A DNA stretch of 64,000 nt from a virus. Below the pieces are notes generated by a model, which was not told the DNA's origin, made no database searches, and saw only the letters and a list, made by a program, of their open reading frames with translations. Shown here piece by piece: positions 1 to 64,000 of the stretch. The translations under genes were made by a program, and so were the position numbers. The DNA lies in the IMG/VR virus record IMGVR_UViG_3300048582_000084, positions 17,137-81,136 of that record; one strand, written 5' to 3'. Position 1 is the stretch's first letter. Every line of letters starts with the position of its first letter.

Positions 1-11
1 TGGCTGAAGAA

Positions 12-3000
12 GTGCGGCTCCAGATGGGCGACCGCCTTCCTATTGCTATGGCTGCTCTTAAGGCAGCGATGGAACGCGTCGATGGTGGCATAGTTGACGT
101 CAATAAGCGTTTTGAAGAGGGCACAATCGATGTTCGGCGCTATGCGATGGCGTTTGTTGAAGAAATCAACCGCATGTCGGGTGGGGCTGAGGCTCTACAG
201 CGGACCTCTACCAGCCTTAGCGCCGCTTTCGGTCGCCTAAGCACTGAATTCCTGCGCTTCTCGCAGGCTCTGGGCGAAGGCGGTCTTACCAACGCCACCA
301 TCACCGTGACTGAGAACCTTAGAAACCTCATGGAGACGGCGCGGGAATCCGGCGCTCTGAATGTTCTTGGAGATGTGCTGGAGAAACTTGCTAACAGCAT
401 GAACCTTTTTGTCGCTGCGGGTGTCGCCCTTGGCGCGCTGTTCGCTGGTCGCATGGTTCAGGCCTTGATATCGTTTGCCGCTGCTGCGAGCCCCGTCGTG
501 CGCGTTCTGTCTCTTCTTGCGGGCGGCGCTGTCCTGGCGTTTGAAATGATCGACCGCGTTACTTCTTCAGGTAGGGCCTTTAACACGTTTAACTCTGCCA
601 TGCGTGATTTCAACACGTCCGCAGAGAATGTTCGTGGCACAATCAGCCAGTTCAACAACGTACTGAGCCAGAATACGCAGCAACTTTCGTCTTCTTCTAC
701 CGCCGTCGAGCGGCGGATCGAGGCGCTTCGACGTTTGGGTGAAGGCGAAGCCGAAGCGACTCGCATCGCGGCGGCAGAAGAGCGCCGCCGCATACAAATC
801 CGCGCCGAGTCGATGCGGGCCGATCTGGCTCGCGCGGAAGCTGCACAGGCTACTCAGAACCGGCAGGCTCTCGGACGCACGGGGCGTGCCTTTGTTGATG
901 GATTTAACAACAGCAGGGCCATTGCTAATTCACCGCGCTTTAACAACATTGCCGACGACGCATCCGCGCACGTTGTTGCCCGATACAACGCTGGAATACA
1001 GGTTGTTACAGATTTTACTAGCGGTGTTCTCACCGCTAGGGAGGCTGTGCGTAAGCTTAATGAGACCTTCGCTGATGGCACCATGCCAAGTGAGATTGAC
1101 GCTATTCGACGCGCAATCAACGAAGCTTCTATGTCTGAGCAGTTCACGGCTAGCGAGGAAGCGATCCGGTCTGCCCGCCGCGAACTAGAGAGCATTGACC
1201 GGGCAATCGCAGAATTTGCCGCAAAATACTCGAATGCGATTAACATCCAAATTAACATGGATTTGGTGCGACGCGAACTTGCCGACGCCCCTAACACCGG
1301 CCAGAACGGTCGAAATGTTCAGCCTCTCTCCGGTGTAGATGCTCAGGGCAACCGGACAGGTGTAGACGGCACGACCGCGTCGGAGATTACACGAAACCCA
1401 ACACCAGCCCGCGCGGCACAAGCCGTTCGCACCGCCCTGACCGAACACAACCTCGACCGCACTATCGACGGCGGAAATCGCTTCGGTTTCGACGCTAGGG
1501 CCGTTAGCGACAGAGAGCTTATTACGCAACTACGCGGTAACCCTCTGTTCCGTAACCTTCTACCGGGAGCTTCCGCCGCTCTAGGTCGTGTCAACATAAA
1601 CGAGGGGGGTGGAGGCAACGCAGCCCGACTGGGCAACGCTGTTGGTGAACTGGTTCAGGACATCAACCGCCAAGCCGACGCAGCGGGTGTCGCTGAGGGC
1701 GCCGCGAAGGCCTATGCTGATGCACTCAACCGGCTGAAAGACGCCGCAGCAAACGCGCAGGGCGGGATCGACATCAACGCGGCCAGCACTGAAGTACTGG
1801 CTGCCGTTACTCGTCGTCTTAACTCTGAGTACGAGGCGTTCAACCGCTATGCCGCGCAGGCAATGGCGTCCAACAACGAAGTCGCTGATGCTTATATCCG
1901 TAGTTCTGAGGCAGGTCAGCAGGCCGAACTACGCATTCGCGCCATGACCGAAGCCCGTAAGACGGCTATTGAGTTCGAAGCCGACGGCGTAACTCGCACC
2001 GCTCTCTATAACCAGCGAGTGAACGAACTAATCACGACGCTGGGACAAGCTGAGCAGGCCGAACGCGGTCTCGCCGCAGCGCGCGAAATTAGCCGCAACA
2101 ATGATGAAATCGAAGTCCTTGAAGCCGAAAGCCGTCTAATCGCTTCCAACGCGGACGCCCGCGAGCGCGAGGTCGCGGCAATCCGCGCACGTCAGCAGGC
2201 CCGTGGGTCTGGTCGCGAGGATGCGGCTGGCCTCAGCGCCGCGCGTGTTGTCGAACTTCGGCAGCGGAACGAACTCATGTCTAACTCTTGGAATGAGATG
2301 GGCCGCGTCGCTGAACAAGCCTTCGAACGCGTCGGCTCCGCGATCACGGAAGCCTTCGCCAAGGGCGAAATTCGTGCGGTGAAGTTCAGCAACATCTACC
2401 GTGCCATCGTGTCTGAAATCATTCAGGCTACGCTGCGTATGGCGGTACTGAATCCTATTCTGAACAGCGCTCTTGGTGGCTCTCGCCCTACGATGGCTGG
2501 GCTGTTCCAAGCGCAAGCTTCTGGGGCTGCTTCTAGCGGGTCCGGTAGCTCTGGTATCGTTGGCGGCGCTGCCAGTATTGCTGGTATGGGAACTTCTATC
2601 AACAACTGGTGGAACGGAACTTCCTCGACCTCTGCCGCCCCCGCGTCAGGCGCTTCGGGAGGCTTTGCCGGTCTAGCTGGCATCGGAGCGTCTATCAGCA
2701 ACTGGTGGAATGGTACGCCAGCAACTGCTGCCGCTGCTTCTACCTACATGGGTCCAGGCGCATTGGCTGACGGCGCGGGCTTCCAGGCAGCAGGTGCTGG
2801 CGCCGCTCCAGCCGCCGCCTCGGGCGCAGCGGGCGGTGCTGGTAGCATGCTCGGCGGCATGGCCCTAGGCTTCGGTCTTGGGTCCATGGCTGGCGGTCTT
2901 GTCGCAGGCAACAGCCGTCCACGTCAGCAGAACGCTCAAATCGGCGCTGCTATCGGCGCCGTTGCTCTAGGCCCTATTGGGGGTCTCGCTGGCGGTCTAA

Positions 3001-5387
3001 TCGGCGGCGCTATCGGCCCAGGCAACCCTCGGTCCTTTGGTCACGTCGGCGTCGAGAGCCGCGACGGTCGTCTTGCTATCACAGGCAGCGGCGGAAAAAA
3101 TACTGACGTCGAAGCTCTACTGAGTTCCGCTCGTCGCGAAATTGAGAGCCTGAACGATCAGCTCGATCAGCGCGGCTGGAGCCTCGGCGGCTCGACCTAT
3201 CTCGGCAACGGCGTAGCCGACATCGAGCAGTTCGATACGCTGGGTGAAAGCACGGCACTGCGGCTGCGGACAGGCGACGCTAGGGTAGATGGAGCCATCG
3301 CCCGCGCTGATGGCGCGAGCCTGGAACGCCAGTTTTCGGTTGCCGAACGCGCCCAAAGTTTCGCAGACCAGCTTGACCAAATGACTAACGCGATCAAGGA
3401 CGCCACCAATCCGCTTGGCGGCATCACGCGAGAATTTGACGAGCTATGGGAACAAGCCGACCGTCTGGGCTTTGGTTGGGATCAGGTCACAGAGGCTGCC
3501 AATAACGCGGTCGCTGAATTCAATCGTAACCGCTATCGCGCGAACGAAGACGCCGCTATGGGTTTCGAGGGTCGCGCCGCCGGTACTGATCGTGCCAAGC
3601 AACTAGCCGCTCAGCAGCGTTCTCTTCAAATCGAACAACAGCGGGAGCGTGAAGACCTAGAGCGGGAACTGATGGCTCTAGGCCTAGATGCTCAATGGGT
3701 TGCCAATCTTCGCCCAGAACTTGAGCGCGCGCAGGCTGTAGAGACGGCAGCGATGGTGAAGGCGTGGGAAGCTCTATGGCGCTCTCAGCGCGAAGCTGTT
3801 GAGGGTCTATCGATCCGTGCTGACCGCGCTCGCGCATCGGTCTCTGGTAACGCTATGGACGCGCAGGGTGCAGACCTTCGCGCCTTTGACCTCCAGGCGT
3901 CCGGTGAAATCATTGACACACGACAGGCCCTTCTCGACCTAGGCCTAGCGGCTGACGCCGTTGAAGCGGAAATCCTCAAGCTTATCGCTACGCACGGGCT
4001 GGAGCGGCAGGCTATTGCCGAAACTTACCAAGCCCGGCGCAACGCTATCGCGACGTCGCTCGACGACCGACTGTTCGCGGCAACCACCGACACGCAGGGG
4101 CTTTCCGGAGCCTTGGCCGCGTTCGAACGGGCGGCTTCTCGGGAACGCGAGCAGGCTGCACGCGAGGGTCTTACGAACCTCGTCCAGCTAGAGGCTGTCC
4201 ATGCGGCCGAGCGTGCTGACCTGATCGAAGAGTTCGCCCGTCAATCCGCTGATCGCATCCGTGCGCTGGGCGGGAGCATTCGGTCCTTCTTGGATGGTCT
4301 CAGCACCGACGCGAGCATCACATCGCCTCAGGATCGTCTGGCGGCTGCTCAAGAGCAGTTCGGGCGCGACCTGACGCTGGCGCGCGGCGGCGATGAAGAA
4401 GCTCTCGGGCGGATCACCGGAACAGCGGATACGCTGCTGACTGCGGGTAAGGACATGTACGCGTCCAGCCCGCAGTTTCAGGCCATTCTGTCTATGGTTC
4501 GGTCGAGCCTTGAAAACCTACCCGCCGTCAAGAACTACGACGCGCTTATTTTGGCTGAATTGCAGAGTCTTCGTGACGGTATCGCCGTCGGCGTTGATCT
4601 TGAGGTCTTCCGTGTTATCACGGAAGCTCTGAACGCGCTGTCTCCTGTGGACCGGGAACGCCTTATCCAAGCTGCTACGGTTCTCCGCAACATCACGCAG
4701 ACTGTTCAGACGCCGAACGGCGACTCTCTGATCACTGAAGCCAATATCACGCGGCAGATTCAGCTAGGCTTCGACTACGCTGTGGCTAACCAGTTCTCTT
4801 ATCTGCACAACCTTGCGGATATTCGCATGTTTCTGTCGCATATTCGGGACATGGCTCGCGGCGGCGCTGGTGGTCTGCGTGTTACGACCTATCAGGCCAG
4901 CGGCGCGGCCAATGACGACTACGCTCGCGGATCGTCCAGCCAGATTAACCCACTGTTCAACCCACTTCCGGCGAGAATCGGCGGCGTAGTCCGCAACTAC
5001 GGCGGGCTTCAGTCCGGTGGATGGGTCGGGAACGGCGCATGGAACCGCGACAGTGTCATCGCTGGTTACGCGGGAGGCGGGTCGATCATGCTGGCCGGTG
5101 GTGAACATGTCACGAACGCTGTCCAGGCCGCTCGATATGAGCCCATTTTGAATAGCATCAATACTGGCGACTATAACCCCAACTTCGGGGGAGGCGAGAT
5201 GACAGCTCAGCTCTCCGCTCTAGCCTCTCAAGTTGCGATGCTTAACACTCAGGTCTCTAACCTACGCGAAGAAGCCGCACGTACCGCTGAAGCAGCGGAG
5301 CGAACGGCCGACGCTGCGGAAGATACCGCAAAGACGAACAAGACAATGGCACGAAACGAAAGTGTCGCGGCTCGGAGGGTGGCGTAA
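12..5387 (+). CDS. Tail tape measure protein (probably 5'-truncated by window edge)
   Basis: 1791-aa Ala/Arg/Glu-rich helical ORF with Gly/Ala hydrophobic stretches and C-terminal GGWVG...DSV...LAGGEHV motif typical of tape measure ends; followed by tail genes. Confidence 0.9.
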   Translation: MRLQMGDRLPIAMAALKAAMERVDGGIVDVNKRFEEGTIDVRRYAMAFVEEINRMSGGAEALQRTSTSLSAAFGRLSTEFLRFSQALGEGGLTNATITVTENLRNLMETARESGALNVLGDVLEKLANSMNLFVAAGVALGALFAGRMVQALISFAAAASPVVRVLSLLAGGAVLAFEMIDRVTSSGRAFNTFNSAMRDFNTSAENVRGTISQFNNVLSQNTQQLSSSSTAVERRIEALRRLGEGEAEATRIAAAEERRRIQIRAESMRADLARAEAAQATQNRQALGRTGRAFVDGFNNSRAIANSPRFNNIADDASAHVVARYNAGIQVVTDFTSGVLTAREAVRKLNETFADGTMPSEIDAIRRAINEASMSEQFTASEEAIRSARRELESIDRAIAEFAAKYSNAINIQINMDLVRRELADAPNTGQNGRNVQPLSGVDAQGNRTGVDGTTASEITRNPTPARAAQAVRTALTEHNLDRTIDGGNRFGFDARAVSDRELITQLRGNPLFRNLLPGASAALGRVNINEGGGGNAARLGNAVGELVQDINRQADAAGVAEGAAKAYADALNRLKDAAANAQGGIDINAASTEVLAAVTRRLNSEYEAFNRYAAQAMASNNEVADAYIRSSEAGQQAELRIRAMTEARKTAIEFEADGVTRTALYNQRVNELITTLGQAEQAERGLAAAREISRNNDEIEVLEAESRLIASNADAREREVAAIRARQQARGSGREDAAGLSAARVVELRQRNELMSNSWNEMGRVAEQAFERVGSAITEAFAKGEIRAVKFSNIYRAIVSEIIQATLRMAVLNPILNSALGGSRPTMAGLFQAQASGAASSGSGSSGIVGGAASIAGMGTSINNWWNGTSSTSAAPASGASGGFAGLAGIGASISNWWNGTPATAAAASTYMGPGALADGAGFQAAGAGAAPAAASGAAGGAGSMLGGMALGFGLGSMAGGLVAGNSRPRQQNAQIGAAIGAVALGPIGGLAGGLIGGAIGPGNPRSFGHVGVESRDGRLAITGSGGKNTDVEALLSSARREIESLNDQLDQRGWSLGGSTYLGNGVADIEQFDTLGESTALRLRTGDARVDGAIARADGASLERQFSVAERAQSFADQLDQMTNAIKDATNPLGGITREFDELWEQADRLGFGWDQVTEAANNAVAEFNRNRYRANEDAAMGFEGRAAGTDRAKQLAAQQRSLQIEQQREREDLERELMALGLDAQWVANLRPELERAQAVETAAMVKAWEALWRSQREAVEGLSIRADRARASVSGNAMDAQGADLRAFDLQASGEIIDTRQALLDLGLAADAVEAEILKLIATHGLERQAIAETYQARRNAIATSLDDRLFAATTDTQGLSGALAAFERAASREREQAAREGLTNLVQLEAVHAAERADLIEEFARQSADRIRALGGSIRSFLDGLSTDASITSPQDRLAAAQEQFGRDLTLARGGDEEALGRITGTADTLLTAGKDMYASSPQFQAILSMVRSSLENLPAVKNYDALILAELQSLRDGIAVGVDLEVFRVITEALNALSPVDRERLIQAATVLRNITQTVQTPNGDSLITEANITRQIQLGFDYAVANQFSYLHNLADIRMFLSHIRDMARGGAGGLRVTTYQASGAANDDYARGSSSQINPLFNPLPARIGGVVRNYGGLQSGGWVGNGAWNRDSVIAGYAGGGSIMLAGGEHVTNAVQAARYEPILNSINTGDYNPNFGGGEMTAQLSALASQVAMLNTQVSNLREEAARTAEAAERTADAAEDTAKTNKTMARNESVAARRVA

Positions 5388-8116
5388 TGCCTTACCTCCT
5401 CCGCGCGCAGCCTTACGATGAGGCTCTCCCAGGTATCCGAAGCCTATATTTCAGTGATGTGGGCTTCACTACCACTCCCGCAGAATCACCCGCGAACGTC
5501 TACTGGGACCGCCGTATTGAGGTTCCTTTGGTAGTTCAGCAGAGCCTATTCTCGGACAGTTCGGTCGGTGGTCGGAGCGAGATCAGCTTCGGTCGCATCA
5601 GTCTGGCTAACGATGACGGCGCTCTAAATGTTCTTGGAGATTACGACTGGGACGGTCGCCTCATTGAGGTACTGTACACAGAAAAAGAACGGCCGGTTTA
5701 TGCTGATTTCATTGCTGTTTTCAGCGGCACCGCCGAGCAGTTTCTTCTTGGTGATATCGTTGAGATTGAGGTCCGAGACCTTCAAATTCTGTTTGAAGAG
5801 CCATTTCAGCCGAGCAAATTCCTTGGAACAGGCGGCGTCGAAGGCCCTACCGAGTACACCGGTCGCCGTAAACCTCACCTTCTCGGGACAAAAAGACAGT
5901 TCACGCCGTTGCCTCTTGATCCCGCAAATCTAGTGTGGTGCTACCACAGCGGTCCAGCAGGCGGCGTCCTGGGAGTTAAGGACTCTGGCGCCGATCTCCC
6001 CTATGCGGGCGACTACCCGAGCTACGCCGCGCTTATCGCTGCGTCCATCCCTGCTGGTCAATATGCGACATGTAATGCTCTTGGACTTCTGCGTTTGAAT
6101 GCTCCACCAATCGGCGTACTCACTATTGATGCTGAGGGTCAGCGCGAAAATCTTCTGATTTCTCCTTTCACGCTGACCCGCACTCAAGCGGGCGGCGCGT
6201 CTTCGACTGCATTGAACAGCGACGGTTTGACTTGGCGCGAGTATGTCGCCAACGCCGCGCGCACGAACGGAACCGCACGCGGTCGCCTTCTTGAGGGCGA
6301 ACGGACCAACGGTATCCGGAACATTCGGGCAGAGGGCACAGCGGGCGCACTTCCTACCAACTGGGCACGCGTCAACGCCGGATCGGGTGTTAATCCTACA
6401 TATTCCGCGATTACAGCGAACGGTATGACAGGACTTCGAATCACATATGTCGGAACCACCGCAGGCGTTCCGGGTACGGAAACTATCGAGTTCGATGGGC
6501 GAACTCCCGGTATTTTCGCCGCGAACGCGGGGGTTCTTATCAACAGCTCGTTTTTCTACCGCCTATCCAGTGGAGCCCTGCCTGTAGGCGCTCCGGTTGT
6601 ACAGAATCGAATTGTTACCTTCAACAATGCTGGCACTGTTATCGCCGCTACTGGTCAAAATTTTACGGCGTTGGATGGTGACATTCGCAGGACTTCCCAC
6701 ACCCACACCCCCGCCGCAGGCGTTGGAGTAAACGGTAGAGCTATCAGCGGTATTCACTTTGGGACGTGGCCCGCGAGTACTGCTGTAAATTTTTCTATCG
6801 ACGTTTTTTGGCCGCAACTTGAGACGGGGTGGTCTGCCTCGTCCCCAATTCTTCCGACAAGCGGCACTCCCGCTTCGGCTACTCGCGGTTCCGATATTGT
6901 TTCTGCTCCTTTGTCTTCCTTGGGTGTACCTTCGACGGGAACATGCACGGTTCTGTGGAGTGGCGTAATTCCACAACAATCCCCGACAGGTTTTGGTCAA
7001 AACCTAGTACAGCTTGAACAAACTGGCTCAGACGCCAACAGCTATAGGCTCCGCAACCCCGCTGCCAGCAACAGTATTGATTTGATGCGAGTCAACGCAG
7101 GCGTTGTTAGCAGCATCTCTCTTGGCACGATGACTCCGGGCACGGCGTTTAGAGCGGGTTTCGTTATCAACGGTTCTGGCCGAATGGCTGGAAGTTTCAA
7201 CGGCGGCGCGGTTCAAGCCGTGACTGGAGGCGTGACGACAGGCCTGACGGACATGCGGGTTGGAAACATTGTCAGCGGACTACAACCGCTGTTCGGTGAT
7301 GTTGCTGTGTTCCGTGTGCTTCCATACGCCCTATCAGACGCGGACCTCCAAACCGCAGTTGCGGCCCTGCCCGTCGTTAATGGGACGCTGAAAACTTTTG
7401 CCGATATCGCCCAGCACAGTATTCTTCGCTCTGTCCCTCTGACCCTCGCAGATTTCAACCCGACGACTGTAAGTGCGCTGAACACTAGCTGTTCGCAAGG
7501 CCTAGGTTACTGGTACGGTGGAGATTCCGAAGAACCACTACGTGGTGTACTGGACACACTCGCGTCGAGTGTGGGCGTTTATTACGGGTTTGACGAGTCG
7601 AGGAAGATTTTCTTCGGACGGTTCGAGGCTCCAGCCGTCACGCCTGACTATGTGTTTAGTGAGCGAGACATTTACGACCTTCAACCTATCCCAGCGGATC
7701 GCCGCCTCAAGACTCAGATCGTAGCGTGGGGAGAGCGCGTCAGGCCTCTGGAAGATCAAGAGATTGCCGGTACCATTACTGGAACCTCACGAACCGCTTT
7801 GATGGAGAAGTGGCGGCTTGAGACCCATACAAGTTCTTCTGTCGCGACAGCTTCCCTACTCGCGCGCGAAGAACGCATTGATAGCTCCTTCGACGTCCTT
7901 GCGGATGCTCAGAACGAAGCGCAGCGCCGTGTTGCGCTCTTTGGTCCACGCCGTCAGGCGTTCACCGTGGAGGTCCCATTCACGCCGAACCTGCGACCAG
8001 GGCATACTGTCGAACTTCAAGACAGTCGCCTCATCGGTGTGGCTAAGCGCTTTCGGGTTCTTAAGATCGAGCGAGACGCGTCCGAGCAGAGAGTTACAAT
8101 GGAAGTTTGGGGATGA
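5387..8116 (+). CDS. Tail/baseplate hub-like protein with large internal beta-rich (carbohydrate-binding-like) insertion
   Basis: Directly follows TMP (TAATG overlap); central ~400 aa resembles the 9724..10983 protein. Confidence 0.7.
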   Translation: MPYLLRAQPYDEALPGIRSLYFSDVGFTTTPAESPANVYWDRRIEVPLVVQQSLFSDSSVGGRSEISFGRISLANDDGALNVLGDYDWDGRLIEVLYTEKERPVYADFIAVFSGTAEQFLLGDIVEIEVRDLQILFEEPFQPSKFLGTGGVEGPTEYTGRRKPHLLGTKRQFTPLPLDPANLVWCYHSGPAGGVLGVKDSGADLPYAGDYPSYAALIAASIPAGQYATCNALGLLRLNAPPIGVLTIDAEGQRENLLISPFTLTRTQAGGASSTALNSDGLTWREYVANAARTNGTARGRLLEGERTNGIRNIRAEGTAGALPTNWARVNAGSGVNPTYSAITANGMTGLRITYVGTTAGVPGTETIEFDGRTPGIFAANAGVLINSSFFYRLSSGALPVGAPVVQNRIVTFNNAGTVIAATGQNFTALDGDIRRTSHTHTPAAGVGVNGRAISGIHFGTWPASTAVNFSIDVFWPQLETGWSASSPILPTSGTPASATRGSDIVSAPLSSLGVPSTGTCTVLWSGVIPQQSPTGFGQNLVQLEQTGSDANSYRLRNPAASNSIDLMRVNAGVVSSISLGTMTPGTAFRAGFVINGSGRMAGSFNGGAVQAVTGGVTTGLTDMRVGNIVSGLQPLFGDVAVFRVLPYALSDADLQTAVAALPVVNGTLKTFADIAQHSILRSVPLTLADFNPTTVSALNTSCSQGLGYWYGGDSEEPLRGVLDTLASSVGVYYGFDESRKIFFGRFEAPAVTPDYVFSERDIYDLQPIPADRRLKTQIVAWGERVRPLEDQEIAGTITGTSRTALMEKWRLETHTSSSVATASLLAREERIDSSFDVLADAQNEAQRRVALFGPRRQAFTVEVPFTPNLRPGHTVELQDSRLIGVAKRFRVLKIERDASEQRVTMEVWG

Positions 8117-8123
8117 CAAAAAA

Positions 8124-8134
8124 TGTGGTATAAT
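8124..8134 (+). promoter_or_regulatory. Candidate sigma70 extended -10 element (TGTGGTATAAT)
   Basis: Perfect TGnTATAAT in the AT-rich gap before 8192. Confidence 0.4.
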
Positions 8135-8191
8135 CCGGTCCTTAGGGCTTAAAGCACTTTAGCCCCTTCATGTTTTCCCCTACCCAACGCT

Positions 8192-9070
8192 ATGCCCCGA
8201 GAGGCGATTTTGTCTAATCTTTCTATATTGTGGCGAAAGCCGACAGATTCTGGGACATTCAGCGGCGGTTCCTGGGCGGCTGGGCTACCGCTAAACAATC
8301 TGAAAACCGCAGACGTAAAGCAGGTTGCTAGGTCAACGAACGCAACCACAGCGTTTACTCAGTTTCGCGTCGATTGCGGCCTACCCATGAACGCTATTTC
8401 TATGTTCGCTGTCCTGAATCACAACATGTCTACTTCAGCTAGAATTAGATATGTAGTCACCAACAGCGAGACGGACGTTGTCCTTGATCGCGTCTATGAC
8501 AGCGGACTAATTCCCGTATGGGTTCCTACAGTCGGGTTTGGAACCCTGCCTTGGGGTGTAATGCCCTGGGACGGTATCTCAACTGATGGGTATCCCGGAG
8601 GCACTATCTGCTTTCATTTGGCGCCCGAACCTTACTATGGACGATACATTTTTATCTACATCGAGGATACGGCGAACCCGTCCGGATACATCGAAATTGG
8701 TAGGTTCCTCGCGGGAGAAGCGTGGTCTCCCGCCATCAACATGTCCTATGGCGCAGCTATTCAAGTTGTCGATCCCTCGGAAAGCCGCAGAACACGCGGC
8801 GGTAGGAAGATTGTCCAAGAGCGACCAAAGTATCGAACCCTCAATCTTACACTAGAGGATCAGAATCAGTACGATTCTCTCAGTGTTGTTTTTGAAATAT
8901 CCCGACAAGTTGGGAAGGGGGGTAACATGCTTGTTGTATATGACGTAGATGACAACTCTTCGATACTTTTCCGTCGCACATTCTACGGTTCTCTTGTCGA
9001 TACTGCCCCCATTTCTCAGACATACTACGATTCTTATTCGACAGAGTTCTCCTTAGAAGAGCTTATCTAA
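8192..9070 (+). CDS. Tail protein (distal tail/baseplate-like)
   Basis: Position in tail operon; NPSGYIEIGRFLAG and INMSYGA motifs resemble alphaproteobacterial siphophage tail proteins. Confidence 0.6.
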   Translation: MPREAILSNLSILWRKPTDSGTFSGGSWAAGLPLNNLKTADVKQVARSTNATTAFTQFRVDCGLPMNAISMFAVLNHNMSTSARIRYVVTNSETDVVLDRVYDSGLIPVWVPTVGFGTLPWGVMPWDGISTDGYPGGTICFHLAPEPYYGRYIFIYIEDTANPSGYIEIGRFLAGEAWSPAINMSYGAAIQVVDPSESRRTRGGRKIVQERPKYRTLNLTLEDQNQYDSLSVVFEISRQVGKGGNMLVVYDVDDNSSILFRRTFYGSLVDTAPISQTYYDSYSTEFSLEELI

Positions 9071-9103
9071 AATTCACTACACACCTTACTGGAGATTCTT
9101 TAG

Positions 9104-9721
9104 TTGACTTACCCTGTAACTTTCGGCGGGGAGACTTTCGTCGAATCTGATTTCACTGGTTACGCCTACACCAACAACTGGGAGCGTTTTCTGACTGCTT
9201 ATGCCCAGGCCGGTCAGGACGTCGAAGACCTCATTGCAGCAAGCACAGTATCTTTTGAAGGTATCCGTGAGGCGTCCGAAGACGCTAGGGACGCTTCCGC
9301 CGGGTCGGCCGCAGCAGCAGCGGCGTCTCTTGCAGCGGCTCAACTCCTCACAGGAGGCTCGCAAGGCATCGGGCCGGGCGCACTTTCGCTTCCCCGTGGT
9401 ATCGATCTAGGGGATGCGGCTTACTGGGACAGCATGTCACTCGCTGGGCGGTTCATCCTTCAGCAGAACACATCCTATCAGATGGTGCCTCAGGACTTTA
9501 GGAAGCTACTGTTGGGCCTAAGCGGGGCGCCTACATACACACTACCCCTGGCAAGCGATGTTCCCATCGGGTGGTGGGTAGAAGTTAAAGCGCGCGGTAC
9601 CACAATCACGGTTGCCCGAGCCGGGGCGGATACCGTTGACGGTACCACATCTCTTTCTATCACAACTGGTACAGCTCGGCGGATAGTCCGAAGCGGCGCC
9701 ACTTCGTTTGAGTCGATCTAA
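9104..9721 (+). CDS. Tail fibre/adaptor-like protein
   Basis: TYTLPLAS...GWWVEVK...TITVARAGADTVDG motif as in fibre-associated domains; tail operon. Confidence 0.5.
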   Translation: MTYPVTFGGETFVESDFTGYAYTNNWERFLTAYAQAGQDVEDLIAASTVSFEGIREASEDARDASAGSAAAAAASLAAAQLLTGGSQGIGPGALSLPRGIDLGDAAYWDSMSLAGRFILQQNTSYQMVPQDFRKLLLGLSGAPTYTLPLASDVPIGWWVEVKARGTTITVARAGADTVDGTTSLSITTGTARRIVRSGATSFESI

Positions 9722-9723
9722 AC

Positions 9724-10983
9724 ATGAGCATTATTCGACCATCTCTGATGATGGACTTTTCGGCAACAAACCGCCGTATTCCTCCAACTTTGTCTTTCTC
9801 CCGCACAAGCGGCGCGACGGTCCTAGGAAATGCTGGTTCTTGGAGAGAGGTCCCAGCCAACGTGCCGCGTTTTCAGCACGACCCTATTACTGGGGCCTGC
9901 CTAGGAATTTTGCGGGAAGCTAGCACAACAAACAACAACCGGAACCCTCGCGGCGAGGGAACCGGCGGCACGTCGGGTGCGCCCACTAATTGGGTTGTTG
10001 GTTTGGGTGGTCTCACTCTTACTAAGGTCGGGAATTTCGTAGTTAACGGTGTTGACGTAACTCGCCTCCGCTTGAACGGCACAGCGTCTGGTGTGACGGC
10101 AACGGTGGATTTCGAAACCACAACTGGGATCGTTGCTGCACCTAGCCAGTCTTGGACTAGCAGCTTCTTTTATCGTACTTTTAGCGGTTCTGGTGCCCCC
10201 AACAACTATCGCTTCCGAATGAACGGCAGAACGGCTGCTGGCGCGGGAGTTAGCGGTAACTCGTTTAACACTACGATTTTCTCTCCAACTTCTGTTCTTA
10301 CACGGTACGAGCGCTCGGAGACACTGACTTCGGACGTTTCTATCGAACGAGTGACTAATGGCGTTCAGTTCGACCTAACAAATGGAGCGGCTTACGACTT
10401 CACTTTTGATGTCGGTTGGCCGCAGATGGAGCTAGGCCTTTTCGCGTCTTCCCCCGTTCTTCCTCCAGTTGGCGCACCCGCCGCTACAGCGCGTTCTGCC
10501 GACAGCATCTCGCTAGCCCTAGCTGACTTTGGGCTGGCTTCCCTTCCAGAGTACACGGTAGTTGCTTCCGCGCTTGCGGGGTCGTCTACTATCTCTACTA
10601 ACCAGTCTATCGTTGAGCTGCATAACGGCACTGCGGACGAAGTCATCCAGTTGGTTCGCCGGGGATCAGGCGGCAACGCCCGTGGTTTTGTGATCACCAG
10701 TGGTGTCGAACAGGGACCACTCGACGCAAACCTTATTTCTATTCCTACCGGGGCCGCTTACACGGTAGCGTTCGGTGTCAAGTCCAACGATCTTGCGATC
10801 ACTTTTAACGGCTCTGCTGTGGCCATTGATACCAGCGCTGCTGTACCAACGGTCCTCACTACTATGCACCTAGGTGGCGCCCGCGCCGGTGACCGCGCTA
10901 TTGCGAGTACTTTGCGCCGTGTTGCTGTTTACCCGCGCCGCCTAACAAACGCTCAACTTCAGACGATTGCGGCGGGAGTCTAA
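9724..10983 (+). CDS. Fibre/spike-like receptor-binding protein (beta-sandwich plus LamG-like C-terminus)
   Basis: LSFSRTSGAT...VPRF...GILREASTTN start, PQMELGLFASSP and YPRRLTNAQLQ end, typical of phage spike/fibre domains. Confidence 0.65.
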   Translation: MSIIRPSLMMDFSATNRRIPPTLSFSRTSGATVLGNAGSWREVPANVPRFQHDPITGACLGILREASTTNNNRNPRGEGTGGTSGAPTNWVVGLGGLTLTKVGNFVVNGVDVTRLRLNGTASGVTATVDFETTTGIVAAPSQSWTSSFFYRTFSGSGAPNNYRFRMNGRTAAGAGVSGNSFNTTIFSPTSVLTRYERSETLTSDVSIERVTNGVQFDLTNGAAYDFTFDVGWPQMELGLFASSPVLPPVGAPAATARSADSISLALADFGLASLPEYTVVASALAGSSTISTNQSIVELHNGTADEVIQLVRRGSGGNARGFVITSGVEQGPLDANLISIPTGAAYTVAFGVKSNDLAITFNGSAVAIDTSAAVPTVLTTMHLGGARAGDRAIASTLRRVAVYPRRLTNAQLQTIAAGV

Positions 10984-10988
10984 TCACT

Positions 10989-11525
10989 ATGCAGTACACT
11001 TACTACCGTTGGGCTGATCGTTCTTCCTGGCTCGCCGCCGCAGATTCCGCTGGTTGGGACCTCGATCACTCGGGGTCTCCGCTAGTTGAGGGTGTAGAAG
11101 CCATCGCAGGGCTCGCTCCTTCACCCGAAGGCGAGCCCTCTGACACGCGTTGGCATCTCGTTCTAGCGACGTCTTCCGAGCTACCGGAAGCCATCACCTC
11201 GGCTGAGCAGCCTACCACTGACGCGCCATTCTGGTGGTCTGGTGTCCCTCGCGAAGTGGCGGCTCCGGTCTCTCTGGCGCTTCCAGACCTAACGGCTAGA
11301 CAGCTACGCCTCGGCCTTCTTCTGGTTCTCGGGATGACTGCCGCCGACGTTGAGTCCCTAATCGAGAGCATCCCAGATGCCACGCAGCGTCAGGTCGCCC
11401 ACATCGAGTGGGAGTACGCTACGACCTACGTTCGGACGCACCCCCTCATTACTACCATTTCGTCTGCTCTAGGGCTGACAGACGCTCAGATTGATTCGGC
11501 TTGGGTATACTCCGCTTCGCTGTAA
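10989..11525 (+). CDS. Tail fibre assembly chaperone-like protein
   Basis: LTARQLRLGL...IEWEYAT...R.HPL...LGLT..QID motif; last gene of tail operon. Confidence 0.6.
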   Translation: MQYTYYRWADRSSWLAAADSAGWDLDHSGSPLVEGVEAIAGLAPSPEGEPSDTRWHLVLATSSELPEAITSAEQPTTDAPFWWSGVPREVAAPVSLALPDLTARQLRLGLLLVLGMTAADVESLIESIPDATQRQVAHIEWEYATTYVRTHPLITTISSALGLTDAQIDSAWVYSASL

Positions 11526-11558
11526 CCATCTGATAAATCTACAAACTCAATCTCGTTC

Positions 11559-11593
11559 AGCCGCACGATCTATGGTCGTGCGGTTTTCTTTTT
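11559..11593 (+). terminator. Intrinsic terminator ending the tail operon
   Basis: AGCCGCACGATC-TAT-GGTCGTGCGGTT hairpin followed by T-tract. Confidence 0.8.
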
Positions 11594-11696
11594 GACAATA
11601 AAGAGTGAAATAAAAGCCCGACATACTAAGTATAGTGTCAGTCTGATCGAAAGTACTTTATATGTAGCGCGAAGTAAAAAGCACTCAATAACGGTT

Positions 11697-11740
11697 TTGG
11701 TAAGGGAGAGGTCGAGAGTTCAATCCTCTCCAGCAGCACC
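11697..11740 (+). mobile_element. attP core: 3' half of tRNA-Thr(GGT)
   Basis: TTGGTAAGGGAGAGGTCGAGAGTTCAATCCTCTCCAGCAGCACC = anticodon loop, T-arm and acceptor 3' strand with no 5' half; ~95 bp from the integrase stop. Confidence 0.85.
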
Positions 11741-11833
11741 TCGGAACCCTTTGAAAAACCTCGGTTTTCTCAGCGGCTCCAATCCGGGTTTATCGTGCAA
11801 AACCCGATATTCAGGTACAAGTATAGAACGCAG

Positions 11834-12895
11834 CTAGAACGCTACAGCACGCATCGCGCCCGCCACGAACTCCGGGGAGTGGTGTCCATAGACGCGCTCC
11901 ACTACGTCCTTCGATGTGCTGGTGAATTTGGCGATTTCTTCGAAGGTCATCCCGGCCTGAACCATCCACGTAATCGCGGTATGTTTCAGCACATGCGCGC
12001 TGATGACCTCGATACCCGCCCGCTCGCACGCAGCCCTTAAAGCGACTTTAACGTCCTTGATCGGTTCCCCTCGGAACTCGATGACAAAAGACGTCTTCGC
12101 GCGCTCCTTGGCCGATTTGAGCGCCTCGATCAGCCTGACGTTTCCAGCGATGGGCGTCCTGCCCCGCCGCTTGTTCCCGACGTCGTCACCAAAATCGAGC
12201 GATTCATGTCCTGGGCGGCTCAGGTCCACGGATGACCAAGGCAGTGTCAAAATCGCCTCGCGGCGCTTGGCGCTCGTCAGTCCGATGAGAATGAACAGGG
12301 CGAGGTGCGGAGGTGCCGCCAGCATGAGGCGGTTCGCTTCTTCCTTCGTGATCCAGCGCGCTCGGCTTGCGCCTGCGGATAGTTCCACCCGGAAGGTCAC
12401 CTCTCGCTCGATCATATGCTCCGACCACGCCCAATTCAGCGCAGCCCGTAGCGACCGAAGCTCCTTGCTGACGGTTGCCTCGCCCACCGGCTGGTCACCG
12501 TAGCGCCCGCCCTTCCGGATCACAGGCTCTTCAAGGCGATCTTCAACGTAGTCGTTGACGACGGTCTGCGTGATGCTGTCCGCGTAGAGCGCTCCAAGAT
12601 GGCGCTTGAGGGGCGCGTAGCAGTACGGAAGCTGGCCAGGGCGCGCGACGGTCGGCGTTCGATACGTCACATAGGCATCGCATAGCTCTGCCACAGTAGG
12701 GCGAGCGGCAAGCTTCGGCTTTCTGTAGTCCTGCGCGAACCGTGTGCGTTGTGCTTCGGCTTCCTTGGGGTCTTTGGTGCCCGTCGCCTTGTCGCGCGTC
12801 TTCCCGGTCTCGGGGTCTGTGTAGCGAATGACGTAGTAACCATCATCGCGCTTCGTTAGATTGAAATTTGGGGACTGAAGTTTGGTCCTGGGCAT
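11834..12895 (-). CDS. int: Tyrosine integrase
   Basis: Arm-binding N-terminus (YYVIRYTDPETGK), catalytic R (SAKRREA), HVLKHT and VYGH motifs; next to tRNA-type attP. Confidence 0.9.
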   Translation of the reverse strand: MPRTKLQSPNFNLTKRDDGYYVIRYTDPETGKTRDKATGTKDPKEAEAQRTRFAQDYRKPKLAARPTVAELCDAYVTYRTPTVARPGQLPYCYAPLKRHLGALYADSITQTVVNDYVEDRLEEPVIRKGGRYGDQPVGEATVSKELRSLRAALNWAWSEHMIEREVTFRVELSAGASRARWITKEEANRLMLAAPPHLALFILIGLTSAKRREAILTLPWSSVDLSRPGHESLDFGDDVGNKRRGRTPIAGNVRLIEALKSAKERAKTSFVIEFRGEPIKDVKVALRAACERAGIEVISAHVLKHTAITWMVQAGMTFEEIAKFTSTSKDVVERVYGHHSPEFVAGAMRAVAF

Positions 12896-12912
12896 TTTTG
12901 CTCCTTACTAAA

Positions 12913-12940
12913 ATACCCTCGCGGTCTCCCGCGAGGGTAT
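12913..12940 (-). terminator. Terminator-like hairpin immediately upstream of the int RBS
   Basis: Perfect 12-bp inverted repeat ATACCCTCGCGG/CCGCGAGGGTAT with short U-tract. Confidence 0.6.
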
Positions 12941-12943
12941 AGC

Positions 12944-13129
12944 TTAATCTACGAGCTTGCGAAGCATAATTCCGCCGTCTGCGGTAACGACGCAGAGAAA
13001 CTCGTCGCCTTCCTTTGCACCGACGATATCGGTGATGATTTCGGGTAGAGGAAAGATTTCCCTACCCTTCTCGTCTTTCTCGACGGTCAGCCGAGTTCGG
13101 AAGTTGTAAGCTAGGCTCCAATGACTCAT
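12944..13129 (-). CDS. AbrB/MazE-like small DNA-binding protein
   Basis: LPEIITDIVGAKEGDEF...DGGIMLRK pattern. Confidence 0.5.
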   Translation of the reverse strand: MSHWSLAYNFRTRLTVEKDEKGREIFPLPEIITDIVGAKEGDEFLCVVTADGGIMLRKLVD

Positions 13130-13569
13130 TACCGTGCCCCCGTGGAGCCAAACGCTCCGTCGCCTCGATCCGTGTCCCCCAGCAGGCCGACTTCCACGAA
13201 TTCCGCCCGCTCAACGCGGGCGAATACCATCTGCGCGATCCGGTCTCCCGCATTAATGACGAAGCTGATATCCCCATGATTGATTAGGACGACACCAATC
13301 TCGCCACGATAGTCGGAGTCGATAGTACCCGGCGAGTTCAGGACAGTGACGCCGTGCTTCAAGGCAAGCCCAGAACGGGGGCGAATCTGCGCTTCGTAGC
13401 TATCAGGAATCTCCAGGCAGATTCCGCACTTCACCAGCGCTCGACTGCCTGGACCGATGATCAGATGTTCGGCTGAAATGAGGTCCATACCCGCAGCGCC
13501 CGCACTGGCGTAGAACGGGTAATTCCACTTTGAAGCATATGCTAGCTGATTGATCTTAACTTGCAGCAT
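13129..13569 (-). CDS. dut: dUTPase (trimeric)
   Basis: [31 protein letters not shown] and [10 protein letters not shown] motifs. Confidence 0.97.
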
Positions 13570-13576
13570 TTACGTT

Positions 13577-14026
13577 TTACCCTTCGTAGTCGTAGACGAC
13601 TGGCTGGTAGCTTGTCGCCGTTTCTTCGATGATTGTCTCAATGATCCGCCAGTTACCGCCGCCGAGACCGGCTCCGATGCGAGGCATGGCAATCTCGGTA
13701 ACTTTCTGAGCCTTGGCTTCGATGTTAATCGTTTCGAAGCACTTATAGATCGACTCGTAGTTGACTTGGCGCTTGTCGGTCCCGTATCCGCCCTGTGTGA
13801 TGGCGTTTAGGATACGTTTCCCGTTCGTCATTCCACCGTCGTAGACGCTACCGAGTTTAAGACCGAAGTTTTCATGCTCTTCGCGGTAGCTCTTATAGGC
13901 CTCGGGAAACTTCTCCCGAATGGTCTTGGCGACGCCACTACCCATGACGCCTAGAGCGTTGCAGCCGTGAACGATAACGCCCTCGGAAGCTTCCGTGACG
14001 TCGCCCTTCTTGTAGATGATCTTCAT
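13577..14026 (-). CDS. Macrodomain ADP-ribose processing protein
   Basis: KGDV...IVHGCNALGVMGSGVA and MPRIGAGLGGG motifs. Confidence 0.9.
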   Translation of the reverse strand: MKIIYKKGDVTEASEGVIVHGCNALGVMGSGVAKTIREKFPEAYKSYREEHENFGLKLGSVYDGGMTNGKRILNAITQGGYGTDKRQVNYESIYKCFETINIEAKAQKVTEIAMPRIGAGLGGGNWRIIETIIEETATSYQPVVYDYEG

Positions 14027-14790
14027 ATTTCCACTACCAAATTGGGGTTGAAGTTAGGATTTTCGAAACGCAGGCCCAGGCCGAACCTGTCGGTCGGGTA
14101 TCCGCGAGGGTTCGCAATTACGCGCGTCTTGCCGACCATGTAATCGTGGCTGGAATGGACATGACCGTGGACCCACAGAATCGGCTCGTACTTTAACATC
14201 ATCCATTCAAGGTCGCTGACGAACGCGGGGTTCAGCGGGCTTCCAATGAACTCTGGAGAGATTGACTGAGGCGACGGTGCATGATGCGTCATCACGACTG
14301 TCCTGTAGCTTCGGTACTTCTCCAACTGAACGCTTAGCCAGTCTACGGCTTCGTCGTGTAGGCTGCGCGTGTAGAATGGCGTTAGTCGGGCGTGTTCCTT
14401 ACCAACACCGATCAGCCGATAGTCCGACATTTGCATCGATGCGTATTGCATCGCTGTCACCTGACCGCCGTGGGCGAAATCGGTCCACAAGGTGCAGCAA
14501 AGAAACACCACGTCGTTGATGAGGGTGACCTTCATGTCGAGGAACCGAACGGATTGGTCCCTGTCGGCTTCGAACTCTTTCAGTAGGTCCTCAAGATTTT
14601 CCCCATAGAACTCATGATTCCCTGGAACCGCGAGGACTGGGCTCTTGTACCCAAAGGACTTTAAGGCTTCGATGCCCGCCGTCCCGTTCGCCACGTCGCC
14701 CGCGATCAGATTCACGTCGGCTTCTGGCGGCTTGTACGTCCAAGCGGGTGTGAACTCCAAATGGAGGTCCGACGCAATGTGTATCTTCAT
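14023..14790 (-). CDS. Calcineurin-like metallophosphoesterase
   Basis: SDLH, AGD, GNHE, THHAP and HGHVH motifs. Confidence 0.92.
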   Translation of the reverse strand: MKIHIASDLHLEFTPAWTYKPPEADVNLIAGDVANGTAGIEALKSFGYKSPVLAVPGNHEFYGENLEDLLKEFEADRDQSVRFLDMKVTLINDVVFLCCTLWTDFAHGGQVTAMQYASMQMSDYRLIGVGKEHARLTPFYTRSLHDEAVDWLSVQLEKYRSYRTVVMTHHAPSPQSISPEFIGSPLNPAFVSDLEWMMLKYEPILWVHGHVHSSHDYMVGKTRVIANPRGYPTDRFGLGLRFENPNFNPNLVVEI

Positions 14791-15086
14791 TTATTTCTTC
14801 CGAATAATTGCGCGTTTCCGCGAAGGGTGTTTTCTCGTACCGTTACCGGTTCAAGATGGTTTGGATTTACACAGGCTCGATTGCGGCATAGGTGGTCTAG
14901 CAGAAGTCCGCTCGGCACCGGGCCGACGATCTCTTCGTAGAGCGCCCTATGCGCCACGCGGCATCGGCCGTTGACTCGCAGCTTCGCGTAGCCGTTTCCC
15001 GTGTTCCAACCAGAACACACCCAACACCCACTTTCCGGATCGACTTTCATGCGACCGGACAAGCGAGTGTAGATTGATGTTGACAT
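14787..15086 (-). CDS. HNH endonuclease
   Basis: CWV...GY...AHR...LDHLCRNRACVNPNHLE. Confidence 0.9.
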   Translation of the reverse strand: MSTSIYTRLSGRMKVDPESGCWVCSGWNTGNGYAKLRVNGRCRVAHRALYEEIVGPVPSGLLLDHLCRNRACVNPNHLEPVTVRENTLRGNAQLFGRNK

Positions 15087-15124
15087 GAAAAAGGGGAGGG
15101 CCTTGCGGCTCTCCCCTTTCTTAT

Positions 15125-15178
15125 TTAGCCGCCGAACTTCTTAATGACGGTCGGCTTGCCGTCTTTCCATCCGCTCAT
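15125..15178 (-). CDS. Putative 17-aa microprotein MSGWKDGKPTVIKKFGG
   Basis: ATG after GAGGT RBS right after the nrdJ stop, ending before a terminator hairpin. Confidence 0.4.
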   Translation of the reverse strand: MSGWKDGKPTVIKKFGG

Positions 15179-15191
15179 ATTTTACCTCTTC

Positions 15192-17192
15192 TTAGCGAAC
15201 CGGGCAGGCGCCCGTAGCGCACTCGTCACCCGCATCGATTGCATCTTCGGACTGCTCCGACAGCGACTCGATATTGATGAACTTCAGACCAGCCACATAG
15301 GCGTCGTAGACTTCCTTCGTGACAGGCTCTTGGGGAAGGTAGGGATAGCCAAGATCGGCGGCGGTCTTCAGCGGATCAGCCCGCAACAGGAAACTGACTC
15401 CCACGTAGTGGTCCCAGTTCTCCATCAGCCAGTCGATGATGGCTTCAATCTCGCTCGGGTCGTAGGACACGGTGATCGAGCAGTTCTGCTCGACGTAGTT
15501 GTCCATTGCGACCTTGTAACGCTCAAGCTGGCTTACCGCCGACTCAAGGTTGACCTCAAGATCGCCCACCTTCTCAAACTCGACGTCTTCCCAGGCCACA
15601 GGCAGCGTGACCACCCAATCGTAGCCGTTCGGGTGCTGGAAGACCTTGTAGTTGCCATCACGTAGGACAGGCACCAGCGGGTCATGGCGACCGAATGCCA
15701 CATTGTTGAAGATGTACTTCGCCAGCGGCTTGTGGATGCCCTCAGGCGCGTCGTAGCACTTCGACCCAGTGCCTTCCGGCTTGATCGTGGTGACGTTCTT
15801 CGGACGCGGTGTCCCTAGTTCGTCAGCCATGCTGTACGCGCCCATGACAGCCGTGTTCTTCAGCATGCGGTATTCGTAGGGGCCAATGTCCGACCGCGCT
15901 GCGATGCCAGTCAGGCTGACGCCGCACAGGCGCAGGAATTGGTTGTTCTCATGCCACGCGCTCTGGAGGATTTCGTCCTTCAGGTTCACGCAGGTCTGGC
16001 GGTAGTTGGCCCGCGAGATGAGGTAGATCGCTCGCAGTAGGCCAGCGGGGTCATTCTTGAACCTGTTCAGTACAACCGTGACGAGGTTACAGAAGCCCTT
16101 GTTACTGAGCAAAATCTCCGCGCATGGATTTAGGCCAGAGAACCACGGAGCGCGGCTCAGCGCCGCCTCACCATTGATCATGCCCGGCTCCGACCCACCA
16201 GCGGCGAGCATGAGTTCGAACATATGCTTGAGGTCTTCGCGCTTCGGCTTCTTGTAGAAGACCAGGGAGTTGTTCGACTGCCCTCGCTGCATCTGGCCCT
16301 TAGACCAGTAGTCCTTCTTACAGACTGCGAAGTCTTCCCATTCGGGGGAGCCGTATTCGAACAGGCTGATCTGCGCGGAGCGCCGGGTCGAGAGAATCGT
16401 GCCCAGCCAGTTGACGATGTCGTGGATGTCCATCTTACGAAGAAGCTGACCCGCACGCCGGTTCATCAGTTCGCAGATCGCGCGATACGCCACAGCAATC
16501 GTCTCGTCGCCTTGGCTGATCCAGCCATAGCCGCGCAGCCGCACACCGGCAGGACGAATCTCGCTGAAATCTAGGACCAGCTTCTCGGCGGCATACTTGC
16601 CCGCCATCAGCTTACCGACCGACTTCGCCCAGGCCTCCGCAGAGTCGCCCACGCTGATCGTCCACGTCTTGGTCTCGGCATCCCAGGTCTCGACGTTCGT
16701 CTCGCGACCGCGTTCGCCTTCGTTCCACTGCTCAAGCGTGCGCTTGGAGCGAACGACCTCGATGTTGTGGATCGGCTTGGTGAAGCCCGACAATGTGCCT
16801 GTAATAGGCGAGAAGCCAACGCCGCACCCCTGAAGCAGCAGCCACAGGGCGTCCACAACGTCCGCTACGGTCTCGATGTGCGAGAACGCGCAGTTAAAAT
16901 TGGAGGCCTCACGGCGCCTAGCGACTTCAGTGCCGCCAAGCCAGAGGGTTCGGCCTGCAACGCCGACCTTGCGGTCTAGGAGTAGCTGGCGAAGTTCGGT
17001 AAGTTCGGCATCCTGGCTCTTGTTAAGAGGGCGACCTAGGGCTCGCTTCCAAAGCCACCGCTGGTGTTCGACCACCCGGTCGATTGTCTCTTCCCAACTT
17101 TCGAAGACAGTACCTTCGGCGTCGAGCGGGCGGTTGTACGTGCGGCGCGTAATAACCTGCGCGCGAAAAGACGGAGTATAAGTTGTAGTCAT
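15192..17192 (-). CDS. nrdJ: Class II (adenosylcobalamin-dependent) ribonucleotide reductase
   Basis: RRTYNR, AGRTLWLGG, FNCAF, NPCAEI, TTIKPEGT and C-terminal CATGACP. Confidence 0.95.
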   Translation of the reverse strand: MTTTYTPSFRAQVITRRTYNRPLDAEGTVFESWEETIDRVVEHQRWLWKRALGRPLNKSQDAELTELRQLLLDRKVGVAGRTLWLGGTEVARRREASNFNCAFSHIETVADVVDALWLLLQGCGVGFSPITGTLSGFTKPIHNIEVVRSKRTLEQWNEGERGRETNVETWDAETKTWTISVGDSAEAWAKSVGKLMAGKYAAEKLVLDFSEIRPAGVRLRGYGWISQGDETIAVAYRAICELMNRRAGQLLRKMDIHDIVNWLGTILSTRRSAQISLFEYGSPEWEDFAVCKKDYWSKGQMQRGQSNNSLVFYKKPKREDLKHMFELMLAAGGSEPGMINGEAALSRAPWFSGLNPCAEILLSNKGFCNLVTVVLNRFKNDPAGLLRAIYLISRANYRQTCVNLKDEILQSAWHENNQFLRLCGVSLTGIAARSDIGPYEYRMLKNTAVMGAYSMADELGTPRPKNVTTIKPEGTGSKCYDAPEGIHKPLAKYIFNNVAFGRHDPLVPVLRDGNYKVFQHPNGYDWVVTLPVAWEDVEFEKVGDLEVNLESAVSQLERYKVAMDNYVEQNCSITVSYDPSEIEAIIDWLMENWDHYVGVSFLLRADPLKTAADLGYPYLPQEPVTKEVYDAYVAGLKFINIESLSEQSEDAIDAGDECATGACPVR

Positions 17193-17270
17193 TTGTCCTG
17201 TTATTATTCTGATATTTCAAAGGCTTATATGGACCAGCGTAAAGCTGCGGTCCTGCAAAAAGGGGACGGG

Positions 17271-17669
17271 CTAATGCCCGATCCCCGTACCAGCCGACAC
17301 TACTCGCTGCTGGTGAATGCTGTACTCGCGGTCGAACAGCCGCCACTCGTAATTGTCGAGCCCGTGACAGGTCTTGAGATACGTCGCGACCTCTTCCGGC
17401 TCAAAATCGGCACAGGAATACAGGTCGAACTGGAGATTCGACGTCCCATCGAACCTGTCCCAATCATGCCACACCATGTGCGAGGTCGTTAGAAGGACCG
17501 CGCCCGTGTACCCTACATTGTCCTGCTCGTTACACTTCACCACGTTCGGCGGTGAAAGTACTTTCATCCCAACGAGACGGACGATGTTCAGCAGTGTATG
17601 GTAGATATCCGCTTCGGACGTGGGGCTCGTAATGAACCCCTTTAGAATCAAGTGCTTATGTGCAAGCAT
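17271..17669 (-). CDS. Divergent S-adenosylmethionine decarboxylase (SpeD)-like pyruvoyl proenzyme
   Basis: HLI...GYTGAVLLTTSHMVWHDW...FDLYSC; TSH replaces the usual ESH cleavage site. Confidence 0.7.
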   Translation of the reverse strand: MLAHKHLILKGFITSPTSEADIYHTLLNIVRLVGMKVLSPPNVVKCNEQDNVGYTGAVLLTTSHMVWHDWDRFDGTSNLQFDLYSCADFEPEEVATYLKTCHGLDNYEWRLFDREYSIHQQRVVSAGTGIGH

Positions 17670-17693
17670 GTGGAGTCCTGATAGAAACGGGGG

Positions 17694-17972
17694 CTATTCG
17701 CCCCCGTATTCGTATTCTTCTGGAAGGTGGTGGAACCCCATAGGAACGGTGTCCCGCCATTGGAGTCGATATATCTCGTCCCCGTTCTCGTCTAAGATGC
17801 CTGTAGGTACAGGGTCTTCGTCGTATAGGGTCTCGATTAGCGTACTTGCTGTCGAAGAATATCCCATGTCTTCGTCGTAGAAAATTTGGATAGCTGTCGA
17901 TCCGCCGCTTGATTGCCCGCCTGCTGCGGCGCTCTTGGCGAGACGCCGTTTGGTTTGGGCAGAGATACTCAC
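17694..17972 (-). CDS. Hypothetical protein
   Basis: ORF in operon, contains PTGILDENG motif. Confidence 0.5.
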   Translation of the reverse strand: MSISAQTKRRLAKSAAAGGQSSGGSTAIQIFYDEDMGYSSTASTLIETLYDEDPVPTGILDENGDEIYRLQWRDTVPMGFHHLPEEYEYGGE

Positions 17973-18019
17973 GAACTGAGCCTTTCGCGGCTTAGTTCCT
18001 GTGCTTTTGTTTCGAATAC

Positions 18020-18316
18020 TTACGGCTCCAATTCCACCACAACATTTGGGTTGTAGAGTGGACCGGCATAACTCTCTTCAACTTCTTGGACCTCGACCGG
18101 CTTAGGAAGGTCCTCAACAAGAACCATCTTCACTTCGACCACTTCACAGTCGATTGGGGGCTGGTTGCCGTTCCACCGGCACGGCTTGTTCATCCGAGTG
18201 ATAAACGCCCGCATAGGCCCCTTACCAGCGTAGTAAATCGCAGACTGTAGGTCAGGACTCGATGTCCTGTACCCCGTAACAAATTCACCTGTTGCAATGA
18301 CTCTTGCTACAAACAT
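18020..18316 (-). CDS. Hypothetical protein
   Basis: ORF with GAGGT RBS. Confidence 0.55.
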   Translation of the reverse strand: MFVARVIATGEFVTGYRTSSPDLQSAIYYAGKGPMRAFITRMNKPCRWNGNQPPIDCEVVEVKMVLVEDLPKPVEVQEVEESYAGPLYNPNVVVELEP

Positions 18317-18324
18317 TTTTCACC

Positions 18325-18576
18325 TCAAAGCGTTGTTGCGTGTGTGAAAACCGGACACCGAGAATACGGGCACGAATATCCATAGGCGGCATTGTTTTCG
18401 AATTTCACACCGCAGTGCCCACACTGGACACCCTTCTCAACTATAGGCTCTGGAATTGGCGGGATGATTCGATAGCCGTCGGGGGTGATGGTGTACTCTT
18501 CGATACTCCACCAACCCTCTGACCTGACACGCATCGGAGGCGGCGGTACCTTGGAAGGCGAATTAGGCGGCTTCAA
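18325..18576 (-). CDS. Hypothetical Cys-rich (Zn-binding?) protein
   Basis: CGHC...CPYSRC; TTG start coupled to thyX stop (start inferred). Confidence 0.45.
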   Translation of the reverse strand: MKPPNSPSKVPPPPMRVRSEGWWSIEEYTITPDGYRIIPPIPEPIVEKGVQCGHCGVKFENNAAYGYSCPYSRCPVFTHATTL

Positions 18577-19313
18577 GCAGTCAAAACCTTCCAAGATGTC
18601 GGGAACAGCGGCTCGATGATCTTGCCGACTTGGATCGCGAGGTCTTGAATTTCCTTCTGAGCGTGCGGATCGATCCGCTGCTTGTACATACGACCCCACG
18701 CGGCCAGAGAGCCGCTGACGTAGTAGGACGTGTACATCGACTGAGGCAGCACCATACGAGCCTGTTCGGGACACACACCGTCAAGCAACATTTCGCGGTA
18801 TAGCTTCAACGAGGACTCGATGTGCCGCGCGTATTTGCGCTTAATAGAACCTAATGGAAGGCCCGTGAACACGGAATCAGAAGAGCCTTGCTTTTTGTTC
18901 ACAGCGCGCTTGCGCCAATCCTCAGGAACGAAGAACGTCGGGGCGCTGTCCACGTAACGACGGCTGACCTCGTTGTACGAGAAGCCGACCATGTGCTTGA
19001 ACCGCTGACGCGCCACGAAGATCGGGACGGTCTCGCGCAGTGTGATGAAGCAGTGGCTGAACGGCGTCCAGTGGCCGTGCGACGCGAGATAACCGATCAG
19101 CTTCTCGTCTCGTTCCGAGAGCTTGTAGTTTCCGTCGCAGTGATCATCGCTTCGCGCATCAGAGCAAAAGTCCGCCCGAGACGATTTATCCTCGATATCC
19201 TGGCAGTAGCCGCACAAGCCCTTCTCCCACTCGCTCTCCTTATCGAAGGACACACGCGCAGCGTTCACGACTGTTAGGTCTGACCCAACATGCTGAATGT
19301 AAGAGGCTTCCAT
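18573..19313 (-). CDS. thyX: FAD-dependent thymidylate synthase
   Basis: VNAARVSF, HWTPF, PIFVARQ, NEVSRRY, EQARMVLP and HAQKEI motifs. Confidence 0.96.
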   Translation of the reverse strand: MEASYIQHVGSDLTVVNAARVSFDKESEWEKGLCGYCQDIEDKSSRADFCSDARSDDHCDGNYKLSERDEKLIGYLASHGHWTPFSHCFITLRETVPIFVARQRFKHMVGFSYNEVSRRYVDSAPTFFVPEDWRKRAVNKKQGSSDSVFTGLPLGSIKRKYARHIESSLKLYREMLLDGVCPEQARMVLPQSMYTSYYVSGSLAAWGRMYKQRIDPHAQKEIQDLAIQVGKIIEPLFPTSWKVLTA

Positions 19314-19549
19314 TAGCGCGACGCCAACCACTCTACGAGGTCGGTATAGCCGCCAATCAAGCCATGCTCTTTCGACGCGCCTGCGACGTAAATCTGTGGA
19401 ACGGTCATGAAACCATGCGCCTTGAAGTCGGCCATATGCGCGTTGACGCTTAGGTCGCGAACTTCAAACTCGTACCCAAGGCGTGTCAGCAGAGCCTTAG
19501 CTTTGTCGCACCATGTACAGGACGACTTAGAATAAACGATGAACTTCAT
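19313..19549 (-). CDS. Glutaredoxin
   Basis: CTWC, TVPQI, IGGYTDL. Confidence 0.92.
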   Translation of the reverse strand: MKFIVYSKSSCTWCDKAKALLTRLGYEFEVRDLSVNAHMADFKAHGFMTVPQIYVAGASKEHGLIGGYTDLVEWLASR

Positions 19550-19893
19550 TATGGGTTTTGAATACCGTCAATACCGTTCGATGCGTAGGCGGCACTAATG
19601 GAGCCTCGGATCAGTTTGTCGGACGCCACTAGGACAGAGGCTTTGGCTTCCGCGAGCCCCTTAGCCTTTTCAGCTTCTTCCCGCTTCGCGCGTTCAATCA
19701 TGACGCCGAGATAGAACTGCGCCTTTGCCAAGTCTTGGGCGCCGCCTTTATGCCGCCACCGCCAGAGGTACTTGAGGATATTACCCTTGAGCCAGCCAAG
19801 AAACTCGTCGGCTGTCATGCTCGCTTCGATGGCCTGAATGGCCTCGATACCGCCCTGCGTATAGTGAGCAGGGTAACTTACTGGATCATTCAT
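19549..19893 (-). CDS. DUF3310 / T7 gp1.7-like nucleotide kinase
   Basis: DPVSYPAHY...IEAI...GNILKYLWR...DLAKA.FYL. Confidence 0.85.
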   Translation of the reverse strand: MNDPVSYPAHYTQGGIEAIQAIEASMTADEFLGWLKGNILKYLWRWRHKGGAQDLAKAQFYLGVMIERAKREEAEKAKGLAEAKASVLVASDKLIRGSISAAYASNGIDGIQNP

Positions 19894-20425
19894 TCCGTAG
19901 TTTTACTTTCAGTGATTTAGCCGCTTCATCTGCGATGGTGTAAGCTTCCGCAATCATGGACACGGTTTCCCGGTACACGACGCCCCCTCGCTTGAGCGTG
20001 TCTTCGATCTTGGCCGATATCGGCGCTTCGTCGATCTCTCCGTGAACACGCGCTTTGCTCTCAAAGGCGTGGCGACGCGTGACGAAATAATTGAGAGACG
20101 GGTACATGTTGTGATAATGCACACACACGTCGAAGAACGCGGCAGGGAGGTCTTCACCGTAGACGGGCGAAAGTAGAATAGGGCTATCGCAGACGACTAT
20201 ATCTGCGTGTCCCTCACATCGGGCGATCTGCCAATGCTGGCGACCGGCGATGTAGATTTGACACCGAAGTGCCTTGTGCGCCTCGTCGTAGACAGCGAGT
20301 TTCGCGATCTCGTCTGGACACTCGGTAGAGAATTCGGGGTACTTCGTTTTGAGTATCCCCGCGACAAGAAGAGCAAGCGTAGATTTTCCTGCCCCCGGCG
20401 CGCCGAACAGATTTACTACCAGCAT
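19886..20425 (-). CDS. P-loop nucleotide kinase (NadR/AAA_28-like)
   Basis: NLFGAPGAGKST Walker A; DSPILLS. Confidence 0.75.
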   Translation of the reverse strand: MLVVNLFGAPGAGKSTLALLVAGILKTKYPEFSTECPDEIAKLAVYDEAHKALRCQIYIAGRQHWQIARCEGHADIVVCDSPILLSPVYGEDLPAAFFDVCVHYHNMYPSLNYFVTRRHAFESKARVHGEIDEAPISAKIEDTLKRGGVVYRETVSMIAEAYTIADEAAKSLKVKLRNE

Positions 20426-20426
20426 T

Positions 20427-20612
20427 TTACCCGGACATGATCCCGATAATCTTTCCTGTCTTGTCAAGAACGATATTAACTCGGCTCATGTCAAAATCGG
20501 CCTGAACCGGCGTACCCGGCCAGAGAACGCGGCTGGAATCTGCAAGGCCTGGGGGAAGGTCCGCTAAGACCTTCCCCACATATTCCTTGTACCGCTCGGA
20601 AGCGGGAATCAT
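20427..20612 (-). CDS. Peptidase inhibitor I78-like protein
   Basis: RVLWPGTPVQADFDMSRVNIVLD resembles the I78 consensus. Confidence 0.6.
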   Translation of the reverse strand: MIPASERYKEYVGKVLADLPPGLADSSRVLWPGTPVQADFDMSRVNIVLDKTGKIIGIMSG

Positions 20613-21325
20613 CCGAAGTTCCGTCGCCGCCCGCTGGCAGCGTTGCCCTTCGTGTTCACCTGAACGTCTTCCTCCTCGGCCTCAGCCTCAGCGCCCGAGT
20701 CCTTCGCAGCGTCTAGCTTGGCGATCAGGTCGGCTTCCGAAGCCCACTCCACGATCTTGAAGACCGGCGCGAACTTCTTACCGATGGAATCGCCGTCTTC
20801 GTCCTTCGCTTCGAAGGAGACGTGCTGAAGCTCGATGATGGCAAGCTCGCCGGGGTGCTGAGAGAACGCCTTACCGAAGTCCCGGATCAGATTGGCGACC
20901 GAGATGTTGCCGCCCTTGGACGACGTCTTGAACTGGAACTGAGTGCCGTCCTCGATGTCGCGCATCTCAAACGAGGCCTGTTCGCGCCAGCCGTCCTGCT
21001 TCTTCTTGTAGGGGCCATGGTCGGTCAGGCTGCCCTTGGCAGGCGGCTTGCCCTCAACAACGCGGACCATGATTTCTTCCATCACTTCCTTGTTGTTCCA
21101 GCAAATCCAACCACGCTTGAATTCGTTCGGGTTCAGCGCGAGGCGCGTGCCCTTCTGGAGTTCTTCGGCGTCCTTGCCGAAGCTGTAGATACCCGTGTTG
21201 CCGTCAAACTTGAGGTACAGAGCGCCCGAAGACGCGCCCATGTCATCGGCGGCGTCGAGGAACGGGTTGTGACCGGCAGCGGTCATGGCACCATTCGGCG
21301 CAACAGCGGGGAGATTCGTAGTCAT
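20609..21325 (-). CDS. Single-stranded DNA-binding protein
   Basis: LKFDG...GWICW...DGWREQ...APVFKIVEW with acidic tail; replication region. Confidence 0.6.
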   Translation of the reverse strand: MTTNLPAVAPNGAMTAAGHNPFLDAADDMGASSGALYLKFDGNTGIYSFGKDAEELQKGTRLALNPNEFKRGWICWNNKEVMEEIMVRVVEGKPPAKGSLTDHGPYKKKQDGWREQASFEMRDIEDGTQFQFKTSSKGGNISVANLIRDFGKAFSQHPGELAIIELQHVSFEAKDEDGDSIGKKFAPVFKIVEWASEADLIAKLDAAKDSGAEAEAEEEDVQVNTKGNAASGRRRNFG

Positions 21326-21463
21326 ATTAGTACTTGTTAACCTTGTGCTTAGTATCTTGGTAGAGGGACGCCTTAGGCGTCGTAATGCAGGAACTTAGCC
21401 TGTCAAAAAGCGGCGAAAGGGGGTAATTATACTCCCTTTCGTTCGCTTCATTGAACTACTTTA

Positions 21464-22651
21464 TCACTGGAATTCGGTGATATTTCCCTTGCGCGTCAGA
21501 TATTCGCCAGAGACGTTCTTGAGAATCTTCCGCCCGAAGCGGTGGACGTTTTCCTCCGTGGCGGAAGTGATGACGACACCTTCTCGAATGTGACCACCAC
21601 CGAGTGTGGTCTTGCCGTCAGTCAAGGACAGCATCGTCTCTCGATTGAACGGGCCTCGGTAGAGGACCGGCACAGTCGGGATGCCAAGGCGGTCGAGTAG
21701 GCTGTACTTGTCGGCGGCATCAATGAACCGACCGCCCTGGGGCGTGCCAACCCATAGGTCGAACGCACGGAAAGTCGGACTGCTGTGACCATAGCCCAGG
21801 TCCTGCACGCCGATTCCATAGACCTCACCGAAGAGGAATATCGGCGTCTCGGGCGGCGCCAGCCCCAGGTCGTACAGACCCTCCGCAAGGCGCTCTGTGA
21901 CGGTCGCGGCTAGGGCACTGTCGCTGGTCATCCCGTGGAACGCCTTCAGGTACACGTTGTCGGCGGGGGTGCCATCATCGTTCACCCATTTGAAGACGTT
22001 CCCACGCGCGCCGAGACCCTTCGAATAGACGAAGACGTCATCCGGAAGATCGGGGTGCATCAGCCCAGGGAAGTAGGCGAAGCAGCACATCGTCCCGTGT
22101 AGCTTCTCGGTGATGACGACTTCATCCCCGTCCTTGAAGATGTTCGGGTACTTCTTCCAGTTTTCGAAGTCGTACCGGACAGTCTTCTCGGGACCGACGT
22201 AGGCGCAGTTCCCATAGAACCGCTTCCGCAGTGCCGGGTCCATCGCTTCCATGGGGTCGTACTTCTTGACGCCAAGGAATTCGGTGACGTCGTCGCCTTC
22301 GGAGACCTCGACGGCCTGAAGATTTCCAGCACCCCGTACTACATGGCAGGAGTGATCCACCATTTCGTTGACCTGATACACGATCCCCTGGCTCAGACAG
22401 CCGCGCAGCTTGATCGCCTTGATGCGGTTCTTCTGCGAGCCGGATAGCTTACCGACCAGATTGAGCCTTTCGATCAGCCACTCAGGTAGAACGGAGGCCT
22501 CGGGTAGATAGACCGCGAGGTCGCCGGGCTTGAACGAGCCCTTAGCAACGATGCTACGGTACTCTCCGACAACGGCGAGTTCGATCTTGTCGGCGCCCTC
22601 GACGGGCTCGATGGCGCTGATACGCTCCACCGTCACTACAAAGTCAGACAT
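21464..22651 (-). CDS. ATP-dependent RNA ligase, DRB0094-like family
   Basis: N-terminal OB-like IEPVEGADKIE...LRGCLSQG; TEKLHGT, GEVYG and REGVVI ligase motifs. Confidence 0.9.
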   Translation of the reverse strand: MSDFVVTVERISAIEPVEGADKIELAVVGEYRSIVAKGSFKPGDLAVYLPEASVLPEWLIERLNLVGKLSGSQKNRIKAIKLRGCLSQGIVYQVNEMVDHSCHVVRGAGNLQAVEVSEGDDVTEFLGVKKYDPMEAMDPALRKRFYGNCAYVGPEKTVRYDFENWKKYPNIFKDGDEVVITEKLHGTMCCFAYFPGLMHPDLPDDVFVYSKGLGARGNVFKWVNDDGTPADNVYLKAFHGMTSDSALAATVTERLAEGLYDLGLAPPETPIFLFGEVYGIGVQDLGYGHSSPTFRAFDLWVGTPQGGRFIDAADKYSLLDRLGIPTVPVLYRGPFNRETMLSLTDGKTTLGGGHIREGVVITSATEENVHRFGRKILKNVSGEYLTRKGNITEFQ

Positions 22652-22708
22652 TTTATGATCCTTAATTTGGTTGCAAAAAGACCCACCTCGCGGCGGGTCT
22701 ATATTCTC

Positions 22709-23149
22709 TCAGATACTCAGTACACGCTTCGCGATGATCAGACGTGGATCGTACAGCGCGGCCCAATTCCAGACGTCGAAGACGCTACTAGCGCCGACAA
22801 TTACTAGGGTGAAGCAGAGAAGAGCAGCGAAGATTGACACCACTCCCACGACGGCTCGTGATTCCTCTTTCTCGGCTTGATTTTCTTTCGCGGCCCTATA
22901 TTCGATGTAGTCCGCGTAATCTGATCGATCTACTGCTGGGTTCTTTTTACTTGCATACAAGGCTCCTCGATATGACGCATATCCAAAGCCGATACCCAGG
23001 CACATGAGAAATGCGCCCCACACAACCGCACTAATGTGCTGGACAATGATAGCTGTCATCGCGAGTGCGAAGACTTCAGGCCCAACTTGGGCAGCAAGCT
23101 CGGCAAGCTTCTCGCCCCAGCGCTCAATCAACTGAATTGCTTGATCCAT
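22709..23149 (-). CDS. Hypothetical membrane protein
   Basis: Two to three hydrophobic helices. Confidence 0.6.
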   Translation of the reverse strand: MDQAIQLIERWGEKLAELAAQVGPEVFALAMTAIIVQHISAVVWGAFLMCLGIGFGYASYRGALYASKKNPAVDRSDYADYIEYRAAKENQAEKEESRAVVGVVSIFAALLCFTLVIVGASSVFDVWNWAALYDPRLIIAKRVLSI

Positions 23150-23205
23150 GTTCTGTCATCCTTAATTTGGTTGCAATAAGGAGACCCGAAGGTCTCCTTA
23201 TAGGT

Positions 23206-23535
23206 TCACGGAACCGTGATTTTTGGTTTCCACAGCCTAGCGAACTTCAGTACGTTCGGAATCTCAGAGTCTGCACAGGGTAGCAGAATCGCGCAGCTTT
23301 TGATTCCGTCTAGGGTCTTGTTTTCGTGGCCGAGATAGGTCCAAGGAAGCATAGCGATCTTGTCGAATTCGCGCCGGTTTACCCGAACCACACACTTCTT
23401 GAAGCTGTTATTCAGCCAATACTGATAGTCAGCATTTTTGGAGAACACTAGATGGGCGCCCAAAACTGAATGGGCGACCAGTGTCGGTGCCATGAAGTCC
23501 GGAAACTCATCCAACACCGCGATATACATTTTCAT
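23206..23535 (-). CDS. Peptidyl-tRNA hydrolase 2 (Pth2)-like protein
   Basis: KMYIAV...VAHSVL...W...FKKCVVRV matches the Pth2 pattern; lies between two RNA ligases. Confidence 0.6.
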   Translation of the reverse strand: MKMYIAVLDEFPDFMAPTLVAHSVLGAHLVFSKNADYQYWLNNSFKKCVVRVNRREFDKIAMLPWTYLGHENKTLDGIKSCAILLPCADSEIPNVLKFARLWKPKITVP

Positions 23536-23547
23536 TCTTAAAGTCCT

Positions 23548-24711
23548 TTAACCGTTCAGATCGACTGGAGTTGCGGTCCAAGGCTCGACGCCTCCCAACA
23601 AGGCGAGAAATTCGCGCGCCTTGGTCGTTGAAGACACTTGCTTTAGGGCATGCTGACGCAGTGCCTCCAAAGGATCGGCCCCATCGTAGATTCGGAAGCA
23701 GATCGATGTAGCGAACTGGTAATTGGAGAACTTGTCCCGCACGTACTGTGCGAAAGCCTTCCGGTCTCGGTGAACGAAGGAGGGAGAATTAACTGCCCCG
23801 TTACGGATGATGGCAGCGACGATCCTGAGCCGCCAGTTCAGCGCATCGCGCCACGCCAGCAGCCGCTTCGCCTCGTCCTCAGGCAACAGAGCCGACACAT
23901 CATCGACCTTGTTCTCTAGTACGAGCCGAAGGACGTCCTTTTCCCACAACAGCCCCGAGCGAGCCCGGTGCGCTGCGACGTAGTCGTCGGCCTTCAGCTT
24001 GATGAGTTGCTGGCCCACGCGAACGACATAGCCCTCCGTGTCCTTCAGCGCCTTCGTGTGTTCCACGAACGCGTTGATGTCTTGGATGGCGTTCCCGAAG
24101 ATACGGACGGCGCCAACTCCCAGTTTATTCAGCGTTTCTGCGAACGGGGCGGTGTCCGCATACGTGCCGGTGTCGTTCATTCTTACGGCGAGAAGTGTGA
24201 GGTTCTCGCTCGCGTAGCGAACAACGATCTGGTTGAGGGGCGACGTGAATTCGAAGATAGGCGTTGCGCCTCCACGAAGAACACCTTCGCACCATGCTAG
24301 GACAAACTCACCGAGCGGCAGTCGCTTGCACGCCGCCAGCGCCATCTTCGCCTGCTCGGTGACGCCTGCCCTGGTCATGAAGACCAGTTCGTCGTTAACC
24401 ATCGCCGGGTGGATCATTGACCCGTCCAGCTTCTCCATGATCACAGCGTCGTCCCAAGACGTCGGGATTTCGGCGGGCTTCTCATGGAGGTTGAAGAACT
24501 TGTGGAACGGGCGGGCGATCAGCTTACCGTCGAGGTCGAACTTGAGACCCCGGCACTCGCGGCGGATCGGGCAGTCGAAAGAATCCGAATCCGCGTAGTT
24601 GTAGTCGATGAACATGTAGCCGTCTCGTTTACCGACCACGAATTCATCGCGTTCAGCAATCGCGGGTAGCACGTCATTGATGTGGTGGATCACGGGAAAA
24701 TCATAGGGCAT
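23548..24711 (-). CDS. T4 RnlA-like RNA ligase 1
   Basis: RECRGLKF, RPFHKFFN, EKLDGS, FEFTSPLNQIVV, EGYVV, KLK...Y. Confidence 0.92.
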   Translation of the reverse strand: MPYDFPVIHHINDVLPAIAERDEFVVGKRDGYMFIDYNYADSDSFDCPIRRECRGLKFDLDGKLIARPFHKFFNLHEKPAEIPTSWDDAVIMEKLDGSMIHPAMVNDELVFMTRAGVTEQAKMALAACKRLPLGEFVLAWCEGVLRGGATPIFEFTSPLNQIVVRYASENLTLLAVRMNDTGTYADTAPFAETLNKLGVGAVRIFGNAIQDINAFVEHTKALKDTEGYVVRVGQQLIKLKADDYVAAHRARSGLLWEKDVLRLVLENKVDDVSALLPEDEAKRLLAWRDALNWRLRIVAAIIRNGAVNSPSFVHRDRKAFAQYVRDKFSNYQFATSICFRIYDGADPLEALRQHALKQVSSTTKAREFLALLGGVEPWTATPVDLNG

Positions 24712-24755
24712 TGGTTCTTCTCCTGAGTGGGTTTTGGTTTTCAAAAAAAGAGAGC

Positions 24756-25634
24756 CTAATCGGGCTCTCCTATATCAATCGGGTCTCTAAATCCTTGAAA
24801 CGAAGGAATGCGTGGCTTGTTCTTCGTACCATCTGGTTGGTATCGAAACTTCACCGTCTTTCCGAGATAGTCAGAGCGGTTGTCCCAGATTTCTTGGCGC
24901 AACTTTGCGTCGAATCCTGTACCTAGATTGAAGAGCCCAAACTGTGAGTTTTCAAGAATTAACGAACCCATCGTTCCGGCTGGAACAAGGTTCTTCTTGG
25001 AAGAGCTGCGCTTAGTCCGCCCAAAGGCGTCTTTGATCGCTTCGTTTTCGTTGTGCATAAGTTCTTCGAAACCGACAACGACCGCTTCGTCGTCCTTGAA
25101 GTTCTTAAGTTTCAGGAGGATACCTTCTCGTTCCGTAGAACGCCCGAACTTGTAGTAGCTTCGCGGTGAGCGGATCATCGACCCTTCGAAGTTTTGCGAC
25201 AGATCGACGTGGAGATTAACGACCTCGTCCCAAGACGACGCTTCGTATTGCGGAGTAACGATGAGAAACTTGATTCCAATAGCCGCCGATACTCGGCGCC
25301 TCAAGATCGCCAATCGCGCTGTGAAGATCAGTAGCGGATCAGTGAAATCATCGAACACATAAAACGTGAAGTTTGGCTCACCAGCTTCGCGCATGACGTT
25401 GCCGGTCGTCTCTTGAAATGTGTCTCCAGCAATAAGTTCTCCGTCGAAACCGCTAAACTCTGGCCTGGACAGCGTCGTCCTGATGAAGTGGTTGGGGATC
25501 GGCTTCAGTGTGCGGCTGACAAGCTGACCATCGATAACGAGGGCACGAATGCCGTCGAGTTTGGGGGACACGTAAACCGGGAAGGTCAGCTTCGCCGGGT
25601 CTGTCAATTCTGCTGCAAGAAGGGGTTTCATCAA
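24756..25634 (-). CDS. ATP-dependent DNA ligase
   Basis: SPKLDGIR, FDGEL, FYVFD, EGSMIR, LLKLK, GTGF. Confidence 0.95.
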   Translation of the reverse strand: MMKPLLAAELTDPAKLTFPVYVSPKLDGIRALVIDGQLVSRTLKPIPNHFIRTTLSRPEFSGFDGELIAGDTFQETTGNVMREAGEPNFTFYVFDDFTDPLLIFTARLAILRRRVSAAIGIKFLIVTPQYEASSWDEVVNLHVDLSQNFEGSMIRSPRSYYKFGRSTEREGILLKLKNFKDDEAVVVGFEELMHNENEAIKDAFGRTKRSSSKKNLVPAGTMGSLILENSQFGLFNLGTGFDAKLRQEIWDNRSDYLGKTVKFRYQPDGTKNKPRIPSFQGFRDPIDIGEPD

Positions 25635-25660
25635 AAACCCACCTTTCGGTGGGTCTTGAG

Positions 25661-25981
25661 TCAGCGAGCTGTCATGAACTCACCCCGGTCGATGCGTCGC
25701 CGCATGCTTCCTGGGATGTTGGTCTTCGGATAGGTCTTCTTGCTGACGCGATGGAACAGGCGGCGAGGGATCATAGATGCCTCACCGTTCGTCTTGAGGG
25801 GCGCGGGCTCCATGACACCACCGACCGTCAGCGCGGTCAGCTTGTTGTCGCGGCGAACCTGCTTCGCGCGGTTGCGGCGGGAAGCGCGGTACGTGCGCGC
25901 AGATCGGGCAGCAGACGCCTTGCCAGAGGCCAGCCGCGCGCGAGCGCGCTTAGAAGACCGATAGGCGACGGGGCGAGGCAT
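25661..25981 (-). CDS. Highly basic Arg-rich hypothetical protein
   Basis: Coupled to upstream gene (TAATG); Arg/Lys-rich N-terminus. Confidence 0.5.
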   Translation of the reverse strand: MPRPVAYRSSKRARARLASGKASAARSARTYRASRRNRAKQVRRDNKLTALTVGGVMEPAPLKTNGEASMIPRRLFHRVSKKTYPKTNIPGSMRRRIDRGEFMTAR

Positions 25982-26325
25982 TAGGTGCCATCCTTTCGAA
26001 TAATCTCAGCAAGGCCCCGAAGCAATTCCAACTGCGCCTCTGCGTCGAGCATTGCGCGCCGCTTAGTTTCTGCAACGGCGTTATCGAAGGCGTCTTGATC
26101 CACCACGCGGGCCGAGACGATTTCTTCGGTAGCAATCACCATTTCGCCGTCGAGGGAGATGAGTCGATGGCTGGAGTTATCAGGGTCGTTGTAGCGCCGA
26201 GTCCCGATCTTGGGCGCGAGGCTTTCTAGCTGTTCTAGCGCCGCTTCTTGGGTGCCAAACGTAAGTCTGTGAGAAATCGGCGTGTACTTACCTGTGACGA
26301 TTTCTAGGTAGAAAGTAGTCACCAT
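25981..26325 (-). CDS. Hypothetical protein
   Basis: AAGGAG RBS, coupled stop/start. Confidence 0.6.
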   Translation of the reverse strand: MVTTFYLEIVTGKYTPISHRLTFGTQEAALEQLESLAPKIGTRRYNDPDNSSHRLISLDGEMVIATEEIVSARVVDQDAFDNAVAETKRRAMLDAEAQLELLRGLAEIIRKDGT

Positions 26326-26579
26326 CAGTTTGACTCCTTAATCATAGGTTCGTAGGTCATGGCGAAAATATCAGGCTTGCACGGGTAACACTCACCCTGG
26401 ACGCCTCGGATAACCCAATCCGACGGCGATGCCGTCATTGAGCCCTCAAGCGTGTGGATCACCAGGGTTTCGTATTCGCTGCTCTCCCATTCAGCGTCCC
26501 GTAGAATGTGATGAAGGTCAGCCAACGCCGCCTCGGAGATGTCTTCTCCCGCAGGCGGTAGTTGGACTGCCTCAATCAC
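26325..26579 (-). CDS. Conserved phage protein (TLEG...DW.IRG...YPCKPDIF family)
   Basis: IHTLEGSM.ASPSDWVIRGVQGECYPCKPDIF..TYE motif; true start may be slightly upstream. Confidence 0.75.
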   Translation of the reverse strand: MIEAVQLPPAGEDISEAALADLHHILRDAEWESSEYETLVIHTLEGSMTASPSDWVIRGVQGECYPCKPDIFAMTYEPMIKESN

Positions 26580-26605
26580 GACAGGCTTCTTTCGGTAGAA
26601 GGGAA

Positions 26606-26791
26606 TTAGCCGTCCCTCCGCGTGACACCGAGCCAGTTATCCAGCGCGCCCTCTTCAATCGAACGGCGGCGTGAAAAACTATCGAGATAGGCAGCGGCGG
26701 CTTCCGGATTGTACTTCCGGATCAGGCTCGCGATATAGCGAGCCTGCGCGAGCGTCTTCACCTTCACAGGCGGTTCAGCCATAGTATTCAT
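26606..26791 (-). CDS. Hypothetical protein
   Basis: ATGA overlap with upstream gene, RBS. Confidence 0.5.
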   Translation of the reverse strand: MNTMAEPPVKVKTLAQARYIASLIRKYNPEAAAAYLDSFSRRRSIEEGALDNWLGVTRRDG

Positions 26792-27774
26792 TTTTGGTCC
26801 TTAGTTTTTCTGAGGTCAGTGACGTGGATATTCTTCAATCCATCCCCGTTGAGGATGTCCTTCAAGGCGCTCTTCATCATCTTGTGGTGACGCTCGACCA
26901 GGGTCTCTCCGTCTTTGACGACGTCGAGACGCCACCCGCCATCGCGCATCTTGTCCGACAGCGGTCGGTCGATGACGATGTACTCCACAACCGTTTTCGC
27001 AGGCGCGAGAGCAACGGACGCGAGGCGGTCCTTGCGACGAAGATGCGTCGCATCGATAATCGTGGGGAGACCGTACTTGAGGCGGGTCTTCACAAGGTCA
27101 TGGACGTAGCTGAACACCCGCGCGTTCTGCGACTGGTCGCGAAAGTCCCCGAGCATTTCGGCGCGGACCTTGTCCGACGAAACGACCGACCCCTCGGTCC
27201 CAGAGAACTGGGTCAGATAGGAAGTCTTCCCCGCCCCGCTCGGGCCGACCATGAGACGCAACAGGATTTCCTGTGGCTTCGGCGTGTAGGCGAATCCAGC
27301 AGGCGATGTGTCGAAGTCGCCGGGCGCGCACTGGAACACGGTAATCCCGTTCTCGCGCCACATGTCCACAACACGCTGACGGTCATCCACGACGAACCAG
27401 ATGTCGTGGCCCTCGGCGCGGAGCGCATCGAGCATTTCGCGCTTGATGATGCTGTCCTCACGGCTGTCCTTGGCAGGACGCATGCGGAGGTCGAGCGACC
27501 TCAGAAGCCCGCCGTAGACGTGCTTGTTGAGCCACTCCACAGTCGTCTGGCGATGTTCCTCGCCGCGTCCCGAGCAGAACACAACGCGGAACTTACCGGC
27601 GCAATCGAACAGCAGGAACTGGCAGAACGAGACCACATCTTCGATGGGCGGGTCCTTGTCCATCTCTGCGAAGAACAAGTCCCAACGCTTCGGCTTATTC
27701 GCAACATGGTGGCGGCGGTGTTCGACACACGCGAGCGTGCCATCGATATCAAAGATGACGGTCTTCATTCTCAT
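26788..27774 (-). CDS. Polynucleotide kinase-3'-phosphatase (HAD N-terminal, P-loop kinase C-terminal)
   Basis: FDIDGTL, SGR, MRP..D.R.D, VDDR..V..MW; then GPSGAGKT, SSD..R, IDATHL. Confidence 0.9.
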   Translation of the reverse strand: MRMKTVIFDIDGTLACVEHRRHHVANKPKRWDLFFAEMDKDPPIEDVVSFCQFLLFDCAGKFRVVFCSGRGEEHRQTTVEWLNKHVYGGLLRSLDLRMRPAKDSREDSIIKREMLDALRAEGHDIWFVVDDRQRVVDMWRENGITVFQCAPGDFDTSPAGFAYTPKPQEILLRLMVGPSGAGKTSYLTQFSGTEGSVVSSDKVRAEMLGDFRDQSQNARVFSYVHDLVKTRLKYGLPTIIDATHLRRKDRLASVALAPAKTVVEYIVIDRPLSDKMRDGGWRLDVVKDGETLVERHHKMMKSALKDILNGDGLKNIHVTDLRKTKDQK

Positions 27775-27819
27775 TTTTGGCTCCTGATTTATGTCTTCTC
27801 TATGAGGGTAGAGTATTCC

Positions 27820-28272
27820 CTACTTGGTCCCGTCGAATTGGTGAGGGTACTTGTCCCTGAAGCGCATGGCCTGGATTGTCTGTACGGCGGTCTCAGTCTT
27901 CAACTGCTTCACCACCTCGTCTTTTGGCGCGACGACCCAAGTCTGCCCCCGCGCGCCGCGCCGAGTTACCCGCTTATTGTCAAAACGGTCTAGTACATGC
28001 TTCTTAATCCTTGTCGCCATCAATCGGCTTTGGACAGGAATGATTTCGGCACAAACAATGGTGGGATTGACACATCGGATATCTTCGACACGCTTCTCCG
28101 CATTTTTCGAAAGACCTACACGACATTCGCCGTGCTTTGTAGCGGCCACGTATATGTAGGTGGGTAGGGCGTCTTTGCGGTACATTTTAGCTTTCCGCTC
28201 AAGATCTTTCACCGTACTAATCTGTAAGTTTTGTTTGCGTGGTGTGATGTACAATTTTGTCTCCTTAGTCAA
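27820..28272 (-). CDS. GIY-YIG/T5orf172-like protein
   Basis: YIYV......RVGLSKNAEKRV; start probably at the TTG just downstream of AAGGAG. Confidence 0.55.
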   Translation of the reverse strand: MTKETKLYITPRKQNLQISTVKDLERKAKMYRKDALPTYIYVAATKHGECRVGLSKNAEKRVEDIRCVNPTIVCAEIIPVQSRLMATRIKKHVLDRFDNKRVTRRGARGQTWVVAPKDEVVKQLKTETAVQTIQAMRFRDKYPHQFDGTK

Positions 28273-28301
28273 AAGGGAGGCCCGAAGGCCTCCCTACTTA
28301 C

Positions 28302-29381
28302 CTATTCGTCCTTCGGACTCCGCACCGTCAAGCGCTCGCTTGGCGAGCCCTCGACCATGTAGTCCGCGAGGTCGATGCCAGTGTCCTCAACAACGCGATC
28401 CATATCGACGCTCTTGCGTCCCGCCATCTTCGTCCACGACACGGACGAGCCGTCCGAAAGATTTGCCCACCTTTTGCCGATCCCGATCAGGAAGGTCTTG
28501 ATGGCTTCCTGGGCTGCGGCCTTGTCGGTCTTTGCCGCCTTCTCTCGCGCAGACGCGTCGCGCTCTCGCACGACCAGTGTGGTCAGGGTCTGTTCGTCGT
28601 TCAGGGCGAGGTCGGATCGACGCTTCTTCGTCCCCGGCGTTTCCTCTGGAATGCGCCCTACCTGGGCCAGCGAGCATTGCTGCTGAAACGGGCAGTAGTC
28701 GCACTCAGCACCACCACGAAGCTTGCCTTCTGCGGCAAGGGCCTTGGCCTCGGTGGCCTCGTAGACGAGGTCTGCTCGCTTCTTGCACGCCTCATAGATC
28801 GCTGGATCGCGCTTGATGACGAACGGACGGACGTCGTCCAGCCAGGACGCGTTGATGTAGAGAATGACGGCATAGTTGGGACGATGGTTCGTCGTTTCCC
28901 ACACCAAGCCCATCTGCTGTTGCACCTGACCGGCGTGAACCGGCTTGGGCTCCTTTAGATCGAGACGCGAATCGAAGGTCTTGATTTCGACTAGGATTTC
29001 GTCGCCTTCGATGTCGTCAATCCCGTAGTCCTTGAGGGCATCCCTCGGAAGGCCGGTGATCAGCCCGTCAGGCGTCGCGGATAGTCGGTCCTTGATCAGG
29101 GTGACTTGGTCGTCGCCCGCCCACAAGATGTGGGCGTCATCGGGAAGCTGCGACCGCAGCGCCGGGACCACGTAGTGGGCTTCCAGAAGGCTTCCGCGCG
29201 TCGTCGCGCCATAGCTCTCCTTGAAGTCGGGATCAGGCTTGTAGCCTCGCTTCACGAAGAACGTGCGCCGAATGCACTGGAACTGCTCCGATGCACCGAC
29301 CGTCTTGGAGCGGTCATGCTCCCATACGCGTTTGTTGCTGTCGGCGTGGCCGTCAAATACGCGCTTAAAATTCAAACTCAA
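28302..29381 (-). CDS. PD-(D/E)XK exonuclease (Cas4/RecB-like)
   Basis: GASE..QC.R, SATPDG, EIKT, QVQQQM, C.YCPF..QC. Confidence 0.85.
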   Translation of the reverse strand: MSLNFKRVFDGHADSNKRVWEHDRSKTVGASEQFQCIRRTFFVKRGYKPDPDFKESYGATTRGSLLEAHYVVPALRSQLPDDAHILWAGDDQVTLIKDRLSATPDGLITGLPRDALKDYGIDDIEGDEILVEIKTFDSRLDLKEPKPVHAGQVQQQMGLVWETTNHRPNYAVILYINASWLDDVRPFVIKRDPAIYEACKKRADLVYEATEAKALAAEGKLRGGAECDYCPFQQQCSLAQVGRIPEETPGTKKRRSDLALNDEQTLTTLVVRERDASAREKAAKTDKAAAQEAIKTFLIGIGKRWANLSDGSSVSWTKMAGRKSVDMDRVVEDTGIDLADYMVEGSPSERLTVRSPKDE

Positions 29382-29818
29382 GGTAGTTTAAGCTCTTTCA
29401 GCGCTGCCTCAAAAGTCGTTTGGGCAGCGTCCGCTGTAGTGAATGCGCTCTCCGGATATCGAATCAGCGTTTTCGCCGCCTGCGTGACCGGGACGAAAAG
29501 TACTTTATCGATGGGGAGAGCAGCGCAGGCGATGATATCAATGTCGTCCTGCGTGTAATGGGTAAGGCTCACCGCGTGGCTGTTCTTGTTGGCGTATCTG
29601 CCGCGCGCAGTGATGAACTTGAAACTACCGCCGTCGCGGTACTGCGTAGACTTCGTCTGGATTCGGACAGATTTCCCATCCACGAAGGCCAGTACGTCGA
29701 AGGAAAACCCTTCTCCTGCCTCCATGGATGAAATACCCAACTTCCGAAGTGTGTAGAGGACCAACGCGACACCTTGAGCCCCGACGAGGGCGTAGTTCTT
29801 AGGCGCTAGTTTCGTCAG
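29378..29818 (-). CDS. PD-(D/E)XK free-standing endonuclease
   Basis: FDVL......RIQTKS...YT..DIDIIAC; start codon uncertain. Confidence 0.65.
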   Translation of the reverse strand: MTKLAPKNYALVGAQGVALVLYTLRKLGISSMEAGEGFSFDVLAFVDGKSVRIQTKSTQYRDGGSFKFITARGRYANKNSHAVSLTHYTQDDIDIIACAALPIDKVLFVPVTQAAKTLIRYPESAFTTADAAQTTFEAALKELKLP

Positions 29819-30390
29819 GGGTCCATTCCATAATGGCGGCAAAGAGCGCCGTAAACCTTGATAGTTGCGCGCACGTCCACAAGAGCGTCGTGTGCGCCAT
29901 CGAAGTCTTCCTGAAAGAAGAACTTGTGGCACTCGGACAGGCTAGGGAACTTGTAAGCGTCGTTCACGTATGGGTTTCGATTTGGTAGTTTCAATACGGG
30001 CTTTGCAGCGCGCATGGTACAGAGCGGAGGTTTACCTTCGAAAGGTTTTGCCTCGCTCTTGATCCGCGCCAGGGCGTTCTCGATAACCGGGACGTCGTAC
30101 TCGGCGTTGTGGATGACAAACTTTGTTGCAACGCCCGTGAGAGCGAGGAACACAGACATCACGTCAGGGAGAGCCAGACCTTCGGCTTCGGCCTTGGCGT
30201 GGCTGATTCCGTGAATTGCGGCAACCTCGTCCGAAATAGTCCAGTACGTCGGGTAAACGATGTTGTTGAGAGCGACGATTTCGTTGAGGTCGTCGTCTGT
30301 TAGGACAGCAGCCAACTGCACGATATCAGGCAGCGGCTGGCGGGGTTTGATCTTACCCGTTGTTTCTGTGTCGAAAAAGAGAATAGGCAT
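29815..30390 (-). CDS. DEDDh 3'-5' exonuclease (DnaQ-like)
   Basis: FDTETTG, IVQLA, HNAEYD, CTM, AHDALVDV. Confidence 0.93.
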   Translation of the reverse strand: MPILFFDTETTGKIKPRQPLPDIVQLAAVLTDDDLNEIVALNNIVYPTYWTISDEVAAIHGISHAKAEAEGLALPDVMSVFLALTGVATKFVIHNAEYDVPVIENALARIKSEAKPFEGKPPLCTMRAAKPVLKLPNRNPYVNDAYKFPSLSECHKFFFQEDFDGAHDALVDVRATIKVYGALCRHYGMDP

Positions 30391-30518
30391 CTCGGCCTAC
30401 TTCTTCTTTAGGAGGAAGGCGAGGAGAATAATCCCCCCGCCCGCCACCAGAGCTACAGACGCAAGCTGCAACACGAAGATCACCCCCAGGACCGCGAGCG
30501 CGGCTTCTGGGATTTGGG

Positions 30519-30776
30519 TCATGCCTTTACCGTGGATGCCTTGAAGAAGCCGCCCACGAAGCCGAGCATAGCGCCGAGTTGCCACATTTCCAGCTTCTGC
30601 ATTCCGAGCGCGTTCAGGAATTCCCGAGACGTCTCGTCGAAGAAGAATCCGATCACCGCGCCCGCGAACGCGCCGAAGAGCGGCATGATCAGCGGGAGTA
30701 GCACTGCCGCGACAGCGACGCCTAGGGCGCTAAGTACAAATATCATAAATTTTTCCATGTAGTTTGCTTTCTTCAT
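30519..30776 (-). CDS. Small membrane protein
   Basis: Hydrophobic helices; follows polA. Confidence 0.55.
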   Translation of the reverse strand: MKKANYMEKFMIFVLSALGVAVAAVLLPLIMPLFGAFAGAVIGFFFDETSREFLNALGMQKLEMWQLGAMLGFVGGFFKASTVKA

Positions 30777-30780
30777 TGTT

Positions 30781-32892
30781 TCAGTGGCAATCAGCCCAGT
30801 TCAGGCCGACCTTGAATTCACAATCAAGAGGACAAAGGAATTCGAAATGCTTCTCGACTTCCTTGATTGCCTCTTTAACTGCTGTTCCGATTCGGCGGAT
30901 TTCCGGCGACTTCCCCCAGAACCAGTCCTGAAGATGCTTGGCCTTGTGCGCCTTGATCTTCTTTTCATCTTCCCAGGTCGAGTAGTCGGTATCGTTCTTA
31001 TATTCACACAACATGTTGTATGTCGATTCCGCGCGCACCGCTATTTGTAGCTCGTCGTGGAAATAGCCAAGGATCGCGAAGTCGCCGTCCCAGCCGTGTT
31101 TCCATCCCGTGCCGAGAAGCTTCTCCTCCAAAAGAACGGACCACTTCTTAGCCACCAACGCGCCTGCCGATTGAAGGGACGTATTGAGGGCCTTGTGTTC
31201 ACTGCGAACGTGCAGTCGCCCGCCGTCGAGGGCTGGAATCCAGCCGTTTCGGGTGACCTGTTTGTTGAGGCGTTTGACCACTTCGCCGTATGCAGGAACC
31301 GCCTTCATGAAATTCTTCTTGATGCGTCTTCCGGCCTCGGAACCTTGGTCGATGATACTACCTAGCTTGGCGTCCCCCGCGCCGTATAATAGGGCGTACA
31401 GCGTAGTTTTTGCGTTGTCCCGTGTAGGGACGCCGAAAGCTTTCTGGTTCTCGCTGTGAACGTCGCCCTCGATGACAATGCGGGCGTACTCGCCGCCATC
31501 GAATTCGGCCAGGACGTCCGCGAAGCACCTAATCTCGATACCCGACAAGTCGGTTCCGAATTGCAGCCAGCCCTTAGGAACATGCCACAGCTTCCGCATC
31601 TCGACGCCGTAGGGCGACCGCACAGCGGGGCACTGAGACATGTTAGGCTTGGCGTGCGTGACGCGGCGGGTGACTGCGCCTAGGCCGTTTACGGACCCAT
31701 GGACCTTGCCGTCTCTGACGAGTTTCAGCCAGCCGTTCTTGCCCTCGGCAAGCTGACCAATACGCTTCTGAACGAGGAAGTAGTCCGCGAGGTACTTGGC
31801 CTCAGGAACCGTCGTGACGAGCTTGTCGTAGAGTTCCTGTTCGGACTCTTCGATGCCGTCTTCGTCTTCGTCCAGCTCGCCCACAAGGTCGCGTAGAACG
31901 TCCTCGCTGACTTTGGGCTTGCCGGTGTCGGTGAACTGTTTCGGCTTCCAACCGTAGCCCCGTTGCAGGCGGTCAGCGATTTGATCGCGGCTGCCTGGAT
32001 TGAATTCTTCCAGCTTGACAGGACAGAAGGGTGCGCCCGCTGTGCGTGAGGCCTTCAGCGGGTCCTTGTAGTTGAGCGTTTTCTGTGGGGTGATGGTACT
32101 AGCTTCACGCCACGCCATAGGGCGGTCTCGATTGTCCTTCTCCCACTTTTCAGCCTTCCACCAGGGGCGGAACTGAGAAAGTAGGAAGCCTTCGATCTGT
32201 GCTTTCTCTTCGCTGAGTCGGGCGTAGAGCGCCTTCGCCTCTTCCTCGTTGAAGGGGAAGCCGTTGTGTTCGATCTTCGTCAGAAGATTGGCGAACTGAT
32301 GCTCCAGCCGAATTGCTTCCTGGCTGTAGTTCATTCGTGCAATCTGGCGTTCGACATACCGCCACAGCTCGACGTTCACGACGACGTCCTGGCGGGCGTA
32401 GGTCTCCATCTCAGGAGTCCAAACCGCCCAGTCCTCGATGCCGCCTTCTCCGAATTCGGCCTTGTGTACGCCGATGCGGTAGCCCCAAGCCTTGAGCGAG
32501 TGCATGCCGATCAGTTTGCCGGGGAGCGAACCCTTCCGGAACTTGACGAAGTCGTCGTCCTTGATGTCGGAGAACAGTAGCCGCGTCAGGATCAATGTGT
32601 CGCGGATTAGTCCGGACACTTCAAACCAAGGGTACAAGTCCTCAAGCGTGGGGATATCATAGCCGATCAAATTGTGCCCTACCAACAGATCAGCACTCAT
32701 TAGCAAGCGAAGGCCGTCTTCGATCCAACCGTCGCATGGGGCTACTTCGGCGGCTCGGTGTAATTGAACGTCTGCCCTATTTCGAAAGACCATCTCTTTA
32801 TCTGAGTCAATGTCACGGACGATAAGGAGGTGAACCTTGGTAACACTTCTCCGCAGCCCGTCCGCTTCAATATCCCATGTTAGGCGCTTCAT
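30781..32892 (-). CDS. polA: Family A DNA polymerase, T7-like
   Basis: DIEADG exonuclease, HNLIGYD, HSLKAWG, FNPGSRDQI, DLSGIEIR, RDNAKTTLYALLYGAG, HDELQ. Confidence 0.96.
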   Translation of the reverse strand: MKRLTWDIEADGLRRSVTKVHLLIVRDIDSDKEMVFRNRADVQLHRAAEVAPCDGWIEDGLRLLMSADLLVGHNLIGYDIPTLEDLYPWFEVSGLIRDTLILTRLLFSDIKDDDFVKFRKGSLPGKLIGMHSLKAWGYRIGVHKAEFGEGGIEDWAVWTPEMETYARQDVVVNVELWRYVERQIARMNYSQEAIRLEHQFANLLTKIEHNGFPFNEEEAKALYARLSEEKAQIEGFLLSQFRPWWKAEKWEKDNRDRPMAWREASTITPQKTLNYKDPLKASRTAGAPFCPVKLEEFNPGSRDQIADRLQRGYGWKPKQFTDTGKPKVSEDVLRDLVGELDEDEDGIEESEQELYDKLVTTVPEAKYLADYFLVQKRIGQLAEGKNGWLKLVRDGKVHGSVNGLGAVTRRVTHAKPNMSQCPAVRSPYGVEMRKLWHVPKGWLQFGTDLSGIEIRCFADVLAEFDGGEYARIVIEGDVHSENQKAFGVPTRDNAKTTLYALLYGAGDAKLGSIIDQGSEAGRRIKKNFMKAVPAYGEVVKRLNKQVTRNGWIPALDGGRLHVRSEHKALNTSLQSAGALVAKKWSVLLEEKLLGTGWKHGWDGDFAILGYFHDELQIAVRAESTYNMLCEYKNDTDYSTWEDEKKIKAHKAKHLQDWFWGKSPEIRRIGTAVKEAIKEVEKHFEFLCPLDCEFKVGLNWADCH

Positions 32893-32894
32893 TT

Positions 32895-33446
32895 TTACTT
32901 ATTAACCCCAGTGTATTTGGCGAATGCTCCGTGATGCGTGATTGCCGCTTCTGCGTATGCTGCGGCAGCCTCTTCGGCACTATCGAAATGGCCTAGGAAG
33001 CGCTGTTTACCGCCGTGATATATGCAGGCTCGCCATTTGTCCCGTTCAGCGCGAAAAGTTACACCCTTAATTCCGCTCTTCGAATCTTTGTGATGGCGCC
33101 TATTATGTATGTTCTGAGTCCGTGAGGCTTCGCGCAGATTAGACGGCCTGTTGTTGGTGGGATTGCCGTCGATATGGTCGATTTCATCCGCTGGCCATCT
33201 GCCGTTCTCAAGAGCGAAAACTATTCGGTGTGCAAGGTGGTGGACGCCGCTTATACTAACGATGACGAACCCGTGTGTTTTATCTTTGTGCCCCGCTACT
33301 TGTCCCGCGAAGCGTGTATTCCATGTCTTTACGTGCCTACTATGTCCCGACCTTATTTTCCAAATCAGAGTCCCAGTTGTTTTATCTAGGTCCAGCCTCG
33401 TTCTTATGTAGGCGATAGCTTGTGGTGTTTCGTCTTTCTTTGGCAT
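32895..33446 (-). CDS. HNH homing endonuclease with AP2 domain
   Basis: AHRIVF...IDHIDGNPTNNRPSNLR; SGIKGV...KWRA.I...LGHF..AEEAA. Confidence 0.92.
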   Translation of the reverse strand: MPKKDETPQAIAYIRTRLDLDKTTGTLIWKIRSGHSRHVKTWNTRFAGQVAGHKDKTHGFVIVSISGVHHLAHRIVFALENGRWPADEIDHIDGNPTNNRPSNLREASRTQNIHNRRHHKDSKSGIKGVTFRAERDKWRACIYHGGKQRFLGHFDSAEEAAAAYAEAAITHHGAFAKYTGVNK

Positions 33447-33476
33447 TAAAAGGAGACCCAAAGGTCTCCTTTATAG

Positions 33477-33998
33477 TCACTGCGCCGCAGAGGGAACGAC
33501 GGACACGATGACCGGCTCAACGCGCAGACGAATCGGCTGAGTCGAGTAGAAGTAAGCACCAGACCACTGCCGATACTCACCGTTGGTGTTCCAGTAGTAG
33601 ATGTACGGGTTAGACGAGCCGTAAGTCCCCTCGTCAGAGGGCGCCTGCCGGGTCACGTACTGCGTACCGTTACCGGTACTGTGGCCGGTCACCCGATCTG
33701 GCTGAGTCAGGCGCTTGCTACCCGACGTCACCTTGCCACGGACGCCCTCGTACATGATGGGAGCGCCAGCCTCATTGAAGAGGACGATGAAGCCGAGCAG
33801 GTTCGGATTGGCTGTCAGTTCCAGCCGCCTGCGGACGTTGTCGATTTCCGCATTGTCGGTGAAGGAGATTGAGTTGGCAGCCTGTTGCGCCGCCTGCGCC
33901 TGCCGGTCGCGCGCGGTCGGTGCTGGGGCCTCCGGAACGCACGCCGAGAGGGCGAACATCAGCGGAGCGGCGAGCAGTAGAACGATGAGCTTCTTCAT
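33477..33998 (-). CDS. Putative lipoprotein
   Basis: Signal peptide with LSAC lipobox. Confidence 0.7.
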   Translation of the reverse strand: MKKLIVLLLAAPLMFALSACVPEAPAPTARDRQAQAAQQAANSISFTDNAEIDNVRRRLELTANPNLLGFIVLFNEAGAPIMYEGVRGKVTSGSKRLTQPDRVTGHSTGNGTQYVTRQAPSDEGTYGSSNPYIYYWNTNGEYRQWSGAYFYSTQPIRLRVEPVIVSVVPSAAQ

Positions 33999-34004
33999 GG
34001 GGGC

Positions 34005-34403
34005 TTACTCACAGAGTTGGGCGTCGAGTTCGACCGGGGCGGTTTGCCCCCGGAAGATCGCGCGGTTGGTCATGGTGGAACGAGCGTTGTAGGTCTGCGC
34101 CAGATCGCGACAGGCCTGTTGAACGGCAGCCATCTCGATACGGAGACGGCGCTTCTCAGCGTCGTTGGTCTCACTGCTTAGGAAGCCCTTGAATTGGGCG
34201 ACCTGACGCGTGCGGGTCTGGAACGTGCCGTTCGCTTGGTGGAACCATTCGTAGTTGGTGATGATGTTGTCGGTCTCCAGCGTGCGCTGAATGACTCGAC
34301 CGGGCGCCGTAGCGACGGATGAGAACGTCCCCGCCATGTTGAGCGCGATAACCAGGGCGACCAGGGCGAGAATCCCACCCAGTGCCCATCCGATGATCTT
34401 CAT
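34005..34403 (-). CDS. Membrane-anchored hypothetical protein
   Basis: N-terminal TM helix; paired with the lipoprotein. Confidence 0.65.
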   Translation of the reverse strand: MKIIGWALGGILALVALVIALNMAGTFSSVATAPGRVIQRTLETDNIITNYEWFHQANGTFQTRTRQVAQFKGFLSSETNDAEKRRLRIEMAAVQQACRDLAQTYNARSTMTNRAIFRGQTAPVELDAQLCE

Positions 34404-34460
34404 TAAGTATTCAATCTCCGTAGTTGAGTTGTTGACGAAAAGGAACCGCCTAAGCGGTTC

Positions 34461-34685
34461 CTAATCCCGCTTCGCCCGAATGATCGTGAAGTTGAGTCGA
34501 GACAGGTTGATGTTGCCGTCCAGCCAGACTACCAGCCCGGCGATCCATACAATCACCAGCACGCCGAGCAAGGTGGAGAGCTTAATATCCATCCCGTCAG
34601 AGAGCATGCGGCGGATCGTGGCTACGACACCGAAGACCCACATGCAGAGAATCAAGATCAAGACTAAAGTGCCAAGGATGGTCAT
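34461..34685 (-). CDS. Small membrane protein
   Basis: Two TM helices, AAGGA RBS. Confidence 0.6.
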   Translation of the reverse strand: MTILGTLVLILILCMWVFGVVATIRRMLSDGMDIKLSTLLGVLVIVWIAGLVVWLDGNINLSRLNFTIIRAKRD

Positions 34686-34740
34686 TTCTTTTCCTTATTT
34701 TGTGTGTGTGAAAAGGAACCGCTTTCGCGATTCCTAATCA

Positions 34741-36135
34741 TTACATACGGTTCGACCGCGCGCGGATATCCGCGAACGTCTGGTCATTGAGTGCGGTGCC
34801 GTTCCCGAACACCGGGTCCAGTACGTCATCCAAGTCTAGGATATCGCCCCCAAACTTATCGACAGTTGTGTACTCGCCGGTCCACCTGTCGCGGACGAGC
34901 GCTAGTCTGCCCGTCTTCGACCGCTTGCCGGGGTCTGTGACCGGGTCCTTCTGCACGTCGCGCCATTGTCCGTTCGCACGGATGGCGCTGCACTTCATCG
35001 CGAACTTCTGCGTGTCACGGTTGATGCCCTGTAGAAGAGCGCCACCCATGCCGAACGCGATGTTGTCGGCAGAGAATCCAGTCTTGGTCAGCTCTTGTAG
35101 AATCGAGGTAATCGAATCCGCATTGATGCCGTCGCCCTGGATGACACGGACGTTGTTCAGGACGTGGTAGCCCTTACTGTTCGTTGTGTACCCAAACTTC
35201 GACGCGAGACGCGCCACCGCCACGACGGGTGTCAGCACGGGATCGCCGCTGTCAGGCCGGATCACGACCGTGGCGCCGCTATTGACGACGTCCTCGCGGA
35301 GCTTGTCGCCCCAGAGATTGTCGATAGCGTTCCAGAGGTCGTAGGAGTCGCTCACCACAGCGACGAGGCTTCCAGGCTTGGCGAACTTCCAGAGCATGTT
35401 TCTGTACGCATGCTCTTCGTTACTCCTACCCCACGAAGTGATCGTGGAGTGTTCCGAAGCAGGGATCGAGAACCCCGCCATGCCAGCCTTGTAGAAGCGG
35501 TTGGCAGCGAGAACACCCTCGACGGTGTCGGAGCCCATGAAGTTGACGAGGTGAGCAGCACCACCAATGGCCGCGCTCTCTGCACTCGACACACCCCTCG
35601 CGCCGAAGTCGTGAAGCTTGAACGGGAGCTGTCCCTCAGGATCGTCCGACGTCTCTGTTAGTGTCTTCCGGATGATCTGCTTGATATGCCAGGACTGCGT
35701 CGCGACCGTCGTCGGATACCAGACCGCTCGCAGGAGCGCCGTCTCAAGATACGACGTCAGCCAGAAGCACTTCGGGTCCGTGTTAACGACGGTCGCCAGC
35801 ACGTTCTTCGTCGGGACCACCAAGCCTTCCGGCACCGCGCGAATCAGCACGGGCAGGAATCCGTCGTGGGCCTTGACGATGTAGTCCCAACCTTCGCGGT
35901 TGAACGGAAGACCATGCGCCTGGAAAAAGGTTTCGGCTTCGTCCACGTCCTTGGCGGAAATGGGCTTCAGCAGGTATCGCTTGATGAACATCTGAAGACC
36001 GAAGAACAGGGTACGGTCGTGGGCGCCGCCGCGAGACTCGATATACGAGTAGACGTACTCGGTGCCGGGCGGGTACTGGACGAAGTGGGAGGACTTATAA
36101 GAGTCCACCATCAGAAGAATGTTGTCGTTGTACAT
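34741..36135 (-). CDS. nadV: Nicotinamide phosphoribosyltransferase (Nampt)
   Basis: DSYK.SH, LHDFGARG, PASEHS, VSDSYD, IRPDSG, IQGDG, FGMGG, KDPVTD.GK.SK.G. Confidence 0.96.
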   Translation of the reverse strand: MYNDNILLMVDSYKSSHFVQYPPGTEYVYSYIESRGGAHDRTLFFGLQMFIKRYLLKPISAKDVDEAETFFQAHGLPFNREGWDYIVKAHDGFLPVLIRAVPEGLVVPTKNVLATVVNTDPKCFWLTSYLETALLRAVWYPTTVATQSWHIKQIIRKTLTETSDDPEGQLPFKLHDFGARGVSSAESAAIGGAAHLVNFMGSDTVEGVLAANRFYKAGMAGFSIPASEHSTITSWGRSNEEHAYRNMLWKFAKPGSLVAVVSDSYDLWNAIDNLWGDKLREDVVNSGATVVIRPDSGDPVLTPVVAVARLASKFGYTTNSKGYHVLNNVRVIQGDGINADSITSILQELTKTGFSADNIAFGMGGALLQGINRDTQKFAMKCSAIRANGQWRDVQKDPVTDPGKRSKTGRLALVRDRWTGEYTTVDKFGGDILDLDDVLDPVFGNGTALNDQTFADIRARSNRM

Positions 36136-36164
36136 TGTGGATAAGAACTCCTCTATCCGGTTAT

Positions 36165-36186
36165 GAGTCCCGTCTTTCGAGGACCC
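36165..36186 (-). promoter_or_regulatory. Leader hairpin with CGAAAGACG loop upstream of nadV
   Basis: GGGTCC-TCGAAAGACG-GGACTC just 5' of the RBS; same loop motif as upstream of nadM. Confidence 0.45.
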
Positions 36187-36238
36187 AAAAAACAGCGGAA
36201 GAGTACTTCGATACCATAAATTATGTTACAATAATTGT

Positions 36239-37021
36239 ATGATTACAAAATACGGATTTATCTACATCACTACTAATACGGCTAATGGTAAGCAGTACAT
36301 AGGCAAGCGTTCGTACATGAAAAACGGGTGGGAGCGTTATCTCGGCTCAGGGAAGCTTCTGCTTCGGGCAATTCGAAAGTACGGGAGGACGTCATTCAGC
36401 CGGGAAATTATCTACGAGTCCTTCTCCAAAGAAGACTTAGATGCCGCCGAAAGGTCGGTCATCCGCAGTCTCAGCGCTGTTGAATCAGAGGCGTTCTATA
36501 ATCTCTCTCCCGGTGGGAGTGGGACATCGTTTGGGTTTATGGGTAAGAAGCATAGTGCCGATACTAGGGCTCGGATGTGCGCTTCAGCCAGGAAGGAAAA
36601 CTCCAGACGGCAGATTACCGATAAACTTCGGAAGGCCACATCGGAGAATGGTAAAAATTCTATTGGAAAGCTTATCGCATATCGTAGAAGTATTGGCTAT
36701 CAGACCGGTGCGGAACACCCAAGGAGTATACCAGTCACCGTCGATGGTGTTCTGTACAACTCAGTGTCTGCGGCCAAAGAAGCAGGGTATCGCTACAAAG
36801 ACATCAAAGCACTTATCGCGGGGGAAGTTAGCGAGATCGACACTAGTACAAAAGGGCGCGGCCCAGCGAAGGCAGCGCACCTATTTGGCGTACATTATCA
36901 ATCAATAGCAGCAGCCTGCCGAGCGCTGGGGCTGACGCGCAGAGAAGTTAAGGCTCTCACAGAGAACGCCACATACACATCAGAATATCTTGGTGGTCCT
37001 CAAACATCATCGACCGCTTGA
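36239..37021 (+). CDS. GIY-YIG homing endonuclease with NUMOD-like repeats, antisense to the NAD operon
   Basis: YGFIYITTN..NGKQYIG, YLGSG, FYNL..GG, GKKHS.DTR. Confidence 0.9.
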   Translation: MITKYGFIYITTNTANGKQYIGKRSYMKNGWERYLGSGKLLLRAIRKYGRTSFSREIIYESFSKEDLDAAERSVIRSLSAVESEAFYNLSPGGSGTSFGFMGKKHSADTRARMCASARKENSRRQITDKLRKATSENGKNSIGKLIAYRRSIGYQTGAEHPRSIPVTVDGVLYNSVSAAKEAGYRYKDIKALIAGEVSEIDTSTKGRGPAKAAHLFGVHYQSIAAACRALGLTRREVKALTENATYTSEYLGGPQTSSTA

Positions 37022-38024
37022 CGTGGTTGATGTGCCACCACTGCGCCTTACTTGCGTCGCTGGACGCCTTGACCGCTGGCAGTCCATCGCCGTGCGGCGG
37101 TAGGTGGATCAGCGAGGCATGTGTGATCGTGCGACCGCGTAGCGACCGACCTGGGTCATCGAAGACTTTGGTGGTTACGACGTTTCCGCGAAGTACGGCT
37201 TCGGGAACCTTGAGACGCGTCTCTTCGCGAAGCTCGCGGATCGTCGCATCGAGGATGCGCTCGCCTTGGTCTAGGAAGCCCCCAGGAAGCGCCCAGAGAC
37301 CCCTGCCCGGCTCAGCCCGGCGCTCGACCAGTAGGATGTGACTGGACTGCACCACGACCGCGTCCACCGTCACGAAGGTTGGTGGGTATGGGGCGGATGC
37401 CCAAGACGCTCGGTACTTATCGATGAAGGCCTTCTCGGCTTCAAGCTGCTCCCGTGCCGGTGTCCAGTAGAAGCTGCCATCAGCTTCAACGTCCGTGCTG
37501 AGGAACTTCTGGACGCCTACCGGGAGGTAGTCCCACAGCCCCGCGCTGTTCCATTTGGACGAGAAGTAGGCGTTGCGGAAATCAGTCGCGCTGATGGGCT
37601 TGCCCTTCTGCGTGTGCTGTCCGGCCTCCACGAACTTCCATTGAGGAAACATTCGCACATGGGATGCGCCTGCATCCTTGTCGTGACCGACATGGATGAC
37701 GGTAGGGAGGTGTTCGGAATCCGCGCTGAGGATGATGTCGTCAACCGCAGCGACTACCGCCGCTTCCCAGGCACCGTCGTTGTAGACGGAATCCTCAATA
37801 GGAACGAAGGTGACGTGCTTGTTTTCGAAATCGGTCAGGCAGGCGCGAATCATGGTCTCGCGCTCTTCATGCGTAAACGGGTTCTTGACAGTTCGCGGGC
37901 CGAAGCTGGACCCGAGAATGACGATAACGTGGGAAGCCAACGATAGCGCCTGAGTTAGGACGTGAAAGTGGCCAAGATGAAAGGGCTGAAAACGCCCAAT
38001 GTAAACTGCATAGTCTGCTCGCAT
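36957..38024 (-). CDS. nadM: Bifunctional NMN adenylyltransferase / ADP-ribose pyrophosphatase (NadM-Nudix)
   Basis: GRFQPFHLGH, KNPFT..ER, SAT..R; Nudix box GGFLD.GE.......RELREET. Confidence 0.95.
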   Translation of the reverse strand: MRADYAVYIGRFQPFHLGHFHVLTQALSLASHVIVILGSSFGPRTVKNPFTHEERETMIRACLTDFENKHVTFVPIEDSVYNDGAWEAAVVAAVDDIILSADSEHLPTVIHVGHDKDAGASHVRMFPQWKFVEAGQHTQKGKPISATDFRNAYFSSKWNSAGLWDYLPVGVQKFLSTDVEADGSFYWTPAREQLEAEKAFIDKYRASWASAPYPPTFVTVDAVVVQSSHILLVERRAEPGRGLWALPGGFLDQGERILDATIRELREETRLKVPEAVLRGNVVTTKVFDDPGRSLRGRTITHASLIHLPPHGDGLPAVKASSDASKAQWWHINHVKRSMMFEDHQDILMCMWRSL

Positions 38025-38050
38025 AGCAATACTCCATTGCTTAGTTTGGC

Positions 38051-38074
38051 GACCGCCCGTCTATCGTGACGGTC
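38051..38074 (-). promoter_or_regulatory. Leader hairpin with CGATAGACG loop upstream of nadM
   Basis: GACCGTC-ACGATAGACG-GGCGGTC between a terminator and the RBS. Confidence 0.45.
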
Positions 38075-38101
38075 AAAAGGAGACCGGAAGGTCTCCTTTA
38101 T

Positions 38102-38989
38102 TTACCGATACTTACTCAGCAGCCCGTCGATATCTCGGACCAACTGATCTATCGACGGGTCGCGCTGAACTACGACCGCCATCGAGCCGTAGTAGTTCTC
38201 AAGGCAGTCGAGAAGTAAGGCCTTGAGCGCGCGTTCGTTTGCCTGCTCCGGAAGTTTGGATTCGGCGTACTGCTTCTCCAAAGAATGCTCCTTCTCAGTG
38301 AAGTAGCGCTCCAAATCTTCGAACTTCCAGTCACCACGTCGGATCGACTTTAGCTGCTCGCGGTTGCGTTCGATGTCGAGGTCGCCCTCGACGAGGATTT
38401 GCTCGACCTCGTTCAAGAGTCGTACAGTGTGGTAGGCATACTTCAGATCGTAGCCGTGTTCTGCAATCGACTCTGCGCGGGCTGGATTAAGCGACGCGGT
38501 CTTGTCCCTAATCTTGCCCATCTGCCCGTAGGCATAGCCCTTGAACTTCGGCCAGCAGCCTTTATGCAAGAACTCGCGGCGGCGTTCACGGACCATCTCC
38601 GCAACCGGTGTCGTGTGAAGGACACAGCGGCGTGGCGTGAACAGGCTGTTTAGCATGTTCGGATTATTGTCCATGCAAAGCTGAAAGTACTTTACGATGG
38701 AGAAGACCGCGAAGTCGTAGGTCTGGTCCTTGCCGTCCGGATTCTTGATGTGGTGATGTTGCCACTGTTCGAATCGCTTGGGCTGTTCTCCGAAGCCTGG
38801 AATGACGCCCTGTAGGTGGGGGAAGATGTCCTCCTTGGGAGGAACGCAGAATCCGTAGATATCCATGTCGGACGTGTCGGCCGAGACGCCGTAAGCGTTG
38901 CTGCCCATCATCGTCAGGTATGCTGTCTGGCCTGGGAGCCACTTCGGTGGGTGGGCGGCTCCAGCAGCCACCAGTTTGTCGAGGATCAT
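38102..38989 (-). CDS. Pol-beta superfamily nucleotidyltransferase (RlaP/YcgL-like)
   Basis: GSNAYG...SDMDIYG, NNPN, YDLKYAYH.VRLL. Confidence 0.85.
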   Translation of the reverse strand: MILDKLVAAGAAHPPKWLPGQTAYLTMMGSNAYGVSADTSDMDIYGFCVPPKEDIFPHLQGVIPGFGEQPKRFEQWQHHHIKNPDGKDQTYDFAVFSIVKYFQLCMDNNPNMLNSLFTPRRCVLHTTPVAEMVRERRREFLHKGCWPKFKGYAYGQMGKIRDKTASLNPARAESIAEHGYDLKYAYHTVRLLNEVEQILVEGDLDIERNREQLKSIRRGDWKFEDLERYFTEKEHSLEKQYAESKLPEQANERALKALLLDCLENYYGSMAVVVQRDPSIDQLVRDIDGLLSKYR

Positions 38990-39050
38990 TTTCTTTAGCC
39001 CTGTTGTGCAAAAAAGAGGGCAACCCAAACTGGATTGCCCTCTCAACCCG

Positions 39051-39254
39051 TCACAACCGGTCGCGGATAGCGCGCAGTAGCCTCGCCAACACGCGAGAGT
39101 CGATGATCGTCTTGTAGTCGTTGTGCTTGTGCGCCGTACTCACCAGATCGTCGTAGTGACCGGCTTTGACCGCCTGGATGAGGCGAGTCTCTTCCCAGCG
39201 GCGTGTCTCTTCTTCTGCGGCTTCGCGCTGGTCGTCGTAGTGCCCCATCAGCAC
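39051..39254 (-). CDS. Hypothetical protein
   Basis: Coupled ORF. Confidence 0.5.
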   Translation of the reverse strand: MLMGHYDDQREAAEEETRRWEETRLIQAVKAGHYDDLVSTAHKHNDYKTIIDSRVLARLLRAIRDRL

Positions 39255-39712
39255 GCACCTCGCGCGTCGATAGCCTTGAACCCATACTCGATCAGGACTG
39301 GAATATCGGTCTCGCTGAGAGTCAGGCTCATGGGGAGCAACCAGCGAAGGTTGGGCATCAGGTCGAGGTCCGGACGAACCAGTACATCGCCGTCGAAGAT
39401 GCGAACTTCTTCACTCTCGGGAGAACGAACTTCATCGAGGATCGATGGCGGGAGAATGGTGACGAAGCAGTCGATCTCAAATCCAGCCTGTTTGTCCCGT
39501 AGAATAGCGAACTTCTGCCATACGGTGTGGAAAATCGACACACCGGTCTCTTCGCGGAACTCGCGAGCCATTGCGGCATGAGGGTCCTCGCCCGGTTCGA
39601 TCTTACCGCCGACGCCGTTCCATTTCCCTGCCATCCAATCAGGACGGTCTTTCTTAATTAGGGTCACACGAATGTCGTAATCGAAGGCAAAACCTAGTAC
39701 ATAGTGTTGCAT
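39248..39712 (-). CDS. Nudix hydrolase
   Basis: GGKIEPGE......AREFREETG Nudix box. Confidence 0.92.
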   Translation of the reverse strand: MQHYVLGFAFDYDIRVTLIKKDRPDWMAGKWNGVGGKIEPGEDPHAAMAREFREETGVSIFHTVWQKFAILRDKQAGFEIDCFVTILPPSILDEVRSPESEEVRIFDGDVLVRPDLDLMPNLRWLLPMSLTLSETDIPVLIEYGFKAIDARGAC

Positions 39713-39765
39713 CTAAAGTCCTTTAAGTTTGTAGAAAGGGAGGCCCGAAGGCCTCCCTCAGTCAA

Positions 39766-40950
39766 TCACCAGCGCGAAAGCTGCCAGCGCTTGCTACCAG
39801 ATACGATGTGGACATTCACGACGCGTGCGCCGTCTTCCCAAACGTCAGCAGTTTCGAAGAATTCATCCTCGTCAGGCTGGCAGTCTGCGGCCCACTCGAC
39901 TGTGACAGTCTCAGTCATGAGGTCCCCATCTTCATCAAGCCACCGGATTTGACCCGTCCAGTCTGCCACTTCCTCCATGCAGGAGGCCTTGAAATCCTCA
40001 ATGGCTTCCTCAAGGTCCTCCAGACAGGTCGCGTATTCCTGATCTTCACCATCGACGGTGAAGTGGGCGACCCACTCGTCGTCGTAATCAAGGGCGAAAC
40101 GCACGACGACGCCGTGGATATCTCGGATCACGTCCGTCTCATCTGCCTCCAGAGTACCTCCGGAGGTGAGGTCGGACTCGGCACGCGGCGCGAAGTTCGC
40201 TTCGCTCATGACAGCCGACGAGAAGATCGTAGCCACATCGGCCGGGGCGACCTCACCGATCACGCGGTAACCCGCGCAGCGCATCTTCGCGTTGTTGTAG
40301 TCGCGAGGAATGGCGACCACATCGGCAGGATCGACCTCAACGATGACCACGCGGTCGCCGTTGGAGTAGCTACCAAAGTGCGGCAGATACGACGCCGAGC
40401 AGACGTGCAAGCCGTGCGAACAGGTCTGGTCAGGGTTCTCGTCCACCTGATTGCGCGGGATGCGGAGCGTCTGCCCCACCGCGTTCAGCATGGTGCCGCT
40501 GTGAATGTCGTAGTAATCCTTCCGGACCTTCTTGTAGGCAAGGAACTTACCATCCGGCGTGATCGGAATGTTGGTAGCCTCAAGGAAGTCGTAGAGGCCC
40601 GTCACCGCACGGTTAGACGGGTTGTTCATCAGGCGCTCAAGGAAGTTGGTGAGCGGGCTGATATCGAAGCCCTCGGACAGCATGCTGAGCATGCGACGCG
40701 ACAGCGTCGAGTGTAGCGGCTTTCCGTCGAAGAAGACGGTGTCGTTGGTGATCGTCACCCGACCGGCGCTCTTGGTCTGGATCGCCTGCGGAATGTCGAA
40801 CATCTTGGCGAGCTTGGCCTTGTCGGCGGCGCCAGCCTTCAGGTAGTCCTTGATATCCGCGAAGTTCGGGTGCGAAGTCTTGGCAACGTAGGTCTTGCCG
40901 TCAACGATGACGGTGATCGAGGCGCTGCCGATGATAAACGGAACAGTCAT
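39766..40950 (-). CDS. rIIB: rIIB-like protein
   Basis: FLERL..NPS, ITPDG.FLAYK.V, CSHGLHV, V.VDPADVV.IP.DY. Confidence 0.9.
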   Translation of the reverse strand: MTVPFIIGSASITVIVDGKTYVAKTSHPNFADIKDYLKAGAADKAKLAKMFDIPQAIQTKSAGRVTITNDTVFFDGKPLHSTLSRRMLSMLSEGFDISPLTNFLERLMNNPSNRAVTGLYDFLEATNIPITPDGKFLAYKKVRKDYYDIHSGTMLNAVGQTLRIPRNQVDENPDQTCSHGLHVCSASYLPHFGSYSNGDRVVIVEVDPADVVAIPRDYNNAKMRCAGYRVIGEVAPADVATIFSSAVMSEANFAPRAESDLTSGGTLEADETDVIRDIHGVVVRFALDYDDEWVAHFTVDGEDQEYATCLEDLEEAIEDFKASCMEEVADWTGQIRWLDEDGDLMTETVTVEWAADCQPDEDEFFETADVWEDGARVVNVHIVSGSKRWQLSRW

Positions 40951-41009
40951 TTTATTCTCCGTAATAGGGGGTTTGGGAGTGGGGAGAGACACGGCTCTCC
41001 CCACCAAGA

Positions 41010-43301
41010 TCAAGCTGCGATGGTGGTAGACGACGCAGCGGTAGTTTGAACGATAGCGGCAGTCTTCGCTGCGGCACGGGTTGCGTGCAACAAGTCGATA
41101 GCCTCAATGTACTCCAAGATTGGTGCGAGGTCGGCAGAAGACCCGCGAGTGAGTGTATAGTGGTCGTACTTACGCAAGATGGGGTAAGACCTGTTGCACG
41201 CCTGAATCTTACTAATCAGTGTGGCGAGCTTAGGCGAGTTGTTGACCCGAGACTGCGCCTTACTTCTCACATTGGAGACGTCGTAACCCAAATCATTAAA
41301 GGCGACGAGTGTACGCGCATAGGGTGCAGCAAGCGCATTGAGCCACTTCTCGGTGTTCTCGATCCCGAGATTCGGGATGGCGCTGTGGATATCGTAAAGA
41401 TTCCCCCGCTTGGAGTTCTGGACGACTCCCACAAGCGTCTGGTTCACACGCAACAGAGTACACCAGTTGTCTCCGCGTAGCATGTTAGCGAGAGACTGGT
41501 TTTCCCCCTCAACTGTAAGCTTGTCTTCCAGCGTAGTGACATGGGGAGCCAGGGTCGCGGACCACTCGGTCCAGCTTCCGCTGTCTTCCACACGCTTCTG
41601 GTAGACCACACTGACTACGTAGAGGGGCTTAGTTGAGTCAACGAACCCGGCAGCGTGAAGGCCATGCAGCCCATTGAGGAAGGTGCTGATTTGGGCCTTG
41701 ATTTTACGCGGACCCAAGTCTTGGATTATCGATTCGCGCATGAACACGTAGTAAGCATCACCGTCCAGTTGGACGACCTTCTCCGGTTCAAGGGCGTAGC
41801 CGTCCTTACCAAGCTTGGCTTCACGAACCTTGACCTCTTCCTTCTTCGTCGTGCCACGCTTGGGAGCGCTGGCGCGAGGCGTCATGACAGGGGCCGGTAG
41901 ATCGCGCGTCCACGTCACCATCGTCGCTGGAGGGTTGCCCATCGCATCGAGGATAGCCTTGTGGTCCGCTTCATCCGCGAGGACGAAGAGGATGGCGCTG
42001 CCGTTGTTGGCTACACGCTTGTAGTGTTCCATGATGCGGCGCCCTTCGTGGGTTGGGCGCTTCTCGGCAACAGTGAAGTAGATGGATAGGGTTTCGTTGC
42101 CGTAATCCCACAGCATCCGACTGCCGCTGGAACGCGAGTCCCCGTCGATGTAGACGGACGAGTTGAGGCGTCGCAGGCGGTAGTATTCCCAGAAGTATGG
42201 AGAGAACTTGATTCCCTTTGCGTCCAGATCAGTAATGATCCGGGACATAGAGAAGTTGTCGCAGTTCGTCGTGCCCTTCCACTTGGTGCCAGCAATCAGC
42301 CGCACCAGCGAGATGGGAAGGTTCGACTTTTGAGACAGTTCTCTAAGCTTCTTGCCCGCCTCCCAAAGCGTGGGAGCGTCCTTGATCGACTTACCGTAGT
42401 GTTCGTGGACGTCCTTGGACACGCTGTTGAGGCGTGCAACGATGTTCGCACACGTAGGGGCGTCATAGGACAGAGACTCGCGAGAGGCTGCGACGTCGAG
42501 GCTGCCAATCGGGAAGTCGATCAGCAGCGGCGCGTTCAGTAGTGCCACGTACTCAGGTGGAAGCTGACTGATCGAGGAGGCCGACAGCGGGTAGACCACG
42601 CAGCCCTGGCGAGCGCGAGCGCCGCCGTGGGACTGAAGAAGCTGCCAGCCCTTGCCAGAGGCGAGGGTAACAGGCTTCATCAACGTGATCTGGTTCCCCT
42701 CGATCTTTGGGAAGGTCGGGAACCACTGAAGAATCGAAGCCGCCTTGTCCCGGAACCCGGTGACGTCCTTCTGCTCGATGGTCATCTGGAATTCGACGCC
42801 CTGCGGCTCCGTCGAGGGCTGGCGGTCCATCAGCGCGATGCTGGGGACACCGTCCTTGGCGAAGTACGCGGTGTAGACGCGCCGTTCGCCGTCCTTCCAC
42901 ACCGTGATGGTGAAGGAATCGACCAGCGAGAACGGGGACTTCGACCCCAGGCCGAACGCGCCGACTTGGTTGTTCGACGTGTCCTTGGACGATTCGAAGA
43001 CCGTGCTGAGCAGACGCATCGTCTGTTCGTGCGTCATGGAGACGCCGAAGTCGCGAACCTTGAAGGTGGGGTCGAAGATGGTCGGCAAGCGGACGACGAA
43101 CGGGACGTCGCCCTTGCCGATTGCAAGATGCGCGTCGTAGGCGTTCGTGCAGAGTTCGCGGATAACCGCCGCGACCTTGTCGGCGTACAGCCCGTCGATC
43201 AGAATCTTGAATGCCTTACCCGACGCGCGGATCGTGAAATCGCGGGTCTCGGTCAGGTTGGCGGTCTCAAATGCGCCGCCAGTCGAAGTGTTGAGTTTCA
43301 T
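41010..43301 (-). CDS. rIIA: rIIA-like protein (GHKL ATPase N-terminus)
   Basis: LY..K..AVIRELCTNAYDAH, VRDFG, GAFGLGSKSPF, SRESLSY; directly upstream of rIIB. Confidence 0.92.
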   Translation of the reverse strand: MKLNTSTGGAFETANLTETRDFTIRASGKAFKILIDGLYADKVAAVIRELCTNAYDAHLAIGKGDVPFVVRLPTIFDPTFKVRDFGVSMTHEQTMRLLSTVFESSKDTSNNQVGAFGLGSKSPFSLVDSFTITVWKDGERRVYTAYFAKDGVPSIALMDRQPSTEPQGVEFQMTIEQKDVTGFRDKAASILQWFPTFPKIEGNQITLMKPVTLASGKGWQLLQSHGGARARQGCVVYPLSASSISQLPPEYVALLNAPLLIDFPIGSLDVAASRESLSYDAPTCANIVARLNSVSKDVHEHYGKSIKDAPTLWEAGKKLRELSQKSNLPISLVRLIAGTKWKGTTNCDNFSMSRIITDLDAKGIKFSPYFWEYYRLRRLNSSVYIDGDSRSSGSRMLWDYGNETLSIYFTVAEKRPTHEGRRIMEHYKRVANNGSAILFVLADEADHKAILDAMGNPPATMVTWTRDLPAPVMTPRASAPKRGTTKKEEVKVREAKLGKDGYALEPEKVVQLDGDAYYVFMRESIIQDLGPRKIKAQISTFLNGLHGLHAAGFVDSTKPLYVVSVVYQKRVEDSGSWTEWSATLAPHVTTLEDKLTVEGENQSLANMLRGDNWCTLLRVNQTLVGVVQNSKRGNLYDIHSAIPNLGIENTEKWLNALAAPYARTLVAFNDLGYDVSNVRSKAQSRVNNSPKLATLISKIQACNRSYPILRKYDHYTLTRGSSADLAPILEYIEAIDLLHATRAAAKTAAIVQTTAASSTTIAA

Positions 43302-43368
43302 GTTAGAGGGTTTGGCTCCTGAGTTTGGGTTGAATTACAAAAAGGACCCGAAGGTCCTTTTCTTGATT

Positions 43369-43393
43369 TTCTCTCTAGGAGGGTTGAGTATTC
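43369..43393 (-). promoter_or_regulatory. Candidate phage-RNAP promoter upstream of rIIA
   Basis: Identical to 60661-60685. Confidence 0.6.
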
Positions 43394-43399
43394 GGCTGC

Positions 43400-44557
43400 T
43401 CAGAGGTTTGACAGACCTCCTAAGTGTTCGACCCGTGTCCAATAATCTTTCACACTTACCGTGTGTATGTTCTTACCTTTAGCAAGTAGATAAAGAGGTT
43501 GGTCCGCTCCGAATGTACTTCTAATCGCAGTCTCTACTGCCTCTCTCAAAACACCGTTTTTCAGACAGGAAAAATGGATTCGAATAAGAGGTATTTGATT
43601 CTTAACGCAGAACGCGTCTTTTTCCCTATCTGAGGGGAGCGTTCTAGATGCCAGCCTCCCTTTCTCTCCCCATAACGGCGCACCATCAGAAAAATGCTGC
43701 TGGCCGTCGAATTCGATCATCATCCCGTCCTGTAACCTGAAATCGAATTTGCGAAGTCTTTCGCCTATTCTAACCGAAAACTCTTTCTGAAAGTTTATAC
43801 CTTCTTCGATTAGAAAATTCTCGATAATAGTCTCGCCCCTGCTCTGCTTTGGGTGACACCCAGGACAGCGCGCAGTACCTTCGTCGATAGCGGTCATTTG
43901 GCGCCTACACGGTGTTAGGCAGAGCATACATTCATAGAACCCATACACCGATCCATCGGTTCGTATAAACCTGAAGCCCATATCCGTCGCGCGAGTTTTT
44001 CGCCTGTTTTCGACGCATCTGTCACATCTGAACTCACCTCTACGGACTGAATCCCTCTTTCGGTTTACGACGAGGTCGCACTTCAGACATGCGTACTCGG
44101 ACCTAGCCCGGTCAATACGGCGGATATGCTGAAGGCCGACTTTAGCCGCCTCGTCCCGCCACCGTGTACCTTCGCATCCGGGGCACTGCACGCTGGCGCT
44201 CTTTATACACGAACGCTCGCGTTCGAATTGTTCACTACAGGTAAGGCACTCGTACAGAGCCTTCCCATGCTTTTTGTTTTCCACATAACGTAGACCGAGA
44301 CGGGCCGCTGCGTCTTCGCGCTTTAGTATCACACATGTAGGACACTTTGTTTCTCCACGTCTCATGGACGAGCGCGAGGCCGTCAGTTCAGCCGTGCAAG
44401 CGCGACACTTATACGCACCAGACGCGCTGCCTACAGATGCTATAAAATTGAAGTTGTTTGCGGCTGCTTCTTCCCGCCAAATCGCAGTTTTATTCGATCC
44501 ATTTTTAGCTGAATCGGTAAGCACATTAGGGGGTAGACCTGTCTGACATGACAGCAT
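43400..44557 (-). CDS. Zn-finger-repeat Vsr/DUF559-like homing endonuclease
   Basis: Tandem ~35-aa CxxC...CxxC repeats then SRGE...FDF...IEFDGQQHF...D..K...C..IPLIRI. Confidence 0.8.
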   Translation of the reverse strand: MLSCQTGLPPNVLTDSAKNGSNKTAIWREEAAANNFNFIASVGSASGAYKCRACTAELTASRSSMRRGETKCPTCVILKREDAAARLGLRYVENKKHGKALYECLTCSEQFERERSCIKSASVQCPGCEGTRWRDEAAKVGLQHIRRIDRARSEYACLKCDLVVNRKRDSVRRGEFRCDRCVENRRKTRATDMGFRFIRTDGSVYGFYECMLCLTPCRRQMTAIDEGTARCPGCHPKQSRGETIIENFLIEEGINFQKEFSVRIGERLRKFDFRLQDGMMIEFDGQQHFSDGAPLWGEKGRLASRTLPSDREKDAFCVKNQIPLIRIHFSCLKNGVLREAVETAIRSTFGADQPLYLLAKGKNIHTVSVKDYWTRVEHLGGLSNL

Positions 44558-45920
44558 CGATATTTGCCTGTTTCTCTACAAGTTTGTTTGCAATCGTTGC
44601 GTCCAAACTACCCCCAAGAACAAGGTAAGAAATGTTACAGGGAAGGGTTTGGCTAATCCTGTGGACGCGATCCGCACATTGTAACATGCTTGCAGGGACA
44701 TAATCCAGTTCCGCAAATACAACGGTACGGCTCTTAGTCAGCGTCAGTCCCACACCTGCGGCGCGAATCTGACCGATGAACACCATAGGTTGCCCATCCG
44801 CCTGGAACGCATCCACGGCGGGTTGCCTAAGTTTCTCGGGGGTATCTCCGGTGATGGTTACCGCATCGTCTCCGAAATGGTCCGTCAGCGCAAGAGAAAT
44901 AGCCTTATGATACGTGAAGACGACGACTTTCTCGCCCTGCTCAACAAGGTTCTCAACGAACGACACGACCATCGGGAGCTTCTTCAACGCGACTTCCTGG
45001 CGGGTCGCTGCGAGGTCGGTCATGATCTGAACGCGGTCAGGTGCCTTTTCTTTGGCGAGCCGTTCGACCTGTTCGTCGAAATCCTCGGCCTCCAGATCGA
45101 CACCGCTTTGCGCCAGTTTGGCGAATAGTTCGGCCTCACGTTTCAGCAGCTTATCGACGCCCAAACCATCAGTCGGAAGTTCGATGACGCTGTGAAGCTT
45201 CGGAGGAAGGTTCAGCAGGTCTTTGTCATGTCGAATCATGAAGGAGGCGCGCAGCTTGTCGCCAAGTTCTTCAAGGTTCGAAGCACCAGAGACGTCGAGG
45301 CCCCACGGGCTTCGCCACGCCTTGCAGTAGCGCTTGACGAACGAGAAGTAGTCCTTCCCAAGACCCTTGGGATCAGCGACCTGACAGAAATTCCACAGAT
45401 CGATGGGGCGGTTGGTCATCGGCGTGCCGGTGAGCAGCACAAGCCGCTTGTACGGAATACCAATGATCGGCTTTCGCTTCGCCTTCTTGCCGAAGATCAG
45501 CTTCGTGCGCTTCGCGTCTGGATTCTTGGCGTAGTGCGCTTCGTCCAGAACGACGAAGTCCCAGGTCTTCGCAATCAGCAGAGCGTGGTGCTTGTCAATG
45601 AGGTCGTAGTTAATAACAACGACATCGCCATCGAGAGCGACCGTCTTTGAGTTCACAATTTGCACGACTATGTGGTCATGGACCGTGTACTTGTTCCACT
45701 CTCTCTGCCAGTTCAGCTTAAGAGACGCGGGGCAGACGATAAGGACGCGCTTGGGTTGGAAGCAGTTCATCAGCGCGATAGTGCTGAAGGTCTTGCCCAA
45801 GCCTGGAGCGTCCGCTATTAAAGTTACTTTACGTCCCGCCGCGAACCGTACATTTTCGTCTTGGTGCTTCATTAGAGCGACGCCGTCGGGGAGCGGGACG
45901 ACGTAGTCGTCCGGTAGCAT
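44526..45920 (-). CDS. SNF2-family helicase
   Basis: ADAPGLGKT, VCPASL..NW, DEAH, LTGTP..NR, AGVGLTL, DRVHRI. Confidence 0.93.
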   Translation of the reverse strand: MLPDDYVVPLPDGVALMKHQDENVRFAAGRKVTLIADAPGLGKTFSTIALMNCFQPKRVLIVCPASLKLNWQREWNKYTVHDHIVVQIVNSKTVALDGDVVVINYDLIDKHHALLIAKTWDFVVLDEAHYAKNPDAKRTKLIFGKKAKRKPIIGIPYKRLVLLTGTPMTNRPIDLWNFCQVADPKGLGKDYFSFVKRYCKAWRSPWGLDVSGASNLEELGDKLRASFMIRHDKDLLNLPPKLHSVIELPTDGLGVDKLLKREAELFAKLAQSGVDLEAEDFDEQVERLAKEKAPDRVQIMTDLAATRQEVALKKLPMVVSFVENLVEQGEKVVVFTYHKAISLALTDHFGDDAVTITGDTPEKLRQPAVDAFQADGQPMVFIGQIRAAGVGLTLTKSRTVVFAELDYVPASMLQCADRVHRISQTLPCNISYLVLGGSLDATIANKLVEKQANIDAVMSDRSTP

Positions 45921-45927
45921 TCCAGCC

Positions 45928-46314
45928 TTAGTTACGCCTTCGTGGGCGATGAATTGTCGTTATCTCGACACGCGCGATCCCTCGCTCCGTCATCTGGAGG
46001 CGGTCTGCGGTCCCCCGACTGACGTCGAGAATTCGCCCGCGAATGTAGGGTCCGCGATCCGTGATCGTGACAATGACGGATGTGTCATTGGCGAGATTAC
46101 GGACGTGGATGCGTGTACCGAGAGGAAGGGTGCGGTGGGCAGCCGTAAGCGCCCACTGGTTGAAAGGTTGACCATTCGCCATCAGCTTTCCGTGATGGTT
46201 TGATCCGTACCAACTAGCTGCCCCGCGCTCTCGCGCGGTCGCCTCACTTGGAGCCGACAGCAAGATCGCGGTCGCTGCGATGAGGCAGCGGAGTGTCTTG
46301 ATGCAGGTTTTCAT
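45928..46314 (-). CDS. rlpA: RlpA-like (DPBB) lytic transglycosylase with signal peptide
   Basis: G.ASWYG...HG..MANG..F...TAAHRTLP.GT...DRGPY..GRILDVS. Confidence 0.9.
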   Translation of the reverse strand: MKTCIKTLRCLIAATAILLSAPSEATARERGAASWYGSNHHGKLMANGQPFNQWALTAAHRTLPLGTRIHVRNLANDTSVIVTITDRGPYIRGRILDVSRGTADRLQMTERGIARVEITTIHRPRRRN

Positions 46315-46349
46315 GAAAAGGAACCCGCTAGGGTTCCGATCCATCACCA

Positions 46350-46607
46350 TCAGGTGGTGGTGTGATACTCAACGACACGGCGCTTGGCGGCGGGCGACAG
46401 AGAGAGCGTCGCGTCCTCGATCAGGTCAAGGACGTCCTGAAGGAGTACCTCGGCTGCGAGCCTAGCGGCGTGGGCCTCGCCATTTCGTCCGTCAGCCAGA
46501 CGGACGTGCATGTTGAGGAAGCATTCATCGAGGCCTTCGTGTAGCGAATTCGATGCCATAGCCATTGCCACGGCACAGCGAAGGTCTTGCTCTGTAGTTG
46601 CGGTCAT
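46350..46607 (-). CDS. Hypothetical protein
   Basis: CAGGA RBS. Confidence 0.5.
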   Translation of the reverse strand: MTATTEQDLRCAVAMAMASNSLHEGLDECFLNMHVRLADGRNGEAHAARLAAEVLLQDVLDLIEDATLSLSPAAKRRVVEYHTTT

Positions 46608-46649
46608 TTGTTTCCTGAGTAGGTGTCTGGATATTATATTGGTGGGGTA

Positions 46650-46738
46650 TGGTGGGCGATGTAGGATTCGAACCTACTCACTCCCTAAGGAGAACAGATT
46701 TACAGTCTGTCGCGACTCTCCAACTTCGCCGCTCGCCC
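46650..46738 (-). tRNA. tRNA-Tyr(GTA)
   Basis: Cloverleaf with long variable arm, ACAGA-CTGTAAA-TCTGT, GGTTCGAATCC, CCA end. Confidence 0.93.
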
Positions 46739-46747
46739 GAAAGGGGA

Positions 46748-46978
46748 TTAGTATTTGCGCCTGTTTGCCACCCGTTCGGCGGTTCGGTAGCACTCACCGA
46801 AGAGTGCTTGGCAGTATAGTTCTAGGCTCTTCTCGTTTCGCCACAGCGTGCGCCGCCTGGGAGATCGAGTGTTCCTTTGGGGGACAGCCACGCGCGCCAT
46901 CGCCCGATCCTGAAGAACGGTAACGAGGCACCGGAATCGGCGCTTGCGGTGCCGAGAGATTTCGTATCGGTAGATCAT
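46748..46978 (-). CDS. Arg-rich hypothetical protein
   Basis: ATGA overlap with upstream gene. Confidence 0.45.
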   Translation of the reverse strand: MIYRYEISRHRKRRFRCLVTVLQDRAMARVAVPQRNTRSPRRRTLWRNEKSLELYCQALFGECYRTAERVANRRKY

Positions 46979-47133
46979 CGACTCAATAAATCCTTCATGA
47001 TGATGTCTCGTTCGTCGTCAGTCATACCGCCCCACTTCGCGATTTCCGCTAGGGTGCGTTTGCAGCCGATGCAGCGTTTGGTGCCGTCTTCGATGCGCTC
47101 GATCTGACATAGACGGGTGCAGGGGGAGATCAT
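46975..47133 (-). CDS. DUF1289 small Cys-rich protein
   Basis: SPC..LC......C.GC.RTL.EI..W..M. Confidence 0.85.
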   Translation of the reverse strand: MISPCTRLCQIERIEDGTKRCIGCKRTLAEIAKWGGMTDDERDIIMKDLLSR

Positions 47134-47184
47134 TACTAGTTCCATAAAAGGAAAAGGAGACCTTCCGGTCTCCCCTCCACGAAC

Positions 47185-47261
47185 TGGTCTGCACGACAAG
47201 AGTTGAACTTGCGACCCTCGCGTCCCAAACGCGATGCTCTACCGGGCTGAGCTACATGCAG
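47185..47261 (-). tRNA. tRNA-Pro(TGG)
   Basis: TCGCG-TTTGGGA-CGCGA anticodon arm, cloverleaf, CCA. Confidence 0.92.
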
Positions 47262-47269
47262 TAATTGAT

Positions 47270-47344
47270 TGGCTGCCCGCTGAGGGGTCGAACCTCTGCC
47301 TCAGGGACCAAAGCCCCGCGTTCTGCCAGCTAAACTATCGGGCA
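47270..47344 (-). tRNA. tRNA-Gln(TTG)
   Basis: CGGGG-CTTTGGT-CCCTG anticodon arm, cloverleaf, CCA. Confidence 0.88.
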
Positions 47345-47353
47345 CTATGAAAT

Positions 47354-47447
47354 TGGCGGAAGGAGTAGGATTCGAACCTACGCGGGCACTTCACAGCACA
47401 CCGACCGCTTTCCAGGCGGTTGCAATAGTCCACTCTGCCATCCTTCC
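47354..47447 (-). tRNA. tRNA-Ser(GGA)
   Basis: ACCGC-CTGGAAA-GCGGT, long variable arm, GCCA end. Confidence 0.92.
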
Positions 47448-47452
47448 TGAAA

Positions 47453-47528
47453 TGGCTCGGGAGGGAGGGTTCGAACCTCCAACCACGCGATTAACAGTCG
47501 CGGGCTCTGCCAGTTGAGCTACTCCCGA
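47453..47528 (-). tRNA. tRNA-Asn(GTT)
   Basis: CGCGA-CTGTTAA-TCGCG, cloverleaf, CCA. Confidence 0.93.
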
Positions 47529-47532
47529 TAAT

Positions 47533-47607
47533 TGGTATCCCTAGGCGGATTTGAACCGCCGTTCTCGGATTGAAAATCCGGCGTCCTGACCACTAGACGA
47601 TAGGGAC
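47533..47607 (-). tRNA. tRNA-Glu(TTC)
   Basis: CGGA-TTTTCAA-TCCG, cloverleaf, CCA. Confidence 0.9.
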
Positions 47608-47610
47608 ATA

Positions 47611-47684
47611 TGGTGCCGGTTGCAGGAATCGAACCCGCGTGGCCGCGTTACAAAGGCGGTGCTTCGCCACTAAGCTAAACCGGC
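47611..47684 (-). tRNA. tRNA-Thr(TGT)
   Basis: CCGCC-TTTGTAA-CGCGG (C31:C39 mismatch), cloverleaf, CCA. Confidence 0.88.
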
Positions 47685-47723
47685 AAGAGCCCGAGTTTAT
47701 GGCCAAGGCTCAATCAAAGTACT

Positions 47724-47969
47724 TTACTCGGTGGTGTAAGACTCGCCGCCCGTAGTAGTGACCATCACGGTGGAGACGTAGTCGAAGCCAGCCGCGATCA
47801 GAAACCGACGGAACTGTTCAAGTACGTCGGGGAGATAGGCACCCTCAGGATGAAACGAGTCAATGTTCGCGCTGAACACCGTGACCCCGCCGCTGTTGTC
47901 GAAAGAATATGCGAAGCTGAACGCCTCGCCGCTAGTGTCCTTGCTCAGGTCGATAAGATCGTCGCCCAT
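47724..47969 (-). CDS. Hypothetical protein
   Basis: AAGGA RBS after terL. Confidence 0.55.
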   Translation of the reverse strand: MGDDLIDLSKDTSGEAFSFAYSFDNSGGVTVFSANIDSFHPEGAYLPDVLEQFRRFLIAAGFDYVSTVMVTTTGGESYTTE

Positions 47970-47985
47970 AAGAAGTTCTATGTCC

Positions 47986-49614
47986 TTAGTAAATTCCGCC
48001 GAGCTTCTTCATGCCGCGTCGGATGTTGTTACCGCGCGCCCATCGGAGGGCGTGCGTGCAAGAGTCAACAATGTCGTCCTTGGTCCCGTTTGGAAATTCC
48101 AAAAGCTCGCGCTCTACCTCGGGTAGTAGTTCATGGTGCTTCGGAAGAAGTACTGCACCGCTTTCGAACAGTGGACTGACTTCGTCAAAGCGGAACTCCT
48201 TGGACTTGTTGTACGGATTGATAGCAATAAGGGGAGCAGCCATCTTGCCTTGATAGGCCTGAATGAGGCTTTTCCCCGCGCCCGCGTCTTCGATGAGAAT
48301 GGCGCTCGACTTTGTGCGGCGCGCAAACTCGTCTATCAGCTTGACCAATTCAGCAAACTCGACGCGGGCGCGGATGATATCCGTCAAAAAATACCGCTTG
48401 TCGAAGGTCTCGATCCAAGCCGTTCCCACCGTGTAGTCCGACCGGGCGTTTGCGCTGTTGGCCGTGTCGAATGACACGAAGCGCCTCTTAACCATGTTGT
48501 CGGGCGGGAGGTCTTCCCAGTAGCGAAACCAATCTTCCTTCAGTACTCCGTCCCCGTCGTGGACAGGGTTGCACTGGTACATCGTGTTCCAGATGCGGGC
48601 AGGCGTGTTTGCCTTACGAACGATCAGGGACTCGATGGTGTGGTAGTCTGGCCAGAGGGCTTCACCTTCTGCACGGCCTAGTGGGTCGTTCTCCGGATCA
48701 TCGCAGATCGCGGGGAGGATAACGGTGTCCCACTTTTCGCCGCCTCTGGTGGCTGCCTCAATGAGTTCACCGACGATGTCGGCGGGGTGGAAGCGCGTGA
48801 TGACGAGGACGATGTTGCCCCCCGGCAGAAGGCGTGGCGCGAGGTCGCCCTTCCACCACTGGCTTACCTCTTCACGGTGGGCCTTGGAGTAGGCATCCTT
48901 GATCGAAGGGTACAAGTCGTCCGCGATGATGCGCGTGCCCCGGATACCCGAGATGCCACCACCCGCCCCCTTCGCAATGTAGTGCCCTGGCGTGCCGGGG
49001 CGCTGCGGGACCAGCGTGAAGTGGTCTGAGGCTCGGCTGTCCTGCGAGATGTGGGTATTGGGGAATAGAGCCTTGTATCGGTCGGTCTGGAGGATGCCGC
49101 GCACCTTACGGGCGATGGACTTCTCAACGAAATCCTGAGTGTGGCCTGCGGCGATGATCCGCTCATGTGGATTCTGGCCAAAAATGTAGGCGGGCGCAGC
49201 AATCGAACTGTAGACCGACTTGCCGTGACCCATTGGCATGGAGACGATCAACCGGCCGTTCTCGCCGTTGATGAAGCTCGCCTCCAGCTTGTTGATCATT
49301 AGCTGATGGTGGCGCGCTGGATGCCACTCAGGGTCAACGTATTCCGCGAAAGCTGCGAGGTCTTTCGGCGCATCTTCGGCAAGCATCGAATTGTATTGAG
49401 ATTCGGCCCGCTCAATCAAAAAAGCCAGAGCGTCTAGCTGTCCAGCAGGCTCACTCGCGTTCGATAGGGATTGAAGCCAGGAGCGCTGTTGTGGGTTCAA
49501 TGACTTCAGCGAACCCGTCGATTTCAAGTCGGACAGGGCTTGGTCCTGCAAGGCTTTCAAGCGCTTGATTGAGGCCCTCAATGTTAATCGTTGTGTTTGT
49601 CGTGGTGTGTACAT
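47986..49614 (-). CDS. terL: Terminase large subunit (start may be 49386)
   Basis: MPMGHGKS Walker A, IIADD, TRFH..D..G, SFDTA, IEDAGAG, FPNG..DDIVD. Confidence 0.92.
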   Translation of the reverse strand: MYTPRQTQRLTLRASIKRLKALQDQALSDLKSTGSLKSLNPQQRSWLQSLSNASEPAGQLDALAFLIERAESQYNSMLAEDAPKDLAAFAEYVDPEWHPARHHQLMINKLEASFINGENGRLIVSMPMGHGKSVYSSIAAPAYIFGQNPHERIIAAGHTQDFVEKSIARKVRGILQTDRYKALFPNTHISQDSRASDHFTLVPQRPGTPGHYIAKGAGGGISGIRGTRIIADDLYPSIKDAYSKAHREEVSQWWKGDLAPRLLPGGNIVLVITRFHPADIVGELIEAATRGGEKWDTVILPAICDDPENDPLGRAEGEALWPDYHTIESLIVRKANTPARIWNTMYQCNPVHDGDGVLKEDWFRYWEDLPPDNMVKRRFVSFDTANSANARSDYTVGTAWIETFDKRYFLTDIIRARVEFAELVKLIDEFARRTKSSAILIEDAGAGKSLIQAYQGKMAAPLIAINPYNKSKEFRFDEVSPLFESGAVLLPKHHELLPEVERELLEFPNGTKDDIVDSCTHALRWARGNNIRRGMKKLGGIY

Positions 49615-49996
49615 TGTCGTTTTTATCGACTGTCAGGTGCCGCTTCTCGACAAACATGCCAAAAAGTTCCCCGCCCAAGTCTTTGTAGGTTTTCGCGGCG
49701 ATGTCGTACTTGCCCGCCTCTTTCGCCTTCGTGGCGGTATCGAGCATATGACGAATGATGTAGGTCGGGGTCAGCCCCGTGTCCTTGAGGAATTCACCGA
49801 GTTCTTCCTCGGTGTTGCTCTGCATTTCTTTGACGAGTTCATCGACGCGCTTAGAGACGTCGGGCCGCTTGCGAAATGCGGTGGCGTTTCCGGTATTCCG
49901 GCGATATCCGGCGCGAACGTAGGCGTCGATGGTGGAGAGCCCTCGCGCGCATAGCTGCGCGAACTTCTCTCGTTTGGGGTCAGGCAGTACGGGCAA
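49451..49996 (-). CDS. terS: Terminase small subunit
   Basis: REKFAQ..ARG....AY..AGY HTH pattern immediately upstream of terL. Confidence 0.75.
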   Translation of the reverse strand: MPVLPDPKREKFAQLCARGLSTIDAYVRAGYRRNTGNATAFRKRPDVSKRVDELVKEMQSNTEEELGEFLKDTGLTPTYIIRHMLDTATKAKEAGKYDIAAKTYKDLGGELFGMFVEKRHLTVDKNDNVHTTTNTTINIEGLNQALESLAGPSPVRLEIDGFAEVIEPTTALLASIPIERE

Positions 49997-49997
49997 T

Positions 49998-50495
49998 TTA
50001 GGTCTTCAGCTTCAGGTTAGAGATCGAGTACCCCGCCACCACGGCTCCGTAGAGGGCGATGAGTGCCGCCTCGGCCCGGTCGGTGTGCTTCACCAGCTTC
50101 CACGCGGGAGCGCCGCAGGGGAGCAACTGAGAGGCCCTGGCGACCGTCTGCTTCTTGTCGGCTGTGCAGCCCATGCGAGGCTTCCACACACTGGGCGAAA
50201 CCTCGGTGACAGGGAGTCCGCAGGCGCCTGCTGCGCCCAGGACGATCCCGCTCGACCGCCCGAAGGAGAAGGACGACGAGACGCCCATCTGCGGGGACGA
50301 GTGAACCTGCTCCAAAAAAACAGTGTCGGGGATATACTTGTTAAGGATGGCACCGACCAAGACCGGATCGACGTGCCGCTTGTTGTTCTTTTCCTTCGTG
50401 GGCATGTCTTCAATCTGAAGAGTCTGTGCCGCGATATCAATGAAAGCAAACGCGCCGTTTAGTCCTGGGTCGATGCCACAGATTAGTGTGGACAT
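49998..50495 (-). CDS. ruvC: RuvC-like Holliday junction resolvase
   Basis: GIDPG..GA, LEQV, SFSFG, P..WK, DRAEAALIA. Confidence 0.88.
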   Translation of the reverse strand: MSTLICGIDPGLNGAFAFIDIAAQTLQIEDMPTKEKNNKRHVDPVLVGAILNKYIPDTVFLEQVHSSPQMGVSSSFSFGRSSGIVLGAAGACGLPVTEVSPSVWKPRMGCTADKKQTVARASQLLPCGAPAWKLVKHTDRAEAALIALYGAVVAGYSISNLKLKT

Positions 50496-50612
50496 CGGGA
50501 TAATACTTCCTTGTTACCATAAGTATACAATGTTTATGTAATGGCAACAAGCATTGAAAGCTTTAAGTAGTGCAAAAACCTCCGAGACGCGACGCGTCCG
50601 GAGGTCTGTGAG

Positions 50613-50951
50613 TCACTTTTTACTAGGAAAAGGAACGATGTTCTCACCCAGGGGAAGACTCGGCACGGGTTCGCCAGAGGTTTTCTCTTCAGAGGGTTGA
50701 GTATTCGTGACGCCCGTCTTAGCGGCTTCGTAGGCCTTCAAGGCCTCATCGACGGTCGCAAGGATTGCATCAGGCGAATGCCCGCGATGGGCGAGACGCT
50801 GCGCGAGTAGGACCAACAGCCCAGATTCTGGGGAGACGGTCAAATTGTGCGCCAGAGCAAATTCATCCAGCGTCGGGAAGATACGAGACGCGATGAGTAC
50901 CGCAATCTTTTGGTGTTCTGTAATACTCGATTGAGACAATCTAAATCTCAA
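50613..50951 (-). CDS. Hypothetical protein
   Basis: ORF between terminator hairpins; start uncertain. Confidence 0.45.
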   Translation of the reverse strand: MRFRLSQSSITEHQKIAVLIASRIFPTLDEFALAHNLTVSPESGLLVLLAQRLAHRGHSPDAILATVDEALKAYEAAKTGVTNTQPSEEKTSGEPVPSLPLGENIVPFPSKK

Positions 50952-50984
50952 GGGGGTGGAGGCTAAGCCCCCTACCCCTTCATG

Positions 50985-51452
50985 TTATTGTTTCGCACCT
51001 TCAGGAGTTAGCGGCACCAGTATTGGTGCGTATCCGCCTGTGGACGGGTCACGGGTGCCGTCTGGCAGCCGTGTTCGTTCGAACCGAAGGTAGTAGAAGT
51101 AGGTATGGCCGTACTGAGCCAGGACGCTGCCTGTCAGGACGACAGCCAGCGAGTCGCCGCCAGCGACGGCTAGGAAATCCTTGTCAGGATTGAACGTAGC
51201 CAACCGAGCGCGGATTTGCTCGTAGGCATTGCCGGGTCGGAAGCTGGCGACCTGACCCCGCTCGATCAGAACGGAGACCCTCCCCCACCAGCTTAGCGGG
51301 GAGATGTCGATGACTTTCCCGCCGTACTTCGGGATCGTCGGCTCCTGAATCAGATAGACTACCGAGTCATGCTGCGGGTGCTTCCCCTCCCTCACAGGCG
51401 CGGGCGCGCGGTTGGGGAGTGAAAGTGTTGCCCTAGGTGTCATGGTAGACAT
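50985..51452 (-). CDS. Hypothetical protein
   Basis: Strong AAGGAGG RBS. Confidence 0.65.
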   Translation of the reverse strand: MSTMTPRATLSLPNRAPAPVREGKHPQHDSVVYLIQEPTIPKYGGKVIDISPLSWWGRVSVLIERGQVASFRPGNAYEQIRARLATFNPDKDFLAVAGGDSLAVVLTGSVLAQYGHTYFYYLRFERTRLPDGTRDPSTGGYAPILVPLTPEGAKQ

Positions 51453-51470
51453 CGGTGCCTCCTTATTTTG

Positions 51471-51899
51471 CTACCTGTTTATCTGCCGTAGTAGCCTTTG
51501 GGCGCGGTTCCGGATCAGCGTACTTAGGTACTCAACATCCGTTTCGCCTGCGTCGACGCTGTAGTACAGCGCCGTTGTGACAGGGACAACGTAGTCTTCG
51601 GAAGCCAGGGTTTCAAGCGCTTCTTCGTAGGTGAAACCTTCCTCGTCCATAATGTCATCGACTACAGAGCGGAAGGCGCGTCGCAATGAGAAGGTATTCA
51701 TGTCGCCGTCAGAGCGGTATCGGTCGATAGCCTCGTCAACCGCCTCGGCGTAGTCTTCGTCGTTCAAGTTTAGCGTCCTTAGTGTGCGGGTAAAGAAGTA
51801 GTCAAAGCCGTAATACTCAAGAATGGCTGACAAAACCTCCACCGAAGCGGGGGTATAGGAAACAGCCGAATCGTCAGTTGTGCGGTATGCCGCAAGCAT
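51471..51899 (-). CDS. Hypothetical acidic protein
   Basis: AAGGAG RBS. Confidence 0.65.
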   Translation of the reverse strand: MLAAYRTTDDSAVSYTPASVEVLSAILEYYGFDYFFTRTLRTLNLNDEDYAEAVDEAIDRYRSDGDMNTFSLRRAFRSVVDDIMDEEGFTYEEALETLASEDYVVPVTTALYYSVDAGETDVEYLSTLIRNRAQRLLRQINR

Positions 51900-51952
51900 T
51901 TTTCACTCCTTAATATGTACAAAAAGCAGCCAGCGCCGGTTGAGGGCGACAG

Positions 51953-52126
51953 CTACTCTTCGTCGTTCATTCCATAGTTGGATTCCATGAAGTCGTTAAA
52001 TGTTTCCAGCGACATAGCACCATCACGAAGAGAGCGCCAATGGGCGACGACTTCATCCAGTTCTGCTGTCACAGCAAGAGTCTCAATCCGGTGATCTATG
52101 TCATCACCGGCAGTCGGTTGGTTCAT
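51953..52126 (-). CDS. Hypothetical protein
   Basis: ATGA coupling with upstream ORF. Confidence 0.45.
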   Translation of the reverse strand: MNQPTAGDDIDHRIETLAVTAELDEVVAHWRSLRDGAMSLETFNDFMESNYGMNDEE

Positions 52127-52344
52127 TTCCAGCCCCTTGAGGTTTGCATGTGTTCCCATCCCCTAGCGAGAGGATCGGTGTCCGGAGCCTCACGCGGTTC
52201 GCGCATGAGTTCCATTAGGAATTCCTTGATATCTGCCACAGAAGGTGGCGGGGTATTGTTACGCATTTTTTGGTATACTGTAGTCTTTTTCGGGCTGTTG
52301 GAGGGCTTAGGCATATCGCGTAGGTTCCCTGAGATTAGACTCAA
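52123..52344 (-). CDS. Hypothetical protein
   Basis: ORF downstream of the DUF4258-like gene. Confidence 0.4.
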   Translation of the reverse strand: MSLISGNLRDMPKPSNSPKKTTVYQKMRNNTPPPSVADIKEFLMELMREPREAPDTDPLARGWEHMQTSRGWK

Positions 52345-52351
52345 TCGGGCG

Positions 52352-52807
52352 CTACACGGTTTTGATGAGTCTATCCACCCACATGATCGTGAGGATTATG
52401 ATAGATTCAGTCTGGTCGGAGACGAGACACACTATAGCAGCAGTGCGGCCATTCGGCATGGTTAGTGATAGGTTCGCCTTCCATTCTCCTGGCTGGGCTC
52501 CCCTGTCTACTCGGTACGGATAACCTGATGTAACCAGTTTGATTACATCATTATACGAGAATCCTCGCTGTTTTAGACGATCCCTACCAGCATGCGCGGA
52601 AAGGATGGGCTGGTTCCCGTCTCTCAGCCGACGCCTGATCTCTCTGGCGACAGTTTGAGGGGCAGGCTGAGCCCCCAGAATGGAGACAGGCGCGCGCGTA
52701 GGCGTAGGCGTAGGCTTCAGGCACTCCTTTGCGGCTTGAGCGGTGATCAAGGCACGGATACTCCGTGTCGGATATGACTGGCTCTCTCTTGGCCAGACCA
52801 AAAACAC
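52352..52807 (-). CDS. DUF4258-like protein (start uncertain)
   Basis: LSAHA..RLKQRGFS..DV..LV..G...IIILTIMWVD. Confidence 0.6.
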   Translation of the reverse strand: MFLVWPRESQSYPTRSIRALITAQAAKECLKPTPTPTRAPVSILGAQPAPQTVAREIRRRLRDGNQPILSAHAGRDRLKQRGFSYNDVIKLVTSGYPYRVDRGAQPGEWKANLSLTMPNGRTAAIVCLVSDQTESIIILTIMWVDRLIKTV

Positions 52808-52837
52808 GCGCCGTAGCTGTGGCGCGTGTTCGGTGGC

Positions 52838-53494
52838 TCAGTGAGGCCTGCCTTGACGGTAGTAGACGTTCGGGACTCTCTTGGTAGCGACAGCGTCGAT
52901 GTGGCTCTTGGAGGCCTCAAGAAGGCGTTCCTCGACCTCCTGAAGGTCAACGATGGCAGGGCGGCAGAGGTAGACCCCCTCCCACCTAACGACCGCCATC
53001 AGGACGTCCAGCGGCTTCATCGGGTCAGCCTCTTCATCGACAACAGCCTCTGGAATGGGGATCAGCATGACTCCCTCAGGGTGCATCGGATTCTCAGCCA
53101 AGACGTCCATAACGTGCGGTGCATTCACCAGTAGGATATGCTCTGCGATGCGGAGGTCTGTGCCCCCTAGGAATGTCTGCATATGGACGGTCAGCTCAAG
53201 CTGCGCCGAATGCAGCGCCATGAGCTTGCTGTTCACGACTGACGCGACGTAGGCCGAGAACGACGGGGCGACGTTGTCCTTGGGAGCGCAGGCTTCGATA
53301 AGCCAGCTACGGAGTTCGTCCGTCTCAAGGGACGGAAGCTCGTCAACTGTGGAAGCACCTTCGTCTTCGGGATTGCTCTCTGCGGCCTCTTCCGACAGGC
53401 GGATCAACCCAGATAGGTAGACCGCAGTCATCTCATCCACCGCGTTCTCGACAGCCTTGTCGAGAGGCACGAAGACGGGCTTTAGCTCGCTCAC
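52838..53494 (-). CDS. Hypothetical protein
   Basis: 218-aa acidic ORF with phage-like codon usage. Confidence 0.65.
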   Translation of the reverse strand: MSELKPVFVPLDKAVENAVDEMTAVYLSGLIRLSEEAAESNPEDEGASTVDELPSLETDELRSWLIEACAPKDNVAPSFSAYVASVVNSKLMALHSAQLELTVHMQTFLGGTDLRIAEHILLVNAPHVMDVLAENPMHPEGVMLIPIPEAVVDEEADPMKPLDVLMAVVRWEGVYLCRPAIVDLQEVEERLLEASKSHIDAVATKRVPNVYYRQGRPH

Positions 53495-53676
53495 GGCGTG
53501 AACTTCGAAATGACTTCGCTCAGTTCCTCAGCCATCCCCATCGAGATGACAACTTCTGTGCCATCTTGCGAGAAAGCGAGTACGGGGTTTCCGTGTTCGT
53601 CTTCCTGCAAAGACACGGAAACCTCCGCGATGTTACCTTCGTCGTCGGTCACGCTGTAGTTTGTCTTAATACCCAT
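53491..53676 (-). CDS. Hypothetical protein
   Basis: MGIKTNY... coupled to downstream gene. Confidence 0.5.
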   Translation of the reverse strand: MGIKTNYSVTDDEGNIAEVSVSLQEDEHGNPVLAFSQDGTEVVISMGMAEELSEVISKFTP

Positions 53677-53692
53677 TGTAAGTCTCTGATTT

Positions 53693-54172
53693 CTATAGGT
53701 TTTTGACCCAGACTGGTGCCGAGCGCTTCGTCCACTGATGAAGGTGCGCCTTACCGAGACGGTAATAGTTCCGGTACGCGGTGAGGGGGTCTGGATGTTT
53801 GTATTCCTCAGGCATGGCCTGAGGAGGTTCCGTGAGGGGGCCTGGGGCCAGGTTCCTCGGCGGGTCGGAGAGTAGGGTCCACACACGCGATGTGCCGTGT
53901 GTCCTGCCATAGCGGTGCCGGTATTCGTCCAACAAACCGACCAGCATGAGAGCCGCGAAAGCGTAGTTGCTGCGGTTCTCGCGGACCCACACTGTGCAGG
54001 GGTGGTTGGCGTAGGCGGGTTTGTAGATTCCCGAGCGCGCCTCTGCGCCGTCTATGACGTGATGCGCTGTGGAGAGCATCTGCGCCAGTTCAAGAGGCAT
54101 CTTCACGACGTGCCTATCTACATGGAATAGGCACGCACGAATTGGGTTGTGGTCGATGTAGAAGAGGTTCAT
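53693..54172 (-). CDS. Pyrimidine-dimer DNA glycosylase (DenV/endonuclease V-like)
   Basis: MNLF.ID...HVVKMPLE.AQMLST, YKP...NHPCTVW, EY.HRYG..H, QAMP..Y. Confidence 0.85.
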   Translation of the reverse strand: MNLFYIDHNPIRACLFHVDRHVVKMPLELAQMLSTAHHVIDGAEARSGIYKPAYANHPCTVWVRENRSNYAFAALMLVGLLDEYRHRYGRTHGTSRVWTLLSDPPRNLAPGPLTEPPQAMPEEYKHPDPLTAYRNYYRLGKAHLHQWTKRSAPVWVKNL

Positions 54173-54219
54173 GTAAAAACACCACGACGTAGTGTCGTGG
54201 TGTTCTCAAAAGTACTTTA

Positions 54220-57200
54220 TCAATCCAATCGGGTAAGCTGCCAGCGGGACTTGTTGGCGTACTTTGTCGCCGGTTCGATTCTGACCTGTACTCGGTCGCC
54301 GTGTTCGTCTTCAATCGTAAAGATGCGGTTCTTCAACTTTACGAGGTACTTACCAAACGAGATTTTCTGCTGGTTCGGAGCCCCCGGTTGGATGGGGAGA
54401 GGAATCTCTTCATCTTCGAAAATGTTGAATAGCCCCTCGCCGTCAGTTCCGCCACCGACAGTGACAGGCTTCGCTGCGTAAGTATCCCACCAAATGGAAA
54501 CAAGCTGCTTGATTGCATTCCCTTCCTCGTCGGAATCGTCGCGGAGTTCTCCGTCGTTGGTCAGGAAGCCGTCGTAGCCGCAGCACTTTAGGATGCCGCC
54601 CATCACGCGAGACCAGGGCTCAAACGAACCCTTAACCGTCTCAGGTTCTGGGCGTCCTTTGGCGATCCAGTTCTGGATCAGAGTCAGGCAGGCCCAAATG
54701 AGTTCTGCGCGATTTGCCCTAACCCATCCTTCAAGGTCTTTGTGCTTGAAGTTTGCCCGAAGCTCGGGGCGCTCCACCTTGGCATCCAATCGGATGCGAA
54801 CGCAGCGGCGCGCGATCTCGTTGGACAACGTAGGGTTATTGCCCGCGAAAATCCAAGTGTGTCGAACCGGAACCCTCACCGTCTTCGTTTCGCCTAGGAG
54901 GCGATCCGTCCACATCGAAGTGGTGACAGCAGACGCGAGAGCCGACGAGTCAACACGATAGTTGATGTTGTCGAGGTAGAAAGTCGGCGCCGCTTCCAGC
55001 AAGACGCTGGTGATGCGCTTTCGGATTTCGTCCTCGGAGCGCGTTTCTGTCTGGGCAACCGCATCTTCGCCAGTAGAAATCAGCGAGTAGATGTTGACCA
55101 GCTTCGACGCGCCAGTTCCCGGAGTCGGCTTCACGATCAGGTAGATGGGTGTCGATCCGCCGCCGATTAGCTGGCGAGCGAACGGCTGGAGGACCATGCA
55201 AAGAGCGTGCGCCCTCTCCGATTGACCGCCGTGGGGACCGTCGAAGGGAAAGTCCACCAGGGCGTTGCCCATGAGTAGGTCGAGCGCCTTTGCTACCTCA
55301 CCTTCGGAAGGGATATCCGAGATAGGTCGGATGGTCAGCCCGTTCGACGGTTCAAAGAACAGTTGGCTGCTCTTGTCGTAACCCGGCGTTGTTGTGATCT
55401 TTCCGTCCGGCCCGAATACCGGAGCCGTCACGATACCGGTTAGAATAGGAAACGGCGGTGAAGGGTTGGCAAGAATGTCGTTGACGACTGAATTAGGCGG
55501 TTCAGTTTCCTTCATCCCCTCCCCCTTCTCGACCATATAACGGGCGACGCGCGCTAGTTCGTAGCGAAGTTCGTTCGGCCCCATCCGCTGGACACGGGGG
55601 TGGTCCTGTTCGTCGTAGGAAATGCGGTTGATGCTTCCTGCGCTGCGGAATATGAATGGGTCTTTGTCGTTGTAAACCTTCAACGCGTTGAGGGCTTTCT
55701 TGACGGACTCAAGGTGGTCTGTCTCGACAAAGATCGTCACACGATCAGTTATTTTTTGCTCTTCTGCTTTTCGGCGCTTGTCGAGTTGCTGAGCCTTCTG
55801 AGTCTTGGCCTTTTCTTTCTCTTCGTCGCGCTCTGCGCGATGGGCTTCCTTCGCCTGTTTCTGGCGAGCTTCCTCAGCCTCCAGCTTCAGACGGCGGAAT
55901 TCCTTGACGTAATTCTTGTAGACGACGTCGAGGGCAGAACGACCCATCGGAATGTGAAGGTCGTCGCGAAGTCGGCGCGCAAGGGCGTTGAGGGACTCAG
56001 CAGCCTTGATGGGAGGCGTATCGGACTCGGCAAGCCAACGCACGTAGGCGTCGGCTGCCGCACCGTTAGTGACGTCGGTTAGCGCAATTTCATCGGCCGG
56101 TTTAGGGTCCTCGATGGCAGGCGCGGGGTCACTGCCCTCCATCTCGATCAGAAACGCATCATCGGTCAGTACGCCCTCGGGCAGCCATTCCTGCGATATC
56201 ATTTCTGCTACGAAGCTGAGACGGTCCCGTCCTGTGCAGGAATCGTGCATACACTTGATGACGAATCCGCCACCGGGGCTCTCGCCCGCGTTGGTGACGA
56301 AGGTGCCACTACCACCGAAGGCGGTGTGCTGCGATTCGAACGGGCACTCGATGTGCCGGATCGAGTCGTGATCCTTCTCCGTCCTCAGGACGTTCGGGGC
56401 GTATTCTTGCAGGGCATCGTGGATGAGGAACCGGTCGGCGTTCTTAGCCGCCCAGGTCTTCAGATACCGGGGAACGTCGCTTTCCGTGTCCGCGCCCATT
56501 GCGGCGGCTGCGTCGAGAAACGCGTTGCGGGACGGGTGGGGCTTCGGTAGCGCAAAGATGTCGATGGCTTTTCCGGGGTGAACAACAGCCTCGTAGAGGG
56601 CGTCTTTCTCCCTACGAGGTAGGTAGAACAACCGTGAGGTGTCCGTGCAGGACTTATCCACCACAATACCCAACCACGAAGCGAGAGACATGTAAGCTGT
56701 CTCCCAAGCCTTCAACGCCTCAGCCTGAAGCTCCCAATCCCAAACGGACCAGGGGCGAGCCAGCACGAAGATCAGCCGGTTCTTATCCATCGCTGGATGC
56801 TCGACAATGATGACCTTGCCACTATCGGAGGTCATCTCTTCAGCTACGATTCTTGCCTGTTCAGCCACTTCTGGTAGATATCGCTTCTTAGCGACAAGGT
56901 ACTCAGAAATGGTTGCGCCCTCATGTGCCCGAGCGTAGGTGATCCAATCGTCATTCTTGACTTCTGTCTGGTCCTTCCCATGTGAATGGGTCGTGTACCG
57001 GATACAGAACACGCCACGTTCGCGAACGATCTGGTCGATCTCCGTCGATGGCATACCGTTGTCTACGTCGATTCCAACGACGAACAGTTTCTCCATTGCC
57101 CGTGCATTACGCACCCCGCCTTTGGCCTGCCCCTGCAAGAAGCAGGCGCCGTCCTTCGGGCCGATTGTGTGTTGCGTCAGGCCCTGGACGAGTTCGCTCA

Positions 57201-57315
57201 GGGTGTAGTCTCTATTCTTCCACTCGCCGGGTTTCGCACTCTTGTTGCTACCCTTAGCGAGAGTCGCCTTCCAGTCAGGCGGAATGTCAGTTAGGTATGG
57301 TGTATTCGTACTCAC
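54220..57315 (-). CDS. Primase/helicase-like replication protein
   Basis: N-terminal DVD/YTTHSH primase-like motifs, CPF..H...C.H.SC Zn site, coiled coil, C-terminal P-loop-like domain (PGTGASK, LDNI, GNN, RRC). Confidence 0.75.
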   Translation of the reverse strand: MSTNTPYLTDIPPDWKATLAKGSNKSAKPGEWKNRDYTLSELVQGLTQHTIGPKDGACFLQGQAKGGVRNARAMEKLFVVGIDVDNGMPSTEIDQIVRERGVFCIRYTTHSHGKDQTEVKNDDWITYARAHEGATISEYLVAKKRYLPEVAEQARIVAEEMTSDSGKVIIVEHPAMDKNRLIFVLARPWSVWDWELQAEALKAWETAYMSLASWLGIVVDKSCTDTSRLFYLPRREKDALYEAVVHPGKAIDIFALPKPHPSRNAFLDAAAAMGADTESDVPRYLKTWAAKNADRFLIHDALQEYAPNVLRTEKDHDSIRHIECPFESQHTAFGGSGTFVTNAGESPGGGFVIKCMHDSCTGRDRLSFVAEMISQEWLPEGVLTDDAFLIEMEGSDPAPAIEDPKPADEIALTDVTNGAAADAYVRWLAESDTPPIKAAESLNALARRLRDDLHIPMGRSALDVVYKNYVKEFRRLKLEAEEARQKQAKEAHRAERDEEKEKAKTQKAQQLDKRRKAEEQKITDRVTIFVETDHLESVKKALNALKVYNDKDPFIFRSAGSINRISYDEQDHPRVQRMGPNELRYELARVARYMVEKGEGMKETEPPNSVVNDILANPSPPFPILTGIVTAPVFGPDGKITTTPGYDKSSQLFFEPSNGLTIRPISDIPSEGEVAKALDLLMGNALVDFPFDGPHGGQSERAHALCMVLQPFARQLIGGGSTPIYLIVKPTPGTGASKLVNIYSLISTGEDAVAQTETRSEDEIRKRITSVLLEAAPTFYLDNINYRVDSSALASAVTTSMWTDRLLGETKTVRVPVRHTWIFAGNNPTLSNEIARRCVRIRLDAKVERPELRANFKHKDLEGWVRANRAELIWACLTLIQNWIAKGRPEPETVKGSFEPWSRVMGGILKCCGYDGFLTNDGELRDDSDEEGNAIKQLVSIWWDTYAAKPVTVGGGTDGEGLFNIFEDEEIPLPIQPGAPNQQKISFGKYLVKLKNRIFTIEDEHGDRVQVRIEPATKYANKSRWQLTRLD

Positions 57316-57378
57316 TCAGTACTCCAAAGTCGAAGTTAGTCGAGGAATTGTCCTCTGATTTTTCAAAAAGGTGGTCAA

Positions 57379-57624
57379 ATGAAGCTGGCTAGAAAAGTCA
57401 TTGAGGCGGTCGAAGAAAGCCGAATCGAGCTATTCTACGCGGATCGTGGCATGACGAATTATTGGAACAAGCGCCGCGATAAAGGCGAACTGCGTTACTT
57501 CACTGGATGGTATTGGTACATTAAGGGGAAGAACGGAAAAGTCGAATCGGATGAGAACGGGCCATTCAAGTCGAGAATGGCCGCGATCAAGGACTGCTTC
57601 CAGCGGATGCAAATGCGAGTATAG
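57379..57624 (+). CDS. Hypothetical protein (divergent orientation)
   Basis: AAGGTGG RBS; GWYW...GPF motif. Confidence 0.6.
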   Translation: MKLARKVIEAVEESRIELFYADRGMTNYWNKRRDKGELRYFTGWYWYIKGKNGKVESDENGPFKSRMAAIKDCFQRMQMRV

Positions 57625-57638
57625 GGGGTTGGTCTGGT

Positions 57639-57723
57639 TGGTGCGGGCGGAGGGATTCGAACCCCCACGGATTTCTCCACTGAAACCTAAATCCAGCGTG
57701 TCTGCCAGTTCCACCACGCCCGC
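57639..57723 (-). tRNA. tRNA-Leu(TAG)
   Basis: CTGGA-TTTAGGT-TTCAG, long variable arm, GGTTCGAATCC, CCA. Confidence 0.92.
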
Positions 57724-57853
57724 AGGGGGTGAGGGCGGCGATGCTAGTTACCTCGGCTACGACCAGCAAGGCGCGTACCTTCTGTGTGTTCGTTCAGGCT
57801 CTACCGCTTACGTCTTCACCGTAAGGTCCTCAAAAAGGAACCCTTCCGGGTTC

Positions 57854-58234
57854 CTAAAAGTCGCAACGAAGGCGCTCAGTAACCTCCGTGAAAGCGCAGA
57901 AGCCTTCACGAATGACAGGCTCAGCACGCCACGGATTGCAGTCGCCGCAGACGAAGATGTCAACGGCAGCCATCTCAAACTCGGGCCATGTGTGGATCGA
58001 AATGTGACTTTCCGCCAGGATCAGAACGCCAGTCACGCCGCTGCCTTCACCGAAGTGATGGAAGTGGCCGCTGAGGATGGTTGCACCTGTCGCGGCGGCG
58101 GCTTGACGCAAGATGTGTTCAACATCTACAGGCGACGCTAGAAGCTCCGGGTCGGCGCGTCGGAGGTCGATCAGTAGGTGCGTGCCGAGATACCGCAACC
58201 CATCACGCCACACGAAAGACGGCGTGTGGTTCAC
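57854..58234 (-). CDS. speD: S-adenosylmethionine decarboxylase proenzyme
   Basis: LGTHLLID, GATIL...HHF..GSGVTGVLILAESHISIHTWPE...AVDIFVCG; GTG start coupled to upstream stop. Confidence 0.93.
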   Translation of the reverse strand: MNHTPSFVWRDGLRYLGTHLLIDLRRADPELLASPVDVEHILRQAAAATGATILSGHFHHFGEGSGVTGVLILAESHISIHTWPEFEMAAVDIFVCGDCNPWRAEPVIREGFCAFTEVTERLRCDF

Positions 58235-58509
58235 CAACGGTCGTAGTCCGTGACGTCGAGCGTCTGACCTGTGTGGGCCTCGCGAACAGTGAGGCTGGAA
58301 CCGATCCCCGAAGTCCGACTGAAGATGAACTCCAGGGTCGGAAACGGTGGGAGCGTCGGGACCGACGTGATGCCGATCAACTGACGTCGGGTGATCAGTT
58401 GGCTGGGGTCGATCTTGTCGAGCCACGCGTCGATCTTGTCTTGCTGTCCTCGGGTCACAAAGAACATTTCAACAAGTCGCTCTGGGATATCATACTCTAC
58501 GGTGGTCAT
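58231..58509 (-). CDS. Hypothetical protein
   Basis: CAGGAG RBS; F..TSGIG...LDVTDYD.W. Confidence 0.6.
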   Translation of the reverse strand: MTTVEYDIPERLVEMFFVTRGQQDKIDAWLDKIDPSQLITRRQLIGITSVPTLPPFPTLEFIFSRTSGIGSSLTVREAHTGQTLDVTDYDRW

Positions 58510-58531
58510 TTTGTCTCCTGAATGTGTAGGT

Positions 58532-58890
58532 AAAACGCCGCCCCGAAGGGCGGCGCTTTGTTGGCTAGCGGACGTTCTGTTGGCACCAGCGCAGAGCATC
58601 CTGACGTGCCGCCCACATTGGGGCGCCATTGCGTCGGACGATTTCCTGCGCGACCTGATCGATGCACCGGGATAGTTGGATATCGCGGCGGTCGTTTTCG
58701 GCCTGAGTCGGCGGGCGCTGCTGGGCAAATACGTCGAATGAGAAAGTGCAGACGAGAAGCGTAGAAAGAATGAGTAGACGCATAGGTGTGTTCCTTCATA
58801 TGTAAGACGGATCAGTCATCCGCAAGTCTACACTATATGAAGGTGAAACGACAGCGCAAGCCAATCAAAACGCCGCCCCGAAGGGCGGCG
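58532..58890. repeat. Identical 24-bp hairpin repeats (58532-58555, 58867-58890) flanking a one-gene cassette
   Basis: AAAACGCCGCCCCGAAGGGCGGCG occurs twice. Confidence 0.85.
58565..58783 (-). CDS. Small secreted protein
   Basis: Signal peptide, two Cys, AAGGA RBS. Confidence 0.55.
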   Translation of the reverse strand: MRLLILSTLLVCTFSFDVFAQQRPPTQAENDRRDIQLSRCIDQVAQEIVRRNGAPMWAARQDALRWCQQNVR

Positions 58891-58895
58891 TGATT

Positions 58896-59846
58896 TCAAA
58901 GCAGGTTATCACCCGCGTGGTTCTTGAAGCGCTCAGCGACACGGACGTAGCCGAGAGTTGTCTGAATCGAGGCATGGCGGGCGTGGTGACTGATTGCCGA
59001 CATGTCCTTTCCAGCAAGCGCTGAGGCGGTGCAGAAGCCTGCCCGCAAGCTGTGCGGACTGATCTTCCCTCCCAGCCCCGCCCGCTCCACCGCTTTCGCG
59101 AGGATGAGGCGAATCGCTTCTTCGCTGAGGGCTTCGCTCCCAACCGAACCGTTCTTCAAGACGCGTCGGAAGACGCTGCCGGAAGAGATGTTGGAAGCCT
59201 GAAGCCACGCAGCGATGGCGCGGACGGGGCACATAAGCTGGTTCTTGGCGTAAGGGATGGACACTTCAGCCCCCTTCCCTTCCTGATCCGTCTTGGATCG
59301 GTCGAGTTTGACGACGACGCCTTCGGAAACGAATTCAAGGTTCTCCACCGAGATCGCAGTGATCTCGGAGCGTCGAAAGGCGCCCGCGAAGCCAATCAAC
59401 AGGATCGCCTTGTCGCGAAGGCCCGAAACATCGAGACCAGTGGTCGAGACCAAGCTGGCCAGATGCTCAGGGAGAATGGCTTCCGCCTTCTCGACCTTGC
59501 GGGTCGAGGATCGGCGGATGCCAGCCATTACTTCGGCCAGGATCGGGTCTTGCCAGTTGAGAACAAGACGGGCGCGGTCGTGAAAGTACTTTACCGCCGA
59601 AAGGTGCGACGTCACCGTCGAAACCGCCTTGCCAGACTTCGCGAGCGAGGCGAGGTACACGGCAACGAACTGGATGCTGCTCGGGAGCGGGCTTGTCCCA
59701 TGCTCCGCGCAGAAAGCCAGGAAGGTCTTCCAGCTTGACGTGTATTGCTTGACGGTTCCGCTGGCGCGGCTGGCGGCGGCGTAATCGAGCGTGTCCTCAA
59801 TCAGCGAGGTGAGCGCTGCCGTGGGGTTGGTGACGGTGAGGGACAT
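58896..59846 (-). CDS. Cre/Xer-like tyrosine recombinase
   Basis: RDKAILLIGFAGAFRRSE, RSKTDQ, HSLRAGF, RH.S......Y; no arm-binding domain. Confidence 0.92.
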   Translation of the reverse strand: MSLTVTNPTAALTSLIEDTLDYAAASRASGTVKQYTSSWKTFLAFCAEHGTSPLPSSIQFVAVYLASLAKSGKAVSTVTSHLSAVKYFHDRARLVLNWQDPILAEVMAGIRRSSTRKVEKAEAILPEHLASLVSTTGLDVSGLRDKAILLIGFAGAFRRSEITAISVENLEFVSEGVVVKLDRSKTDQEGKGAEVSIPYAKNQLMCPVRAIAAWLQASNISSGSVFRRVLKNGSVGSEALSEEAIRLILAKAVERAGLGGKISPHSLRAGFCTASALAGKDMSAISHHARHASIQTTLGYVRVAERFKNHAGDNLL

Positions 59847-59911
59847 CGGTTTTCTCGTCCTTTGGTTGTGAAAATTGCAAAAGACGCATCCCGAAGGATG
59901 CGTCTCTGTAC

Positions 59912-60034
59912 TCACTCGGCGGGCGGCTTGTCTTTCCGACGCTCATCGAATCGCTTCTTCGCGGGAAGCAGCCCGAAGCGCACGACGATGAAGATCACCA
60001 GAACAACCGAGAATACGGCTTCTGCGACCATCAT
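59912..60034 (-). CDS. Small single-TM protein
   Basis: AAGGAGG RBS, ATGA overlap, hydrophobic N-terminus. Confidence 0.45.
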   Translation of the reverse strand: MMVAEAVFSVVLVIFIVVRFGLLPAKKRFDERRKDKPPAE

Positions 60035-60390
60035 GCGGCGACGGCGACCTCCTTACGAGGCTTCGGGCGGTTCGGAGCTTGCGGCTGCTCCACGCGGGGG
60101 CGCCGCTTCACGCCGAGCATCGCCAGGACGGTATCGACAGTCGGTCGGGTCGGGTAGGTAGCCGCGATGACCCACACGGTCGGTTCGGTGATGTGCGGCT
60201 GGCGCAGGAAGTCGGCCCACTCGGCATCCGTGAAGGTCATCATGCGGGTGCCCTCGATGTCGTGGCGATCCATCATGCCCAAGTCGAGCAGGCTCTTGCG
60301 GGTCCAGACGAGCCACGCGCCGTCGAGCTTGCGCTGGACGAGGTCGAAAAGCTGGCCGTTGTTCTGGTTGGAAATAGGATGCGTGTTCAT
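60031..60390 (-). CDS. Hypothetical protein
   Basis: ORF in operon. Confidence 0.55.
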   Translation of the reverse strand: MNTHPISNQNNGQLFDLVQRKLDGAWLVWTRKSLLDLGMMDRHDIEGTRMMTFTDAEWADFLRQPHITEPTVWVIAATYPTRPTVDTVLAMLGVKRRPRVEQPQAPNRPKPRKEVAVAA

Positions 60391-60444
60391 GTGTTCTGTT
60401 CCGTAATTGGAAGGTTGTAGTGCAAAAAGAACCCCGAAGGGTTC

Positions 60445-60645
60445 TTAGGTCGGGTTTACAACCATCACGAACAATAGAAAGTCTGTGATGAACTTCGACA
60501 GAAGAACGACTAAGCCCGTAATGAAGAGGGCGCAAAACCCGCCCACGATGGGTTCTCCGGACGTATCGCGCAAGGATCGATAGAGATAGCAGAACGAAAT
60601 AGCGGCAAACAGGATGGCGGCGATGGCGAGGTTGAGGGTTACCAT
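60445..60645 (-). CDS. Small membrane protein
   Basis: Two TM helices, just downstream of a promoter-like repeat. Confidence 0.5.
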   Translation of the reverse strand: MVTLNLAIAAILFAAISFCYLYRSLRDTSGEPIVGGFCALFITGLVVLLSKFITDFLLFVMVVNPT

Positions 60646-60660
60646 GTGGTGGTAGATACC

Positions 60661-60685
60661 TTCTCTCTAGGAGGGTTGAGTATTC
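60661..60685 (-). promoter_or_regulatory. Candidate phage-RNAP promoter GAATACTCAACCCTCCTAGAGAGAA
   Basis: Identical 25-mer at 43369-43393; variants at 50683-50706 and 27796-27818. Confidence 0.6.
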
Positions 60686-61316
60686 AGGCGTTGATCCAGG
60701 CAGCATCGTGATCGACGTTGCTGTCGAAAATGGCGAACTCGACCTCGACCTTCCCGACGTCGAACGAGAAGTACCGGAGCGCGGATACAGTCGCCTCGAC
60801 ATCATCCTGAAATGACCCTGCCGTGGTCTGGTAGTCTCGGAGAGTCAGCATCATGATGGGGTCTCCCGTAGCGGCTCGCTTGAACACGTTGCGGCTGAGG
60901 TGCGCGTCCATGCTCTCTGCGATGCTCCGCAGTTTCTGAAAACGCCCATCCGGCACAACGACCTGAATGTGGCTTTCGAAATAGCGGTTCTCAGGCATCT
61001 TGGGCCGGTCCAACAACGAAGATGCTGCCGGATGCCAAGGCACGGTCTCGACCTTTGTTCGGACGACGTCGAAGCCAAAAGCCATCATAGCGTGCTGGAG
61101 CAGGTATAGGTGTTGGGGGACGTCCTTGGTCGCCGCCGAAATGCGAGACGACGTCATGACGTCTTCCAGCACGGTGGTCCCTGTTCGGTCCTGAAGATCG
61201 AGGATGATCGGCTTGACGCCCATCTCCACACAGGCCGCTCGGAACGCCTCGATGGATTCCGGCTTTCGGACAGTCAGGTGAATCTCAAAAGGATAGGTAA
61301 CTAGGTCGGGCTGCAA
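60684..61316 (-). CDS. Hypothetical protein (duplicated ferredoxin-like E.H motifs)
   Basis: FEIHLTV / YFESHIQV, VRTKVE, HLSRN. Confidence 0.65.
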   Translation of the reverse strand: MQPDLVTYPFEIHLTVRKPESIEAFRAACVEMGVKPIILDLQDRTGTTVLEDVMTSSRISAATKDVPQHLYLLQHAMMAFGFDVVRTKVETVPWHPAASSLLDRPKMPENRYFESHIQVVVPDGRFQKLRSIAESMDAHLSRNVFKRAATGDPIMMLTLRDYQTTAGSFQDDVEATVSALRYFSFDVGKVEVEFAIFDSNVDHDAAWINA

Positions 61317-61371
61317 GGTTAGGCTCCTGAGTTTGTTTCAAAAAGGGGCCACCTTTCGGTGGTCCCTTACA

Positions 61372-62793
61372 TCAGCCGACCTTGTAGCGGTCGTTCATGA
61401 TGGCGTTCAGCATGATGTCCTCGGGCGTGAAGTTGTCACCATTCAGCAGCGCCTTCAGCAGCGCAGGCGAGTAGCCGCCCACCAGGGCCGTGCCGTCGTC
61501 CCGAATGGTCACCGGGTTGTTGCCCAGGCGAGCGTTCAGGTTCCAGAACACGATCTGCGGCATCGCGTATCCGGCCTTCGCATAGGCCTTGCGGACCATG
61601 TCGAGCGCGGTAGCATTGTCGCATGCCTTATCGAACTCCATATCCGACAGGATCAGGAGCTTGCGCGGCATGTCCTGCGGCGCGACGTTGTTCGCGACGG
61701 CGATTTCCAGAATCTTCCGGAACGCCGCATCGATGTTGGTCGAACCCATGAAGTTGTCATTGATCTTCGCCAGCTTCGCCTTGAGCGACATCGTGTCAGC
61801 AAGCTGCACGACGCGGGTCGAGGACGAGAAGGTGAAGACGAGGTTCTTGAAGGCACCCGTCTGGCGTTCGGCGGTATAGAGGCCGAGCGCCATCGCCGTG
61901 TCGCGGCAAGTGACCGACGACTTGCTTTCCCTTCCGCCGAGAGGGCAGCACATCGAACCGGAGAGGTCGATGAGGGGCAGAATCCCCGCGTCGCTGCCCA
62001 GGTAGTCGGGCAGGGAACGCCACTGCGCCTCGGCCACGACCGTGTCGCCACGGCGATACCCGGAGATGACGTCGTGCGGGAAGATCGCGGACGCGTTCAC
62101 CTTCGCGGTGCCATCGTTCTTGACCAATGCAGCCTTGTAGGCCGCATAGGCCTCGACGGCGCGCTTGTTGAACGCCTTCTGGTAACGCTTCGCCGCGACC
62201 GACGGGACGTGGCTGAAGTTGATGCTGTCCCATTCGCGGGCGCACATCTTCTGCTCGACCGTGTCGGACAGCCCGACGATCAGCTTCCGGTATCCCTTCG
62301 GCGTCAGTCCGAGAGCCTTGCGAAGGGCTTCGGCATCGGCACCCTTGCGGGGCATCCACTTCGCCGCCAGTCGGTCACCGTTGGTGAGCCCCTGGTCGAT
62401 GAAGGCGAACGCGAAGTCTCGGGCGGCGTCGCCGACTGCAAACAGATCGTCCCAACGGCCGACCTCGGGCGTCTTGGTGACGACCAGGGCAGCGTCGTTT
62501 GCGTTGATCTGGGACAGCCAGGACAGCAGGTAGCGGAAGGTCTGACGCTCGCCAGCGCCGCCGCGAATGTCGCGGAGCCAGAGCAGGGTACGCAACGCGT
62601 ACTCGCGGTTCTCCGCATATGCGCGCTGGAAGAGGATGAGGGCCTGGGCCTCCTTGCCACGCATGGCCGGGGCCTGGGCGAAGAAGTCCACGCACGCGCT
62701 GTGCGTCGTGAGGTTGGTGGCGGCACCGTTCGTGGTGCGGCTGAGATTGGAGCCAGCCCCGTTGGAGCGGGCGGCGGCGGATGCAAAGGTCAT
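61372..62793 (-). CDS. DUF2828-type TROVE-like/vWA protein (Ro60-related)
   Basis: T.NGA, RDIRGGAGER, GRWDD, AAKWMPR, VPS.A, QW..L, vWA MIDAS DLSGSM, STN, SDMEFD, P.IVFWN, GYS. Confidence 0.88.
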   Translation of the reverse strand: MTFASAAARSNGAGSNLSRTTNGAATNLTTHSACVDFFAQAPAMRGKEAQALILFQRAYAENREYALRTLLWLRDIRGGAGERQTFRYLLSWLSQINANDAALVVTKTPEVGRWDDLFAVGDAARDFAFAFIDQGLTNGDRLAAKWMPRKGADAEALRKALGLTPKGYRKLIVGLSDTVEQKMCAREWDSINFSHVPSVAAKRYQKAFNKRAVEAYAAYKAALVKNDGTAKVNASAIFPHDVISGYRRGDTVVAEAQWRSLPDYLGSDAGILPLIDLSGSMCCPLGGRESKSSVTCRDTAMALGLYTAERQTGAFKNLVFTFSSSTRVVQLADTMSLKAKLAKINDNFMGSTNIDAAFRKILEIAVANNVAPQDMPRKLLILSDMEFDKACDNATALDMVRKAYAKAGYAMPQIVFWNLNARLGNNPVTIRDDGTALVGGYSPALLKALLNGDNFTPEDIMLNAIMNDRYKVG

Positions 62794-62822
62794 TGGGTTA
62801 AGTCTCCTGAGTGGGTTGGTAG

Positions 62823-62880
62823 CAGGCTGCTCCCTTTGCTTCAGAGTTAAGGTCTGATGGGATGTGTGCTGTGGGCAGCC
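62823..62880 (-). ncRNA. Structured leader RNA of the TROVE/vWA gene (Y-like end stem plus anticodon-arm-like hairpin)
   Basis: GGCTGC-CCACAGCA...TCCC..TCAGA-CCTTAAC-TCTGA..GGGA-GCAGCC-TG. Confidence 0.55.
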
Positions 62881-62907
62881 TTCAAAAAAAGACCCCTTGC
62901 GGGGGTC

Positions 62908-63102
62908 TCAGTCCAAGTATTCTCTATCATCTTCCGGCTCAACCGGAGACGGCGTCTGCCCGGCAGCGCGCTCGATGTCGTCCGCAATCTCGTACAGTCG
63001 AGCGCGGATGTCGTTGCTGCGGTCGTTTGGGCGATGGTCGGGCGCTGGATAGGTGTCGCGAATCCACTGCGCGTGGGCGAGGAGTTGGGCGGTGGTGGGC
63101 AT
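62908..63102 (-). CDS. Hypothetical protein
   Basis: AAGGA RBS; lies between the ncRNA cluster and the TROVE gene. Confidence 0.55.
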   Translation of the reverse strand: MPTTAQLLAHAQWIRDTYPAPDHRPNDRSNDIRARLYEIADDIERAAGQTPSPVEPEDDREYLD

Positions 63103-63159
63103 GGTAAGTCCTTGATGGGGTTCGGTAAAAAAGCCCCCAGGGCCTTACACCAAAGGGCT

Positions 63160-63283
63160 CCGCGCCCCCACCGCCAGCCTTGCGGTTCCTCCGGATTATG
63201 AGTCCGGTGTGCTTTCTATCGTTGACGCGATGTGGCCTAGGCCTGCTGCCTTTCGGCGGGACTGCTTACCCGTCAAAGTAAGC
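63160..63283 (-). ncRNA. Structured RNA with CAU anticodon arm and possible pseudoknot
   Basis: CCGGA-CTCATAA-TCCGG; loop TTGACG complementary to downstream CGTCAA; flanked by terminators. Confidence 0.5.
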
Positions 63284-63326
63284 AAAAACCCATCAGACAT
63301 TTCTGTCATGATGGGTCTGGAAGATC

Positions 63327-63428
63327 GCTCCTAGTGACGCTGGACCTTCAAAGCGGTCCCCCTCTTGTTCGGTCGGGGGCTCTGACTCTCTTGCGAGTAC
63401 CTAGCCCCGTTATCGCGCGATTCGGAGC
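63327..63428 (-). ncRNA. Putative multi-stem ncRNA
   Basis: GCTCC/GGAGC closing stem, GGGGCT/AGCCCC and GGACC/GGTCC hairpins; between terminators. Confidence 0.4.
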
Positions 63429-63467
63429 AAAACGGGAGCCCTGGGGCTCCCGTACTATTACTACGCA

Positions 63468-63652
63468 TGCTGTTGGCCGGTTTCGATACCGACTTAGGAT
63501 TTACGAACCTGTTTTGTGGGTTTGCCGACACCGGACAGTCGTCTTCTAAGTTCTTGCGAACAAGGTAGCCACCACATTTTACTCAGCGATGTCTTGACCA
63601 TCTAGGGATTCGGGCATCGCCTTGCTGCGTGTCCTTCCACGCCGCAACAGCA
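63468..63652 (-). ncRNA. Putative multi-stem ncRNA
   Basis: TGCTGTTG/CAACAGCA closing stem enclosing several hairpins; followed by terminator. Confidence 0.4.
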
Positions 63653-63674
63653 GAAACGTCCCTTTCGGGACGTT

Positions 63675-63787
63675 CAGGATACGCATTTTTACGCGTGCTT
63701 CTACTGCACCACCGCCGCGCATGTGCGGCGACCAGGGATTGCACCTGGGTCTCGCCCTCCAAATGGTTATAGTTGCTGTAGGTATCC
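63675..63787 (-). ncRNA. Y RNA (YrlA)-like circularly permuted tRNA mimic
   Basis: GGATAC/GTATCC end stem enclosing T-arm, closed acceptor stem and D-arm in permuted order. Confidence 0.7.
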
Positions 63788-63820
63788 AAAAAGAGCCCGA
63801 AGGCTCTTAGCTCTTAGTTG

Positions 63821-64000
63821 TCAGAAACGCTCCATGTACGAGACGTCCTCGACTCGAACCCAGAATCCATCAGTGTAGAAAGTCACCGAATGCGCGAACA
63901 TGGAAGCGAAGGAGTTCCAAGCCTGTTCCGCAGTCGCGTCGTCAGTCGCTGAGAGGTCGAGTTCCTTGATAAGCCCGCTCTTGAAGAAGAAACGGACGGA
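63821..64000 (-). CDS. Hypothetical protein, 5' end outside window
   Basis: Open frame ending ...VEDVSYMERF* before a terminator. Confidence 0.45.
   Translation of the reverse strand, partial: SVRFFFKSGLIKELDLSATDDATAEQAWNSFASMFAHSVTFYTDGFWVRVEDVSYMERF

What the first reader, a model, noticed from the sequence alone, without database searches (positions are those of the whole stretch)
62823..62880. Second copy of the Y-like end stem in the TROVE gene's own leader, topped by an anticodon-arm-like hairpin
GGCTGC-CCACAGCA...GCAGCC-TG mirrors GGATAC-CTACAGCA...GTATCC-TG with compensatory changes at two stem positions (C-G vs A-T, G-C vs A-T), while ACAGCA and the trailing TG are conserved. It encloses TCCC/GGGA and TCAGA[CCTTAAC]TCTGA, a 5-bp stem with 7-nt loop resembling a tRNA-Lys-type anticodon arm. 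It lies ~15 nt upstream of the CAGGAG RBS. Inference: either autogenous control of the TROVE protein via a mimic of its RNA ligand, or a minimal Y-like RNA.
Basis: partly seen in the sequence, partly recalled or inferred. Interest (0 to 1): 0.78.

Follow-up and report, generated by a model that had tools for sequence, protein, structure and literature searches.

The report
Partner-RNA look-alike in Ro60-like gene leader
The messenger RNA of a phage gene for a Ro60-like ring protein begins with a small hairpin that copies the conserved "handle" of the small RNAs encoded beside it, an arrangement kept in many unrelated phages that may let the protein limit its own production.

Summary
On the minus strand, 62823-62881 is a 7-bp closing stem, a 2-nt linker, ACAGCA, an inner 5-bp/7-nt-loop hairpin and a trailing G. 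It lies between a terminator and the RBS of a DUF2828/DUF7788 gene.

The protein model matches Ro60 structures over its full length. A covariance model built only from other phages finds exactly two sites in the 64-kb window: this leader and the long tRNA-like RNA 900 nt upstream. The stem is 99% paired, and all 7 pairs show double changes across 55 distinct sequences.

A handle hairpin ends within 45 nt of the start codon in 32 of 48 distinct homologue upstream regions, against 12 of 226 control ORF starts. The closest relative (71% protein identity) keeps the inner hairpin, with one compensatory flip and an identical loop.

The "tRNA-Lys" reading and the TCCC/GGGA pairing are not supported. 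Autoregulation is inferred, not shown. The main rival is a co-transcribed small RNA that is cut off.

This scan has met the RNA family before on other DNA: 42 notes in at least 38 genomes. I found no Rfam family or paper describing it.

The parts
62823..62881 (-). Whole leader element: a handle hairpin made of a 7-bp closing stem, linker, ACAGCA, inner hairpin, A/G-rich tract, 3' arm and trailing G
   Evidence: Sequence. Leave-out model R3 scores it 24.7 bits, E 0.0024. R2 scores it 29.7 bits.
62875..62881 (-). 5' arm of the closing stem (AGGCUGC)
   Evidence: It pairs with 62824-62830. The family stem is 99.0% paired, and 7 of 7 pairs show double changes.
62867..62872 (-). Conserved single-stranded handle ACAGCA, preceded by the 2-nt linker at 62873-62874
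   Evidence: It is invariant in alignments A1 and A2. The handle is ACAGCAA in 43 of the 57 model hits. The 10 letters ACAGCACACA are identical in L064.
62841..62857 (-). Inner hairpin: 5-bp stem with the 7-nt loop CCUUAAC (62846-62852)
   Evidence: It is in the minimum-energy fold. L064 keeps it with one compensatory flip (A-U to U-A) and an identical loop. Inner hairpins are not general in the family.
62833..62839 (-). GCAAAGG tract on the 3' side of the internal loop
   Evidence: It is identical in L064. Relatives have an A-rich tract at this place.
62823..62830 (-). 3' arm of the closing stem (GCAGCCU) plus the conserved trailing G
   Evidence: The CUG end is conserved in the model consensus.
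62804..62822 (-). C/A-rich spacer (62809-62822) and the Shine-Dalgarno AGGAG (62804-62808)
   Evidence: Sequence. A similar C/A-rich spacer is present in L064.
61372..62793 (-). Gene for a 473-aa DUF2828/DUF7788 protein with a Ro60-like fold (helical ring plus vWA domain with a MIDAS motif)
   Evidence: Pfam. PHROG 850, 'RNA-binding protein'. D276, S278 and S280 are invariant. AlphaFold2 model with pLDDT 80.5. The top 12 Foldseek PDB hits are all Ro60/TROVE.
62884..62909 (-). Intrinsic-terminator-like hairpin and U-run immediately 5' of the element, after the 64-aa ORF at 62908-63102
   Evidence: L064 has a terminator of different sequence at the same place.
63672..63791 (-). Long tRNA-like handle RNA ('copy 1') with the same end stem and the handle ACAGCAA
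   Evidence: It is hit by R2 (E 0.023) and by R3 (E 0.049), although it was in neither training set. Fold.

Best explanation
The element is a minimal member of a phage family of 'handle' RNAs: a 7-bp clamp helix, 1-3 unpaired bases and a single-stranded ACAGCA(A). It is built into the 5' untranslated leader of the gene for the Ro60-like DUF2828 protein.

Shown:
- It belongs to the family.
- It lies on the coding strand between a terminator and the RBS.
- The same placement recurs in many distant phages.
- In relatives, consensus promoters start the transcript at the foot of the stem.

Inferred:
- The protein binds this handle as it binds the free handle RNAs, by analogy with Ro60 and the Y RNA stem.
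- The helix is weak on its own, so it forms stably only when clamped by the protein.
- A roughly 53-kDa ring held 13-16 nt (here 30 nt) upstream of the start codon hinders 30S loading.

Surplus protein would therefore repress its own translation, and free handle RNAs would relieve this by competition. That would match protein output to the supply of partner RNA.
For: Family membership: leave-out model R3 hits only this site and the long RNA in the 64-kb window.

Real RNA helix:
- 99.0% of 385 cells are paired, against 33-45% in the slid controls.
- All 7 pairs show double changes.
- The covariation score is 0.894, against 0.251 shuffled, with 0 of 500 shuffles as high.
- The earlier set gave 98.3% paired.

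Strand bias: 57 of 57 hits at E<=0.01 lie on the gene's strand.

Position:
- 32 of 48 distinct upstream regions have a hairpin ending within 45 nt of the start, against 12 of 226 control ORF starts. Fisher p is 3.6e-20.
- In 23 of those 32 the stem ends 10-15 nt before the start codon.
- In DLP_6 the trailing G is the first G of GGAG.

The element is part of the mRNA. Promoters matching 11 of 12 consensus letters end 6-11 nt before the stem in L012, L002 and L001. There is no room for a promoter between the stem and the RBS.

The arrangement sits in several deep branches of the protein tree: 9 changes by parsimony, at least 6 forced by well-supported branches (quick tree).

Link between protein and RNA:
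- 19 hits (E<=1) in 5 whole phage records that carry the gene, 1.07 Mb in all.
- 1 weak hit (E 0.23) in 5 records without it, 1.20 Mb in all.

Ro60 fold.

The helix is marginal without help: the closing stem appears in the minimum-energy fold of only 4 of 8 relatives' leaders, and not in the window's 121-nt context.
Against: - No binding, expression or 5'-end data exist. No sequencing run was listed.
- Free short hairpins of the same size and make-up stand elsewhere, not before ORFs, and inside tRNA clusters. The leader copy could simply be the last unit of an array.
- In LAh_8 the spacing between units (3-12 nt) is like the spacing to the SD. Closeness may therefore reflect compaction.
- In this window and in L064 the stem ends 30-31 nt before the start codon, not 13-16.
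- 16 of the 48 regions lack a proximal copy, as do 9 of 13 named phages (Felix O1-like SUSP1, Lumos, Listeria, Bacillus, Enterococcus, Staphylococcus and others).
- No promoter was found in the window, and a terminator sits directly upstream.
- The alignments used for covariation were fitted to the model.
Confidence: 0.4

Rival explanations
1. It is a co-transcribed small handle RNA, not an operator. The hairpin would be one more partner RNA of the Ro60-like protein, made on the same transcript as the mRNA and then cut off by RNase P, RNase Z, RNase E or similar enzymes. Its place before the gene would serve only joint expression and genome compaction.
For: - Free copies of the same length and make-up exist (leaders 39-85 nt, free copies 54-127 nt).
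- In DLP_6 the free copies sit directly after tRNA 3' ends in the tRNA cluster.
- LAh_8 has five tandem units, the last of which is the leader.
- In L015-L017 the unit next to the RBS is a long tRNA-like form.
- The 7-bp stem with a 2-nt linker and a trailing base has acceptor-stem-like dimensions (my reading of the sequences).
- Chen et al. report RNase P cleavage of a YrlA (PMC4201824, passages read).
Against: - Nothing marks a cleavage site between the stem and the SD.
- Cutting there would leave a 5' leader of only about 13 nt.
- In L001, L002, L012 and phiM12 a promoter serves this single unit plus the gene.
- The placement is kept over deep protein divergence, while the number and place of the other copies vary freely.
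- This reading and autoregulation do not exclude each other.
Confidence: 0.3
2. It is a 5' stabiliser or processing signal that works without the phage protein. A 5'-terminal hairpin would protect the mRNA from RNase E or 5'-end-dependent decay, or a host factor would recognise the handle.
For: Predicted transcript starts lie 0-5 nt before the stem in L012, L002 and L001. From general knowledge of E. coli mRNA decay, not from a call here, 5'-terminal stem-loops are known mRNA stabilisers.
Against: - The helix is thermodynamically weak.
- A plain stabiliser would not need the invariant unpaired ACAGCA and the CUG end that it shares with free RNAs.
- The motif follows the DUF2828 gene and not other genes: 12 of 226 control starts, mostly with loops over 100 nt.
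- It is nearly absent from phages without the gene.
Confidence: 0.1
3. It is a DNA-level inverted repeat, that is, an operator for a transcription factor, or a chance resemblance.
For: The two arms form an inverted repeat in DNA. Within the window the match to copy 1 rests on about 14 letters.
Against: - The arm sequences differ freely between phages while staying complementary, and G-U pairs occur. That fits RNA, not a protein-read DNA site.
- The conserved letters are asymmetric: ACAGCA on one side only.
- 57 of 57 hits lie on the sense strand.
- The leave-out model gives E 0.0024.
Confidence: 0.04

Closest known systems
Ro60/Rsr with Y RNAs, especially bacterial and phage YrlA (Rfam RF02553; Chen et al. 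2014, PMC4201824, passages read)
   Same: - A ring-shaped protein with a vWA/MIDAS domain (fold match).
- Small RNAs encoded next to the gene and closed by a stem formed from their 5' and 3' ends, with a conserved motif on the 5' strand just inside the stem.
- Long members carry tRNA-like T and D arms. YrlA hits below threshold fall on those cores in L064 and phiM12.
   Different: - The protein is not recognised by the Pfam TROVE model and has only 11-18% identity to solved Ro60 structures.
- The handle is ACAGCA(A), not GNCGAAN0-1G or GGUCCGA.
- No YrlA or Y_RNA hit falls on the element.
- In the passages I read, a copy inside the protein's own mRNA leader is not described for Ro60.
Thermus phage phiLo Ro60 with Yrl1/Yrl2 (PMC12135203, passages read; PDB 9KOP, 9L5Y)
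   Same: It is a phage-encoded Ro60-fold protein and the best structural match to the model (TM about 0.6). Its two Y-like RNAs are encoded just upstream of the gene.
   Different: The phiLo RNAs were picked by the CGAA motif and are treated as separate RNAs. The terms 'autoregulat' and 'untranslated' do not occur in that paper.
Translational operators that mimic the regulator's main RNA ligand: the E. coli thrS operator, ribosomal-protein leaders, and the T4 gene 32, gene 43 and regA systems (recalled from general knowledge, not from a call)
   Same: A structure in the regulator's own 5' leader copies the recognition features of its normal RNA partner and sits beside the RBS, so that surplus protein competes with the ribosome.
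   Different: Here neither binding nor repression has been shown. The protein family and the RNA motif are unrelated to those systems.
Bas63 gp130, a Ro60-like protein of a Felix O1-type coliphage reported to counter the Ppl defence (preprint 10.1101/2024.10.10.617714, passages read)
   Same: A Ro60-like phage protein encoded directly upstream of the phage tRNA genes, as in SUSP1. The authors guess that some 'tRNA' genes are Y RNAs.
   Different: I did not verify by sequence that gp130 is the DUF2828 homologue. The related phage SUSP1 has no handle hairpin in the leader; its four copies lie downstream among the tRNA genes.

Membership tests
ACAGCA(A)-handle hairpin RNAs next to DUF2828 genes (family defined in this scan; no Rfam entry) | A 7-bp closing stem that covaries, with A-U and G-C at its foot and CUG at its 3' end | tested here: met
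   In the window, 62875-62881 pairs with 62824-62830, followed by G 62823.
ACAGCA(A)-handle hairpin RNAs next to DUF2828 genes (family defined in this scan; no Rfam entry) | A 1-3-nt linker followed by an unpaired ACAGCA(A) on the 5' side | tested here: met
   CC followed by ACAGCA at 62867-62874. The seventh letter is C here, in L064 and in the DLP_6 leader, against A in most members.
ACAGCA(A)-handle hairpin RNAs next to DUF2828 genes (family defined in this scan; no Rfam entry) | Detected by a covariance model that was not trained on it | tested here: met
   R3, built without the window and L064: 24.7 bits, E 0.0024. It is one of only two hits in the window up to E = 10.
ACAGCA(A)-handle hairpin RNAs next to DUF2828 genes (family defined in this scan; no Rfam entry) | Lies on the same strand as a DUF2828/DUF7788 gene and close to it | tested here: met
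   It ends 30 nt upstream of the gene's ATG. 57 of 57 family hits lie on the gene's strand.
Ro60-Y RNA system / YrlA (RF02553) | A partner protein with a TROVE ring plus a vWA domain | tested here: inconclusive
   The fold is met: the top 12 PDB matches are all Ro60/TROVE and the MIDAS motif DxSxS is invariant. The sequence family is not met: Pfam gives DUF2828 and DUF7788, with vWA_Ro60 below its cut-off. The TROVE model finds nothing in the DLP_6 record.
Ro60-Y RNA system / YrlA (RF02553) | The conserved Ro-binding motif GNCGAAN0-1G (bacteria) or GGUCCGA (animals) near the 5' end | tested here: not met
   The motif is taken from PMC4201824. The element has ACAGCAC at that place.
Ro60-Y RNA system / YrlA (RF02553) | Reaches the Rfam gathering score | tested here: not met
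   No YrlA or Y_RNA hit at E<=10 in 55000-64000.
Ro60-Y RNA system / YrlA (RF02553) | The RNA is bound by the protein | not testable with these tools
   This needs a gel shift or an immunoprecipitation.
Autogenous translational operator by ligand mimicry | Lies in the 5' leader of the regulator's own mRNA | tested here: met
   By position in the window. Promoters lie just before the stem in L012, L002 and L001. No promoter was found in the window itself.
Autogenous translational operator by ligand mimicry | Shares the recognition features of the free RNA ligand | tested here: met
   The same model hits both the leader and the long RNA. That these RNAs are the protein's ligand is inferred from co-occurrence.
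Autogenous translational operator by ligand mimicry | Overlaps or abuts the ribosome-binding site | tested here: inconclusive
   It is met in most relatives, where 23 of 32 stems end 10-15 nt before the start codon. In the window the gap is 14 nt to the SD and 30 nt to the ATG.
Autogenous translational operator by ligand mimicry | Protein-dependent repression | not testable with these tools
   This needs reporter and toeprint assays.
tRNA or tRNA-like anticodon arm | A 5-bp stem with a 7-nt loop that has U at position 2 and a purine at position 6 | tested here: not met
   The stem and loop sizes fit, but the loop CCUUAAC has C at position 2. ARAGORN and Rfam tRNA find nothing here. Some relatives do show the pattern, such as the LAh_8 and L031 leaders.

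The most novel reading that the evidence does not exclude
This would be the first feedback circuit in the Ro60/Y-RNA world. A phage Ro60-like protein would gauge the supply of its own partner RNAs by competing them against a decoy handle at the start of its own mRNA. The circuit would belong to a large, uncatalogued second branch of Ro/Y-type particles carried by hundreds of phages, including laboratory ones. In that branch the handle would be a portable tag that puts any attached RNA, even an mRNA, under the protein's hold.
Probability: 0.35. Interest if true: 0.8.

Novelty: new variant of a known kind. Interest (0 to 1): 0.62.

Why it matters
Ro60 and its Y RNAs are conserved from bacteria to humans, yet how the amounts of protein and RNA are matched is not known. 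Here the recognition module of the partner RNAs is written into the protein's own mRNA leader, and it is kept there across distant phages. That gives a simple, directly testable model for such matching.

It also supplies a minimal (about 40-60 nt), well-defined candidate binding site for a protein family (DUF2828/DUF7788, PHROG 850) found in 710 phage records. These include Felix O1-type, Listeria, Staphylococcus, Campylobacter and mycobacterial phages. A preprint links a Ro60-like protein of a Felix O1-type phage to counter-defence.

The handle model can also correct annotation. One example is the LAh_8 gene start, which as annotated reads through two RNAs.

Tried and rejected
- **Folding energy as evidence.** It is weak, so I relied on comparison instead.
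- **Rfam.** Nothing falls on the element in the window. Nothing falls on the handle hairpins of nine related loci. The only hits there are tRNAs, a partial ROOL and sub-threshold YrlA cores.
- **A sigma-70 promoter in the window.** None was found in 62700-64000.
- **An anti-SD role for the inner loop.** The L064 loop is complementary to its own SD region, but the window's is not (read). Rejected as not conserved.
- **Leader copies as stripped-down versions.** Only a slight length difference was found, so this does not discriminate.
- **A sub-optimal seventh handle letter in leaders.** C or U is seen in the window, L064, DLP_6 and L001, but 16 of 20 model-detected leaders have A. Not general.
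- **Inner hairpin as a family feature.** Over 50 interiors the median z is -0.5. It is not supported in general, only in the window/L064 pair.
- **Expression data.** No run was listed, and none was listed as RNA.
- **PDB by sequence.** No hit at E<=1.
- **Literature.** I ran six searches: DUF2828 (5 unrelated papers); YrlA+Rsr+bacteriophage; Ro60+phage+Y RNA; Ro-like+mycobacteriophage; TROVE+bacteriophage+tRNA-like; Ro60+autoregulation. None of the listings or passages I read describes the ACAGCA handle or a leader copy.
- **Papers I could not see.** The supplementary tables of Chen et al. 2014 list the phage YrlA candidates, and I could not see them. They may include DUF2828 phages. The review PMC10870794 is not held.
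- **Rows dropped before the 32-of-48 count.** I then dropped loci with no start codon found or fewer than 150 nt upstream, and loci with identical 150-nt upstream regions.
- **Possible miscalls in that count.** The script missed leaders that the model finds in L094 and L100, and some start codons may be mis-picked.
- **The tree.** The tree is the quick tree; the careful search did not finish.

Full report
**What is there.** All features lie on the minus strand, in this order:
- A 64-aa ORF at 62908-63102.
- A terminator-like hairpin with a U-run at 62884-62909.
- The element at 62823-62881.
- A C/A-rich spacer, then AGGAG at 62804-62808.
- The ATG at 62793-62791 of a 473-aa ORF (61372-62793).

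The element itself has these parts:
- A 7-bp closing stem, 62875-62881 paired with 62824-62830.
- A 2-nt linker.
- ACAGCA at 62867-62872.
- An inner 5-bp hairpin with the loop CCUUAAC, at 62841-62857.
- A GCAAAGG tract.
- A trailing G at 62823.

**The protein.** Pfam gives DUF7788 (E 2e-42) and DUF2828 (E 8e-25). vWA_Ro60 scores below its cut-off. PHROGs gives family 850, 'RNA-binding protein'. The MIDAS residues D276, S278 and S280 are invariant in 18 homologues.

An AlphaFold2 model (pLDDT 80.5, pTM 0.76) has Ro60/TROVE chains as its 12 best PDB matches over the full length. The best are the Thermus phage phiLo Ro60 entries (TM about 0.6, 17-18% identity). Sequence search of the PDB finds nothing. 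The protein therefore has a Ro60 fold but lies outside the TROVE sequence family.

By tblastn, homologues occur in 710 phage records.

**Is the hairpin more than chance?** Energy alone says little. The 58-mer has z -1.93. The closing stem is lost in a 121-nt context. It appears in the minimum-energy fold of 4 of 8 relatives' leaders.

Comparison says much more. In 47 IMG/VR loci that encode homologues, the 160 nt before the start codon mostly show the same design. There is a stem of varying sequence, then 1-3 bases, then ACAGCA(A), a variable interior, the complementary arm ending in CU, a G, and then the RBS.

A covariance model built from 12 leaders (R1) found 50 matches at E<=10, 48 of them on the gene's strand. 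A model rebuilt from 32 matches (R2) hit only two places in the window: the leader, and the long RNA, which was not in its training set.

A third model was built from 57 matches in 39 other loci, without the window or its closest relative (R3). Up to E = 10 it again hits only 62820-62883 (24.7 bits, E 0.0024) and 63672-63790 (E 0.049).

On the 55 distinct sequences of that set:
- The stem is 99.0% paired, against 33.5-44.9% when the partner column is slid by 1-3 positions.
- All 7 pairs show changes on both sides.
- The covariation score is 0.894, against 0.251 in shuffles, with 0 of 500 shuffles as high.

These alignments were fitted to the model, which favours pairing. However, the independent script found the same arms by plain complementarity.

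**The closest relative.** L064 is a metagenome contig whose protein is 71% identical over residues 2-470. It has the same order: a terminator of different sequence, a closing stem with compensated changes, and the same 10 letters ACAGCACACA. It also has the inner hairpin with one flipped pair and the identical loop CCUUAAC, the same GCAAAGG tract, a C/A-rich spacer, an RBS and a start codon.

This supports the inner hairpin in this lineage. It does not support the TCCC/GGGA pairing.

**Is the leader position special?** A script examined 48 distinct upstream regions. A hairpin ends within 45 nt of the start codon in 32 of them. The same finder scored 12 of 226 other ORF starts in the same loci, mostly with loops over 100 nt, and 9 of 129 in the window, the true one included. 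Fisher p is 3.6e-20.

In 23 of the 32, the stem ends 10-15 nt before the start codon. In the window and L064 the gap is 30-31 nt.

Promoters matching 11 of 12 consensus letters end 6-11 nt before the stem in L012, L002 and L001. A similar one can be read by eye in phiM12. In those phages the transcript therefore begins with the hairpin.

Of 13 named phages examined:
- Four have the leader arrangement: DLP_6, phiM12, LAh_8 and Campylobacter F348.
- ValKK3 has a weak variant.
- The other eight do not have it. Six of them carry handle hairpins elsewhere: upstream behind a promoter or terminator, or downstream among tRNA genes (SUSP1, Lumos, Listeria LP-083-2, Bacillus MrDarsey, Enterococcus Bill, Staphylococcus PG-2021_88). 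phiAS5 and fENko-Kae01 gave no hit.

On a quick protein tree the leader arrangement needs 9 changes, at least 6 of them forced by well-supported branches. It is therefore either old with losses or gained repeatedly.

**Link to the gene.** Five whole phage records that carry the gene (1.07 Mb) give 19 R2 hits at E<=1. I confirmed the gene's presence in three of them. Five records without it (T4, T5, SPO1, phiKZ and G; 1.20 Mb) give one weak hit. Phage G has a weak TROVE-model match and no handle hit. This suggests that the handle goes with the DUF2828 branch and not with canonical Ro60.

**What argues against an operator.** Short free hairpins of the same build exist, not followed by ORFs. In DLP_6 they sit directly after tRNA 3' ends. 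LAh_8 has five units in tandem, spaced as tightly as the last one is from the SD. In L015-L017 the unit before the RBS is a long tRNA-like form. A co-transcribed partner RNA that is later cut off is therefore a serious rival, and the two readings can both be true.

No expression data were available. The window has no recognisable promoter, and a terminator stands directly upstream.

**Comparison with the known.** YrlA and animal Y RNAs carry GNCGAAN0-1G or GGUCCGA at the corresponding place (PMC4201824, passages). The phiLo Yrl RNAs were found through CGAA (PMC12135203, passages). Rfam has nothing on the handle.

The element works like a Y-RNA end stem but fails the membership tests for YrlA. 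As a possible operator it resembles ligand-mimic operators such as thrS; that comparison is recalled from general knowledge.

**Novelty.** This scan has noted the RNA family before on other DNA: 42 notes in at least 38 genomes, some mentioning a leader copy.

In the six literature searches listed under Tried and rejected I found no description of the handle or of a leader copy.

**Verdict.** My confidence in feedback on translation is about 0.4.

Noticed in passing
L056 (Aeromonas phage LAh_8, NC_048775.1) 1090-1470: Five handle hairpins stand in tandem. The annotated start of the DUF2828 CDS (L056:1363) reads through two of them. The ATG at L056:1468, preceded by AAAGGAG, fits the homologues' N-terminus better.
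   Followed up: partly
L061 (Listeria phage LP-083-2) 1-478: A partial ROOL RNA match lies upstream of the tRNA/handle-RNA/DUF2828 region. It scores 83.7 bits, below the gathering score of 99.1, and is cut by the locus end.
   Followed up: no
L064:1005-1060 and L053 (phiM12):562-626: Sub-threshold YrlA (RF02553) hits cover only model positions 23-85, the tRNA-like core. The long handle RNAs therefore share the YrlA body but not its end stem.
   Followed up: partly
L057 (Klebsiella phage fENko-Kae01) about 60 nt before the start at 1441: The leader has a 7-bp hairpin framed by AG...CUG that abuts the SD, but no ACAGCA. It may be a degenerate or alternative handle.
   Followed up: no
L056:1401-1458, L031:2893-2956, L008:2352-2410, L007:2595-2652 and others: Many short family members carry an inner hairpin whose 7-nt loop has the anticodon-loop pattern (U at position 2, purine at position 6), for example CUCAUAA in the LAh_8 leader. 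As a class these interiors do not fold better than shuffles (median z -0.5).
   Followed up: partly
window 62884-62890 and 63788-63792 (minus strand); L064 1393-1397; AT-rich loci: Every unit is directly preceded by a U-run. In the window and L064 it is the tail of a terminator-like hairpin; in AT-rich phages it is UUU. It may be part of the RNA or a processing site.
   Followed up: no
window 62797-62802 (minus strand) and L064 about 1478-1484: The letters CUUAAC of the inner loop recur between the SD and the AUG in the window. In L064 the loop is instead complementary to the SD region (UUAAGG). The two cases are not consistent with each other.
   Followed up: partly
L054 (Stenotrophomonas phage DLP_6, KU682439.2 103870-111761): Four handle RNAs lie inside the phage tRNA cluster, three of them directly after tRNA 3' ends. 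One overlaps an annotated 'hypothetical protein' CDS (103728-103940).
   Followed up: partly
window 60684-61316 (minus strand): The gene just downstream of the DUF2828 gene matches PHROG 1247, a MazG-like pyrophosphatase (E 4e-20), and PHROG 25995.
   Followed up: no
window 57639-59915: A tRNA-Leu(UAG) gene lies next to a tyrosine-integrase gene (58896-59915, minus strand) in a record that IMG/VR treats as a virus fragment. The window's end is the contig's end.
   Followed up: no

What the first reader, a model, noticed from the sequence alone, without database searches (positions are those of the whole stretch)
63160..63283. Non-tRNA RNA displaying a perfect CAU anticodon arm plus a possible pseudoknot
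CCGGA-CTCATAA-TCCGG (63191-63207, - strand) is a textbook Met/Ile2 anticodon arm preceded by a D-arm-like GATAGAAAGCAC. There is no T-arm, acceptor stem or CCA. The unit begins with hairpin GCTTAC[TTTGACGG]GTAAGC, whose loop is complementary to CGTCAA ~45 nt downstream, and it carries GAAA/GCAA tetraloops. Inference: a decoy for CAU-tRNA-specific nucleases (e.g. VapC-type toxins that cut tRNA-fMet) or for modification enzymes.
Basis: partly seen in the sequence, partly recalled or inferred. Interest (0 to 1): 0.7.

Follow-up and report, generated by a model that had tools for sequence, protein, structure and literature searches.

The report
Kissing-loop cloverleaf RNA beside Ro60-like gene
This is a real, conserved non-coding RNA of a phage that folds like a tRNA-shaped cloverleaf held by a loop-to-loop contact, but its "Met anticodon" is not kept in the only relative found, so it is probably not a decoy aimed at tRNA-Met enzymes.

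Summary
The sequence features are all there on the minus strand: the CCGGA-CTCATAA-TCCGG hairpin and the 5' hairpin whose loop is complementary to CGTCAA. An anticodon-like loop on its own is within chance.

One relative was found, metagenome contig L049, whose DUF2828 protein is 71% identical. A covariance model built from the window alone hits it once in 598 kb (34.8 bits, E 3.6e-5).

The two copies share a five-helix cloverleaf (P2-P6) and a 5' hairpin (P1). The 6-nt P1 loop pairs with the 6-nt P3 loop. All 78 of 78 cells are paired, and 17 of 39 pairs changed on both sides.

The P4 stem covaries, but its loop is CUCAUAA here and CCGAAAU in L049. CAU and U33 are not conserved, so a CAU-specific decoy is not supported.

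tRNA, YrlA and all other Rfam models fail to match. The unit lacks the ACAGCAA handle of its neighbours.

Best reading (0.42): a tRNA-shaped protein-binding RNA of the Ro60-like (DUF2828) locus. Main rival (0.30): a cis-acting leader or attenuator.

The scan has noted the wider DUF2828/handle-RNA system in at least 129 genomes, but this unit in no other window.

The parts
63288..63316 (-). Terminator-like hairpin of the preceding RNA unit. Its U-run (63288-63284) runs into P1.
   Evidence: Read from the sequence. Not listed by the consensus scan, probably because the T's count as part of the stem.
63263..63284 (-). P1: 8-bp hairpin (63284-63277 with 63270-63263) with the 6-nt loop UUGACG (63276-63271).
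   Evidence: Pairs checked by script. In L049, 6 of 8 pairs changed on both sides and 2 on one side, and all stay paired.
63242..63262 (-). Linker. It holds the GCC-GAAA-GGC hairpin (63257-63248), which is found only in this window.
   Evidence: Not conserved in L049, where the stretch reads CCUCUUUACAACAAACAGA.
63234..63241 (-). P2 5' strand (CCUAGGCC) of the closing helix of the cloverleaf.
   Evidence: RNAalifold consensus. It makes 6 pairs with 63151-63143, all paired in both sequences. None is compensatory and one changed on one side.
63218..63231 (-). P3: 4-bp hairpin (63231-63228 with 63221-63218). Its 6-nt loop CGUCAA (63227-63222) pairs with the P1 loop, forming a kissing contact.
   Evidence: P3 has 2 of 4 pairs changed on both sides. 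The kiss is paired 6 of 6 in both sequences, with one compensatory change. Neither helix was in the model that made the alignment.
63208..63217 (-). Junction J3/4, AGAAAGCACA. The AAAGCA is conserved.
   Evidence: Identical AAAGCA in L049. It resembles the AGAGCA that precedes anticodon stems in real tRNAs.
63191..63207 (-). P4: the anticodon-arm look-alike, CCGGA-CUCAUAA-UCCGG.
   Evidence: L049 has CUCUG-CCGAAAU-CAGAG. Four of 5 pairs changed on both sides and the loop is not conserved.
63187..63190 (-). Junction AGGA, in the position of a 4-nt variable loop. Conserved.
63170..63186 (-). P5: ACCGC-AAGGCUG-GCGGU.
   Evidence: L049 has GCCAC-UUGGGUUG-GUGGU. One pair changed on both sides and one on one side.
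63153..63169 (-). P6: GGGGG-CGCGGAG-CCCUU.
   Evidence: L049 has GCGUC-AUCGUGGGAC-GGCGU. Three of 5 pairs changed on both sides.
63143..63151 (-). P2 3' strand, inside the conserved 11-mer UUGGUGUAAGG (63153-63143).
   Evidence: The 11-mer is identical in L049. It could instead pair with GCGYCAA (7 bp, no compensatory change).
63125..63146 (-). Terminator-like hairpin AAGGCCC-UGG-GGGCUUU plus a U-run. It overlaps the P2 3' strand at 63146-63143.
   Evidence: Pairs checked. Modelled energies: cloverleaf without terminator -61.6, cloverleaf with terminator -52.1, another fold with terminator -61.5 kcal/mol. Not listed by the consensus scan. L049 has no U-run here.
62908..63102 (-). 64-aa ORF just downstream, with Shine-Dalgarno AAGGA at 63113-63109.
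   Evidence: GC at codon positions 1, 2, 3 is 0.69, 0.46, 0.72, which looks coding. No Pfam or PHROG family.
61372..62793 (-). Context: 473-aa DUF2828 + DUF7788 protein with Ro60-like architecture.
   Evidence: Pfam PF25043 2.2e-42 and PF11443 7.9e-25. vWA_Ro60 scores 20.2 bits, below its cut-off of 27.7. phrog_850 'RNA-binding protein' 8.7e-139.
63677..63787 (-). Context: unit 1 of the same array. It is closed by GGAUAC/GUAUCC and carries the ACAGCAAC handle.
   Evidence: Its L049 counterpart matches Rfam YrlA at 36.5 bits, E 3.8e-6, below the gathering score of 69.

Best explanation
Unit 4 (63284 to about 63125, minus strand) is a conserved non-coding RNA that folds on its own.

Shown:
- It forms a five-helix cloverleaf: closing helix P2, then hairpins P3, P4, P5 and P6.
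- A 5' hairpin, P1, precedes it. The six-base P1 loop pairs with the six-base P3 loop.
- In outline it matches a class-II tRNA: P2 = acceptor, P3 = D arm, P4 = anticodon arm, P5 = variable arm, P6 = T arm.
- It lacks every tRNA sequence hallmark apart from the P4 loop of this one phage.

Inferred:
- It is one of the small RNAs of the array beside the Ro60-like (DUF2828) gene. Other units there are YrlA-like tRNA look-alikes.
- It works as a rigid, tRNA-shaped RNA that proteins dock on. These could be tRNA-recognising enzymes or proteins of the locus itself.
- The kiss fixes the D-position loop, as the T-loop does in a real tRNA.
- P4 offers an exposed loop that varies between phages. The CAU triplet here is one variant and not the point of the RNA.
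For: Non-coding: stop codons in all three frames, and flat GC across codon positions against GC3 of 0.72-0.86 in neighbouring genes.

Homologue:
- A model built from the window sequence alone, holding only P1, P4 and P5, gave 1 hit in 98 loci (597,752 bases).
- The hit is L049 1563-1703, full length, 34.8 bits, E 3.6e-5, with all 18 pairs standard.

Structure:
- RNAalifold returns P1-P6.
- With the kiss added, 39 pairs give 78 of 78 cells paired. Seventeen pairs changed on both sides: P1 6, kiss 1, P3 2, P4 4, P5 1, P6 3.
- Slid controls gave 32-52% paired and 1-4 double changes.
- The window's 99-nt core folds to the same cloverleaf as its minimum-energy structure. So does the whole unit.

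tRNA-like layout:
- Real tRNAs show AGAGCA, then the anticodon arm, then AGGU, where this unit has AAAGCA, then P4, then AGGA.
- Among the best outside hits of its models are real tRNAs. L081 tRNA scored 15.1 bits, E 0.033. L137 tRNA-Arg scored 11.3 bits, E 0.53, aligned with P3 as D arm, P4 as anticodon arm and P6 as T arm.

Context:
- The unit lies in the RNA array upstream of the DUF2828 gene in both genomes.
- L049 unit 1 matches YrlA.
- In L137 a handle stem encloses a whole tRNA-Arg-like body with an anticodon arm.
Against: - There are only two sequences, and the alignment was fitted to three of the seven helices.
- P2 has no compensatory change. A rival 7-bp pairing of GCGYCAA with UUGGUGU exists.
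- blastn and nhmmer do not detect the homology.
- Folding energies are not better than shuffles: z = -0.64, -0.93, -0.19 and -0.17.
- The minimum-energy fold of L049 is not the cloverleaf.
- The tRNA resemblance is weak. Rfam tRNA and YrlA give nothing at E up to 10 on 231 bases. ARAGORN finds nothing. The tRNA hits of my own models are not significant, and the top outside hit of R1 (19.2 bits, L156-L158) lies in a coding region.
- The unit lacks the ACAGCAA handle, so nothing links it physically to the DUF2828 protein.
- In L049 no terminator ends it and an ORF starts 38 nt later. There it may simply be a 5' UTR.
- I have no transcript data.
Confidence: 0.42

Rival explanations
1. A cis-acting structured leader, that is, an attenuator or riboswitch-like element for the next gene. 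When the cloverleaf with its extended closing helix forms, it sequesters both strands of the terminator-like hairpin. Transcription then reads on into ORF64, and perhaps into the DUF2828 gene. When the cloverleaf is not stabilised, the terminator forms. The stabilising factor, whether a protein, a ligand or the kiss itself, is unknown.
For: - In 2 of 2 genomes the element lies directly 5' of a same-strand ORF with a Shine-Dalgarno sequence. Here P2 ends at 63143 and the ATG is at 63102. In L049 P2 ends at 1703 and the ATG is at 1742.
- L049's ORF is a real phage family, phrog_8472, 8.9e-22. ORF64 has coding-like GC3.
- The P2 3' strand overlaps the 5' strand of the terminator.
- Constrained folds: cloverleaf without terminator -61.6, cloverleaf plus terminator -52.1, and another fold with terminator -61.5 kcal/mol. 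The two states exclude each other and have nearly equal energy.
- The conservation pattern is that of an aptamer core: junctions conserved, stems covarying, loops free.
- There is no handle.
Against: - The two downstream ORFs are unrelated. A shared regulated function is therefore not evident.
- L049 has no U-run terminator. I could not show a convincing Shine-Dalgarno-sequestering alternative there.
- In this gene-dense, one-strand region almost any intergenic element is followed by an ORF.
- Hairpin plus U-run ends every unit and gene nearby, so it need not be regulatory.
- Near-isoenergetic alternative folds are common for 165-nt RNAs.
- No known riboswitch family matches.
Confidence: 0.3
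2. One reading: a decoy that shows a Met/Ile2 (CAU) anticodon arm to CAU-specific anticodon nucleases, such as VapC-type toxins, or to modification enzymes.
For: - The loop CUCAUAA with a 5-bp stem is exact, and it is the only CAU-type arm in the window.
- None of the 8 tRNAs ARAGORN finds in this window is a tRNA-Met.
- An unchecked first-reader note of this scan says the phage carries many tRNA and RNA repair genes (e1-6114593).
- Earlier reports of this scan describe handle RNAs joined to anticodon arms in other phages.
Against: - The only homologue keeps the stem but has the loop CCGAAAU, without CAU or U33.
- A CAU-type arm is expected by chance about 0.1 times per window, and any anticodon-like arm about 8 times.
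- I found no paper describing an RNA decoy of this kind in searches. I saw listings and abstracts only.
Confidence: 0.07
3. A divergent member of the ACAGCAA-handle RNAs. P2 followed by ...CGYCAAC would be a remodelled handle that still binds the DUF2828 protein.
For: - CGUCAAC and CGCCAAC share 5 of 7 letters with CAGCAAC.
- The motif follows a closing-helix 5' strand, as the handle does.
- The unit lies in the same locus in both genomes.
Against: - The exact motif occurs once in the window, at 63767-63780.
- In unit 4 the look-alike letters are engaged in P3 and the kiss, which covary.
- L049 lacks the leading ACA.
- This was not tested with a handle model, because no model builds were left.
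Confidence: 0.08
4. A decaying tRNA pseudogene, or chance hairpins in a spacer.
For: - The anticodon-like arm and the tRNA-like spacing.
- Fold z-scores near zero.
- Sequence searches see no homology.
Against: - Seventeen compensatory pair changes with no broken pair across seven helices are not expected under neutral decay.
- The window-only model finds L049 at E 3.6e-5.
- The homologue is not a tRNA either.
Confidence: 0.05

Closest known systems
YrlA-type bacterial and phage Y RNAs bound by Ro60/Rsr (Rfam RF02553; Chen et al. 2014, PMC4201824: abstract and passages read)
   Same: Both are small non-coding RNAs encoded next to a Ro60-type gene, and both imitate parts of a tRNA. A neighbouring unit in the relative L049 matches the YrlA model (36.5 bits).
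   Different: Unit 4 gives no YrlA match. It has no T-loop/D-loop elbow and no 5'/3' end stem of the Ro-binding kind. It keeps an anticodon-position arm, which YrlA replaces. The protein partner family is DUF2828, not Pfam TROVE.
Deinococcus radiodurans Yrn1 (Chen et al. 2014, PMC4201824, passage in section 6)
   Same: The paper models Yrn1 with a potential 'anticodon arm' with a 5-bp stem inside a Y RNA.
   Different: According to the paper, Yrn1's loop has 6 nt and no variable arm. Unit 4 has a 7-nt loop, two more hairpins and a kissing hairpin. There is no sequence relation.
ACAGCAA-handle RNAs beside DUF2828 genes
   Same: Same locus, same strand, same style of short structured units ending in a hairpin plus U-run. 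tRNA-derived parts are a recurring cargo, for example L137 168-239.
   Different: Unit 4 has no closing stem followed by ACAGCAA. It was found in only 2 genomes and is absent from the 76.9-kb record of the other close relative, L133.
Class-II tRNA cloverleaf (Rfam RF00005)
   Same: Five helices in the same order, a 5-bp arm with a 7-nt loop, and a 4-nt junction after it. Among the best outside hits of the unit's models are tRNAs.
   Different: No match to the tRNA model or to ARAGORN. No T-loop, G18G19, U8 or CCA. There are 10 nt instead of 1 between P3 and P4. The D-position loop is held by an extra hairpin.
ON-type transcriptional riboswitches, in which the closing helix competes with a terminator (recalled from general knowledge, for example the pbuE adenine switch; not checked in a paper here)
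   Same: The 3' strand of the closing helix overlaps the 5' strand of the terminator. Junctions are conserved and stems covary.
   Different: No ligand or known aptamer class. The relative has no terminator. The downstream genes are unrelated.
Anticodon-arm mimicry in mRNA leaders (E. coli thrS operator) and viral tRNA-like structures with pseudoknots (TYMV TLS). Both are recalled and were not checked here.
   Same: RNA that copies tRNA parts to be read by tRNA-binding proteins, with long-range pairing building the shape.
   Different: In those cases the anticodon-like loop is the conserved, recognised part. Here it is the least conserved part.

Membership tests
tRNA (Rfam RF00005 / ARAGORN) | Recognised as a cloverleaf by tRNA models | tested here: not met
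   ARAGORN finds 8 tRNAs in the window and none here. Rfam gives nothing at E up to 10 on 4 kb or on 231 bases. Relaxed ARAGORN calls only unrelated structures that do not use the CAU arm.
tRNA (Rfam RF00005 / ARAGORN) | 7-nt anticodon loop with U33 and purine 37 | tested here: inconclusive
   Met in 1 of 2 sequences: the window has CUCAUAA, L049 has CCGAAAU.
tRNA (Rfam RF00005 / ARAGORN) | T-loop UUCRANY, D-loop GG, acceptor 3' end with CCA | tested here: not met
   The P5 and P6 loops are AAGGCUG and CGCGGAG. After P2 comes AAGG-CCC. The consensus letters are recalled.
YrlA-type Y RNA (RF02553) | Match to the family covariance model | tested here: not met
   No match at E up to 10. The neighbouring unit 1 of L049 does match at 36.5 bits, below the gathering score of 69.
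YrlA-type Y RNA (RF02553) | Encoded beside a Ro60 (TROVE + vWA) gene | tested here: inconclusive
   The neighbour is DUF2828 + DUF7788. vWA_Ro60 scores 20.2 bits, below the cut-off of 27.7.
YrlA-type Y RNA (RF02553) | Binding of the end stem by the Ro60 ring | not testable with these tools
   This needs a binding assay.
ACAGCAA-handle RNAs of DUF2828 loci | 6-10-bp closing stem directly followed by ACAGCAA(Y) | tested here: not met
   The exact motif occurs once in the window, at 63767-63780. Unit 4 has CGUCAAC inside P3.
ACAGCAA-handle RNAs of DUF2828 loci | Same strand and neighbourhood as a DUF2828 gene | tested here: met
   Here the unit lies 332 nt upstream of the gene (its U-run ends at 63125, the gene starts at 62793). 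In L049 it lies about 790 nt upstream.
Transcription attenuator / riboswitch-like leader | Lies 5' of a same-strand ORF | tested here: met
   2 of 2 genomes.
Transcription attenuator / riboswitch-like leader | Folded core and terminator exclude each other | tested here: inconclusive
   In the window they do in the model: -61.6 against -52.1 kcal/mol when both are forced. L049 has no U-run terminator.
Transcription attenuator / riboswitch-like leader | A ligand or protein that shifts the balance | not testable with these tools
   Unknown.
Intramolecular kissing-loop complex | Two hairpin loops with Watson-Crick complementarity, kept by compensatory change | tested here: met
   UUGACG/CGUCAA here and UUGGCG/CGCCAA in L049. 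Both are 6-nt loops closed by covarying stems. Duplex energies are -5.5 and -7.6 kcal/mol. n = 2.

The most novel reading that the evidence does not exclude
A tRNA-shaped sensor RNA. In this reading the kissing-locked cloverleaf is a bait whose exposed, phage-specific P4 loop is recognised or cut by a host tRNA-targeting defence enzyme. Loss or capture of the fold would flip the overlapping terminator. The attack would then be coupled to expression of the downstream small gene and the Ro60-like repair module. That would combine a decoy and a riboregulator in one RNA.
Probability: 0.1. Interest if true: 0.8.

Novelty: new variant of a known kind. Interest (0 to 1): 0.5.

Why it matters
Phages with Ro60-like (DUF2828) genes carry arrays of small tRNA look-alike RNAs whose roles are untested. 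This unit shows that the arrays also hold handle-less RNAs with their own conserved architecture: a five-helix cloverleaf whose D-position loop is held by a separate hairpin. It also shows that an apparent anticodon can be incidental. If the RNA is bound by tRNA enzymes, or if it gates a terminator, it would give a simple handle on how these phages sense or blunt attacks on tRNA. With only two sequences and no transcript data, it remains a well-defined candidate and not an established new class.

Tried and rejected
- **Known RNA families:** no credible match; every listed match scored far below its family's gathering score.
- **DNA relatives in the phage collection:** none.
- **First 47 IMG/VR loci (DUF2828 at most 52% identical):** no homologue. 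Two short blastn matches in L012-L014 fell inside a coding ORF.
- **Exact-pattern scans:** Viral contigs gave 4 hits and 86 hits, of which the 80 listed were scanned. Genome contigs gave 3 hits. All were chance matches by inspection or by model R1.
- **R1 hit in L156-L158 (19.2 bits):** lies in a 416-aa ORF and has unpaired stems, so it was rejected.
- **Structure-only descriptor (hairpin, loop complement, two hairpins):**
  - 20 raw hits in 1,189,515 bases, against 10 in three shuffles.
  - Apart from the window and L049, all hits were AT-rich stretches I took for chance matches; one (L137) spans real tRNAs and a handle unit. I did not check whether they are coding.
- **Full model R3:** no further member in 172 sources.
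- **Antisense target of the P4 loop (TTATGAG):** one other site, fewer than chance.
- **CCCCATCAA as a shared signal:** 21 matches against 12.1 expected, and 2 of 100 shuffles reach it. Dropped.
- **Promoter scan:** no sigma-70-like site in 62700-64000.
- **Shared small ORFs between the window, L049 and L133:** none.
- **Sequencing runs:** none was listed, and no RNA holder was listed.
- **Literature searches:** 13 (DUF2828), 27, 70 and 98 found no description of such an RNA. I saw listings and abstracts, passages of PMC7824862 and passages of PMC4201824.
- **Supplementary files:** closed. The supplemental tables of Chen et al. 2014 listing phage Y RNAs could bear on whether such loci were covered.
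Full report
**Where it lies.** The window is the last 64 kb of an 81,136-bp virus record estimated to be 41% complete. The finding sits on the minus strand in a gene-poor stretch of about 1 kb (62794-63820). That stretch lies upstream of a 473-aa protein at 61372-62793. The protein carries DUF7788 (2.2e-42) and DUF2828 (7.9e-25), plus a sub-threshold Ro60-vWA match of 20.2 bits against a cut-off of 27.7. PHROGs names the family 'RNA-binding protein'. The only ORF in between is a 64-aa one at 62908-63102.

**Checking the observation.**
- ARAGORN finds 8 tRNAs in the window, none of them here.
- Rfam gives nothing meaningful at E up to 10, either on 4 kb or on 231 bases.
- The anticodon look alone is weak evidence. 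The window holds 206 hairpins of 5 Watson-Crick pairs with a 7-nt loop. Of these, 25 fit Y32-U33-R37 and one carries CAU. Fifty block shuffles gave means of 7.8 and 0.10.
- Folding energy is unremarkable: z = -0.64, and 43 of 200 shuffles fold at least as well.

**Context.**
- The motif ACAGCAAYTWWAA occurs once in the window (63767-63780). It also occurs in 16 of the first 47 related loci, mostly just upstream of the DUF2828 gene. It is flanked by a stem that covaries between loci.
- This is the handle-RNA family that earlier reports of this scan describe in at least 129 genomes. A follow-up on this same window covers unit 1.
- In the relative L049, the counterpart of unit 1 matches Rfam YrlA at 36.5 bits, E 3.8e-6, below the gathering score of 69.
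- The locus therefore looks like a Ro60/Y-RNA-type system. Published accounts place a tRNA-like RNA partner beside ROT/TROVE proteins in some phages (PMC7824862, passage; PMC4201824, abstract and passages).

**Finding a homologue.**
- No DNA relative exists in the phage collection.
- All 710 phage records holding a DUF2828 relative are below 60% identity.
- IMG/VR gave 47 loci at 52% identity or less.
- A protein search showed seven relatives at 69-72% (P0002-P0008). Only P0004 could be reached another way, as L133.
- In L049 I saw by eye a collinear set of features at 1563-1741.
- blastn and nhmmer do not report this similarity.
- As an unbiased test I built a model from the window sequence alone, holding only P1, P4 and P5. 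I searched 98 loci (597,752 bases) with it. It gave one hit: L049 1563-1703, full length, 34.8 bits, E 3.6e-5 (the calibration is rough), with all 18 pairs standard.
- No other member appeared in any search:
  - model R1 over 65, 63, 44 and 80 sources;
  - the whole 76.9-kb record of L133;
  - model R3 over 172 sources;
  - three exact-pattern scans;
  - a structure-only descriptor.

**The structure.** RNAalifold on the model-made alignment returns six nested helices. In window coordinates they are:

| Element | Coordinates | Note |
|---|---|---|
| P1 | 63284-63277 / 63270-63263 | loop UUGACG |
| P2 | 63241-63234 / 63151-63143 | closing helix |
| P3 | 63231-63228 / 63221-63218 | loop CGUCAA |
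| P4 | 63207-63203 / 63195-63191 | loop CUCAUAA |
| P5 | 63186-63182 / 63174-63170 | |
| P6 | 63169-63165 / 63157-63153 | |

- The P1 loop is fully complementary to the P3 loop in both sequences: UUGACG/CGUCAA here and UUGGCG/CGCCAA in L049.
- Counted over 39 pairs, 78 of 78 cells are paired and 17 pairs changed on both sides: P1 6, kiss 1, P2 0, P3 2, P4 4, P5 1, P6 3. Slid controls gave 32-52% paired and 1-4 double changes.
- Caveats:
  - n = 2.
  - The alignment was fitted to P1, P4 and P5.
  - P2, P3 and P6 were chosen after looking at the alignment.
  - P2 has no compensatory change.
  - GCGYCAA could instead pair with UUGGUGU.
- The window's core and whole unit fold to this cloverleaf as their minimum-energy structures. 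L049's core does not. The z-scores are near zero.

**What is and is not conserved.**
- Conserved: the helices, the kiss, and the junction letters AAAGCA, AGGA and UUGGUGUAAGG.
- Not conserved: the P4 loop (CUCAUAA against CCGAAAU), the other loops, and the GAAA hairpin of the linker.
- The CAU triplet and U33 are therefore not under visible selection.

**Likeness to tRNA.**
- The helix order matches a class-II tRNA.
- Real tRNAs in the loci read AGAGCA, anticodon arm, AGGU where the unit reads AAAGCA, P4, AGGA.
- Among the best outside hits of the unit's models are genuine tRNAs: L081, 15.1 bits, E 0.033, and L137 tRNA-Arg, 11.3 bits, E 0.53. In the second, P3, P4 and P6 align to the D, anticodon and T arms. 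These scores are not significant, and the top outside hit of R1 was a coding-region stretch.
- tRNA models do not recognise the unit.
- I therefore call it tRNA-shaped, not a tRNA and not a recognisable pseudogene.

**Function.** Two readings remain.
1. A stand-alone shaped RNA of the Ro60-like locus that proteins dock on. The support is its place in an array of terminator-delimited RNA units, the tRNA look-alike theme of the neighbours, and L137 168-239, where a handle stem encloses a whole tRNA-Arg-like body.
2. A cis-acting leader.
   - In 2 of 2 genomes the unit lies just 5' of an ORF.
   - L049's ORF is phrog_8472. ORF64 looks coding.
   - In the window the P2 3' strand overlaps the terminator-like hairpin. 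Modelled energies are -61.6 kcal/mol for the cloverleaf without terminator, -52.1 for the cloverleaf with terminator, and -61.5 for another fold with terminator.
   - Against this reading: the downstream ORFs are unrelated, and L049 has no U-run there.

I rate reading 1 at 0.42 and reading 2 at 0.30. The lower-rated readings are a CAU-specific decoy (0.07), a remodelled handle (0.08) and neutral decay or chance (0.05).

**Novelty and verdict.** No Rfam family matches. My literature searches found no description of such an RNA. The scan holds no look-alike of this unit in other windows, although it has reported the surrounding system many times. I class it as a new variant of a known kind: a tRNA look-alike non-coding RNA of a Ro60/Y-RNA-type locus. 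It is supported by only two sequences and has no expression data. Interest is 0.5.

Noticed in passing
L137:148-250: A handle unit (AGGATAGTT-ACAGCAA ... AACTATCCT) encloses a complete tRNA-Arg(UCU)-like cloverleaf with a canonical anticodon loop. ARAGORN calls it a tRNA at 168-239. The same locus holds a second tRNA-Arg(UCU) at 7216-7292.
   Followed up: partly
window 60684-61316 (-): A 210-aa protein with two histidine motifs, EIHLTV and ESHIQV, seen by eye, which may be 2H-phosphoesterase-like. It has no Pfam or PDB sequence match. It matches phrog_25995 and the C-terminal part of phrog_1247. Among 171 DUF2828 loci it occurs only in the two close relatives L133 and L049. It sits in a different place relative to the RNA array in each of the three genomes.
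   Followed up: partly
L133:2800-5000: At least seven handle units lie in 2.2 kb. Three carry T-arm-like GGTTCGAAT hairpins (about 3128-3236, 4011-4127 and 4157-4287). There is also a handle-less unit between two terminators (4748-4905) that resembles none of the window's units.
   Followed up: partly
window 62823-62880 (-); L049:2399-2470; L133:4907-4975: A short handle unit sits in the leader of the DUF2828 gene. Its inner 5-bp hairpin keeps the loop CCUUAAC, while the stem is swapped between the window (UCAGA/UCUGA) and L049 (UCUGA/UCAGA). L133 has UCCCG-CCAUAAA-CGGGA there.
   Followed up: partly
window 63125-63830 (-): Every RNA unit starts with G directly after the U-run of the preceding hairpin. 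The consensus terminator scan listed none of these hairpins, probably because the T's can pair into the stem. No sigma-70-like promoter was found in the stretch, so how the array is transcribed is open.
   Followed up: no
L007:3880-3916 and similar AT-rich loci: The 5' strand of the handle stem (TAGAAT, TAGGAT, TATAGT) looks like a -10 hexamer, and a TAGACA-like -35 lies about 17-18 nt upstream. A promoter may overlap the stem, which would put the transcription start at odds with the covarying stem.
   Followed up: no
window 63234-63245 (-); L049:1600-1610: A tandem AGRCC repeat in and before the P2 5' strand changes in both copies together: AGGCC-U-AGGCC here and AGACC-C-AGACC in L049.
   Followed up: no
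L049:1742-1954: The 70-aa ORF after the L049 copy belongs to phrog_8472 (function unknown, 8.9e-22). It has no counterpart in the window or in L133.
   Followed up: partly

What the first reader, a model, noticed from the sequence alone, without database searches (positions are those of the whole stretch)
63675..63787. Circularly permuted tRNA mimic with Y RNA/YrlA architecture but a non-canonical end stem
The minus strand reads GGATAC-CTACAGCAA-(linker)-GAGAC-CCAGG[TGCAATC]CCTGG-TCGCCGC[ACATGC]GCGGCGG-TG-GTGC[AGTAGAA]GCAC-...-GTATCC-TG. This gives a variable region, a 5-bp T-arm with 7-nt loop, a 7-bp acceptor stem closed by a loop, U8-G9 and a 4-bp D-arm. The RNA ends pair where the anticodon arm would be. 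T-acceptor-D order is the known YrlA layout. The protein-binding end here (ACAGCAA bulge) does not look like the canonical Rsr-binding motif as I recall it. A tRNA scanner would probably miss it.
Basis: partly seen in the sequence, partly recalled or inferred. Interest (0 to 1): 0.85.

Follow-up and report, generated by a model that had tools for sequence, protein, structure and literature searches.

The report
Phage tRNA-mimic RNA with ACAGCAA handle
This is a real, conserved small RNA of a phage that copies the elbow of a tRNA and carries a short "handle" found beside a Ro60-like protein gene in many phages, so it probably belongs to an undescribed relative of the Ro60/Y-RNA particle.

Summary
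Folding energy alone does not support it (z -0.99; T and D arms are improbable in the ensemble). Comparative evidence does. A covariance model built from 12 similar RNAs of other phages, without the window, hits it full length (58.8 bits, E 7e-9), with 22 of 23 pairs standard. In those 12 RNAs 94% of pair cells pair and 17 of 23 pairs show compensatory changes.

The order is T arm, closed 7-bp acceptor stem, U8-R9, D arm, with the two ends paired. This is the YrlA layout. It is not a YrlA member: there is no Rfam hit, the GNCGAA motif is not in the YrlA position, and the 81-kb contig has no TROVE gene.

The end helix plus ACAGCAA is a handle. It occurs 186 times on the gene strand and 11 times on the opposite strand in 127 loci that encode a DUF2828/DUF7788 protein. 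That gene lies 882 nt downstream here. Its vWA domain is homologous to Ro60's (hhalign 89%, E 2e-6).

Best reading: a Y-RNA-like partner of that protein. Binding is inferred, not shown.

Earlier runs of this scan noted the same family on other DNA (260 notes, at least 177 genomes). My paper searches found no description of it.

The parts
63788..63808 (-). Terminator-like hairpin AAGAGCC[TTCG]GGCTCTT plus TTT. It ends the upstream gene and abuts the RNA's 5' arm.
   Evidence: Read. L050 has the same arrangement: a hairpin and T run directly before its handle.
63782..63787 (-). 5' arm of the closing helix (GGAUAC)
   Evidence: Pairs with 63682-63677. Ensemble probability 0.71-0.98. This helix covaries in relatives, with 5 of 7 pairs compensatory in A5 and 7 of 7 in A6.
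63773..63781 (-). Handle motif: 2-nt spacer CU, then ACAGCAA
   Evidence: C-A-G-C-A are invariant columns in alignments A3 and A5. The strict handle occurs 186 times on the gene strand and 11 times on the opposite strand in 127 loci.
63749..63772 (-). Linker in the position of the YrlA 'V' region. It ends in C, a possible C48.
   Evidence: Variable in length and sequence across relatives. The C before the T stem and G15 in the D loop could form the Levitt pair. This is read from the sequence and is an inference.
63732..63748 (-). T arm CCAGG[UGCAAUC]CCUGG
   Evidence: Aligned to the family T arm by MAFFT and by R2. The T helix has 3 of 5 pairs compensatory in A5. The loop departs from the family UUCGAAU at position 55 (G for U).
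63712..63731 (-). Closed acceptor-like stem UCGCCGC[ACAUGC]GCGGCGG (7 bp, first pair U-G)
   Evidence: Ensemble probability 0.89-0.98 for 6 of the 7 pairs. This helix has 6 of 7 pairs compensatory in A5 and 7 of 7 in A6. In L050 it is UCAGAGC[GAAA]GCUCUGG.
63695..63711 (-). U8-G9, then D arm GUGC[AGUAGAA]GCAC
   Evidence: RNAalifold predicts this helix on its own from a MAFFT alignment. 3 of 4 pairs are compensatory. The loop has UAG where relatives have UGG or CGG.
63675..63694 (-). 3' linker, 3' arm GUAUCC (63682-63677) and the conserved UG tail
   Evidence: The 3' flank ...CC-UG(U) recurs in relatives.
63655..63674 (-). Hairpin AACGUCCC[GAAA]GGGACGUU directly after the RNA. Possible terminator or 3' stabiliser.
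   Evidence: Read. L050 has a strong hairpin plus T run at the same place. The consensus scan did not list it.
61372..62793 (-). Gene for the proposed protein partner: 473 aa, DUF2828 + DUF7788, Ro60-type vWA domain
   Evidence: Pfam DUF7788 2e-42, DUF2828 8e-25, vWA_Ro60 6e-4 (below cut-off). PHROG 850 'RNA-binding protein' 9e-139. hhalign against a TROVE profile: 89% probability, E 2.2e-6 over 189 columns.
62824..62881 (-). Second handle element in the gene's leader: AGGCUGC-CC-ACAGCACACA...GCAGCCU-GC
   Evidence: Conserved with L050 (GGGAUGC...GCAUCCC, compensatory) and, more weakly, with phage DLP_6. R1 gives only a weak hit: 9.7 bits, E 0.15 in 1.3 kb.

Best explanation
Window 63787-63675 (minus strand) encodes a small non-coding RNA of about 113 nt with two modules.

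Module 1 is a handle. The 5' and 3' ends pair in a 6-bp helix. This is followed on the 5' strand by a 2-nt spacer and ACAGCAA, and on the 3' strand by UG.

Module 2 is a tRNA-like body in the order T arm, closed 7-bp acceptor stem, U8-R9, D arm. It could fold into a tRNA elbow without an anticodon arm.

Shown here: the RNA structure is conserved and covaries. The handle recurs on the coding strand next to DUF2828/DUF7788 genes in very different phages. That protein's C-terminal domain is homologous to the Ro60 vWA domain.

Inferred: the handle is the binding site for the DUF2828 protein encoded 882 nt downstream, as the Y RNA stem is for Ro60. The tRNA-like body then presents a tRNA shape to some tRNA-binding factor, either as an adaptor or a decoy. 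The function would lie in RNA surveillance or in the phage-host conflict over tRNA. The contig also carries eight tRNA genes.
For: Structure:
- R2 was trained without the window and hits full length at 58.8 bits, E 7e-9, with 22 of 23 pairs standard.
- On the structure-blind MAFFT alignment A5 of 12 RNAs, 94.1% of 269 cells pair. This compares with 67.3% in shuffles (0 of 500 reach it) and 36-45% when partners are slid. 17 of 23 pairs show changes on both sides.
- On 26 distinct model-aligned RNAs the figures are 96.6% and 22 of 23.
- RNAalifold on its own finds the closing helix, the D arm and part of the T arm.

Ortholog: L050 (protein 71% identical) has the same RNA at the same place, with different stem sequences and canonical T and D loops.

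Tertiary hint: among the 26 distinct RNAs, only the window and the L008 group have G at T-loop position 55. Only these two have A in place of G18 in the D loop. Their nearest relatives (L050; L006 and L007) have U55 and G18.

Link to the gene:
- The strict handle occurs 186 times on the gene strand and 11 times on the opposite strand, against 2-10 in block shuffles. 92 of 127 loci have at least one.
- All 53 R2 hits, in 40 of 127 loci, lie on the gene strand. 12 of them are the training RNAs.
- DUF2828 is the only neighbouring protein shared beyond L050.

Protein:
- hhalign DUF2828 profile against a TROVE profile gives 89% probability, E 2.2e-6 over 189 columns, covering the MIDAS DxSGSM motif through SGF(S/D).
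- With its own family left out, the nearest clusters by language-model features are all TROVE/Ro60, scoring 0.91-0.93.
- GenBank records call homologues 'Ro-like RNA binding protein'.
Against: - No RNA data. No sequencing run could be listed, so expression, ends and processing are unknown.
- Binding to the DUF2828 protein rests on gene neighbourhood only.
- Thermodynamics of this single sequence does not favour the T and D arms. MFE z is -0.99, and the proposed fold lies 2-8 kcal/mol above the MFE.
- The T loop (UGCAAUC) and D loop (AGUAGAA) depart from tRNA and family consensus, so this copy might be a decaying member.
- The outermost family pair is U-U here.
- The N-terminal two thirds of the protein gave no TROVE match. 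PF05731 matched 0 of 62 homologues. hhalign aligned only the vWA part. PDB profile hits to phage Ro60 are not significant, E 0.75.
- A small ORF and a terminator lie between this RNA and the gene, so they need not be co-transcribed.
- There is no room for a promoter between the upstream hairpin and the RNA, and the promoter scan found none.
Confidence: 0.68

Rival explanations
1. It is a real tRNA-mimic RNA, but the handle is not a DUF2828 binding site. The handle would be a processing or stability signal, for instance for an RNase or a host protein, shared by small RNAs of phage tRNA regions. The DUF2828 gene would merely sit in the same genomic neighbourhood.
For: Handle RNAs often lie among tRNA genes, as in SUSP1, and tRNA genes flank many loci. 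In phage DLP_6 the best tRNA-like hits lie about 18 kb from the gene. Dictyostelid Class I RNAs share a similar stem-plus-motif design, and the protein shown to bind them directly is an RRM protein, Rnp1A (PMC7919456, passages). No binding data exist for the phage RNAs.
Against: The loci were collected by the protein alone, and 92 of 127 carry the handle on the gene's strand. A handle copy sits directly in the gene's own leader here, in L050 and in DLP_6. The protein has a Ro60-type vWA domain, and Ro60 is known to bind exactly this kind of end helix.
Confidence: 0.2
2. It is a cis-acting part of a long leader or operon transcript, one of several hairpin units that control termination, processing or translation of the DUF2828 gene. 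It would not be a free trans-acting RNA.
For: The RNA is flanked by hairpins. About 700 nt between the upstream gene and the small ORF have no convincing ORF. No sigma-70-like promoter was found in 62500-64000.
Against: In other phages the same RNA type lies downstream of the gene (Whirlwind, SUSP1) or far from it. A terminator and a 64-aa ORF separate it from the gene here. A conserved tRNA-like body is hard to explain for a leader.
Confidence: 0.08
3. It is a decayed or rearranged tRNA gene remnant, or a chance arrangement of hairpins, with no function.
For: The T and D loops are non-canonical. Single-sequence folding is no better than shuffles. R2 also gives weak hits (20-24 bits) at junctions between tRNA genes.
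Against: The hit is full length at 58.8 bits and includes the handle. The acceptor is a closed hairpin, not two genes. L050 keeps the same RNA through many compensatory changes. This is the only strict handle in 64 kb.
Confidence: 0.03

Closest known systems
YrlA-type bacterial and phage Y RNAs bound by Rsr/Ro60 (Rfam RF02553; Chen et al. 2014, PMC4201824)
   Same: A small RNA whose ends pair in a helix and whose middle mimics a tRNA in the order V region, T arm, acceptor-like stem-loop, D arm (PMC4201824, section 6). It is encoded beside the gene of a protein with a Ro60-type vWA domain. The Bxz1 YrlA read shows the same arm order.
   Different: There is no Rfam match at the site. The handle is a 6-bp helix plus ACAGCAA, not GNCGAAN0-1G. 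The neighbouring gene is DUF2828/DUF7788, not a Pfam TROVE protein. R2 scores the Bxz1 YrlA at only 28 bits.
Thermus phage phiLo Ro60 with Yrl1/Yrl2 (PMC12135203; PDB 9KOP, 9L5Y)
   Same: A phage-encoded Ro60-type protein with small RNAs encoded just upstream of its gene. The authors propose hijacking of host PNPase (passages seen).
   Different: Those RNAs were picked by a CGAA motif and a stem-bulge-stem shape. The protein is a TROVE-domain protein. The DUF2828 profile matches it only at E 0.75, in the MIDAS region.
Class I RNAs of dictyostelid amoebae (Rfam RF01414; Kjellin et al. 2021, PMC7919456)
   Same: A short helix joins the 5' and 3' ends. A conserved 11-nt motif sits next to the 5' strand, with C, C, A, A fixed at motif positions 6, 9, 10 and 11, and the tail is CUGU (passages). 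Short handle RNAs of E. coli phage SUSP1 match the whole RF01414 model at 26.9 bits. One IMG/VR locus matches at 31.9 bits.
   Different: All phage scores are below the gathering score of 41.5. The window's own genome gives no match at E<=10. The window RNA is 113 nt with a tRNA-like insert, whereas Class I RNAs are 42-65 nt. The protein shown to bind Class I RNA directly is an RRM protein. That the motif reads CCUUACAGCAA is my recollection and comes from no call.
tRNA and permuted tRNA genes
   Same: T arm, 7-bp acceptor helix, U8, 4-bp D arm. The 3'-half-before-5'-half order resembles permuted tRNA genes (the comparison with permuted genes is from general knowledge).
   Different: There is no anticodon arm, and the acceptor is closed by a loop without CCA. 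It was not called by ARAGORN or by Rfam tRNA.

Membership tests
YrlA (Rfam RF02553) | Scores at or above the Rfam gathering score (69 bits) with the YrlA covariance model | tested here: not met
   No YrlA match at E<=10 in window 60000-64000. In the whole 81-kb contig the only matches are 12 bits, inside the tRNA cluster.
YrlA (Rfam RF02553) | GNCGAAN0-1G motif near the 5' end (proposed Rsr contact; PMC4201824 section 6) | tested here: not met
   After the 5' arm the sequence reads CUACAGCAAC. GGCGAGA occurs 31 nt in, just before the T arm, but it is absent from L050 and from the family alignment. I take it as chance.
YrlA (Rfam RF02553) | tRNA-like domain in the order V, T arm, acceptor-like stem-loop, D arm, closed by pairing of the ends | tested here: met
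   R2 alignment, 22 of 23 pairs standard. Covariation in relatives.
YrlA (Rfam RF02553) | Encoded next to an rsr/Ro60 gene with a TROVE domain (PF05731) | tested here: not met
   PF05731 finds nothing at E<=1 in the contig. The neighbour is DUF2828/DUF7788. 0 of 62 homologues match PF05731 at E<=0.1.
ACAGCAA-handle RNAs beside DUF2828 genes (uncatalogued; defined) | 6-7-bp helix joining the ends, a 2-nt spacer, [A/U]CAGCAA on the 5' strand, and G two bases after the 3' arm | tested here: met
   The strict definition hits 63677-63787 (-). This is the only hit in the 64-kb window on either strand.
ACAGCAA-handle RNAs beside DUF2828 genes (uncatalogued; defined) | On the same strand as, and near, a DUF2828/DUF7788 gene | tested here: met
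   The gene is at 61372-62793 (-), 882 nt downstream on the same strand.
ACAGCAA-handle RNAs beside DUF2828 genes (uncatalogued; defined) | Recognised by a covariance model of the tRNA-like subclass built without it | tested here: met
   R2 gives 58.8 bits, E 7e-9, model positions 1-125.
Dictyostelid Class I RNA (Rfam RF01414) | Scores at or above the gathering score (41.5 bits); length 42-65 nt | tested here: not met
   No match at E<=10 in the contig. The RNA is 113 nt.
Dictyostelid Class I RNA (Rfam RF01414) | Short end-joining stem with a conserved 11-nt motif next to the 5' strand (T3, C6, C9, A10, A11) and a CUGU tail | tested here: inconclusive
   Reading ACCUACAGCAA as the motif gives C6, C9, A10 and A11, but C at position 3. 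The tail is CUGA. The register of the motif is my assumption from the paper's text.
tRNA (RF00005) or permuted tRNA | Anticodon arm, and an open acceptor end able to carry CCA | tested here: not met
   No anticodon arm in the sequence, and the acceptor is closed by ACAUGC. No ARAGORN or Rfam tRNA call.
Ro60/Rsr protein family (for the neighbouring gene) | Ro60-type vWA domain with a MIDAS motif | tested here: met
   hhalign A7 against A8: 89.2% probability, E 2.2e-6 over 189 columns, with DxSGSM aligned. Pfam vWA_Ro60 stays below its cut-off, matching 14 of 62 homologues with best E 1.7e-4.
Ro60/Rsr protein family (for the neighbouring gene) | N-terminal TROVE (HEAT-repeat) ring | not testable with these tools
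Sequence and profile methods gave no N-terminal match. Language-model features place TROVE clusters nearest, at 0.91-0.93. This is a lead only.

The most novel reading that the evidence does not exclude
DUF2828/DUF7788 proteins and ACAGCAA-handle RNAs form a second, widespread Ro60/Y-RNA-like particle of phages. Homologues of the protein are found in 710 cultured-phage records, including Felix O1-like, Listeria P100-like, Campylobacter, Enterococcus, Vibrio and cluster L mycobacteriophages. One protein would read a universal handle, while the RNA cargo is swappable: tRNA elbows as here, whole tRNA bodies, or short hairpins. The handle is the same design as the Class I RNAs thought to be unique to social amoebae, which hints at a shared, very old RNA-protein recognition code. 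The paired change G18 to A with U55 to G in this copy would mean that selection keeps the tRNA elbow itself.
Probability: 0.45. Interest if true: 0.88.

Novelty: new variant of a known kind. Interest (0 to 1): 0.76.

Why it matters
Ro60 and its Y RNAs are a conserved RNA-surveillance particle and a major human autoantigen. Their bacterial and phage versions (YrlA) are the only known RNAs that mimic a tRNA in this permuted way.

This RNA shows that the same tRNA-mimic design is attached to a different recognition handle. It travels with a different, Ro60-related protein family that has no known function.

The pairing occurs in easily grown phages of E. coli, Salmonella, Listeria and M. smegmatis, so the proposal can be tested at the bench.

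If it holds, it gives a function to DUF2828 and explains unannotated gaps in many phage tRNA regions. At least one such gap appears to be mis-annotated as a protein gene. It would also add a new player to the phage-host conflict over tRNA.

Tried and rejected
- Rfam families: nothing at the site. YrlA in the contig matches only tRNA genes at 12 bits. Dicty Class I RNA gives no match.
- blastn of 63300-64000 against cultured phages: no match.
- blastn of the intergenic region against the first 47 loci: only short matches to the handle.
- The short-handle model R1 finds the 5' handle as the only window hit but pairs it with a wrong 3' partner, because the insert is long (15.1 bits, E 0.34). I do not count this as support on its own.
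- My first, loose handle finder gave 520 hits on the gene strand against 398 on the opposite strand. That was too noisy, and I replaced it with the strict definition.
- Attachment-site (attP) reading, prompted by the integrase at 58896-59915: rejected. The same RNA type occurs in Felix O1-like phage SUSP1, and the T loop is not that of a tRNA.
- Junction of two tRNA genes: rejected. The acceptor is a closed hairpin.
- Sequencing runs: none was listed for 62700-64000 and no RNA holder was listed.
- Protein fold: not obtained (see the last paragraph).
- PDB searches: phmmer found nothing at E<=10. The profile search gave only non-significant hits.
- Paper searches:
  - 'DUF2828': 5 papers, none on RNA.
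  - 'YrlA' + 'phage': 6 papers.
  - TROVE / Y RNA / bacteriophage / Ro60: 54 papers, 20 listed.
  - 'ROT TROVE' + 'RNA repair': 0 papers.
  - 'Ro-like RNA binding protein': 6 papers, including phage genome announcements; none concerns handle RNAs (listing only).
  - 'ACAGCAA' anywhere + phage + noncoding RNA: 382 papers. The 15 listed are noise from 'macrophage'/'esophageal' matches.
  - Y RNA / phage / tRNA-like / von Willebrand: 18 papers.
  None describes handle RNAs beside DUF2828. The library lacks most subscription journals.

Full report
WHERE IT IS. The window is bases 17137-81136 of an 81,136-bp IMG/VR virus contig rated 41% complete. The finding lies 213 nt from the contig end. On the minus strand the region reads as follows:
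- the tail of a gene cut by the contig end (63821-64000);
- a terminator-like hairpin with a T run (63808-63788);
- the element (63787-63675);
- a second hairpin (63674-63655);
- about 550 nt with no convincing ORF;
- a 64-aa ORF (63102-62908) with its own terminator;
- a 58-nt leader element;
- a 473-aa gene (62793-61372).
The window also holds eight tRNA genes.

OBSERVATION. Taken alone it is not convincing:
- The MFE fold (-39.1 kcal/mol) is no better than shuffles, with z -0.99.
- The MFE fold contains the closing helix and the acceptor hairpin, but not the T or D arms.
- The proposed four-helix fold is worth -31.1 kcal/mol, or -37.0 when the rest is allowed to pair.
- Ensemble probabilities are about 0.3 for the T arm and 0.06 for the D arm.
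ARAGORN and Rfam see nothing at the site.

RELATIVES.
- The downstream gene is DUF7788 (2e-42) plus DUF2828 (8e-25), with a sub-threshold match to the Ro60 vWA domain. It belongs to PHROG 850, 'RNA-binding protein' (9e-139).
- I collected 47 IMG/VR loci and 80 metagenome loci that encode relatives of this protein, each oriented with the gene on the plus strand.
- A blastn of the intergenic region against the first 47 loci matched only a 20-30-nt stretch, namely the 5' arm plus ACAGCAA.
- Listing the motif showed it again and again near the gene on its strand, often in several copies. Each copy was closed downstream by the complement of its own 5' arm: GGATAC/GTATCC, GGATGC/GCATCC, GGATTC/GAATCC, AGATAC/GTATCT, GAATAC/GTATTC.
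- With a strict definition the handle occurs 186 times on the gene strand and 11 times on the opposite strand. Block-shuffled sequence gives 2-10. 92 of 127 loci have at least one. In the 64-kb window the only hit on either strand is the finding.
- The inserts between the handle strands vary widely. Some are A/U-rich stretches of 20-40 nt. Some are large structured RNAs of about 250 nt. Several kinds are tRNA-derived.

THE tRNA-LIKE SUBCLASS.
- Twelve RNAs from other phages carry T arm, 7-bp hairpin, 2 nt, then D arm inside the handle. MAFFT aligned them with the window element arm for arm.
- RNAalifold, given no structure, predicted the closing helix, the D arm and part of the T arm.
- On the alignment without the window (A5), my four-helix structure has 94.1% of 269 cells paired. 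Shuffles give 67.3% (0 of 500 reach the observed value), and sliding the partners gives 36-45%.
- In A5, 17 of 23 pairs show changes on both sides: 5 of 7 in the closing helix, 3 of 5 in the T arm, 6 of 7 in the acceptor and 3 of 4 in the D arm.
- The covariance model R2 built from A5 hits the window at 63790-63673 (-). The hit is full length at 58.8 bits, E 7e-9, and every pair is standard except the outermost U-U. The next hits (20-24 bits) are junctions of adjacent tRNA genes with broken acceptor pairs.
- Across the 127 loci, R2 finds 53 matches at E<=0.001 in 40 loci, all on the gene strand. Twelve are the training RNAs and two are partial matches.
- On the 26 distinct model-aligned RNAs, 96.6% of cells pair and 22 of 23 pairs show compensatory change. 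This alignment leans towards the model.

THE ORTHOLOG. L050 is the only close relative (protein 71% identical). It has, directly after a terminator, GGATGT-AT-TCAGCAAC-...-GTGGG[TTCGAAT]CCCAC-TCAGAGC[GAAA]GCTCTGG-TA-GCTC[AGTTGGTA]GAGC-...-GCATCC-AG, followed by another terminator. Every helix differs in sequence from the window's, yet the architecture is identical. This extends to the U-G first pair of the acceptor. L050 has textbook T and D loops, while the window has UGCAAUC and AGUAGAA.

In the structural listing, only two of 26 distinct RNAs have G at T-loop position 55: the window and the L008 group. Only these two have A where the others have G18. Their nearest relatives keep U55 and G18. 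In tRNA, residues 18 and 55 pair at the elbow (established knowledge). A double change that arose twice therefore suggests the elbow is kept. This is an inference from two events. U8, A14, A21, U54-A58, a G able to pair with C56, and a possible G15-C48 pair are all present in the window RNA (read).

COMPARISON WITH TRUE YrlA. Chen et al. 2014 define YrlA by three features: a GNCGAAN0-1G motif near the 5' end, V, T, acceptor-like and D stem-loops in that order, and a neighbouring TROVE gene (PMC4201824, section 6 read in full, other passages seen). Mycobacteriophage Bxz1 has a true TROVE gene and a weak YrlA match just upstream (32.5 bits). Its RNA has the same arm order, but it is closed by a 10-bp G+C-rich stem carrying GCCGAGAG, and R2 scores it at only 28 bits. 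So the body is shared and the handle is not. The window contig has no PF05731 match.

THE PROTEIN.
- None of 62 homologues matches TROVE at E<=0.1. 14 of 62 match vWA_Ro60 below its cut-off.
- Profile against profile, the DUF2828 family matches a TROVE/Ro60 family at 89% probability, E 2.2e-6, over 189 columns that span the whole vWA domain.
- With its own family left out, the nearest clusters by language-model features are all TROVE/Ro60, scoring 0.91-0.93. The tool rates this range as a lead only.
- The fold of the N-terminal part could not be tested because structure prediction was off.
- Homologues occur in 710 cultured-phage records. Some are annotated 'Ro-like RNA binding protein'.

CULTURED PHAGES. 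Three cultured phages carry unannotated handle RNAs:
- Whirlwind has three, in the 380-nt gap after the gene. One is tRNA-like at 72 bits.
- SUSP1 has four, among its tRNA genes. One is tRNA-like at 52 bits, and one lies under a CDS annotated 'hypothetical protein'.
- DLP_6 has one in the gene's leader.

CLASS I RNAs. The paper's text describes a short helix joining the ends, an 11-nt motif next to the 5' strand and a CUGU tail (PMC7919456, passages). RF01414 matches short handle RNAs of SUSP1 at 26.9 bits and of one IMG/VR locus at 31.9 bits. Both are full length and both are below the gathering score of 41.5. It finds nothing in the window's genome. This is a resemblance of the handle, not membership.

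MECHANISM.
- Shown: a conserved, covarying RNA with a tRNA-like body and a handle that travels with DUF2828 genes, and a Ro60-type vWA domain in that protein.
- Inferred: the protein binds the handle as Ro60 binds the Y RNA stem, and the body offers a tRNA shape to a third factor.
- Unknown: transcription start, ends, processing, and the third factor.
The hairpin-plus-T-run directly before the handle, seen here and in L050, leaves no room for a promoter. The RNA may therefore be cut from a longer transcript. This is speculation.

NOVELTY AND SCORE. The kind of system is known: a Ro60-like protein with a tRNA-mimicking Y-like RNA. The handle and the protein family are not in Rfam 15 or in the papers I could search. 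The searches are listed under Tried and rejected, and supplements were closed. Earlier runs of this scan noted the same family on other DNA: 260 notes in at least 177 genomes. I treated those notes as leads and tested the claims here on this window. I rate it a new variant of a known kind, with interest 0.76.

Noticed in passing
window 62824-62881 (-): A second handle element lies in the leader of the DUF2828 gene: AGGCTGC-CC-ACAGCACACA...GCAGCCT-GC. It is conserved with L050 3398-3455 through compensatory stem changes and, more loosely, with phage DLP_6. It encloses a small hairpin with a 7-nt loop. It could let the protein act on its own mRNA.
   Followed up: partly
window 63103-63654 (-): About 550 nt without a convincing ORF but full of hairpins. 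These include CCGGA[CTCATAA]TCCGG at 63207-63191, which looks like a CAU anticodon arm, and T-loop-like AGG[TTCGTAAAT]CCT. L050 has a similar-sized structured gap. No Rfam match.
   Followed up: no
window 63737-63743 and 63699-63705 (-); L008 2669-2769: T-loop position 55 is G and the D-loop G18 position is A. This pairing of changes occurs only in the window RNA and in the unrelated L008 group among 26 distinct RNAs. It is a possible covariation of the tertiary 18-55 pair.
   Followed up: partly
L131 4829-4999 (Escherichia phage SUSP1, NC_028808.2 84877-85047): The CDS annotated 'hypothetical protein' (AVU07_agp138) overlaps a handle RNA at L131 4877-4931. That RNA also matches Rfam RF01414 at 26.9 bits. 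The CDS is probably a mis-annotation.
   Followed up: partly
window 60684-61316 (-): A 210-aa protein just downstream of the DUF2828 gene matches only the C-terminal half of PHROG 1247 ('MazG-like pyrophosphatase') and phrog_25995. It carries HLT and HIQ motifs that recall 2H phosphoesterases (a recollection, not tested). A 43%-identical copy sits elsewhere in L050.
   Followed up: partly
window 62908-63102 (-): A 64-aa ORF with its own terminator lies between the RNA region and the DUF2828 gene. tblastn finds no relative in any of the 127 loci.
   Followed up: partly
contig G000:C1 12198-12364 (+), outside the window: A second strict-handle hit in the contig. R2 finds nothing there, and about one such hit is expected by chance in 81 kb on two strands.
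   Followed up: no
window 57854-59915 (-) and 57639-57723 (-): A tyrosine integrase (339 aa), an S-adenosylmethionine decarboxylase homologue (190 aa) and a tRNA-Leu gene lie close together downstream of the locus.
   Followed up: no
window 63750-63756 (-): GGCGAGA lies just before the T arm. It resembles the YrlA GNCGAA motif with one mismatch, but it is in a different place and is absent from L050.
   Followed up: partly
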